A DNA stretch of 32,088 nt, from contig WJKB01000107.1 in the NCBI GenBank assembly GCA_014729345.1, positions 1-32,088 of the forward strand. Direction: 5' to 3'. Position numbers and translations under genes: made by a program. Below are positions 1 through 32,088 of this stretch, piece by piece. How positions within the stretch are numbered: the first letter of the stretch is position 1; each line of letters starts with the position of its first letter. Source of the stretch: Candidatus Woesearchaeota archaeon. GTDB taxonomy: Archaea > Nanobdellota > Nanobdellia > Woesearchaeales > WJKB01. The notes under the pieces are model-generated. The model had not been told where the DNA came from and made no database searches. It saw nothing but the letters and a program-made list of their open reading frames with translations.

Positions 1-406
1 CACCTACAAGGGCTACCTTGTGGCCTCTTTTTTTGAAAAAATGAGCCAGCTTGCCTGCTGTAGTGGTCTTTCCTGAACCGAAAAGCCCAACCAGCATGAT
101 CTTGAAAGGCTTCTCTTTTATGTCAATCTTATAACCTTCGCCGCCAAGAAACTTCACAAGCTCCTCATAAACTACATTGACAAGATATTCCTGTTTTGTC
201 AGGGCTCCGGGGACCTCTTCCTTCAAGGCTCTCTCCTTTATCCTCTTGGTCAGCTCAAAGACCAGCTTGACGTTGACATCAGCCTGAAGAAGAGCCCTCT
301 GAATATCCTTGACAAGCTCATTGACAAGCTTCTCATCCACAAAGACAGCTTTAGCTATCTTTGACATGGTCTGTCTCAGTGAACTTCCAAGTTTTTCCAA
401 TACCAT
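1..406 (-). CDS. srp54: Signal recognition particle protein SRP54, N-terminal part; the gene runs off the window edge
   Basis: I translated the minus strand from the ATG at 404-406: MVLEKLGSSLRQTMSKIAKAVFVDEKLVNELVKDIQRALLQADVNVKLVFELTKRIKERAL...KPFKIMLVGLFGSGKTTTAGKLAHFFKKRGHKVALVG. This shows the SRP54 N-domain followed by the GxxGxGKT P-loop of the SRP GTPase. It is absent from the ORF track because the window truncates it. Confidence 0.85.
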   Translation of the reverse strand, partial: MVLEKLGSSLRQTMSKIAKAVFVDEKLVNELVKDIQRALLQADVNVKLVFELTKRIKERALKEEVPGALTKQEYLVNVVYEELVKFLGGEGYKIDIKEKPFKIMLVGLFGSGKTTTAGKLAHFFKKRGHKVALVG

Positions 407-525
407 ATGCCTGAAAAAGGGTGCAGGAGTTTATAAATCTTCTGGGTTATGTAGCAGGCCTTAGGGCAGGAACAAGGACTTCTTACAACAAAAATAATAA
501 ATATCAGGAGAGCTTTTGAAAGCAT
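407..525. promoter_or_regulatory. Divergent promoter region with two TATA-like boxes
   Basis: The palindromic TTTATAAA at 430-437 is centred about 27 nt from the srp54 ATG at 406. The AT-rich ATAATAAATAT at 494-504 is centred about 27 nt from the ATG at 526. This spacing fits archaeal leaderless transcripts. No experimental support. Confidence 0.4.
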
Positions 526-1170
526 ATGAAACTCAGATGGCTCGGCCATGCTTCATGGAAGATAAAGACCAAAAAGGGCACTGTGATATATATCGACCCG
601 TATGCAGGGGAATATGATGAGAAGGCTGACATCATACTGGTATCGCACCACCATCATGACCATGCAGGGGCTGAGCAGATAAGACAGGCAAGGGCTGATG
701 AGACAAAAGTGTTCACGACCAGGATCTACGCTGCTCAGATAGACGCGACCCCGATGGAGACGGGCCAGACCGTAGAGGTGAAGGATGTCAGCATACAGGC
801 AGTCCCTGCTTACAACGTCAGGAGGTTCAGGAATCCTGGAGAGCCATACCATCCCAAGGATGAAGCCCTGGGTTTCCTGCTGCTCATAGAGGACAAGGTG
901 GTCTATTTTTCAGGAGACACTGACATGATCCCTGAGATGGAAGAACTTGGGCAGGTAGATCTCGCTCTCCTGCCGGTAGGGGGAACATATACCATGGATG
1001 CGAAAGAGGCTGCACAGGCAGCTGAAAAGATAGGCCCCAGGAGAGCGATACCGATGCACTACGGAAAGATAGTCGGGAATATCGAAGATGCAGAATATTT
1101 CCAGGAGCTTGCAGAGAAGGAAGGCGTAAAGGTCAGGATAATGAAAGAGGGCGAAGAACTGGAGTTCTAG
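526..1170 (+). CDS. MBL-fold metal-dependent hydrolase (UPF0173-like)
   Basis: 214-aa ORF. It begins MKLRWLGHASWKI and carries the metallo-beta-lactamase motif VSHHHHDHAG (HxHxDH), later D/H ligands (FSGDTD, PMHY) and the size typical of archaeal UPF0173 hydrolases. Confidence 0.8.
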   Translation: MKLRWLGHASWKIKTKKGTVIYIDPYAGEYDEKADIILVSHHHHDHAGAEQIRQARADETKVFTTRIYAAQIDATPMETGQTVEVKDVSIQAVPAYNVRRFRNPGEPYHPKDEALGFLLLIEDKVVYFSGDTDMIPEMEELGQVDLALLPVGGTYTMDAKEAAQAAEKIGPRRAIPMHYGKIVGNIEDAEYFQELAEKEGVKVRIMKEGEELEF

Positions 1171-3086
1171 GCCTTCTCCTCAACTTCCTTGAGCAGATCC
1201 TTCACAAAATCATCGGTTTTCTTCTCTCCGAGGACCTCATTGTCCCTTGTCCTGACATTTACAGTGCCTGCTTTCTGCTCTTTCTCTCCCACCACAAGTA
1301 TGTAGTTTACCTTGGAAAGCTGGGCTTCCCTGACCTTCTTGGGCACTGATTCTGCCCTGAAGTCAGTCTCTACCCTCAGGCCCTGCTTCTTCATGTCATC
1401 AGCAAGCTTTTCAGCATAACCGTTGAACCTGTCAGCCACAGTAAGGATCCTCGCCTGGACAGGGCTGAGCCATGCAGGGAACTTGCCGGCGTAATGCTCT
1501 ATAAGTATACCCAGGAATCTCTCCACTGAACCGTAGATCGCGCGGTGCAGCATCACAGGCCTGTGCTTCCTGTTGTCGCTTCCCTCATAGGTGAGGTCAA
1601 ATTTCTCTGGCATGGAGAAGTCAAGCTGGATAGTGCCACACTGCCAGGTGCGCCCGATGGTATCCTTAAGATGGTAGTCTATCTTGGGCCCGTAGAAAGC
1701 ACCATCGCCCTCGTTTATCTGGTATTTCATCCTCTTCCTGTCAAGCGCTTTCTTGAGGGTGCTCTCAGCCTTGTCCCAGAGAGCCTGGGAACCCATGGCC
1801 TTCTCAGGCTTTGTGCTGAGCTCAACGTGATACTCAAAACCAAAGGTCTTGTATACCTCATCGACGAGATCGATAAGCTCGATGATCTGCTCCTCTATCT
1901 GGTCTTCGGTGCAGAACACGTGAGCATCATCCTGGGTAAATACCCTGACCCTGAAAAGACCTGAAAGGACCCCTGACAGCTCATGTCTGTGGACCAGGCC
2001 GAACTCTCCTGCCTTTATTGGCAGATCCCTGTAAGAATGCGCCTTTGTCTTGTATATCAATAGATTGCCCGGACAGTTCATGGGCTTTACTGCAAAATCC
2101 TGCTCATCTATGTTTGTGAAATACATGTTCTCCTTGTAATGATCCCAGTGGCCTGACTGCAGCCAAAGGCTCTTGTTCAGTATTATAGGAGTCTTGTTCT
2201 CCTCATAATCCCTCTCCCTCATCTTCTCCCTCATGAAGTCTACCAGAGTGTTCCAGATAAATGTGCCTTTTGAATGGAAGAAGGGCATGCCAGGCGCTTC
2301 GTCATGCATCGAGAAGAGATCCATCTCTTTTCCGATCTTCCTGTGGTCGCGTGCCTCAGCCTCCTTTATCCTTGCAAGGTGCTGCTTGAGCTCTTTCTTG
2401 TCAGGAAAAGCGACCCCGTATATCCTCTGGAGCTGCCTGTTCGATGCATCCCCTCTCCAGTACGCGCCTGCTACCTTTGTAAGCTTGAAAGCCTTGATCT
2501 TTCCGGTAGAGGGCACATGAGGGCCTGTGCATAGGTCTATGAACTCCCCGTGCTTGTACATGGAGACGGTCTTCTCTCCCTGGGCCTTCAGGTCCTCAAG
2601 CATCTCGACCTTGTAAGGCTCCTTGAGATCTTTCTCTATCTTTATAGCATCATCCACAGGGATCTCGCTCCTCTGGAACTCCTGGTCCTCCTTCACGACC
2701 TTTTCCATCTCTTTCTCTATCTTCGGAAGGTCTTCAGGGGTAAAAGGTTCGTCCCTGTCAAAATCATAGTAGAAGCCGTCCTCGACAGCAGGTCCGATGG
2801 TAAGTTTTACATCAGGGTAGAGCCTTTTCACTGCCTGCGCAAGAACATGGGCAGAAGAATGCCAGAAGACATTCTTGCCCTCGTCATCCTTGAAGGTGAG
2901 TACAGCAAGCTTGGAGTCTTTTGATATGGGGACGTCGAGGTCCGTTGTCTCATCATCCAGTTTTGCAGCGACAGCTGCCCTTGCGAGGCCCTCCCCTATG
3001 TCCTTCTTGACGATATCTATAGGAGTGATGCCTTTCTCATACTGTTTCTCTGAACCGTCCGGAAAACTTATCCTGATTTTTGCCAT
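1167..3086 (-). CDS. thrS: Threonyl-tRNA synthetase (full length with TGS, editing/SAD, class II core and anticodon-binding domains)
   Basis: The track ORF is 1167-3104. I prefer the ATG at 3086 (MAKIRISFPDGSEKQYEKGITP, a TGS domain start) because AAGGTGAG lies 6 nt upstream of it. Supporting motifs are HSSAHVLAQAV (SAD HxxxH), FRVRVFTQDDAHVF and GPKIDY class II core segments. The stop overlaps the MBL gene stop at CTAG (1167-1170). Confidence 0.92.
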   Translation of the reverse strand: MAKIRISFPDGSEKQYEKGITPIDIVKKDIGEGLARAAVAAKLDDETTDLDVPISKDSKLAVLTFKDDEGKNVFWHSSAHVLAQAVKRLYPDVKLTIGPAVEDGFYYDFDRDEPFTPEDLPKIEKEMEKVVKEDQEFQRSEIPVDDAIKIEKDLKEPYKVEMLEDLKAQGEKTVSMYKHGEFIDLCTGPHVPSTGKIKAFKLTKVAGAYWRGDASNRQLQRIYGVAFPDKKELKQHLARIKEAEARDHRKIGKEMDLFSMHDEAPGMPFFHSKGTFIWNTLVDFMREKMRERDYEENKTPIILNKSLWLQSGHWDHYKENMYFTNIDEQDFAVKPMNCPGNLLIYKTKAHSYRDLPIKAGEFGLVHRHELSGVLSGLFRVRVFTQDDAHVFCTEDQIEEQIIELIDLVDEVYKTFGFEYHVELSTKPEKAMGSQALWDKAESTLKKALDRKRMKYQINEGDGAFYGPKIDYHLKDTIGRTWQCGTIQLDFSMPEKFDLTYEGSDNRKHRPVMLHRAIYGSVERFLGILIEHYAGKFPAWLSPVQARILTVADRFNGYAEKLADDMKKQGLRVETDFRAESVPKKVREAQLSKVNYILVVGEKEQKAGTVNVRTRDNEVLGEKKTDDFVKDLLKEVEEKA

Positions 3087-3162
3087 TTGTCTCACCTTTT
3101 GCATGTTTTTGGTCTTTTACCTATAAAAATCTTACTGTTGTCCTGCTTTTGCATATCTGAAG

Positions 3163-4422
3163 TCATAAAACCCTCATCAGGTTGCTTGACCTGACAAAAT
3201 CAAAAGAGCTTATCTCTTTGAATGCATCCTGCATGTTCTTCTCATCTGTCTTATGCACTGTTATTATCACAGGAAGGACATGGCTGTCTGTCTGCTTCTG
3301 GATCAGGGACATGACCGAGATATTATGCTTTGTCAGGACAGTGGTGATTTGCATAAGGATGCCCGGCATCTCATCAACATCAAACCTGAGGTAATACTCG
3401 GTCTTCAGATCATCGATGCTCTGGATCTCATATCTGTCATACTCGTAAAACATCTCCCCTCTCCTGGCAACATCGATGATGTCAGCCACGACAGTGGAAG
3501 CAGTAGGCAGCTGACCGGCCCCTTTTCCGTAGAAAAGCTGCTCCCCGATATTCTCTCCGGTCACCAGCACTGCGTTTATCTCGTCCCTGATACTGGCCAG
3601 TATGTGGCTCTTTGGGATTAGCGCAGGATGGACCCTCATCTCAAGCCTGCCTTTTTCCTGCCTGGCTATGGCAAGGAGCTTGATCTCATATCCCATCTCA
3701 CATGCATATGAGATATCCACAGGCCGGATACCTGTTATGCCCTCATAGTATATGTCATCAAGACTGACATCTGTATTGAAAGCTATCCTGCTGAGGACTG
3801 CAAGTTTCTGGGCAGCATCGTCTCCGCCGACGTCCAGGGAAGGGTCTGCCTCTGCAAAGCCGAGCTTTTGGGCCTGCTTTAGGGCATCCTTGTAATCAAG
3901 CCCCTCCCTGCTCATCCTTGTAAGGATAAAGTTGGTAGTGCCGTTGATGATGCCTATTATGGAGATTATCCTGTCTGAGATGAAACTGACATCAAAAGAC
4001 CTGATTACAGGTATGGATCCTGCAACAGCTGCCTCGTAGTTTATCTTTACCTTGTTGATTTCAGCAAGCCTGAAGAACTCCTCCCCATGCTTTGCCATGA
4101 CAGCCTTGTTTGCGGTGACAACATGCTTGCCTGCCTTGAGAGCTTTTTGGATAAGGTCCCTGGCAGCATCAACCCCTCCTATAAGCTCCACGACTATATC
4201 TATCTGGGGATCATCTACAAGCCTGTTGTAGTCATCAGTCATAAGATAAGCATCTGTCGGCAGGGTCCTTTTTTTCTGCATGTCTTTAATGCAGACAGAC
4301 CTTATGTCCAGCTCAATACCTGTCTTTTTCAGGATCTTATCCCTGTTGCTTTCGATGATCCTTGCTACTCCCTGGCCGATGTTTCCCAATCCAGCTATGC
4401 CTATGCTTATTTTTCTGTTCAT
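3163..4422 (-). CDS. hom: Homoserine dehydrogenase with C-terminal ACT domain
   Basis: 419 aa. It has an N-terminal Rossmann motif IGIAGLGNIGQGV, a catalytic region (GIINGTTNFILT, LGFAEADPSLDVGGDDAA) and a C-terminal ACT-like segment YYLRFDVDEMPGILMQITTVLTKHNISV. GAGGTGA lies 9 nt upstream of the ATG. Confidence 0.92.
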   Translation of the reverse strand: MNRKISIGIAGLGNIGQGVARIIESNRDKILKKTGIELDIRSVCIKDMQKKRTLPTDAYLMTDDYNRLVDDPQIDIVVELIGGVDAARDLIQKALKAGKHVVTANKAVMAKHGEEFFRLAEINKVKINYEAAVAGSIPVIRSFDVSFISDRIISIIGIINGTTNFILTRMSREGLDYKDALKQAQKLGFAEADPSLDVGGDDAAQKLAVLSRIAFNTDVSLDDIYYEGITGIRPVDISYACEMGYEIKLLAIARQEKGRLEMRVHPALIPKSHILASIRDEINAVLVTGENIGEQLFYGKGAGQLPTASTVVADIIDVARRGEMFYEYDRYEIQSIDDLKTEYYLRFDVDEMPGILMQITTVLTKHNISVMSLIQKQTDSHVLPVIITVHKTDEKNMQDAFKEISSFDFVRSSNLMRVL

Positions 4423-4454
4423 CTTCTCAATTCACCTCAGAATCTGGGATATTG

Positions 4455-4486
4455 AACAATGAACAGCTTACGCTGTAGTCATTGTT
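4455..4486 (-). promoter_or_regulatory. Interrupted 13-bp hairpin in the hom 5' leader; the uORF stop codon sits in its loop
   Basis: The minus strand reads AACAATGA-CT-ACAGC-GTAA-GCTGT-TCATTGTT. The 3' arm contains CTGTTCAT (4460-4467), an exact complement of ATGAACAG, the first 8 nt of hom (4415-4422). Confidence 0.5.
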
Positions 4487-4557
4487 GTCGTGGTTGTGGA
4501 ACTCAAAAGTATCTTAAGAAACTCTTCTATGGTCCTGCCTATCTGTTCCACTATCAT
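4468..4557 (-). CDS. Candidate leader peptide (29 codons) with a C-terminal threonine run
   Basis: My translation is atg ata gtg gaa cag ata ggc agg acc ata gaa gag ttt ctt aag ata ctt ttg agt tcc aca acc acg aca aca atg act aca gcg taa, giving MIVEQIGRTIEEFLKILLSSTTTTTMTTA. The ATG lies about 28 nt downstream of the centre of a TATA box, so the transcript would be leaderless. It sits upstream of hom and thrS. It is too short to appear in the supplied track. Confidence 0.4.
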   Translation of the reverse strand: MIVEQIGRTIEEFLKILLSSTTTTTMTTA

Positions 4558-4581
4558 AACGATAAAGGAAAGCAGGTGTTA

Positions 4582-4589
4582 TATATAAA
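4582..4589 (-). promoter_or_regulatory. TATA box (TTTATATA on the minus strand) for the uORF/hom transcript
   Basis: The minus strand reads CAAAATATTTATATATAAC. The box centre is about 28 nt upstream of the uORF ATG at 4557. The same spacing occurs at several other genes in this window. Confidence 0.45.
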
Positions 4590-4749
4590 TATTTTGGTCA
4601 GGACAAAAGAAAATGAGAGCGTCTGTCCGAAACCATGGTCTAGAAAAAGATTTGTTCACTACTCTTGAAAAGCAAAATATTTAAAAACATCAGACAGGTA
4701 CAAAGAACAGAATCATAATACTAAGGATAATATTTTGGAGAGTGATAAT

Positions 4750-5706
4750 ATGACAAGAAACATAACGATAAGAGGAAGCGTACCCCCTTTGCTGACAATG
4801 CTCAATGAAGATATGAGCATGGATGAGGATGCGCAAAGGGAACTGTTATGGCATGTCTGCACAAGAAACAAACCTTACGCTGTGTTTGTCAACGGCACCA
4901 CAGGAGAGTTCAGGAGCCTGCGGGTAGGGACCCAGCTAAGGAACCTGGAAGTCTGCATCCAGGAAGTCAGAAGGATCAACCAGATGCAGGGATCAAAGAT
5001 ATATGTATTTACAGGAATAGGCGTCCCTGCAGCAGATGAGGGTGAAGCAATAGAATTTACAGTCAAACAGGCACAAGCCTACAGGGACATGGGAGCAGAC
5101 GGACTGGTGATCCCATTTGCCCATTTCGTGTCGCATGAGGGCATTCCGGACGCGATGTCAGCCCTAAACAGCCTGGACATAGCTCTGATAGGCTATGACA
5201 ACCCTGCATTCGGGTACAAGGTCAGCGATAGTATGGCATGGGATTTCTCTTTCTATGAGAATGCAAGAGCTTTCAAGGACTCAAGCGGAACCATGGACAT
5301 AGCAATCACGCTCAGCGACAGGTATCCTGATGTCACAGTGCTCACAGGAGACGAAGGAAAGATAGCAGAAGCAGCGAGGAATGGAAGCGTAGGACATGTG
5401 GCAAGCATGGCAAACCTTGTCACAAAGCTGAATGATATAGACTATAGAGAGGATTTGCAGAAGTCTCAGAAAGAGGTGAATGAGCTGAAGAGCATATGCC
5501 ATCCTTACGGCGATCCAGGCGGAGCGATATACATCTACAAATGGGCTCTTGGGAAGATCTATGGCATAGGCCAGCTCAGGGATGACCACCCAGTGATCTC
5601 AGACCCGCAACTGCAGCCTGCAGACAAAGGAAAAGCTGACGGGCTGGATGTGACTCTCAGTCAGCACAAGGCTTTCATGCTTGAACTGATACAGCCTTAC
5701 ATCTGA
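4750..5706 (+). CDS. DapA/NanA-family class I aldolase (dihydrodipicolinate synthase-like)
   Basis: The track ORF starts at a TTG at 4735. I prefer the ATG at 4750, which is preceded by GGAGAGTGA. Family motifs are VNGTTGEF (GTTGE), GYDNP (the YxNP tyrosine motif) and FKDSSG (Schiff-base lysine). The Arg that follows the YNVP motif in genuine DHDPS is not evident (YDNPAFGYK). Confidence 0.7.
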   Translation: MTRNITIRGSVPPLLTMLNEDMSMDEDAQRELLWHVCTRNKPYAVFVNGTTGEFRSLRVGTQLRNLEVCIQEVRRINQMQGSKIYVFTGIGVPAADEGEAIEFTVKQAQAYRDMGADGLVIPFAHFVSHEGIPDAMSALNSLDIALIGYDNPAFGYKVSDSMAWDFSFYENARAFKDSSGTMDIAITLSDRYPDVTVLTGDEGKIAEAARNGSVGHVASMANLVTKLNDIDYREDLQKSQKEVNELKSICHPYGDPGGAIYIYKWALGKIYGIGQLRDDHPVISDPQLQPADKGKADGLDVTLSQHKAFMLELIQPYI

Positions 5707-5856
5707 TGAGCCTGCCTAGCAAAGGCTGGCGTAGTGTCAAGAAGATACTGTGTGTCTCCAGCAGAGATTTAAATCATAAACTTTTTATACTACTTTTTAT
5801 ATTTCTTTCCTTGATAGTCAATACAAGCATTAAAACACAGGAAAAAGAGGTAGTTG

Positions 5857-7635
5857 ATGGTAGATTTCGCTAACCCACTAGGATGGTACGCTTTTTTAGC
5901 ACTTATCCCTTTCCTGATAATATACCTTATAAGGCCCAGGCCCCAGGACAAGACAATACCCTCCCTGATGTTCCTCATGAAAAGCCCTGGGATGAAAAGA
6001 AGGTCATCCTTCTTCAGGAACTTTCTCAAGAACATACTTTTCCTGATACAGCTGCTGGCGCTTCTCGGGCTCGCTTCTGCAGTGATGGCACCCTACACAG
6101 AGATGCCCATCAACGTTTCCTCAGAAGACTCAGTAATAATAGTGGATGTCAGCGCAAGCATGCAGACAGAAGAGGGAAGGTCCTCGAGGTTCGAGAGGGC
6201 TGTAGAGGAGGCAGATTCGCATTTCGGAAGCAGGACTTCGCTAATACTTGCAGGAAACGTGCCTTATATAGCCCTTGAAAAAGGAAGCCAGGGAGATGCA
6301 GCAGATATACTTGACACAGTAGAGCCTACTGACAGCCTTTCAAACATAGGGGATGCCATGCTCACCTCAAAAGAGATACTGGGCAGGGGCGGGAAAGTGA
6401 CAGTGATCTCAGACTTCATACAGACCCATGGGCCTGATATGTTGGTGGCAAAAAGGTCCCTGACATCATCAGAGACCGCAGTGGAGTTCGTGGACATCAG
6501 CGAGGAAGCGAAAAACGTAGGGATCATAGGCTTTGTCCCAGGAAGGTACAGGTCTGTGGCAAGGATCAAGAACTTCAACAAGGAGCCTGCAGAGCTAGGG
6601 ATCAGGCTGGTGCAATGGGGAAGCACAAAGTACAGCGAGGAGACCACCATAGAGCCTGAAAGCGTGGAGGTGTTCGAATTTGAGACCCTTCCAGGCAGGT
6701 CGCAGCTTGAGATATCAGTAAGCGACGAAGACGACGATCTTGAGGTAGACAACATGATATACATAGGCTCCCCAAACAAGAAAAGGATGAGCGTGCTTCT
6801 TATCACAAACAATCCGCAAAGCTATCTCAAGACAGCTCTTGAATCTTCAAAGGTCATACAGCTGGAGACAGCCGAGCCGCCCATAATACCGAGGATAGAC
6901 CATGACGTGATAATAATGGACCAAGTCCTCAGGGATGAAATGATCACAGGAACCTTCAGGGAGATAGCTGCAAGAGTGCAGAACGGCACCTCTTTCATAA
7001 TCAAGGCGCAGGACAACCTGATGGATTTCACCAGGCTTGACACAAACAGTCTTTCTCCTGCATCCCTGTCAGGCATCGCCAATGATACAGAGGTACATGT
7101 AAGGATATACAACCAGTTCACCAAAGACATAGATTTCAGGCCGACAAGAAGGCATTTCACCGCAGCCGCCCTCAATCAAAGCATAGTGGTAGCTGCTGCA
7201 GACGATGACAGCCCGCTCATCGCATTCAAGGAATTCGGAGCAGGCAAGACAGTGTATTACGGGATCTTTGACGAGGACTCTGAGTTCGTAAATATCCCCT
7301 CATATCCTATCTTCTGGGAAAACCTGATCTCGTTCCTCACAGAGACTGAAGACGTAAGAGACTACAACAGGCTCATAGAGGAAAATCCCCTCATAGTCGA
7401 GACAGGATTCCACGACGCAGACGGCAAGGTGGCTGCGTTCAATCTTGTGAATGAGAAGGAATCCTCTGTAAACAAGGGGAGGAAGGAGCAGAAGCTAAAG
7501 GAGGATACAGCTGAGTTCGCGGTGGAAGAGTCAGCAGGGACCAAAAGACTGCCGCTCGACACATACCTGCTCATAGCGGTCTGCATCATCCTGCTTGCAG
7601 AGATAGTATACGTCAAGATGAGAGGTGACCTATGA
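5857..7635 (+). CDS. BatA-like membrane vWA-domain protein (aerotolerance-regulator N-terminal double-TM domain plus vWA)
   Basis: ATG at 5857, with AAAGAGG 7 nt upstream; the track starts at a TTG at 5854. The N-terminus (FANPLGWYAFLALIPFLIIYLIRPRP...SLMFL) is typical of BatA_N. There is a MIDAS motif (VIIVDVSASMQ, DxSxS) and a C-terminal TM (LLIAVCIILLAEIVYV). Confidence 0.75.
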   Translation: MVDFANPLGWYAFLALIPFLIIYLIRPRPQDKTIPSLMFLMKSPGMKRRSSFFRNFLKNILFLIQLLALLGLASAVMAPYTEMPINVSSEDSVIIVDVSASMQTEEGRSSRFERAVEEADSHFGSRTSLILAGNVPYIALEKGSQGDAADILDTVEPTDSLSNIGDAMLTSKEILGRGGKVTVISDFIQTHGPDMLVAKRSLTSSETAVEFVDISEEAKNVGIIGFVPGRYRSVARIKNFNKEPAELGIRLVQWGSTKYSEETTIEPESVEVFEFETLPGRSQLEISVSDEDDDLEVDNMIYIGSPNKKRMSVLLITNNPQSYLKTALESSKVIQLETAEPPIIPRIDHDVIIMDQVLRDEMITGTFREIAARVQNGTSFIIKAQDNLMDFTRLDTNSLSPASLSGIANDTEVHVRIYNQFTKDIDFRPTRRHFTAAALNQSIVVAAADDDSPLIAFKEFGAGKTVYYGIFDEDSEFVNIPSYPIFWENLISFLTETEDVRDYNRLIEENPLIVETGFHDADGKVAAFNLVNEKESSVNKGRKEQKLKEDTAEFAVEESAGTKRLPLDTYLLIAVCIILLAEIVYVKMRGDL

Positions 7636-10043
7636 CTGCCATACAGATACCAGGCATGATGACAAGCTTTGGCCTCAAATACCCTCTCGCACTATTCGCC
7701 TACATACCTATAGCCATAATCATCATAGTGCTGGTCAAGAAGCAGTTCCTCAAATCAGAGGAGGTGCTGAGAAAAAGGTTTGACAGGGCGTTCCTGATAT
7801 TCTCCAGGCTGCTGATCTTCCTGCTCCTGGTCATAGCCATAGCAAATCCCTACCAGTTCAAGGAGACCACTGTCACAGGGGACGCTTCTGTCCTCATACT
7901 GCGGGACAACAGCACCTCGTTCAGCCTTTTTGACAGCCAGGAGATAGACAAGCTGGTCGACAACATAAGGCAGCATATACCTGTAACTGAAAAGTTCATA
8001 GGATACGGCGAAAGAAGCGCGATAGGCGACGGCATACTTACGAACATGCAGGGAGACGACAACCTGCTGGTCATAACAGATGGCAACAACAACCAGGGGA
8101 GGGATCTGGGGGACATGGTAGTTTTCGCGTCGCTGGTCAACACTACCATCAACACCCTGAAGCTGGAGCCTGACAAGAAAGACACCTCGGTTTTCATAGA
8201 AGGCCCTTCCCAGTCTATAGTCGACACAGAATCAGAGTTTTTTGTGGAGATAGCCCAGGTGGGAGGCTCAGCCCCTTATACGCTCACGCTGAAACTGGAC
8301 GGCAAGGAGATATCTTCAGGAGAATACCAGGGAGAAAGGGTCGAACAGTTCAGCAAGGTGCTGGAAGAGGGCTATCACCAGATCGTCGCCATAGTGGATG
8401 TAGAGGACCATTTTGAGGAGAACAACATATTCTACAAGACAGTGCACGTCCTTCCCAAACCCAACATCCTGTATGTCACAAACAAGGACAGCCCGATGTT
8501 CGACTCAGTAGCAAATATATACAATGTTCACATGACAGGCTCGCTCCCCTCTGACCTGGCATTCTACCATGCTGTGATCCTGGATGACATACCTGCTGAA
8601 AGGCTTGAGGAAAAGATAGATTTGATCAGGGATTACATCAGCGACGGCAATGGACTGATGGTGATCGGAGGCCAGAACAGCTATGAATACGGAGGATACC
8701 AGGGAGCCAGGTTCGAGACCCTGCTGCCTGCAAGGGTAGGCACAGGAGATGAGGATGATGACGGAGACGTGAACGTGGTGATCCTGGTGGACATCAGCGG
8801 CAGCACAGGCATAAAGTTCAGGGAAGACGGCACCTATACGACTTCTGACGTGGAAAAGGCGCTGGCCGTAGAGATAATGGACAGCCTGAGGTCGCAGGAC
8901 AAGGTCAGCGTGGTCGCATTCAACACCAACAGCTACCTTGTTGAGCCACTTTCGCCTATAATCTCAAAAGATATGGATATGGTAAAAGAAAGGATTAGGG
9001 CCCTGAAGTACGACGGAGGCACATACATATACTCAGGTATGAAGAGGGCCACCAGCATGCTCAGGAACAAGGAAGGCAGCAGGAACATGATACTCATTTC
9101 AGATGGGGACACGCTGCTTCCCCAAAACGCCCTCTCAGCTGCAACATATGCAGCAGCGCTGGGAATAACCACCTACTCTGTCGGAGTGGGCCAGGGCACT
9201 GTCACAGAATTCATGCAGAGGATGGCCTCAGAGGGAAAAGGCAGCTACTTCGAGCCTGAAGAGGCAGAGAAGCTTGCAGTGGTGTTCGGAAAAGGGGAAG
9301 AGGAAGAGGTCGAGGAGGCCATGGAACTGGTGATCCTGGATGGCAACCATTTCATAACAGCAAACCTGGGCATTACAGCGTCAGTGACAGGGTACAACCA
9401 GGTGATACCCAAATCCAGCTCCAGGCTGCTGGTCAGCACAGAGCTGAACAACCCCATCCTTACTGTCTGGAGATTCGGGCTTGGCAGGGTAGCTGCCCTC
9501 TCCACAGACAGCGGGGCGGGCTGGTCAGGCCAGCTGCTCAGCGAGGAAAATGCAGCCCTAATAACCAGGATGGTCAACTGGGCCGTAGGGGACATGGGCA
9601 GGAACCAAGATTTCAGCGTGGACGTGGAGGACACGCATCTTGGAAACCCGACATATATCTATGTCACAGCAGACCAGATGCCTGAATCAGAGGACCTGGA
9701 GTTCTCAAAAGTGGGTGAAAGGAGGTATGTCGCTGAGTTCATACCAGATACCACTGGCTTCAGCAAATTCTTCGACGCATACACGGCAGTGAACTACAAC
9801 AAGGAATACAGGGATACAGGCATGAACCCTGAGTTCAGGGACCTTGTAACCGTCACTGGAGGGAAAGTGCTGGACCCCTCAAAGCCTGAAGAGATAGTGG
9901 AAAAGATCAAGAAGGACAGCCAGAGAAAGAGGCTTGATTATGTCTATTACTCATGGATATTTGCAGCTTCCGCGATAGCGGTGTTCCTGGTGGAACTGCT
10001 GATCAGAAGGCTGCGTGAGAACAAGAACCTTTACGGAAAATGA
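7632..10043 (+). CDS. Large membrane protein with two vWA-like domains and a GATase1-like (DUF1355-type) middle domain
   Basis: The start overlaps the upstream stop (ATGA at 7632-7635). Features are an N-terminal TM, DxSxS motifs at LILRDNSTSF and VILVDISGSTG, the segment HAVILDDIPAERL...GNGLMVIGG that resembles the class I glutamine-amidotransferase-like fold of Bat-type proteins, and a C-terminal TM (IFAASAIAVFLVELLI). Confidence 0.7.
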   Translation: MTAIQIPGMMTSFGLKYPLALFAYIPIAIIIIVLVKKQFLKSEEVLRKRFDRAFLIFSRLLIFLLLVIAIANPYQFKETTVTGDASVLILRDNSTSFSLFDSQEIDKLVDNIRQHIPVTEKFIGYGERSAIGDGILTNMQGDDNLLVITDGNNNQGRDLGDMVVFASLVNTTINTLKLEPDKKDTSVFIEGPSQSIVDTESEFFVEIAQVGGSAPYTLTLKLDGKEISSGEYQGERVEQFSKVLEEGYHQIVAIVDVEDHFEENNIFYKTVHVLPKPNILYVTNKDSPMFDSVANIYNVHMTGSLPSDLAFYHAVILDDIPAERLEEKIDLIRDYISDGNGLMVIGGQNSYEYGGYQGARFETLLPARVGTGDEDDDGDVNVVILVDISGSTGIKFREDGTYTTSDVEKALAVEIMDSLRSQDKVSVVAFNTNSYLVEPLSPIISKDMDMVKERIRALKYDGGTYIYSGMKRATSMLRNKEGSRNMILISDGDTLLPQNALSAATYAAALGITTYSVGVGQGTVTEFMQRMASEGKGSYFEPEEAEKLAVVFGKGEEEEVEEAMELVILDGNHFITANLGITASVTGYNQVIPKSSSRLLVSTELNNPILTVWRFGLGRVAALSTDSGAGWSGQLLSEENAALITRMVNWAVGDMGRNQDFSVDVEDTHLGNPTYIYVTADQMPESEDLEFSKVGERRYVAEFIPDTTGFSKFFDAYTAVNYNKEYRDTGMNPEFRDLVTVTGGKVLDPSKPEEIVEKIKKDSQRKRLDYVYYSWIFAASAIAVFLVELLIRRLRENKNLYGK

Positions 10044-10082
10044 CGATAATATGATAACAAACCAAAGGAGAGGAGGATAAGT

Positions 10083-10673
10083 ATGTCATTCATGAAAAGC
10101 AATGTAAACGTCGTGCTGCTGGGCCTGGTGATACTCTCGATGGCAGGGATAGTGGTCATCACAGTATACTACCAGGAGACCTTTGACCAGCTTTATGATG
10201 AGTATGAGACCAAGCTAAGGGAGCTGAACCAGACCATGATAGAGCTTGACGTGCATATGAAGCAGCTGAACACAACCCAATTCGAGCTGGAGATACGGTC
10301 TGAAAGGGAGGAGGAGCTGAGCGGCAAGTACACAGATGTCAAAGAGAAGAAGGATGATATTGCAGAGGAGCTGAACGACACTGCAGCAGAGCTCAAGCAG
10401 ACAAAGGATGACTATATCCGGACCCACAACCAGCTGAGGATCACCGAGAAAGATCTGGAGGATACCAAGGATGCGCTTGAGGACGCCATGAGGAAGCTCA
10501 ATAACTATGAGAACGCGGTAGCTTCCCTGGACGACAATGCAGAGGATGTGAGGACGACCATAAACATCTGGCTGGGAGATCCTGAGGACGTATGCTATGA
10601 GCTGGCAGATGATATCGACGAGGATTTTGATGACCTGGAAGAGGACATATCTGCCCTGAAGGACATCAGCTGA
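10083..10673 (+). CDS. Single-pass membrane protein with an acidic coiled-coil ectodomain (hypothetical)
   Basis: 196 aa. It has an N-terminal TM (VVLLGLVILSMAGIVVITVYY) followed by heptad-like Glu/Lys/Leu-rich sequence. GGAGAGGAGG lies upstream of the ATG. It is embedded in the vWA/MoxR cluster. Confidence 0.6.
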   Translation: MSFMKSNVNVVLLGLVILSMAGIVVITVYYQETFDQLYDEYETKLRELNQTMIELDVHMKQLNTTQFELEIRSEREEELSGKYTDVKEKKDDIAEELNDTAAELKQTKDDYIRTHNQLRITEKDLEDTKDALEDAMRKLNNYENAVASLDDNAEDVRTTINIWLGDPEDVCYELADDIDEDFDDLEEDISALKDIS

Positions 10674-10707
10674 CAAGAGAAATGAAGATGGAGACAGGAT
10701 TGAGATC

Positions 10708-11526
10708 ATGAAAGGATTCAAGAGGATACTGGATGAGGTAAGGAGGAACCTGGACGCGATAGAGTTCCTGGATATTCTACTGAGCACGGTCCTGATATTC
10801 CTGGCCTCATACCTGATGCTGATGCTTATCAGTGTCAACCCCCTTTATGCAGCAGTCCCTGCGCTGACATTCATGGCAGCAGCCGGATACATAGCGCTGA
10901 ACAGGAACAAGCTCCAGATAGTGGAAGGGGAGTACGCAGAGCTGGACGAAAAGCTGAGGACAGCCCAGGATTACCTTGACAAGGACAACGAGATGGTGGA
11001 AGCGCTCCAGGAAGAGATCGCAAGGGACATAAGGAAGGTTGAAGCCGGCAGGTTCTTCGACCCGAAGAGGTCAGGCACCAAGATCATAGGGATAGTCCTG
11101 CTTTGTTTCCTTATCATCTTCGCAAGCACCCTCAACATACAACTCTTTGACTTCAGCAAGTCGGTGACAGGGGGGCTGCAGGCGGCGGAAGATGTATTCT
11201 TCAAGGATACCTATGACACTGAGGCAGACGAGCAGTTCATGCAGGGTGGAAAGCAGGAGAGCGAGCCCGGAGACGTGCCCACAAGCGATGACATCTACGG
11301 AAGCGCGTCCATAGCAAAGCTCGGAGGCAGGGCCACAGAGGTCGAGATCAGGCCGGTGAACTATGAGATCAGCATAAGGGACGGGGGAGAGGTGCAGGAG
11401 AAGCAGTTTGAGGAACTGTTCCCTGAAGAGATATACTCAGTGACATCTGAGACATACGAAGAAAACATACCCAAGGAACAGGAGGACCTGGTAAGGAGCT
11501 ATTTTGAGAACCTTGCCGGTAGATAG
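10708..11526 (+). CDS. Multi-pass membrane protein (hypothetical), member of the vWA/MoxR cluster
   Basis: 272 aa with three hydrophobic segments (ILLSTVLIFLASYLMLMLI, YAAVPALTFMAAAGYIAL, IIGIVLLCFLIIFAS) and an acidic C-terminal tail. I recognise no family. Confidence 0.55.
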   Translation: MKGFKRILDEVRRNLDAIEFLDILLSTVLIFLASYLMLMLISVNPLYAAVPALTFMAAAGYIALNRNKLQIVEGEYAELDEKLRTAQDYLDKDNEMVEALQEEIARDIRKVEAGRFFDPKRSGTKIIGIVLLCFLIIFASTLNIQLFDFSKSVTGGLQAAEDVFFKDTYDTEADEQFMQGGKQESEPGDVPTSDDIYGSASIAKLGGRATEVEIRPVNYEISIRDGGEVQEKQFEELFPEEIYSVTSETYEENIPKEQEDLVRSYFENLAGR

Positions 11527-11551
11527 TATCAGGATCAAAGGAGGTATAAAA

Positions 11552-12481
11552 ATGAGCAGACAATACAAATCGACGTTTGACAGTGTATTCAAGGAGATGA
11601 ACAAGGTGATAATAGGGATGGACGACGTGCTTGAGCAGGTCATGGTGTCGATAATATGCGACGCCAACGCCCTGCTGGAAGGTTATCCAGGACTGGCAAA
11701 GACCCTTGCCATAAGGACGCTCGCCCAGGTCATGGACCTGAAGTTCAGCAGGATCCAGAACACCCCTGACCTCATGCCCTCAGACATTACAGGAACATAC
11801 ATAATCGAGGAATCAGGGGGCAAGAGGAACTTCAAGTTCGAGCCAGGCCCCATATTCGCGAACATTGTGCTTGCGGACGAGATAAACAGGGCCACCCCAA
11901 AGACCCAGTCTGCCCTGCTGGAAGCGATGCAGGAGAAGCAGGTTACAGTAGGGACAAACACATTCAAGCTGGACCTGCCTTTCTTTGTGCTGGCCACCCA
12001 AAACCCCATAGAACAGGAGGGCACATACCCCCTGCCTGAAGCGCAGGCAGACAGGTTCCTGCTGAAGATCAAGGTTGGGTATCCGAAACCTGAGGAGGAG
12101 CTGCAGATCATAGACAGGTTCACCGAGGAGATGAAGATGCCCTCTGTCAAGGTAGTGCTCACAAAGAACCATCTTGAGCAGCTGCAGAAGACAGCCAGAC
12201 AGGTGCCTATCGCAAATGACCTCAAGAAAAAGGTGCTGAAGATAATAGCCGCAACAAGGGAGAAAAAAGAGCTCATAGAGTATGGAGCATCTCCAAGGGC
12301 ATCCATGGGCCTGGTGCTGGCCTCAAAGGCAAGGGCGCTGATAAACGGCAGGCACCATGTCAGCTCTGAGGACATCGAGACCATGGCCTATCCTATACTC
12401 AGGCACAGGATAATACTCAACTTTGAGGCAGAAAGGAAAGGCCTCACAGTAGATGATGCGATAGGGCAGATACTCAAATGA
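11552..12481 (+). CDS. MoxR-family AAA+ ATPase
   Basis: I prefer the ATG at 11552, which follows AAAGGAGG; the track ORF begins at 11504. Motifs are a Walker A variant LLEGYPGLAKT, Walker B VLADEINRA and the PKTQSALLEAMQEKQVTV sensor region typical of AAA_3/MoxR. Confidence 0.9.
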   Translation: MSRQYKSTFDSVFKEMNKVIIGMDDVLEQVMVSIICDANALLEGYPGLAKTLAIRTLAQVMDLKFSRIQNTPDLMPSDITGTYIIEESGGKRNFKFEPGPIFANIVLADEINRATPKTQSALLEAMQEKQVTVGTNTFKLDLPFFVLATQNPIEQEGTYPLPEAQADRFLLKIKVGYPKPEEELQIIDRFTEEMKMPSVKVVLTKNHLEQLQKTARQVPIANDLKKKVLKIIAATREKKELIEYGASPRASMGLVLASKARALINGRHHVSSEDIETMAYPILRHRIILNFEAERKGLTVDDAIGQILK

Positions 12482-13326
12482 TCGACACCAAATTCCTGGA
12501 CCAGCTGGACAGGTTCAGCCTGATCATCCATAAGAGGGTGACCTCCAGCTATACAGGCACGAGGAAGAGCGTTGCGCCAGGGCATGGGCTGGTCATAAAA
12601 GACTACAGGCCCTACGTGCCTGGCGATGATTTCAGATCCATAGACTGGAGGATATACGCCAGGACAGATGATTTCTTCGTAAGGAGATATGAGGAGGAAA
12701 GGAACCTTGTGGTGCATGTGATAATAGACTCCAGCAAGAGCATGGATTTCGGCAGCGGCAGGACAAAGTTTGAGTTCGCGTCCATGATAGGCATGGGCAT
12801 GACATACCTTGCCATGAAAGAGAACGAGAAGTTCCAGCTGTCGACGTTCTCAGACCAGCTTGACTTCTTCAGGCCAAGGAAAGGGATGAACCAGCTGGCG
12901 GCTGTGCTGCAGTACCTCAACACACAGAAGGTAAGCGGAAAGTCCAACTTCTTGGAAGCCATGAGGCATTACAAGAAGCTTATAAGCAACAGAGCCCTGG
13001 TCGTGATGATATCTGATTTCCTTTTCGACGCAGACCAGATAAGGGATGCCCTGTACCTCATGGGAAAACATGACATCAAGCTGATACAGGTCCTGGACAA
13101 GAAGGAGAAAGAGCTTAAGTATACCGGAGACCTTAAGCTCCATGATTCAGAGAGCAGGAGCATACTCAGGACATTCATCAGCCCGAGGCTCAGGATGAAG
13201 TATAGGCAGAAGCTTGATGAGCACAACCACAAGATAGAGTCTGTCTGCGACACACTTGGCGCTGAGTTCCACCAGCTGACCACAGATACCCCTATATTCG
13301 ACGCTTTTTACCAGATACTGAAGTAA
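12478..13326 (+). CDS. DUF58 family protein (vWA-like partner of MoxR)
   Basis: Its ATGA overlaps the MoxR stop. The DUF58 signature is KDYRPYVPGDDFRSIDWRIYARTD, followed by VIIDSSKSMDFG (DxSxS). Confidence 0.85.
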   Translation: MIDTKFLDQLDRFSLIIHKRVTSSYTGTRKSVAPGHGLVIKDYRPYVPGDDFRSIDWRIYARTDDFFVRRYEEERNLVVHVIIDSSKSMDFGSGRTKFEFASMIGMGMTYLAMKENEKFQLSTFSDQLDFFRPRKGMNQLAAVLQYLNTQKVSGKSNFLEAMRHYKKLISNRALVVMISDFLFDADQIRDALYLMGKHDIKLIQVLDKKEKELKYTGDLKLHDSESRSILRTFISPRLRMKYRQKLDEHNHKIESVCDTLGAEFHQLTTDTPIFDAFYQILK

Positions 13327-13359
13327 GATTTATATAGCGGCACTTCAAACCGTGATAAT

Positions 13360-14451
13360 ATGGAGACAACAAGATTTATCGAATGGCTCAAGGACAGGCA
13401 GCTTTTCCATGTTGCAAGGAACAAGTACAGCGTATTTCAGAAAGTGCTGACAGGCTGTCTCGGACTCAGGAGAGAGAAACTTCTGATCATAGGGGACATG
13501 GGATATGCCAACAAGAGGATATCCCCCCTCATGACCGCATGCTACTATCTTGCCGCAAAAGAGCTGAAGATGGACGCTGAAGTAGCTATCCAGAACCCAA
13601 AGAAATCAGGAGAAGCTGCAGACGACTTTATAGCAGATGCACTTTTCAGGCTGGAGCCATGCAACGCTGTAGTGGTATGTGCAAGCGAGAAGATAGGCAA
13701 CCTGAAACAGATAGGCAAAAGCTTCAGGAGTTTCTGCAAAAAGAACGACCACAGGTTCGTATCCACAGTATCTCTGGGATACCTGGACACCAAGAAGATA
13801 GACTCTATCATCTCAGCCATAGACATAGATTATGCAAAACAAAAAGAAAAAGATGATAATATAATGAGGATACTTGAGCAAGGAAAGAAGCTCAAGGTAA
13901 GGACAGACAAGGGCACTGACCTGACCATGGATATAGGGGGAGTGCCTGTAAGCTCAGCAGACGGAGATTACCGGCAACCAGGGACAGGCGGAAACATCCC
14001 TGCAGGAGAGGTCTATCTGCCGCCCAGGAAAGTCAACGGGACCGTGATGGTGGATGCCAGCTCAAGGTCAGGGTTCGGGACAAAGCTGCCAAAGGAGCCC
14101 ATAATGATAAAGATAAAAGACAGCAGGATAACGGACATCGAAGGAGGGATCGAGGCAGGCTATCTGAGAAGAAGCTTTGAATTCGCAGAGGCAAGAGCAA
14201 AATACCCTGAAAGGGTCAGGATCATAGGGGAGATGGGGATAGGCCTCAACCAGAAAGCCAGGATCATAGGAAGCACTATAGTGGATGAGAAAGTCATCAA
14301 TACAGCACACATAGCAGTAGGGTCAAACTACTGGTTCGGGGGAGATGTGAGGACCATAATCCATTATGACCAGATATTCAACAATCCAAGATTATATGTG
14401 GACGGAAAAGAGCTTAAGATAAACGCTCATGGGTGGGGGAGCATAGAATAG
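13360..14451 (+). CDS. M29-family aminopeptidase (aminopeptidase T/PepS-like)
   Basis: 363 aa. GGNIPAGEVYLPP and HIAVGSN segments resemble thermophilic metalloprotease M29. The call rests on motif memory only. Confidence 0.6.
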   Translation: METTRFIEWLKDRQLFHVARNKYSVFQKVLTGCLGLRREKLLIIGDMGYANKRISPLMTACYYLAAKELKMDAEVAIQNPKKSGEAADDFIADALFRLEPCNAVVVCASEKIGNLKQIGKSFRSFCKKNDHRFVSTVSLGYLDTKKIDSIISAIDIDYAKQKEKDDNIMRILEQGKKLKVRTDKGTDLTMDIGGVPVSSADGDYRQPGTGGNIPAGEVYLPPRKVNGTVMVDASSRSGFGTKLPKEPIMIKIKDSRITDIEGGIEAGYLRRSFEFAEARAKYPERVRIIGEMGIGLNQKARIIGSTIVDEKVINTAHIAVGSNYWFGGDVRTIIHYDQIFNNPRLYVDGKELKINAHGWGSIE

Positions 14452-14516
14452 CCCCAAAAGCTCAGAACTCCATCACCTGTCCGCCATAACAGCTGACTGT
14501 GCAACATGTGGTGTTC

Positions 14517-15434
14517 TCAAAATGACCTGAAGCAGAGGCATTCCTTGATATCCTCGACAGTGTTTGAGGAAGTGATCCTCTGCCTCAGCCTGGCAGAACC
14601 TTTGAGCCCTTTTGTGAAATTACATGAATGCACCTTAAGTCTTGCCTTGTCGATACATCCGCACTTTTCCGCAAGTTCCAGGTATTGGGCAAACATCTGG
14701 TGTTTTGGAATGACCTTATTACCCTGGAGCTCTGCGAATATCGCAGGGTTTCCCATAGCAGCCCTTCCTACCATCACAAAGTCACAGCCTGTTGCCCTGA
14801 ACATGTCTTCAGCATCCTGCCTGGACTGAACATCGCCATTTCCTATTACAGGCACTGAAACATTTTCTTTGACATTCCTTACAGCCTCAAGATCAGCCTT
14901 GCCTGAATACATCTGGGATGATGTTCTTGCATGCACCGCTATCGCTGCAGCGCCTGCTGATTGGACAGCTTCTGCAACATGCAGGTCTGAATTACTGTCC
15001 TGGATCCTTATCTTGGCAGTTACAGGTATGCCTACGGCTTTGACCATGGCCCTGATGATAGAGCGTATCCTATCCGGATGCTTCAGCAGGGCAGAGCCTG
15101 CGCCCTGCTTCCTGACCTTAATGTCCGGGCAGCCAAGGTTAAGGTCTATGATATCAGCGCCTTTTTTTTCCACTATACTTGCAGCTTTTGCAAGCAGTCT
15201 TGCATCTGCGCCGAAGAGCTGGACAGCCACAGGCTTCTCCTCCGTGCACACAGACGCTTTTCTGACAGCTTCCCTGTTCTCACGGATGAGAGCGATAGGG
15301 TTTACCATCTCAGAACAGACAAGGGCTGCTCCATATCTCCTGCACAAAACTCGGAAAGCTATGTCTGTGATACCTGCCATAGGAGCGAGTATGAACCTAT
15401 TCTTCAGCCGAACATGTCCTATGCTGTATACCAT
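14517..15434 (-). CDS. dus: tRNA-dihydrouridine synthase
   Basis: It shows the FILAPMAGITDIAFR motif and TIM-barrel Dus motifs (DLNLGCP, VTAKIR, VHARTS, IGNGDV). The track ORF starts at a GTG at 15503. I prefer the ATG at 15434 (MVYSIGHVRLKNRF...) because the family N-terminus begins there and a TATA-like CTTAAAAAG is centred about 26 nt upstream. The start remains uncertain. Confidence 0.8.
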   Translation of the reverse strand: MVYSIGHVRLKNRFILAPMAGITDIAFRVLCRRYGAALVCSEMVNPIALIRENREAVRKASVCTEEKPVAVQLFGADARLLAKAASIVEKKGADIIDLNLGCPDIKVRKQGAGSALLKHPDRIRSIIRAMVKAVGIPVTAKIRIQDSNSDLHVAEAVQSAGAAAIAVHARTSSQMYSGKADLEAVRNVKENVSVPVIGNGDVQSRQDAEDMFRATGCDFVMVGRAAMGNPAIFAELQGNKVIPKHQMFAQYLELAEKCGCIDKARLKVHSCNFTKGLKGSARLRQRITSSNTVEDIKECLCFRSF

Positions 15435-15629
15435 AAGCTGGGCTTTGACAGAAAGCTTTTTAAGAGTTTCGCAAGTCCTTGTCAGCTGAGAATCTCCTGA
15501 CACTGTACCCGCCTACGCGGTAGGCTGTCCTGAAAAGCATGACCGCAGAATGATTCATAGTGGAATATCCCAGTGCAAGGGCAGATGCTGCCGGAGGAGA
15601 TAGTTCTTCAGATAGATAGATGAGTACAA

Positions 15630-15754
15630 AGCCTCTGGCGAGAGTTGAACTCGCGACCTTTACCTTTTTGTAAAAGATCAAGCCCAAGTGTACCAAGGTC
15701 TAGCGGGTAAAAACTTGGTTTTCACCTAACGCTCTACCACTGAGCTACAGAGGC
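15630..15754 (-). tRNA. tRNA-Thr (anticodon GGU) with two introns (15700-15727 and 15666-15690)
   Basis: The minus strand reads GCCTCTG-TA-GCTC-AGTGGTA-GAGC-G-TT[28 nt]ACC-TTGGTA[25 nt]A-GGTAA-AGGTC-GCGAG-TTCAACT-CTCGC-CAGAGGC-T. Removing both introns gives a 72-nt cloverleaf with all stems Watson-Crick, anticodon loop TTGGTAA and discriminator U. No CCA is encoded. Confidence 0.8.
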
Positions 15755-15834
15755 ACAAACAGTTATTTTACCTATTCCTATATAAATATTATTATTCCGA
15801 TAGGTTTATATATCATCTTGGTAATGAAACCAGC
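15755..15834. promoter_or_regulatory. Bidirectional promoter region with two TATA boxes
   Basis: TTTATATA on the minus strand (15779-15786) is centred about 28 nt upstream of the tRNA-Thr 5' end at 15754. TTTATATA on the plus strand (15805-15812) is centred about 27 nt upstream of the ATG at 15835. Confidence 0.5.
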
Positions 15835-16440
15835 ATGGGTATAGCAAAAACATTTCTTGCGATCGGGATCGCAGTGGTATTTGCAGTGTTTGTAGCTTAC
15901 GGACTTTATGTTGTTTACGAGCCTCCAAAATACCAGTATGAGAGTTCTGACTGCTACCAGAATTACGACTGCGAGGAGATGCTGGAGAAGTGCTATCCTG
16001 AGAGGAATGCCACTAACCAGACAGCGCCTATGCCTATAAGGGTGCCTTACAAGAACGAATGCATCGACGAAGTCCAAAGCAGCGAAGAGTACATCGGATG
16101 CCGGATAGCAAGGGATGAATGCGAGGATGAGTTCCTGCAGACCACTGCAAGATATAAACATTCGAGAAACTCGTTCTGGATCTTGATGTTTATCGGGATT
16201 GCAGCAATTGTGGCTGGAATGTTCCTGAACCATCTTGAAGGCATAGGCTCAGGCATAATGGCAGGAGGTATTCTTGTAATCCTATGGTCATTAGGCTATA
16301 CAGCAGAGTACTGGTTCAAGCTGAACAAATACATCAAGCTGTTCATGTTAGGTGTTGTTCTTGTGCTTCTGATATATCTTGGATATAAAAGATTAGAAGA
16401 TAAGCTGGATGGAAAGGATAAGAAGAGTTCTAAAAGATAG
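15835..16440 (+). CDS. Membrane protein with a Cys-rich extracytoplasmic loop (hypothetical)
   Basis: 201 aa. It has an N-terminal TM, then a segment with six Cys (SSDCYQNYDCEEMLEKCY...NECIDE...GCRIARDECEDEF), then three further TM segments and a Lys-rich tail. Confidence 0.6.
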   Translation: MGIAKTFLAIGIAVVFAVFVAYGLYVVYEPPKYQYESSDCYQNYDCEEMLEKCYPERNATNQTAPMPIRVPYKNECIDEVQSSEEYIGCRIARDECEDEFLQTTARYKHSRNSFWILMFIGIAAIVAGMFLNHLEGIGSGIMAGGILVILWSLGYTAEYWFKLNKYIKLFMLGVVLVLLIYLGYKRLEDKLDGKDKKSSKR

Positions 16441-16469
16441 AAGAGTTCTGAAAGAATAGATAACAAAAA

Positions 16470-16700
16470 CCGAACTAATCCCTGCCTGAATGTCAGAAAT
16501 CAAGGATTGATTGCTGATCATCCTAGAAATTCACTGAATTTCTACGAGGCAGGGGTATTTACCGTTGGGTTTTTGGAACAACAAAATCTTATAAAGATTT
16601 TGTGTCCAAGAAACGCTTTGCGTTTCTTTGGATTGAAAATCTCGTACTAAAGTGCGGGGTATTTGAATCCCAATGAAAATCCCGCAAGCGAGATTTTCAA
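16470..16700. other. Palindrome-dense non-coding region (candidate structured RNA or protein-binding array)
   Basis: There are five consecutive inverted repeats. (1) CCCTGCC 16480-16486 pairs with GGCAGGG 16548-16554 and encloses AGGAT/ATCCT and the 19-bp palindrome AGAAATTCACTGAATTTCT (16525-16543). (2) A perfect 10-bp hairpin ACAAAATCTT-ATA-AAGATTTTGT lies at 16581-16603. (3) TCCAAGAAACGC/GCGTTTCTTTGGA lies at 16605-16632. (4) The 12-bp pair TTGAAAATCTCG/CGAGATTTTCAA (16633-16644 and 16689-16700) encloses (5) TGCGGG/CCCGCA. No ORF is present. Confidence 0.4.
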
Positions 16701-16711
16701 TAACAAAAAGA

Positions 16712-16852
16712 TGCGAGGGGAGGGATTCGAACCCTCGGACACACTAAGTGACAGGATATCTTAAGGTACAACCTTAAGTGTCTTCTTAAGTCCTGCGCAT
16801 TTGGCCAAAGCCCTGTAAAATGGCTTTATTGACCAGACTTTGCTACCCTCGC
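16712..16852 (-). tRNA. tRNA-Leu (anticodon UAA) with two introns (16801-16828 in the D-loop, 16758-16784 at 37/38)
   Basis: The minus strand reads GCGAGGG-TA-GCA-AAGTCTGGTCAA[28 nt]A-TGC-G-CAGGA-CTTAAG[27 nt]A-TCCTG-(15-nt variable arm TCACTTAGTGTGTCC)-GAGGG-TTCGAAT-CCCTC-CCCTCGC-A. The mature length is 86 nt, a class II tRNA with discriminator A. No CCA is encoded. Confidence 0.85.
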
Positions 16853-16877
16853 ATATAGCACATGAAAACAAAAACTG

Positions 16878-16885
16878 TTTATAAA
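16878..16885 (-). promoter_or_regulatory. TATA box (TTTATAAA) for tRNA-Leu
   Basis: This palindromic TATA element is centred about 29 nt upstream of the tRNA 5' end at 16852. Confidence 0.45.
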
Positions 16886-16891
16886 CTTTGC

Positions 16892-17314
16892 CTAATTCAG
16901 CAGAAACTGACATTCACCATCGTCAGGCTCGATCCTGTACCTTGACTTCACTCTTGTGCCGTACTCCCATTCATCATGCCCTCTCTCGTGAGCATCAACC
17001 TCATCCCAAAGCGCCTGAGCATATATATCCCTGCACATGCCCATCTTGATGCTTCCAAGCCATGTATAGCCCAGAAGGCCCTCATTGCCTGATCTCGAAA
17101 AAAGCTCAATAACCTTTAATGGAAGGTTTCCTGAGAAATCCCTTCTGGCTCTGTTCAGTTGTTTCTCATATGAGAAAGGGGCATATTCCATAGCAGGGAG
17201 AGGGTTCTTGTAACCTTTGCCTGAATAAGACCAGGAAAGATCTTTGGCTGCTTCAACAGTTTTGGCTATCTCCTGCTCTTTCCGGGACTGCTGCCTGTGT
17301 GACACAAAATCCAT
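16892..17314 (-). CDS. Small hypothetical protein with an HExxH motif (possible minimal zincin)
   Basis: 140 aa with no TM. It contains ...EGLLGYTWLGSIKMGMCRDIYAQALWDEVDAHERGHDEWEYG..., that is, HERGH about 30 residues after a GxLG strand. A TATA-like TAATATTTAT is centred about 31 nt upstream of the ATG. Confidence 0.5.
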   Translation of the reverse strand: MDFVSHRQQSRKEQEIAKTVEAAKDLSWSYSGKGYKNPLPAMEYAPFSYEKQLNRARRDFSGNLPLKVIELFSRSGNEGLLGYTWLGSIKMGMCRDIYAQALWDEVDAHERGHDEWEYGTRVKSRYRIEPDDGECQFLLN

Positions 17315-17445
17315 ATTTTTCTATCAGAAGATTCCCAGACATAAATATTATCATGTGCTCCAGCATATATTTATGGGACAGAGATGCAATAAAAACAGCA
17401 GATTTAAATACTTATCCAGCCTAATACCCAAAAAAGGTGATAAAC

Positions 17446-18321
17446 ATGGGATTCAAGGAATTCTTAAAGGACAAGAACAACTGGATAATCGTACTGCTTA
17501 TACTGCTTTTCGGAGCCATGGCTTTTGGAAACATAGGACTTTCTGTGGCCAGGTTTACAGGGATGGAAAAGGCTTATGCTCCAACTGCAGACTATGCAGA
17601 GGCAGCCTACAGAGGAGGAGGCTATTACCCCCAGCCTTCAGGTGATTTTGCTCCTGAGATTGAGGACAGGATGATAACAAAGACAGCGTCGCTTTCAACT
17701 GAAGTCGAAAGGGAGCGTTATCAACAGGCTGAGAACACTCTCAGGTCTGTAGTGACATCTTCTGATTCACTCATACTGAACGAGAACGTAAACACCCATG
17801 GACAGGAAAGGAGGGAATACAAGACAGGATCTTACCAGATAAAAGTGGAGACAGGCAAATACAGCTCAGTGCTTCAGCAGCTGAAGAATATAGGGGAGGT
17901 GCAGTCCTTCAGCGAGCGTATGGATGACATAACAGGACAGTACCAGGATCTCAGCGTAGAACTTGAGGCAGAAAGGTCAAGGCTGCAGAGATACCAGCAG
18001 ATGTATGAACAGGCTACTGAGATATCGGACAAGATAGAGCTGAGCGACAGGATATTCAACCAGGAGAGGACAATAAGGTATTATGAAGAGATGCTTGAGA
18101 ACTTGGGACAGAGGGTGACCTACTCGACCATAAACTTCAGGATGACTGAAAAACAATCAGAGTACGCAAATGTGATGTTCGTCAGGTTCTCACAGCTTGT
18201 CAGGACCATAGTCGGCAGCATAAACAGCCTACTGCAGTTCCTGTTTGCGGTGGCGCCATGGGTTATCGTGATAGGTGCTGGGGCACTGATAGTGAAAGCG
18301 GTCAAAAGAAAGAGAAGCTAA
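17446..18321 (+). CDS. DUF4349-like membrane-anchored coiled-coil protein
   Basis: I prefer the ATG at 17446, which has AGGTGA 5 nt upstream; the track starts at a GTG at 17437. It has an N-terminal TM, a central region (...YSSVLQQLKNIGEVQSFSERMDDITGQYQDLSVELEAERSRLQRYQQM...YSTINFRM) matching my memory of DUF4349, and a C-terminal TM. Confidence 0.65.
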   Translation: MGFKEFLKDKNNWIIVLLILLFGAMAFGNIGLSVARFTGMEKAYAPTADYAEAAYRGGGYYPQPSGDFAPEIEDRMITKTASLSTEVERERYQQAENTLRSVVTSSDSLILNENVNTHGQERREYKTGSYQIKVETGKYSSVLQQLKNIGEVQSFSERMDDITGQYQDLSVELEAERSRLQRYQQMYEQATEISDKIELSDRIFNQERTIRYYEEMLENLGQRVTYSTINFRMTEKQSEYANVMFVRFSQLVRTIVGSINSLLQFLFAVAPWVIVIGAGALIVKAVKRKRS

Positions 18322-18324
18322 GCA

Positions 18325-18346
18325 TTTTTCTTTTTTTATTTCTTTT
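18325..18346 (+). terminator. Oligo-T tract downstream of the DUF4349 gene
   Basis: TTTTTCTTTTTTTATTTCTTTT lies immediately after the stop at 18321. Archaeal termination typically uses oligo-T runs. Confidence 0.5.
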
Positions 18347-18362
18347 ATGACACAGCCTGTCA

Positions 18363-20450
18363 TCAAGAGCACACTATCTTGAGTATCTCATCACCGTACT
18401 TCATTATCTTGGCAGGTCCTAACCCGTGGATCCTCTCAAGGTCTGCCCTTGTAAGGGGCATCTCCATGGCTATGTAGTTAAGGGTCTTGTCATGCAATAT
18501 GCAGTAGGCAGGAAGACCTGTCTTTTCGCTCAGATGCTTTCTCCATCCCTTTAGCCTAGCCAGCAGATCATTTGACCTGACTACGCTGAATTCCTGCTTA
18601 TCGACCTTTCCCTCTATGATGTCACTCATGCCTTCTGTGATAAAGCTTGTATGGCTTTTTCCATGATATGAAAGGTAAAGGCTTTTCCTGGCCCTGCTCA
18701 TGGCCACGTAAAAAAGCCGTTTCTCCTCCTCTTCCTTGTCATACTCATCCATCTTTATCATCTCAACAACAGGATGCTCGCTGCCTCGACAGGGGAAATT
18801 GTTGGATGTGCAGCCTATGACAAACACTGCATCAGCCTCCATACCTTTGATAGCGTGGATGGTTGCAAGAGTGACATCATCCTTTGCTGCAGAGACTGAT
18901 CTTTTCAGCTCATCACTCCTGATGATATGAGGGATCTTCCTCTGCTTCATGAGCGCTGAAAGCTCGTTCAGCTGCCTGTTGGTTCTGGCAAGCACGAATA
19001 TCTCGCTTCCGGGCAGTTTGGAGGCACTTATTGCCTGCATCACAAACTCAAACTCAGCAGACTCTGTATCAAAGCCTAAAAGCTTGATATCCTTTTCCCC
19101 TTCTGCATCTGCCTCCAGGTCAGCGAGGCCCATCTTCCTTATCGACTCGTTGATAAGGCTGACGATGGGAGTGGTGGACCTGTAGTTCCTCTTAAGCGTG
19201 ACTGTCTCAGATCCGTGATACTTGTCTCCAAAAGCGATTATATGCCTGATGTCAGAACCTCTCCATCCGAAGATAGACTGCCTTGGGTCGCCCACGCAAA
19301 AGAGATTTTTTGGAGAAAGGATGTCGATCAGCATTATCTGAGTGGAGTTAACGTCCTGATATTCGTCCACAAGGACATGATCGAATTTCGGGACCTCGGC
19401 TGGATGGGCCTCAAAAAAGGCTATGGCATCCATCAGCTGGTCTGCAAAGTCCCTGAGACCATTCTTTCTCATATAAGCATCGATATAGCTGCAGATTCCG
19501 AACATCATCCTTGCGCTGGCTGTATGCCTGGTGTCAGCGATGTCAAAGGCAGACTCTTCTATAGGGGTGTTCTTGAACTTGAAATGGTCCCTGAGGAAGA
19601 AACAGTCGTTCAGGAATATCCTGGCCAGCTGCTCGCTGGTCTTGCTTCTCTTCTGGGCAGGGCTGAAATAGGCGTCGATGGCTTTTCTCATGTCAAAGCC
19701 AAGGCTTGAAAGCGCGCGGTTGAGCATCATGACCTTGTCCCTGTATGTCACTACTCTTACAGGTCTGTCATAGACCTTGTCGTTGTGCTTTCTCAGGACC
19801 TTTTCACAGAAGGAGTTGAAGGTCTCTATCTGCACCTCATGGAAATCTGGCAGCCTTTTCATCATCTCCTGTCTCGCCTTTCTGGTGAAGGTTATGGCAA
19901 GTATCTTCTGCTGCTCCACAGACCTGTACCTGACAAGGTACTCTATCCTCTTTGCAAGCACAGTGGTCTTTCCAGAGCCGGCCCCTGCTATGCACAGCAC
20001 ATGGCTTTTGCTGCAGATGATAGCCTTCTTCTGCTCGTCATTATATCTATCAAGGAAATCTCCAAAAGCAGCAAAGACCTCCCTGTCCCTGTCTGTTATC
20101 TCTGTCTCTATCGCCTCATAGCTGTAGGAAAGCTTCTTCTTGTAAAGCGTGGGTTCAGATATCTCCAGCAAGCCTTTCTCAGTAAGCTCCATGACCTTCC
20201 AGAAGCGGTTGCCTGGCAGAGAGACCATCTGGATCATGCTGTTGGTGATGAGGCTGTCGATCATCTGTCCAAGCTCCTCTTTGCTGTAAGCCATGCTTCC
20301 GTAGCCGGGCAGGTTATAGAGTTTGTTCTTATCTATAGACTTGTTGCTTTCTTCACCCCTGAGAAAATCTATAAGAAGCTTCTTGCCTACTCCAAAAGGT
20401 ATCTCCTGAAGTGCCTTGAGCACGAGAAGATAGTCCAGCTCAGGTTCCAT
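18363..20450 (-). CDS. UvrD/PcrA-family SF1 helicase with an N-terminal RQC-like winged helix and a C-terminal HRDC-like domain
   Basis: 695 aa. Helicase motifs are I (CIAGAGSGKTTV), Ia (AITFTRKA), II (LVDEYQDVN), III (VGDPRQSIFGWRG), IV (NYRS), V (TIHAIKGMEADAV) and VI (YVAMSRARKSL). The N-terminus (LKALQEIPFGVGKKLLIDFLRGEESNKSIDKNKLYNLPGYGSMAYSKEELGQMIDSLI) resembles the RecQ RQC domain. The C-terminus (LARLKGWRKHLSEKTGLPAYCILHDKTLNYIAMEMPLTRADLERIHGLGPAKIMKYGDEIL) resembles HRDC. Confidence 0.85.
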   Translation of the reverse strand: MEPELDYLLVLKALQEIPFGVGKKLLIDFLRGEESNKSIDKNKLYNLPGYGSMAYSKEELGQMIDSLITNSMIQMVSLPGNRFWKVMELTEKGLLEISEPTLYKKKLSYSYEAIETEITDRDREVFAAFGDFLDRYNDEQKKAIICSKSHVLCIAGAGSGKTTVLAKRIEYLVRYRSVEQQKILAITFTRKARQEMMKRLPDFHEVQIETFNSFCEKVLRKHNDKVYDRPVRVVTYRDKVMMLNRALSSLGFDMRKAIDAYFSPAQKRSKTSEQLARIFLNDCFFLRDHFKFKNTPIEESAFDIADTRHTASARMMFGICSYIDAYMRKNGLRDFADQLMDAIAFFEAHPAEVPKFDHVLVDEYQDVNSTQIMLIDILSPKNLFCVGDPRQSIFGWRGSDIRHIIAFGDKYHGSETVTLKRNYRSTTPIVSLINESIRKMGLADLEADAEGEKDIKLLGFDTESAEFEFVMQAISASKLPGSEIFVLARTNRQLNELSALMKQRKIPHIIRSDELKRSVSAAKDDVTLATIHAIKGMEADAVFVIGCTSNNFPCRGSEHPVVEMIKMDEYDKEEEEKRLFYVAMSRARKSLYLSYHGKSHTSFITEGMSDIIEGKVDKQEFSVVRSNDLLARLKGWRKHLSEKTGLPAYCILHDKTLNYIAMEMPLTRADLERIHGLGPAKIMKYGDEILKIVCS

Positions 20451-20524
20451 GAAGGTGCGGGGACTGCCTGGATTTAATAATTTTTTGATACTGCAGGATA
20501 TACTATATCAGGCGGTTCCTGGTA

Positions 20525-22450
20525 TCAGTAGTTCACAAGCACTTCCACGTCCTTGCCGAAGATATTCTTCAGATCGTCGAAGATAGGCTGCTTGATAAAG
20601 ACCTTTGGAGGGATCTCCACCTTGGCCAGGGCTTTTTCAAGCTCTTCAAGAGATGAGGACTTGACTGTGCCGAGGCTTCCGTCTTTCTGGATCTTCGCCT
20701 TTGAGATATCTTTCTCCTCGTGATCCACATCATGGATTATGAACGCATCATCACCCAGAAGGATGACCTCGCCGTACTTGTTTCCGTGCTTGACCCTTAT
20801 CTTTGTCTTTTCAAGCTCCCTGCCTCTCTTTCTCTGCATGTATTCCACAAGGAACTTCATGAATTCCCTGGAGTTTTTCTTGACTGTCTCTACTTCCTGC
20901 TTTGTCAGCTTCTTTTCGTCATAGTCTTTTTTTGCTTTAAGAAGCTCGTTAAGTATCCTCAGGTATTTGGCAGGTATCTTTCCGCTGCTGATCATCTCAT
21001 CCTCAAATACCTTGACGATCTCCACGTCACCAACCTTCTCGATGCCTTCAAGCCTGAGCACGTCCCTGATCATGGTGACTACTGAGTCATAGACCTGCAC
21101 CATGGATTCCTCTTCCTTGGTCTTCTCTATCTGGGAGAAAAGCTTCTTGATCCTCTTGAGGTAGTTTTGGGCGTCAGCAAGCAGCTGGTCGACCTCTTTA
21201 CCAGCAACCTTTTTCTTGGTGCCGTGCTCTATGTCTTTCCTAACACCTATCACGTTCTCGAGTATCTTGACATATTTGTCCTCGATGAGCTTCTCTTTCT
21301 TCACAAGTATATCCCTCATGATCTCAGGCGTTTCCCTTGGAGCAGGCGGCGGCACGCCGTATAGCATAAGAGCTGCCTGGGAAGGGGTCAGGAGGGCATA
21401 ATACACGTCCTCCATCCCTATATCATTGAGCTTCAGCTGGACCCTCTTAAGCATCTGGTCCCCTGAATTCATAAACATGTCGATAGCTTCTGCAGAAGGC
21501 TTGATCTTTCCCATCCTGAGAAGCTGCTTCCAGGGCATGAACATACCCCTGTCATAGAAAGGCACACCATCCCTCAAAAGAGTGAATATGATGGGGTTGG
21601 CCTCCTTGAGGGAGTCCCAGAAGTCTGTAAGTATATAGACCTGTATGTTCAGCTTGTTCTTTATGCCGGTCATCTCGCCGGCCTCAATACCCATGCCGAT
21701 TATGATGGCTCTCAGCTTGTCCTTGAGCTCTGCTCTGGTCATCTTCTTGACGTCAGTGTCGTCGATTACGATCCAGACGTCGATATCAGAAGTCTTTGTG
21801 GCCCTGCCCTGGACAAGAGACCCTGCAAGCACATAGCTTACGATGTATTTCTCAAACTTCTTCAGCACCATGGACTTGTGGATCTCAGCAATCTTGATAG
21901 CCTGCATCATACCTGTATCATGTACAGGCGCAGAAAGCGCGAGGGTCTGCAATAGCTCATATTTTCCGTCATAGCATGACTGCCAAAGCTCAGAGAGCAA
22001 TACAATTTCAGGGATAAGGTTCTCATCGATCTCCTTGGCGATATTGTCCATGATCGCCAGCAGTTTCTGCTTGAGCTCAGACTTTGACATCTTCTTGGAG
22101 TCAGAATCATCCACAAGGTTCATGACCCAGAACTTGTCCTTGTCGATCTTCTCACCTTCCTTTGGCTTGGGCGGAGGTGCAAGGGATACGCCTATGATAT
22201 ATTTGTCAAACTTCTCCAGGGCCTTTTTCTTGAACTTCTCGATCTTTGATTTTATCTGCTTCAGCTTCTCCTCCTGCTCCTTGGACAGCTGAGGTTTTCC
22301 TCCAGGACCAAGGGGCACAGCAGGGCTGGGCCTGATAGGCGGCTGGGGCTTCATGGGCCCCTGCATGGTGGGTGAGAAAGGCACAGGAGACTGCTCTTTT
22401 CCAGAAGAAGGACTCTTTGACTTGCTCTTGTTTGATCGTTTTTTGGCCAT
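20525..22450 (-). CDS. Multidomain protein: disordered basic/Pro-rich N-terminus, two tandem nucleotidyltransferase-fold domains, helical HEPN-like region and a small C-terminal domain
   Basis: 641 aa. The second NTase copy has the canonical minimal-NTase signature AGSLVQGRATKTSDIDVWIVIDD. The first copy aligns to it (KFDKYIIGVSLA...IDKDKFWVMNLVDDSDSKKMSKSELKQKL against KFEKYIVSYVLA...SDIDVWIVIDDTDVKKMTRAELKDKL) but has a Pro/Lys insertion. An Rx4H motif (VRKDIEHG) lies in the helical region. GAGAGGTAA lies upstream of the ATG. Confidence 0.7.
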   Translation of the reverse strand: MAKKRSNKSKSKSPSSGKEQSPVPFSPTMQGPMKPQPPIRPSPAVPLGPGGKPQLSKEQEEKLKQIKSKIEKFKKKALEKFDKYIIGVSLAPPPKPKEGEKIDKDKFWVMNLVDDSDSKKMSKSELKQKLLAIMDNIAKEIDENLIPEIVLLSELWQSCYDGKYELLQTLALSAPVHDTGMMQAIKIAEIHKSMVLKKFEKYIVSYVLAGSLVQGRATKTSDIDVWIVIDDTDVKKMTRAELKDKLRAIIIGMGIEAGEMTGIKNKLNIQVYILTDFWDSLKEANPIIFTLLRDGVPFYDRGMFMPWKQLLRMGKIKPSAEAIDMFMNSGDQMLKRVQLKLNDIGMEDVYYALLTPSQAALMLYGVPPPAPRETPEIMRDILVKKEKLIEDKYVKILENVIGVRKDIEHGTKKKVAGKEVDQLLADAQNYLKRIKKLFSQIEKTKEEESMVQVYDSVVTMIRDVLRLEGIEKVGDVEIVKVFEDEMISSGKIPAKYLRILNELLKAKKDYDEKKLTKQEVETVKKNSREFMKFLVEYMQRKRGRELEKTKIRVKHGNKYGEVILLGDDAFIIHDVDHEEKDISKAKIQKDGSLGTVKSSSLEELEKALAKVEIPPKVFIKQPIFDDLKNIFGKDVEVLVNY

Positions 22451-22599
22451 TTTTATTACCTCTCAAGATACTTTCGGTTTACTATCAGTGTATCTTGTTG
22501 TATCAGTTATAAGTTCTGTCGACGGATAAATCTATCACTACTCTAATTTAAAGACCATATCCCTTTATAAACATTTGTAGGATTAAGCATATACAACTG

Positions 22600-22660
22600 T
22601 GACATTTATGTCATTGACAAGACTTATGAAAAAAAGACATGAAACTATGACATTTTTGTC
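22600..22660. promoter_or_regulatory. Two copies of a 13-bp palindromic motif TGACATTTWTGTC (operator-like)
   Basis: TGACATTTATGTCA lies at 22600-22613 (6-bp arms TGACAT/ATGTCA). TGACATTTTTGTC lies at 22648-22660. They match at 12 of 13 positions, are spaced 48 bp start to start, and sit inside the 474-bp divergent intergenic region. Confidence 0.4.
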
Positions 22661-22924
22661 TCGCAATAGTGGACTTCTTTATCTAAATATATATAAATCC
22701 CAAGATCTTACTGCATATTGCAGGATAAAAAAGTCTCACGGTGTTTAGAGCATGATGTTAAGAGTTACAGGTGGTTAGGTTTTTAGAATATCAGTCAACA
22801 ATGATAGGACAACATCATGATAGAAGCAGATCATAGCAAAAAAATGCAGGAACAGCATACAAGAAAAGAACACATAAGCCAACAGGCCAAAAGCGAAAAG
22901 TTTATATAATCAGGGAGCGTAAAA

Positions 22925-23728
22925 ATGACAGGAGCAAGCATAGCAGATTATGTAGCAGGTGACAGTTATATGCCCAAGAAAAAACAGCAGGCAAAGAACA
23001 TCGAGGATATTGTTTCCGCATGGAGAGATAGAAAACCTTCTGAGCATGTCAAGATCTATGGAGAGCATATGCACACAGATAATCAGGCAGACCTTATGAA
23101 CAACGTATTCACCACAGCAGTTGACGATGCTTACAACACTTTTGTCCAGCAAGTAGAAAAGGTCGGAAAAAAAGACGATGAAAAGATAAGCAAGGAAGAT
23201 GAGATGTACCAGGTGCTTAACGCTTACATGGAAGCATTCGTAAAGAAGCTCAATCCCAAAGCGTTCAAGCTGTTTGAGGAGGAGGTCAAGGACGGTCTCA
23301 CAAAAGAGAGCCAGAAACACGAGCAACTGCTCACACTTTACCAGAATGTAGTAGGCCAGGAGGCTGCAAGAGATATTATGCAGTATGCAGCTGAAATCAA
23401 GAGAAAAGGCTTGAAGGTAAGGGACCTGAAGACCAGACTCAGGGAATCAAAAGACGAGACCGCTAAGGCAGCCATGGGCAAGCTAAATGAAAGAGCTTTT
23501 ACAATGCATATAGATCATCTTGATCCAGGATTGTATCAGCAGGAGCTTCACAAGCAGCTGCAGTCAAAAGGATATGATTTTGAGGACGCTGCCAAGAAAG
23601 CGCAGTTCTATACCACACCAGCTCAGGCACTGACAGGCTTCCATCAGGGACTTGTATCTGATGCTTTATCTGGAAAGGCGTATAAAGAGATAGGCGTTAA
23701 GAAAAAGGAAGGAAAGAAGGCAGAATAG
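22925..23728 (+). CDS. Hypothetical soluble alpha-helical Lys/Glu-rich protein
   Basis: 267-aa ORF with no TM and no motif I recognise. An alternative start at 22970 (MPKKKQQ...) has AGGTGA 7 nt upstream and lies downstream of a TTTATATAA box at 22901-22909, so the true start may be 22970. Confidence 0.55.
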   Translation: MTGASIADYVAGDSYMPKKKQQAKNIEDIVSAWRDRKPSEHVKIYGEHMHTDNQADLMNNVFTTAVDDAYNTFVQQVEKVGKKDDEKISKEDEMYQVLNAYMEAFVKKLNPKAFKLFEEEVKDGLTKESQKHEQLLTLYQNVVGQEAARDIMQYAAEIKRKGLKVRDLKTRLRESKDETAKAAMGKLNERAFTMHIDHLDPGLYQQELHKQLQSKGYDFEDAAKKAQFYTTPAQALTGFHQGLVSDALSGKAYKEIGVKKKEGKKAE

Positions 23729-23773
23729 GCTTATCATCACTGTTCTAAAGGGTGTTAGATCTGAGGATAAGAT

Positions 23774-24727
23774 ATGACAGACAAAAGACTTTTATCCGTA
23801 CTGCCAGGAAAGCTCCATGCCATGGCATATCTTCCTGAAGGTGACGGTCATATGTTGCTCAAAGAGCCTGGAGAGGACGAATTCACAGGCATCGACGAGC
23901 TGGCAGAGGAGGTCTCATCAGCTTACGGCGAGCCTGAGGCAGAAGATCTACGCAGGAGCAACATCGCCATAAACACGCTAAAAGAATGGGATGAAGAGTT
24001 CCATGACAGCGGAAAGTACAGCAGCATAGCAGGATGGCTCCAGGAAAATGGATACAGGAAGCCTCAAAGGCCTGTCCTATACAGCGCATGCAATACCATG
24101 AATGAGGCTGCAGCATGGACAGCGCCTGGAACAGGGATCCTTGGAGTGCATCCCCACACCTATGACATGCTCAGGAGCTATATCGCTGACAGGTACGGTC
24201 TTTCCATAGACGAGTCCATAGAACTGATCCTTACGCATGAATATTTCCATAATGCACAGGATACATATCTTCTAGAGAACGGCACTGAAACAGTGGTTGA
24301 GAGTGATGTTGAGGCCATGCTGGTCAGGTACTTTGTCCACAAGGCTGCCAATTCAGAGATGAAGGAAGAGGAAGCAAGTTACAGAAGACTTGCAAAAGCA
24401 GCAGCACAAAGATACTCAAACATCTCCAGGGACCAGCGACTCCAGGAGCTTGTTGAAAGATATGATAGTGGCGAGATCTCTGAAGAGGATTTCATGGAAG
24501 AATCAGAAAAGATATACAGCTGCAACAGCTGCAGCGATCTTGAAAGCAGGGCTGATGAAGATCCAGGCCATTATGCACCAGAAAAGGGCCCGGACCATGA
24601 CAGTTACAGGAGACAAGAGCAGGACGGCAGACAGGATTACACGGAAAAAAAGGAACAATGCGGTGATGAAGAGGATGAGGGCAGCGAAGAGAGTATAGAA
24701 GAGGAAAGCTCACCAGAAGATAGCTGA
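23774..24727 (+). CDS. Hypothetical HExxH-motif protein with an acidic low-complexity C-terminal tail
   Basis: 317 aa. It contains ...TGILGVHPHTYDMLRSYIADRYGLSIDESIELILTHEYFHNAQD... (HEYFH). The last roughly 70 residues are Glu/Asp/Lys/Arg-rich. TGAGGA lies upstream of the ATG. It is probably co-transcribed with 22925-23728 (45-bp gap). Confidence 0.55.
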   Translation: MTDKRLLSVLPGKLHAMAYLPEGDGHMLLKEPGEDEFTGIDELAEEVSSAYGEPEAEDLRRSNIAINTLKEWDEEFHDSGKYSSIAGWLQENGYRKPQRPVLYSACNTMNEAAAWTAPGTGILGVHPHTYDMLRSYIADRYGLSIDESIELILTHEYFHNAQDTYLLENGTETVVESDVEAMLVRYFVHKAANSEMKEEEASYRRLAKAAAQRYSNISRDQRLQELVERYDSGEISEEDFMEESEKIYSCNSCSDLESRADEDPGHYAPEKGPDHDSYRRQEQDGRQDYTEKKEQCGDEEDEGSEESIEEESSPEDS

Positions 24728-24799
24728 TACCAGAAGACAGGGAAGAGCTCCCTAAGATGCTGCAGCCAAAGATATCCTATAGCCTGATAATTCTACAGT

Positions 24800-25684
24800 C
24801 TAAGTTGATACTTTGGTTGCATGATCCCTTACTATGCATGAGATATAGATCCTTGCGAACGAAAAAACTGCAAGCAGAAGAATCACCATACACAGCAAAA
24901 AGCCCAATGATATCATCAGCCTTATGTATGCGAAAAACTGTACAGGTATGAGCAACAGAAGAGGCACTGCCAGCATGGCTGCAAGTATCAGGTACATGGG
25001 CACAAACTTCCTGTAACCCCTGAATCCCATCTGCAGGGTTTTCTTCAGAGTATCGGATAACCTATATCTCATCAGCAGCGCATATGAGATGAAAACGAAA
25101 TAAAGGTATACAAGCACCAGCAGGATCGAAGCATAGTTCAGGAAGGTCTGGCTCACCAGAGGATAAAGATTCTGGGTGTTCCAGAAAAGGATCTCCCGAA
25201 GGACAAAAAAGATCACCAAAAGGCCTGCAAGCCAGACCAGGTTCAGCAGGAAAAAGAGCCCGCTGTATCTGGCAAGAACCCTCCACGAGAACTTTCTGCC
25301 CCATACCACCATGTCAGTCAGGTACCAGTTGACACCCTGCAGAAGCACATATATAAGGAAAGATACAAGCACAAACACAGAAAGCAGCATCAGGAACTGG
25401 TTCATGTGAGCCATTAGCTGGGCCTCATTTCCTAGCACAGTGGCAAACTGTGCTGTGGTCATGGCCCCATAAGCCTCTACGGTAGCGCCTTCTGTCAGGT
25501 CTCTCACAGCCACAAGCTCGTCCAGCATCCTGAATGCGAAAAAGTTGAGCACAACCACAAAAAGGACGAAAAAAAGCAGATCAAACAGGAAAGGGAGCGC
25601 CAGATACCTCACCTTTTTCCTGAAAAGCTCCAGGGAGCTGAAGAACTCCCTATATACCATCGAATCTTTTATCCTGCTTATCAT
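24800..25684 (-). CDS. Six-TM integral membrane protein (hypothetical)
   Basis: 294 aa with six hydrophobic segments of about 20-25 residues (for example LPFLFDLLFFVLFVVVLNFFAF and LFFLLNLVWLAGLLVIFFVL). There is no SD. The start codon abuts the tandem repeats, and its first codons (ATGATAAGCAGGATA) are themselves a copy of the repeat motif. Confidence 0.65.
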   Translation of the reverse strand: MISRIKDSMVYREFFSSLELFRKKVRYLALPFLFDLLFFVLFVVVLNFFAFRMLDELVAVRDLTEGATVEAYGAMTTAQFATVLGNEAQLMAHMNQFLMLLSVFVLVSFLIYVLLQGVNWYLTDMVVWGRKFSWRVLARYSGLFFLLNLVWLAGLLVIFFVLREILFWNTQNLYPLVSQTFLNYASILLVLVYLYFVFISYALLMRYRLSDTLKKTLQMGFRGYRKFVPMYLILAAMLAVPLLLLIPVQFFAYIRLMISLGFLLCMVILLLAVFSFARIYISCIVRDHATKVST

Positions 25685-25835
25685 TTTATCAGTTTATCAG
25701 TTTATCAGTTTATCCTGTTGTCTTCCTATCCTGCTTATCAGTTTATCAGTTTATCCTGTTGTCTTCCTATCCTGCTTATCAGTTTATCCTGCTTATTGTA
25801 GTTCATAGTCATGATGTTGTCTTCCTATCCTGTTC
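25669..25835. repeat. Nested tandem repeats between the giant gene and the 6-TM gene
   Basis: The 8-bp unit TATCAGTT occurs in runs of 3, 2 and 1 (25687-25710, 25736-25751, 25777-25784). Two perfect 41-bp units lie at 25695-25735 and 25736-25776. There are seven copies of TATCCTG (CAGGATA on the gene strand) between 25670 and 25832. Confidence 0.9.
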
Positions 25836-25869
25836 AGGGATTGTCACGCCATATTTCTTTGATCATCTC

Positions 25870-28800
25870 CTACCTCTGCCTGTAAAGCAGAACATCTGTC
25901 TCAGCCTGGTTTCCGCCTGAATCTACAACTATGAGAGGAACCCTTACAGGTCCTGTCTGGGCAAGTACCCCTGTGTTAGCGGTCCAGGAAAGAGGGCCCT
26001 CAAAAATAGTGTTGCTGGTGGGCTTGTCAAACTCCTTAAGCTCCTCAGTGTCAAGCAAAACCCTCTGGATGCCTATGTCATCAGTGATCTTGACCATCAG
26101 GTCGTATCTTTTTCCCACTTCTACGATATAATAGCTATCATCCCTCTTTGCAGGCCCTGAGCCCTGTCCGTAAAAATTGATGCCTCTTAAGCTGACTTTG
26201 GGAGGGTCATCCTCCTCAGGTATATCCTCTTCTGCATAACAGGCTCCCCTGACGCAATACTGCCTTTCTTCGCCGTCGCAGTCCACTGCATCATCCGCAT
26301 CCCCGTCCATGTCGCAGTCGCAGGCCTCATCATTCCTGTCATCCTCACCTGTTTCGCAAGCAGGCTGCCTGTGGCAGAGCAGGTCGCCGTCAGACTCCTC
26401 ATAACAGTACATGTAGCTTCCCTGGCAGTCCTGGGGCGCTGTCCCTATCCTGCCGTCAAGGTTGCAATCACAATCATCAGGCTCTTCCCTGGTGCCGTCA
26501 TAGATGCAAGCACCCTCTTCAGCGCCGCTGCCCTCATAACAGTCCTTCTTGCTGAAAGCTGTGAAGGTCAAGGTGTCCTCCTGCAGTTCTCCATTGTACT
26601 CGATAGGGGCAGAGTCAGGCTTTCCTGAATCCCTGTCCTCATAATGGAGCGAGACATCCATCCTGAAGTCATTGTCAAACTCCCATCCTCCGGGCTCTAC
26701 GAGTGTAAGCCTCTCGGTCTCCTTGTCCTCGTCATCCACCGCAAGCCCTTCGACGATAAGGACAAAGCCGCTCCTGAACTCGAGCTTGATGCCCTCTTCT
26801 GGATCGTATTCACCTTCCCTGTCCTCAGCCTCGTCCTCAAGCTCGTCTTCTCCCTGGGTGACCTTATAGGAGAACTCGTCTTCATATCTTTTGGTGAACA
26901 GGATCTCGATCTTGTGGTCAAGCTTCTGCTTGTTCTCGAACGAGACTGAAAGCCCTGTGGCTTGTCCGAGGTTTGTCTCCCACCTGGGCTCAGGATCGGT
27001 CTCAAACCAGTTCTCCTCCACCTCGACGTTCGGGGGGAACCCGCCCTGGAAGTCGCTGTCATCCTGAAGGTCATATTCGCCGTCTTTTGACAGCTTAACA
27101 TAAGCAGGGCCTGCAAGGCTCCTTCCTGATCCCTCCCTGTAAAGATGGTAGAATAGGTACATGTTTTCAGGGCTTTCGCTGGTCGCGCTCTGCTTGAAGA
27201 TCGTTCCTTCAGTCTCCATGCTGTCCCCAAGGCAGAGATGGTCGGACCGCACAAGCTCAAGATCGTCAAAATAAGCGTATCCATAGTCACCCCATTCATA
27301 TCTGCAGTGGAATGTGAGTTCTGCTATATCAAAGCTGCAGTCAACAGGAGGATCGCCTCCCACCCTGCCGATGTTGACGCTGCCGCACTCCTTGGTGACT
27401 TCCTGGCCGCTGTTGTCGGTGTAGGAAACCTCTACAACAAGCTTGTCGTACCTGTAGGGTTCTGTGATCTCCTCAAAAAACTCCTCATTAAGGACCTCGC
27501 CCTGCTGAAGCTCCCCGTCGCCGACAGCAAGCATGTATTCCTGCTCTCCCTGGTTGTTCCTCATGCAGTCGCACCTGCCTGCTGAGTCGATATCAGTATC
27601 GCAGCTGTTGTCTCCGCTGCACACAAGCTTTGCCTCGTAGATCATGTCCTCTGCGCCTGAGACTATGAATATGCCCAGATGATACATGAAAGTTGCATAT
27701 CCCTGCAGCTGCGGGTTCTTGTGCTGGAACCTCCTTGTGCCTGTAAGCACGCAGGTGGTCTCGATAGGTACAGATATCTCCTCTTCCAGCAGGGTGTCAA
27801 GGTCCAGGTCCCAGTCACCGGTAAATGCGAAGAGGCATACTGCATGCATCAGCTTCCTGTCCACGAACATAGTCTGGTATATGGTGCTCTCGCCGTACCT
27901 TCCCCTAACGCTGTGCTGGACATCTTCACCTGAATTTGAGACATAGCTCATGAAACCTGTAAGGCCTCCCCTTACCTGCCCTCCGTATCCTTTTCCTGCG
28001 CCTTCTGAGATGCACTTGATAGCATAGTATATAAGGTCGCAGAGGTATATGCTCAGGACCTGCTTGCATATGCCTGCGCTGCCGTCGCCTGTGTACAGTA
28101 TCTGCTGGAAGCAGTTCTTTACCATGGTAAGTATCTTTTTCCAGTGCTCCAGGTAGGCTGTCATGCTGGTGAGGCATACGCACTGGAAGCTTCTCCAGAG
28201 GCCTGCAGTTGGATCAACAACATAGTCAGCTGCCTCGGCGCAGACAAGCTCATAGACCACAGCAGGAATATAGGTCGGGCTTGTGGCGCTGGAATAAGCA
28301 GTGTTCTCCTGATATGAGAGCATCTCCTCAAGGCCTGTCTCAGAGCTCTTTCTCCTGCATCCAGAAGGGTCCAGGATAGGCTGGGCAGTCTTTTTGATGA
28401 TATAGTCCTCGCGATCCTCAGGTACCTCGATGGCTCCTGGAATGGTAGTGCCCGTGGCCTGGGCAGGTTCAGCTGCCTCTTCCCCCTCTTCAGGGACACG
28501 CTCCTCATAAAGTCCGACATAATCAACCTCCCAGGCAGCGAGCCGGTCTCCTGCAGCATAACCCTCCTGCTCCTGGGCAAGCTCAGGAGTGTATTCGTCA
28601 ACAAGGTAATATCTCGGGCTCCGGCCTGTAGGATTGTCCACGATGACAGTCCTTCCCTTGGCGGTCTTGTCGCAGATGCTGCCAAGGTTCCTCATGAACC
28701 CCTGCACAGTGCCGCAGGTCACGCCTGCAGCAGCCTCTTCAGACGGAAGAGGGCTGGTTATGCAGAAGCTCTCCTTGAGTTCGTTCATGCCCATGCATGC

Positions 28801-31800
28801 ACTGTCCCACTGCCTCAGGTACTCCACCTCGCAGCAGTCAGGATCAGGAGCTCCCCAAGGGTCTGCTCCCTGGGCTGTTGGGAAACGGACCTCTACCATC
28901 TCAGGCTGGCTGCACTCATCCCACATCTCATCGTTCCTGCTGACAGTATAGTCTGGCTCGGTGTTCTTGAGCATGCAGTGGGAGTATTTCCTGTCAGAGC
29001 CTGTGCGCCTGGCCTCTGCCTTGGCATCCCTGATATATTTTTGTATCGAAGGGGCGCTGGGGCACATTATCCTGTCGCACAGCCACTGCACCTTGGTCTC
29101 CCAAAACTTTATGGTATTGGCCCTGGCTTCTAGGCAGGACCTGCAGGTCTCAGCCTGCTCGCCCCCTGTATCTGTCCTGCAGGTAGCAGGATCTATCAGG
29201 TTCATGGGATCGCTGCTCACGCAGCTGGACCATTCGCTGGCCTTCTTGAGCCACCAGATGACCCATGAGCCCATACAAGCAACAAATATCCATTTCTTCA
29301 GCTCCTTGAGGGGCTTGAGCACATGGTCTATAAGGTCTATCACGTTCTCGAGTATCTCGATAAGGGACTCCAGAAGCTCTTCAGGCACCTTGTCAGAGGG
29401 AAATCTCCTGTCTATGGCCACTTCCACGTCCCAGCACTGCCTCTGGGTCCTTGCGGTGAAGTCAGACTTGTTGTGCGGATCCTTGTAAGAGTAGTCTATC
29501 CTGAGCATGAGAGGAAGCTTGACACAGCCGTATCCTGGAAGGGCGCAGTCATCCAGCCTGTGCTTGCTGAGGTTCTCCTCCTGCTCCAAAGTGGTGTTGC
29601 CTGCAGCCTCTGCTCCGTAAGGGGAGTTCACGTCTATAAGGAAATAAAGGTTCTCATAGTCATCAGAATAGGAAGTGTCAACATGTCCGAGCCATTCCTC
29701 GTCATAATCCTCAGCTGTCTCTGCGTTCATGGGCTGGATGGTTATCATAGGCGTGCTGGTGATGGTGGCCTCCTCGTCATCTCCAGGGCCTCTCCATTCC
29801 AAGCTGACATCCAGGCCTATGGTGGCATACCCTTCAAGCAGGTACCTTGGGTTAAGGATCTCAGGGGTCGCATCTCCCACGCTGACCCTCCAATGGGTGC
29901 CGTAACCGCAAAGTGCGTATATGATCACATCCTCTATGCTGCTGTTCTGGCCGCCCCTGTCCATAGCGACTATGGTTATCCGGTTGTCCCATGCGTTCCC
30001 TGACTCAAAGTCAGCCTCAGCGCTGTAGGTTCCCCCATAATATCCATACTCAAACTCTCTCCTGAGCCTGACCTCCTGCTCAAAATAACCTGTATTGTCT
30101 GTGGCAGTGGTGTATTCAGGGCTGGTGTCATTGTTGATGTAGATATATATCTCAGCCCACTCGCTCATGTTGCCCCTGATTTTTACCTCTGATATATATG
30201 TGGGGGAAAGCTCGATGATGTTGGTGTAAAGGAACTCAGGAGGGTTAAGGTCATAAAAGACAGTGCCTCCTGCCTCATCTGTATTGCCTGCGACATCCCT
30301 TGCCACGACCCTTATCTCATTAGTTCCTTCCCTTAGGGATATGGTCTCGGTGAACTGGTCTTCAGCCTCTATGGACATGAGAGCAGCAGCCTCTTCACAG
30401 GGCAGAGCTATGCTTTCAGGCTTCTGCTGGACCGCTGTGCCGTTGGGCATGGCTGTGACAGTAACTGACGAGGACTTTGACCCCTGATTGCAGCTCTGGT
30501 CCACTGCAGTCACCTGGTAGGTGTATCTCTCGTCTGTGCTTATAGAACTGTCTGTATAGGAAGTTGTGCTGGAATAGGCGATAGGGCCGACATCTGACCT
30601 GTAGATCATGTAGAAATCCAGGTCATCATCCTCCACCTCATCCCACCTGAGCGTAACAGAGTTTGGGCCCAGGTCAGTGTAGGAAAGGTTTGAAGGCCTT
30701 GCCGGCGGAGAGGTGTCCTCCTTTTCAGTCAGGGAAGAATAGAACTCCACTGTGCAGGGCTCGCTTACAGTGCCGTTGATGGTGACGCTTCCTGCAGTGG
30801 ACTTTTCAGGGATGCTGCCTATAGTCAGCACAGGGGGCTTTACGTCCACAGAGATGTTGTATGATGCATCTGCAGTGTTTCCACCTGCATCCTCTGCCAC
30901 AAAGTAGAGGGAGTTGGTGGCCAGCTGGGTGTTGAGCCGGACCCCTTTCAGGGTGACTGTCCCGTCTGCTGTCGCATCCCTGCTGAGCATCCTCCTGTAG
31001 ACGCCGTTCACATAGAGCCTGACAGTTGCCCTTGGCTCAGTGGTGCCTGTAAGGTCTATGCTTCCGCTGTTATGCCAGTCAGGCACCTCTATATCCAGGA
31101 AAGGCGGCTCTGTGTCAAATGCGCCTGTAACAAAAGAGTCCACAGATGATCTGGCGCAGTTGCCGCTCTGGTCGCAGCTTTCTGCCATGAAGAATATCTC
31201 AGTATCGTTGGTCAGGCCTGAGATGGCTGCAGAATGTTCGGTTACGTATTCCTGTATGCTGAAGTTCTGTCCCAGCGCTGAGGTATTTCCGTAGAGCAGA
31301 GTGGTGGTGGAAGGCTCGTCTGTCTTCCAGGATATTGTCGCAGCTGTCTCTGTTATGGAGGATCTTGTGATGTTGGAAAGGGTGGGAGGGGTGGTGTCAG
31401 GAGGTGCGGTGCTGACTGTCAGTGCAGCCTTTTCACCTTCTTCACCGTCAGTATTGACTGCAGATACCTCGTAAACATAAGAGGTTCCAGGCTCCAGGCT
31501 GGAATCAGTATAGTAGGACATGGACACAGAAGAGATGTTCGCAGCGACCTGGCTGTCCCTGTAAACAAGATAATGGGCAAACACGTCAGACCTGCTCTGG
31601 TTCCATTCAAGCTCGACCTCTGTACGGGTAAGGCTGACGTTCCTGAGGCCGGCGACCTTTTCAGGAGGAACAACACCAAGGGTGGTGAAAGACCTCACAT
31701 CTGTCTCTGAGCATCCCTGCGGAGAAGCGCTCTGGTCGCAGCTCCTGATCCTGTAGAAATACTGGGCCTCCATCTGAAGACCTGTCAGCGAGGCAAGATG

Positions 31801-32052
31801 ACCCTCACTGTAGCCCCCTCTAGCCTCAAACTTGTTGAGATAGTCCATATTTGCAGAGTATTCAACATAAGTAGAGGCAGGTATGTCAGTGGTCCAGATA
31901 ACATCAGCGCTGGTGCTCCTGACATCCACGTTGATGTTGGATATCTTAGGCTGCTGGGCCCCGAAAACATCTGCTGCATGGAAAGGCAGGAATAGCATGA
32001 GCTCTATGCAAAACACTGCTACAAACTGCCAAAACATGTTCTTGGTAATCAT
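25870..32052 (-). CDS. Giant secreted surface protein (2060 aa) with signal peptide, FN3-like and Ig-like domains, a large Cys-rich region of unknown fold and Asp/Cys calcium-binding-like repeats
   Basis: This is a single uninterrupted ORF. The N-terminus MITKNMFWQFVAVFCIELMLFLPFHAADV looks like a Sec signal. At least four FN3-like modules are present (for example VSLTRTEVELEWNQSRS...YLVYRD...YVYEVSAVN and SVTLRWDEVEDDD...YMIYRS...YTYQVTAVD). Ig-like modules have a PP(V/F)L boundary motif. The central roughly 1100 aa is rich in Cys with no motif I recognise. CDCDMDGDADDAVDCDG-type repeats lie near the C-terminus. There is no C-terminal anchor. Confidence 0.85.
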   Translation of the reverse strand: MITKNMFWQFVAVFCIELMLFLPFHAADVFGAQQPKISNINVDVRSTSADVIWTTDIPASTYVEYSANMDYLNKFEARGGYSEGHLASLTGLQMEAQYFYRIRSCDQSASPQGCSETDVRSFTTLGVVPPEKVAGLRNVSLTRTEVELEWNQSRSDVFAHYLVYRDSQVAANISSVSMSYYTDSSLEPGTSYVYEVSAVNTDGEEGEKAALTVSTAPPDTTPPTLSNITRSSITETAATISWKTDEPSTTTLLYGNTSALGQNFSIQEYVTEHSAAISGLTNDTEIFFMAESCDQSGNCARSSVDSFVTGAFDTEPPFLDIEVPDWHNSGSIDLTGTTEPRATVRLYVNGVYRRMLSRDATADGTVTLKGVRLNTQLATNSLYFVAEDAGGNTADASYNISVDVKPPVLTIGSIPEKSTAGSVTINGTVSEPCTVEFYSSLTEKEDTSPPARPSNLSYTDLGPNSVTLRWDEVEDDDLDFYMIYRSDVGPIAYSSTTSYTDSSISTDERYTYQVTAVDQSCNQGSKSSSVTVTAMPNGTAVQQKPESIALPCEEAAALMSIEAEDQFTETISLREGTNEIRVVARDVAGNTDEAGGTVFYDLNPPEFLYTNIIELSPTYISEVKIRGNMSEWAEIYIYINNDTSPEYTTATDNTGYFEQEVRLRREFEYGYYGGTYSAEADFESGNAWDNRITIVAMDRGGQNSSIEDVIIYALCGYGTHWRVSVGDATPEILNPRYLLEGYATIGLDVSLEWRGPGDDEEATITSTPMITIQPMNAETAEDYDEEWLGHVDTSYSDDYENLYFLIDVNSPYGAEAAGNTTLEQEENLSKHRLDDCALPGYGCVKLPLMLRIDYSYKDPHNKSDFTARTQRQCWDVEVAIDRRFPSDKVPEELLESLIEILENVIDLIDHVLKPLKELKKWIFVACMGSWVIWWLKKASEWSSCVSSDPMNLIDPATCRTDTGGEQAETCRSCLEARANTIKFWETKVQWLCDRIMCPSAPSIQKYIRDAKAEARRTGSDRKYSHCMLKNTEPDYTVSRNDEMWDECSQPEMVEVRFPTAQGADPWGAPDPDCCEVEYLRQWDSACMGMNELKESFCITSPLPSEEAAAGVTCGTVQGFMRNLGSICDKTAKGRTVIVDNPTGRSPRYYLVDEYTPELAQEQEGYAAGDRLAAWEVDYVGLYEERVPEEGEEAAEPAQATGTTIPGAIEVPEDREDYIIKKTAQPILDPSGCRRKSSETGLEEMLSYQENTAYSSATSPTYIPAVVYELVCAEAADYVVDPTAGLWRSFQCVCLTSMTAYLEHWKKILTMVKNCFQQILYTGDGSAGICKQVLSIYLCDLIYYAIKCISEGAGKGYGGQVRGGLTGFMSYVSNSGEDVQHSVRGRYGESTIYQTMFVDRKLMHAVCLFAFTGDWDLDLDTLLEEEISVPIETTCVLTGTRRFQHKNPQLQGYATFMYHLGIFIVSGAEDMIYEAKLVCSGDNSCDTDIDSAGRCDCMRNNQGEQEYMLAVGDGELQQGEVLNEEFFEEITEPYRYDKLVVEVSYTDNSGQEVTKECGSVNIGRVGGDPPVDCSFDIAELTFHCRYEWGDYGYAYFDDLELVRSDHLCLGDSMETEGTIFKQSATSESPENMYLFYHLYREGSGRSLAGPAYVKLSKDGEYDLQDDSDFQGGFPPNVEVEENWFETDPEPRWETNLGQATGLSVSFENKQKLDHKIEILFTKRYEDEFSYKVTQGEDELEDEAEDREGEYDPEEGIKLEFRSGFVLIVEGLAVDDEDKETERLTLVEPGGWEFDNDFRMDVSLHYEDRDSGKPDSAPIEYNGELQEDTLTFTAFSKKDCYEGSGAEEGACIYDGTREEPDDCDCNLDGRIGTAPQDCQGSYMYCYEESDGDLLCHRQPACETGEDDRNDEACDCDMDGDADDAVDCDGEERQYCVRGACYAEEDIPEEDDPPKVSLRGINFYGQGSGPAKRDDSYYIVEVGKRYDLMVKITDDIGIQRVLLDTEELKEFDKPTSNTIFEGPLSWTANTGVLAQTGPVRVPLIVVDSGGNQAETDVLLYRQR

Positions 32053-32088
32053 GGTATCTTCTTTGCGTGTTCTGTCCTCTTTTTGACC

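Follow-up and report, generated by a model that had tools for sequence, protein, structure and literature searches.

A 29-codon open reading frame with a run of threonine codons at its end lies upstream of hom, the homoserine dehydrogenase gene, on the minus strand of the 32,088-nucleotide stretch of DNA analysed here (the window), which belongs to an uncultured DPANN archaeon. As far as can be judged from the sequence, it is rather probable that this upstream ORF (uORF) is a threonine leader that is read by the ribosome and controls the translation of hom.

The uORF occupies positions 4468..4557 of the minus strand, begins with an ATG at 4557 and encodes MIVEQIGRTIEEFLKILLSSTTTTTMTTA followed by a stop codon; its end is separated from hom by 45 nt. 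The C-terminus of the peptide reads TTTTTMTTA. Threonine accounts for seven of the nine final codons and all four ACN codons are present, exactly as an earlier reading of the DNA, made without database searches (the sequence-only reading), had described for a 29-codon ORF at 4557-4468. The Thr run itself (codons 21-28, 4474..4497, minus strand), presumed to provide the sensor codons, consists of ACA ACC ACG ACA ACA AUG ACU ACA; its Thr codons keep AC in positions 1 and 2 and vary in position 3. The six-frame scan showed that the uORF is the sole case in the window with at least five Thr per nine codons, and no stretch with at least seven Thr in nine codons was present in the 1.16 Mb of comparison loci. 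The N-terminal 18 residues resemble an ordinary amphipathic sequence, and the peptide has no Pfam match and is unannotated in a collection of 15 billion proteins.

Several other accounts of this region were considered and rejected. Local alignment gave no sign that the uORF arose as a duplicate of the 5' end of hom (score 15 versus 16 +/- 2.3 for shuffles). The uORF and hom share a reading frame and lie 135 nt apart, but a read-through fusion is precluded by the in-frame stops UAA at 4470 and UGA at 4434. A plus-strand ORF antisense to the uORF (4459-4668, 69 aa) has no Pfam match and overlies the TATA box.

This TATA box, TTTATATA at 4589-4582, forms an archaeal promoter (4582..4595, minus strand) together with a BRE-like A-rich element, AAAA, at 4595-4592. 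The first T of the box is located 32 nt from the leader ATG at 4557. Eight long ORFs of the window have the same spacing, with 30-34 nt from TATA to start, and the TATA-to-5'-end spacing of both tRNA genes in the window is 32-33 nt. These agree with the earlier claim that the box stands about 28 nt, measured from its centre, before the ATG at 4557, at a spacing shared by several apparently leaderless genes of the window. The leaderless hom genes of relatives (L081, L085, L087 and L089) likewise have TATA-to-start distances of 30-34 nt. No second TATA-like box was found between 4582 and the hom start. Since the ORFs and the tRNA genes of the window share the TATA spacing, the hom mRNA probably starts at the uORF, that is, its 5' end would be the leaderless 29-codon ORF itself.

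The proposed regulated gene, hom (3163..4422, minus strand), encodes a protein of 419 aa with Pfam matches to NAD_binding_3, Homoserine_dh and a C-terminal ACT domain, and its N-terminus aligns with those of homologues. The ACT domains of homoserine dehydrogenases commonly serve feedback inhibition by threonine. The Shine-Dalgarno sequence of hom is GAGGUGA (4432..4438, minus strand), 9 nt upstream of the AUG; the closest relatives have leaderless hom genes that lack a Shine-Dalgarno sequence. The next gene on this strand, thrS, encodes a bacterial-type threonyl-tRNA synthetase (1167..3129, the TATA-like box included) and starts at the ATG at 3086 or at the in-frame GTG at 3095; the database gene call starts at M7. 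The spacer between hom and thrS contains TTTTTATA (3129-3122), a TATA-like element with a T5 run, and the in-frame GTG follows 34 nt downstream. Thus, the spacer may supply thrS with a promoter and hom with a terminator. The identities of both downstream genes given by the sequence-only reading were upheld, but because thrS is preceded by this promoter-like TATA element of its own, its control by the uORF is doubtful and probably does not occur.

The folding of the leader RNA yielded three helices, all on the minus strand. The 5'-proximal helix P1 (4496..4551) is formed around a small inner hairpin by the pairing of GUGGAAC (4551-4545) with GUUCCAC (4502-4496). It amounts to -12.3 kcal/mol alone and was seen in all minimum free energy (MFE) structures; it must be melted for the uORF to be translated. 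The second helix, P2, is a 13-bp hairpin (4455..4486) composed of 8 bp, a 2-nt bulge and 5 bp. Its 5' arm (4486-4472) is made of the final Thr/Met/Thr/Thr/Ala codons of the uORF, its 3' arm spans 4467-4455, and its GNRA loop GUAA (4471-4468) contains the UAA stop of the uORF. The P2 region has an energy of -14.5 kcal/mol compared with -5.1 +/- 2.1 for dinucleotide shuffles (p = 0.001), and the interrupted 13-bp hairpin at 4455-4486 with the uORF stop in its loop, noted in the sequence-only reading, is thus a feature that shuffled sequences rarely match.

The third helix, P3, joins the leader to the start of hom. The anti-start element CUGUUCAUUGUUCAAU (4451..4466), which holds a tandem repeat of TGTTCA and overlaps the 3' arm of P2, pairs with 4431-4415. 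The 3' arm of P3 (4415..4431) is composed of AUUGAG (4431-4426) and GAUGAACAG (4423-4415) and covers the hom AUG and the five bases after it; altogether, P3 comprises 9+6 bp spanning -9 to +8 around the AUG. Within it, CTGTTCAT (4466-4459) is the exact reverse complement of ATGAACAG (4422-4415). The sequence-only reading had recognised this 8-nt complement, which is indeed exact, but had placed it at 4467-4460, one base off; it had also understated the extent of the pairing, while its statement that the pairing and the hairpin exclude each other was borne out. P2 and P3 have the 3' arm in common, and the regulatory codons are in segment 1.

The dinucleotide-shuffle control proposed with that reading was run, and it placed both P2 and the duplexes with the hom start above chance. 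The leader-to-hom-start duplex has an energy of -16.5 compared with -9.9 +/- 2.1 in the shuffles (p = 0.008), the arm-to-start duplex -16.4 compared with -7.9 +/- 2.3 (p = 0.002), and an 8-mer complement overlapping the AUG occurred in only 1.3% of shuffles. When the raw duplex energy was set against the ORF starts of all loci, 26% lay at or below the observed value; this comparison is uninformative because many of the loci are GC-rich, and the dinucleotide shuffles were used instead. The isolated energies are -18.6 kcal/mol for P3 and -14.5 kcal/mol for P2. The two folds are nearly equal in energy, and the free leader was bistable in the calculations, with a P3 share from 14% to 84% depending on the RNA 3' end and the temperature; the P2/P3 balance is sensitive to the 3' end that is assumed. 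When a "segment 4" was sought in the coding region of hom, the pairings that came up were all weak and context-dependent.

No Rfam family accounted for these helices. Compared with Rfam, the window as a whole had no match to the threonine operon leader RF00506 at the gathering threshold, and 3000-4900 had none at E <= 10; no T-box riboswitch was matched in the window. A C/D-box sRNA was rejected, as the match to sR9 at 4435-4489 had E = 9 and its 15.6 bits fall short of the gathering threshold of 36. The palindrome AACMWWTGTT, taken as the operator of the HTH_10 regulator described below, had 0 matches in the window.

The helix P2 could also be imagined as an operator for a protein, with the uORF irrelevant. 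The E. coli thrS gene is autoregulated by threonyl-tRNA synthetase through an operator that mimics the anticodon arm of tRNA-Thr. The apex of P2, C-G-U-A-A, corresponds to the anticodon CGU followed by A37 and A38, and thrS is located downstream, so P2 might be bound by threonyl-tRNA synthetase as such a mimic, or by another RNA-binding protein. Nevertheless, the loop of P2 is a 4-nt GNRA loop and not a 7-nt anticodon loop, and the equivalent of U33 in it is a G. The hairpin precedes hom and lies about 1.4 kb from the ribosome-binding site of thrS, which has its own promoter-like element, and the loops of the other Thr leaders described below are unrelated. We regard this explanation as very improbable.

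In the mechanism that we propose for a ribosome-read threonine leader, the BRE/TATA promoter at 4595-4582 would start the hom mRNA at or beside A4557, and the transcript would open with the leader AUG. Codons 24-29 (Thr-Thr-Met-Thr-Thr-Ala) form the 5' arm of P2, with the stop carried in the GUAA loop, and the 3' arm of P2 with four more bases is complementary to the hom initiation region. Since this 3' arm complements both the Thr codons and the hom start, the RNA would adopt either P2, with the start free, or P3, with the start blocked. A ribosome on the Thr codons would take the 5' arm of P2 out of the competition; through this masking, the speed of transit, limited by charged Thr-tRNA, would set the balance between P2 and P3 and hence the synthesis of Hom. 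The transcription start, the translation of the uORF, the sensing of Thr and the sign of the regulation are all steps that we infer.

For the sign of the regulation, the leader was folded at equilibrium with a ribosome mask at different positions. With the mask at codons 22-27, P3 reached approximately 100% and the hom AUG was closed. A ribosome placed on the stop codon covered the 3' arm and left the hom AUG open. The sequence-only reading had held that the direction cannot be deduced from sequence; the masked folds do predict a direction, with stalling closing hom, yet we give slightly better than an even chance to this model-based prediction, in which the translation of hom is coupled to the successful reading of the Thr codons. 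The sign of the bacterial type, in which stalling leads to more Hom, has somewhat less than an even chance; it could come about if P2 were kinetically trapped while the ribosome stalls on the first codons of the Thr run. The predicted sign, less Hom upon Thr shortage, has no evident physiological rationale for a biosynthetic enzyme, which speaks against the proposed model.

A translational mechanism had been preferred to a transcriptional one on the ground that no oligo-T terminator follows the hairpin, and this was corroborated. Neither the interval between the uORF stop at 4468 and hom at 4422 nor the initial 120 nt of hom contains a T run longer than 2, and the only terminator-like match was a lenient one of 5 bp with the tail TCATTGTT. 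As no oligo-T or intrinsic terminator follows the hairpin, translational control fits better than transcriptional control. Oligo-T is the termination signal of archaea, and by transcriptional attenuation or polarity the progress of the ribosome through the Thr run would decide whether RNA polymerase enters hom, either by coupling-dependent read-through or through the access of aCPSF1/FttA to naked RNA past the uORF, with P2 as the 1:2 pause hairpin. A hairpin with the stop in its loop does match the 1:2 hairpin of the bacterial trp and thr leaders, and two of the related leaders described below have U tracts (U7 in L171, U4 in L173). However, apart from the missing T runs and the leniency of the terminator match, such a mechanism leaves the extensive complementarity to the hom AUG unexplained, and we consider it unlikely. 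The preferred reading is still the translational one, in which P2 and P3 compete for the hom start.

Relatives of the leader were then sought near homologous genes. The closest Hom among the best 120 homologues is 51% identical, and the relatives of the synthetase are at most 67% identical. No close relative of the contig was thus found, and the support for the leader and its pairings comes from the shuffles and not from covariation. A Thr-run uORF upstream of hom was found for none of the best 120 homologues, nor in two contig scans and six further contigs; 0 of 90 hom loci and 80 thrS loci had one beside hom, and the 80 metagenome loci contained neither hom-thrS synteny nor a Thr-run uORF adjoining thrS. 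A Thr-rich ORF in L129 was rejected, for it lies inside the T-box leader of a bacterial thrS.

Meanwhile, leader ORFs of the same build were found before a gene for an HTH_10 regulator in three Woesearchaeota lineages (L141, L171/172 and L173/174). They have 24-26 codons and a C-terminal Thr run, and a hairpin of 6-7 bp encloses their stop in its loop. Their C-termini, up to the stop, are TTFTTTETA (L141), TTTTTLA (L171) and TTTTTL (L173), their N-termini are unrelated, and their loops (GAAA, UGA and CUGUA) are unrelated to the GUAA of the window. The class was defined by an ORF of 24-29 codons with at least 5 Thr in the last 8-9 codons and 0-3 codons from the run to the stop, which describes the leaders of the window, L141, L171 and L173. 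For the hairpin, a perfect stem of at least 5 bp was required, with the stop in its loop and the last sense codons as its 5' arm. All four Thr leaders (4/4) have such a hairpin, against a background of 3.1% of 14,247 ORF stops. In 1.3 Mb, it was present in 6/6 small ORFs ending in a Thr run, which represent 4 unique leaders, and in 1/168 small ORFs with runs of other residues.

The HTH_10 regulator is linked to threonine by its neighbours, which are thrS, a homoserine-kinase-like gene and a Tdh-like gene, the NCBIfam matches being below the curated cut-offs. A candidate operator for this regulator is the palindrome TAAC-N-GTTA. The orthologues of the HTH_10 regulator or of hom that have no small ORF are leaderless, and those with the small ORF are led by a Shine-Dalgarno sequence. 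This suggests that the leaders originated by the insertion of a short ORF between a leaderless promoter and its gene, with the gene acquiring a Shine-Dalgarno sequence. The HTH_10 leaders differ from that of the window in that they precede a regulator and not hom and that their spacers are longer (74-134 nt). The complementarity between the 3' arm and the downstream start was not significant in them (p = 0.13 for L141, 0.24 for L173 and 0.53 for L171); because it is significant in the window only, P3 does not characterise the class. In L171, the U7 tract lies 5 nt past the hairpin, and in L173 the U4 tract is nearby. No earlier description of HTH_10-type Thr leaders was found in the literature.

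These leaders bear on two further explanations of the uORF. It might be translated but not sense Thr, serving to load ribosomes and to open the structure by coupling, or encoding a small functional peptide, with the Thr run incidental. The promoter spacing, the ordinary amphipathic N-terminus and the fact that P3 could be opened by a terminating ribosome would suit this. We nevertheless consider it unlikely, to the same degree as transcriptional attenuation: a Thr run of such strength is unique across 1.3 Mb and stands before a Thr-pathway gene, and in the three DPANN leaders nothing but the Thr run and the hairpin has been kept, the remainder of the peptide having diverged completely, which is typical of a codon sensor and not of a functional peptide. 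The second explanation is chance, by which an untranslated 5' UTR or spacer would merely happen to be rich in A and C at one place, to fold into a hairpin and to complement the start over a short length. The features were picked after the fact, the folds in longer contexts are noisy, and the contig has no close relative. In spite of this, chance appears quite improbable, less probable still than a non-sensing uORF, as the individual p-values range from 0.001 to 0.013, Thr runs of this kind number fewer than one per 1.16 Mb, the ATG falls exactly at the leaderless position, and other DPANN lineages yielded the design independently. A ribosome-read threonine leader thus remains our favoured account.

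Leader-peptide attenuation is a textbook bacterial mechanism, and the leader of the window looks like the bacterial way of sensing an amino acid with a leader peptide. The layout had been said to mirror that of E. coli thrL (RF00506). The likeness holds for the short Thr-run ORF before a threonine-pathway gene and for the 1:2 and 2:3 pairings: the regulatory codons form the 5' arm of the 1:2 hairpin, the stop is at the loop, and the 3' arm has a 2:3 partner. It does not extend to homology, for the window has no Rfam match and no 3:4 terminator or U-tract. In contrast to thrL, the structural gene's own start codon acts as segment 3 in the window, the archaeal host uses a TATA/BRE promoter, the leader ORF is probably leaderless, the co-sensed codon is Met and not Ile, and the predicted sign is opposite.

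Comparable too are the leaderless polycysteine short ORFs of mycobacteria, which are translational attenuators of cysteine genes (bioRxiv 10.1101/834739). In both cases, a first cistron, which in the window is probably leaderless as well, carries a run of cognate codons before a pathway gene, and mRNA structure gates, or in the window would gate, a downstream start led by a Shine-Dalgarno sequence and not termination. In the bacterial system, the Cys tract pairs with the downstream ribosome-binding region and a stalled ribosome frees the start, whereas in the archaeal window the Thr tract pairs with an intermediate anti-start arm and not with the Shine-Dalgarno sequence or the AUG, so that there are three segments and the sign is predicted to be opposite. 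Transcription starts at the start codon of the leader peptide, as it probably does in the window, in the ilvBNC leader of Corynebacterium glutamicum and in Deinococcus deserti, where 14 leaderless leader peptides have been predicted, some of them before aminoacyl-tRNA synthetase genes (PMC4007540). These leaders are, as in the window, rich in the cognate residue and placed before amino-acid biosynthesis or synthetase genes, but they are bacterial and have proposed intrinsic terminators, which the window does not. Finally, in the ermC and cat leaders the position of the leader ribosome similarly re-partitions helices that expose or occlude a downstream start. Unlike the window, they have four segments, a stall that depends on the drug and the nascent peptide, and a start that stalling opens; the window has three segments, would sense codon supply, and is predicted to close the start upon stalling.

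In archaea, transcription and translation are coupled and leaderless mRNAs are frequent, and to our knowledge no archaeal amino-acid-sensing leader peptides are known. The statement of the sequence-only reading that thrL-type control is undescribed in archaea was consistent with full-text searches of the literature, which gave no precedent for an archaeal amino-acid-sensing leader peptide. We propose leader-peptide sensing of the bacterial style because leaders of this design are found in three further DPANN lineages. There is, in our estimate, an even chance that these leaders are a DPANN family of threonine-sensing leader peptides placed before hom and before a transcription factor of the threonine regulon, and that they would be the first case of ribosome-mediated amino-acid attenuation in archaea, with a translational three-segment switch in the window. 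If stalling indeed closes the start, this sign would be unlike that of every bacterial biosynthetic attenuator. With the candidate in the window and three independent relatives, the question of archaeal attenuation has become testable, and the design supplies a rule by which archaeal genomes can be searched: a C-terminal run of one residue with the stop in a hairpin loop, located before the cognate gene. For the genome-reduced DPANN symbionts, the leader predicts that an acquired, bacterial-type gene of the aspartate pathway is regulated.

On the minus strand, an ATG at 4557 opens a 29-codon upstream ORF (uORF, 4557–4468) encoding MIVEQIGRTIEEFLKILLSSTTTTTMTTA, in which the threonine codons read ACA ACC ACG ACA ACA (AUG) ACU ACA. 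Its Thr run is the sole place in the six frames of the window where nine codons include at least five Thr, and no stretch with at least 7/9 Thr was found in 1.16 Mb of comparison loci. The uORF is preceded by a BRE-like A-rich stretch (4595–4592) and the TATA box TTTATATA (4589–4582), and is followed by hom (3163–4422, minus strand), which has a Shine–Dalgarno (SD) sequence, GAGGTGA, at 4438–4432. The domains confirmed the genes named in the earlier sequence-only reading: Hom carries NAD_binding_3, Homoserine_dh and ACT domains, and the ThrRS encoded by the downstream thrS is bacterial in type, its domains being TGS and SAD.

For the promoters, the spacing was measured from the first T of the TATA-like box to the next start codon. 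The spacing of 32 nt for the uORF agrees with the proposed leaderless layout, as it is 30–34 nt for eight long ORFs of the window (e.g., those at 13360, 15835, 17437, 20450, 17314 and 526) and 32–33 nt to the mature 5' ends of both tRNA genes. The hom genes of the nearest relatives (L081, L085, L087 and L089), which have neither an SD nor a uORF, also show 30–34 nt. Since the spacing matches and no second TATA-like box was found between 4582 and hom, we infer that the hom mRNA very probably begins at the uORF AUG. It should be noted that the TATA box is near-palindromic. Read on the plus strand, it places an ATG (4613) at +34 (window 4579–4684), opening a 23-codon ORF, MRASVRNHGLEKDLFTTLEKQNI, that has no amino-acid run and lies ahead of an SD-led DHDPS-family gene (ATG 4750); this ORF may be a divergent leaderless uORF.

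The uORF, its Thr run, the hairpin with the stop codon in the loop and the complement to the hom start are all present on the minus strand. In the hairpin, P2, the last uORF codons (4486–4472) pair with 4467–4455 (8 bp, a 2-nt bulge and 5 bp) around a GUAA loop, a GNRA tetraloop that holds the UAA stop of the uORF. The octamer CTGTTCAT does complement the opening 8 nt of hom exactly, although it lies at 4466–4459, one base away from the position first assigned to it. The predicted switch also exceeds the original description, as the alternative helix P3 is made up of two segments: CUGUUCAUU (4466–4458) with GAUGAACAG (4423–4415), and UUCAAU (4456–4451) with AUUGAG (4431–4426). Two tandem copies of TGTTCA allow pairing in a second register. 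A further helix, P1 (4551–4545 with 4502–4496), encloses the leader's 5' portion. In isolation, the energies are −18.6 kcal/mol for P3 and −14.5 kcal/mol for P2, and the free leader is predicted to be bistable, the share of P3 varying from 14% to 84% with the 3' end and temperature. Chance does not readily produce these pairings: in dinucleotide shuffles, the hairpin region reached −5.1 ± 2.1 kcal/mol versus −14.5 (p = 0.001), the best duplex between leader and hom start −9.9 ± 2.1 versus −16.5 (p = 0.008), and an 8-mer complement overlapping the AUG occurred in 1.3%.

No oligo-T was found after the P2 hairpin, as had been noted before, or early in hom, and so translational control of hom is favoured over termination. 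The mechanism would most likely be a translational RNA switch read by the ribosome. In the equilibrium model, an A site at codons 22/23 to 27 gives P3 at 0.96–1.00 and a free hom AUG at 0.00–0.02. With the A site at the stop codon and a wide footprint, the 3' arm is covered and the AUG is free at 0.70–0.86; at codon 21, with the narrow footprint only, P2 survives and the AUG is partly free. A ribosome stalled in the Thr run would thus close the hom start, whereas reading the uORF to completion would open it. This is opposite to the effect of stalling in bacterial thr attenuation and is puzzling in physiological terms; we consider the modelled sign only slightly more probable than the reverse.

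The suggestion that the uORF also controls thrS appears weak, because the hom–thrS spacer holds a TATA-like box and a T5 run (TTTTTATA, 3129–3122, minus strand). An in-frame GTG (3095) lies 34 nt downstream of this box, followed by the SD AAGGTGAG and the thrS ATG (3086). Judged from the sequence, thrS may have a promoter of its own, and the hom transcript may end at the T5 run.

The sequence-only reading had suggested searching upstream of hom orthologues for similar uORFs; neither a Thr-run uORF next to hom nor hom–thrS synteny was present in 90 hom loci and 80 thrS loci, and the uORF peptide is without annotation in the protein collection. The best ThrRS matches (64–67% identity) are from Woesearchaeota, Nanoarchaeota and Diapherotrites, the bacterial-type Hom has its closest homologue at 51% identity among 5.8 billion proteins, and the window proteins are singletons. 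Both tRNA genes (15630–15754 and 16712–16852, minus strand) lie 32–33 nt past a TTTATA(T/A)A box and contain long insertions: in one, the anticodon loop holds an insertion of 64 nt, and the other, which also has a long variable arm, carries 33 extra nt in the D region and 30 in the anticodon loop; ARAGORN in bacterial mode detected neither. Together, the insertions, the ThrRS matches, the distant Hom and the singletons indicate that the contig belongs to a DPANN archaeon, none of whose close relatives has been sequenced. The DPANN Hom proteins (window 3163–4422; L081–L090) are of the bacterial ACT-domain type and are nearly as close to bacterial Hom (42–46% identity) as to each other (45–51%), a pattern suggestive of horizontal acquisition. 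The hom gene of L089 clusters with asd and aspartate kinase.

All fetched loci were then scanned for small ORFs that lie between genes and contain an amino-acid run. Thr-run ORFs of 24–26 codons were found directly upstream of an HTH_10 regulator gene, whose orthologues belong to named Woesearchaeota: MKQGNIRAELCNQFSTTFTTTETA in L141 (1993–2067, ending TTFTTTETA), where two ORFs and then thrS follow the regulator, and, at the same place in two of five further lineages, VANIDLFSNLVLQVLATSKTTTTTLA (L171 4334–4414 = L172 1010–1090, ending TTTTTLA) and MDNAKQMVTVYSRLVITPTTTTTL (L173 4292–4366 = L174 850–924, ending TTTTTL). The L171/172 ORF is leaderless, its GTG lying 32 nt from a TATA box. The N-termini of these leaders are unrelated; the Thr run alone is kept, with varying third codon positions. 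As in the window, the last sense codons form a perfect hairpin with the stop codon in its loop: CUGCCU(GAAA)AGGCAG in L141, CUUGCC(UGA)GGCAAG in L171, with a U7 tract 5 nt past it, and AACUACU(CUGUA)AGUAGUU in L173. Such hairpins occur at 3.1% of 14,247 background ORF stops. Among 174 small ORFs with a C-terminal single-residue run across 1.3 Mb, they were seen in 6/6 Thr-run ORFs (four unique leaders) versus 1/168 others.

The HTH_10 gene is leaderless in lineages without the small ORF; where the small ORF is present, the main ORF is preceded by an SD-like motif, the same situation as for hom. By their sequences, the neighbours of the regulator are threonine-linked: thrS neighbours it in L141 and L175 and lies nearby in L176, an APH-family gene has homoserine kinase as its best NCBIfam match (E = 3e-41, below the cut-off), and a dehydrogenase is weakly Tdh-like. 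Complementarity of the 3' arm to the start is significant in the window alone (p = 0.002 versus 0.13, 0.24 and 0.53 in the other leaders), and therefore P3 is specific to the window leader. Overall, the original observation holds, and the leader-peptide interpretation of the uORF, with putative Thr sensing, is partly supported; the independent DPANN leaders of the same design strengthen it.

Several other elements were seen in these loci. Immediately ahead of the HTH_10 TATA box is a palindrome of the TAAC-N4-GTTA type, e.g., CCAACATATGTTGG, which also precedes the promoter of the gene that follows downstream (L171 ~4290–4305, L173 ~4225–4240, L175 ~4445–4460, L176 ~4455–4470 and 5270–5300, L179 ~4070–4085 and 5410–5425); it is probably the operator of the regulator and is absent from the window. 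In an AT-rich lineage (L179 4175–4321 = L182 99–245), a 48-codon ORF with an Asn run (NNSNNNNNNNS) precedes the HTH_10 gene, as do long A-rich repeats; this is probably low-complexity sequence, not a sensor. L129 (3860–3960) has a typical T-box leader, GGGTGGAACCGCGGG, with a terminator upstream of a bacterial thrS; the Thr-rich ORF just before it was rejected as a chance ORF. In the window (minus strand), tandem GATAAACT copies (gataaactgataaactgataa...; 25685–25754) abut the start codon of an ORF (24800–25684, 294 aa) that has no annotation, and a 2060-aa ORF (25870–32052) fills the last 6 kb.

Rfam gave no match in the window, including to the bacterial Thr_leader and T-box families. Leaderless leader peptides have been described in Deinococcus (PMC4007540), and in mycobacteria short leaderless ORFs encoding polycysteine serve as translational attenuators; there, unlike in the hom leader, the codon tract forms a direct duplex with the ribosome-binding region (bioRxiv 10.1101/834739). 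A full-text literature search found no archaeal amino-acid-sensing leader peptide, in line with the view that thrL-like control is essentially undescribed in archaea, and uORFs receive only generic mention in archaeal Ribo-seq papers. The hom leader, with its modelled sign, presumed Thr sensing and inferred start, would be a new archaeal form of a mechanism already known in bacteria.
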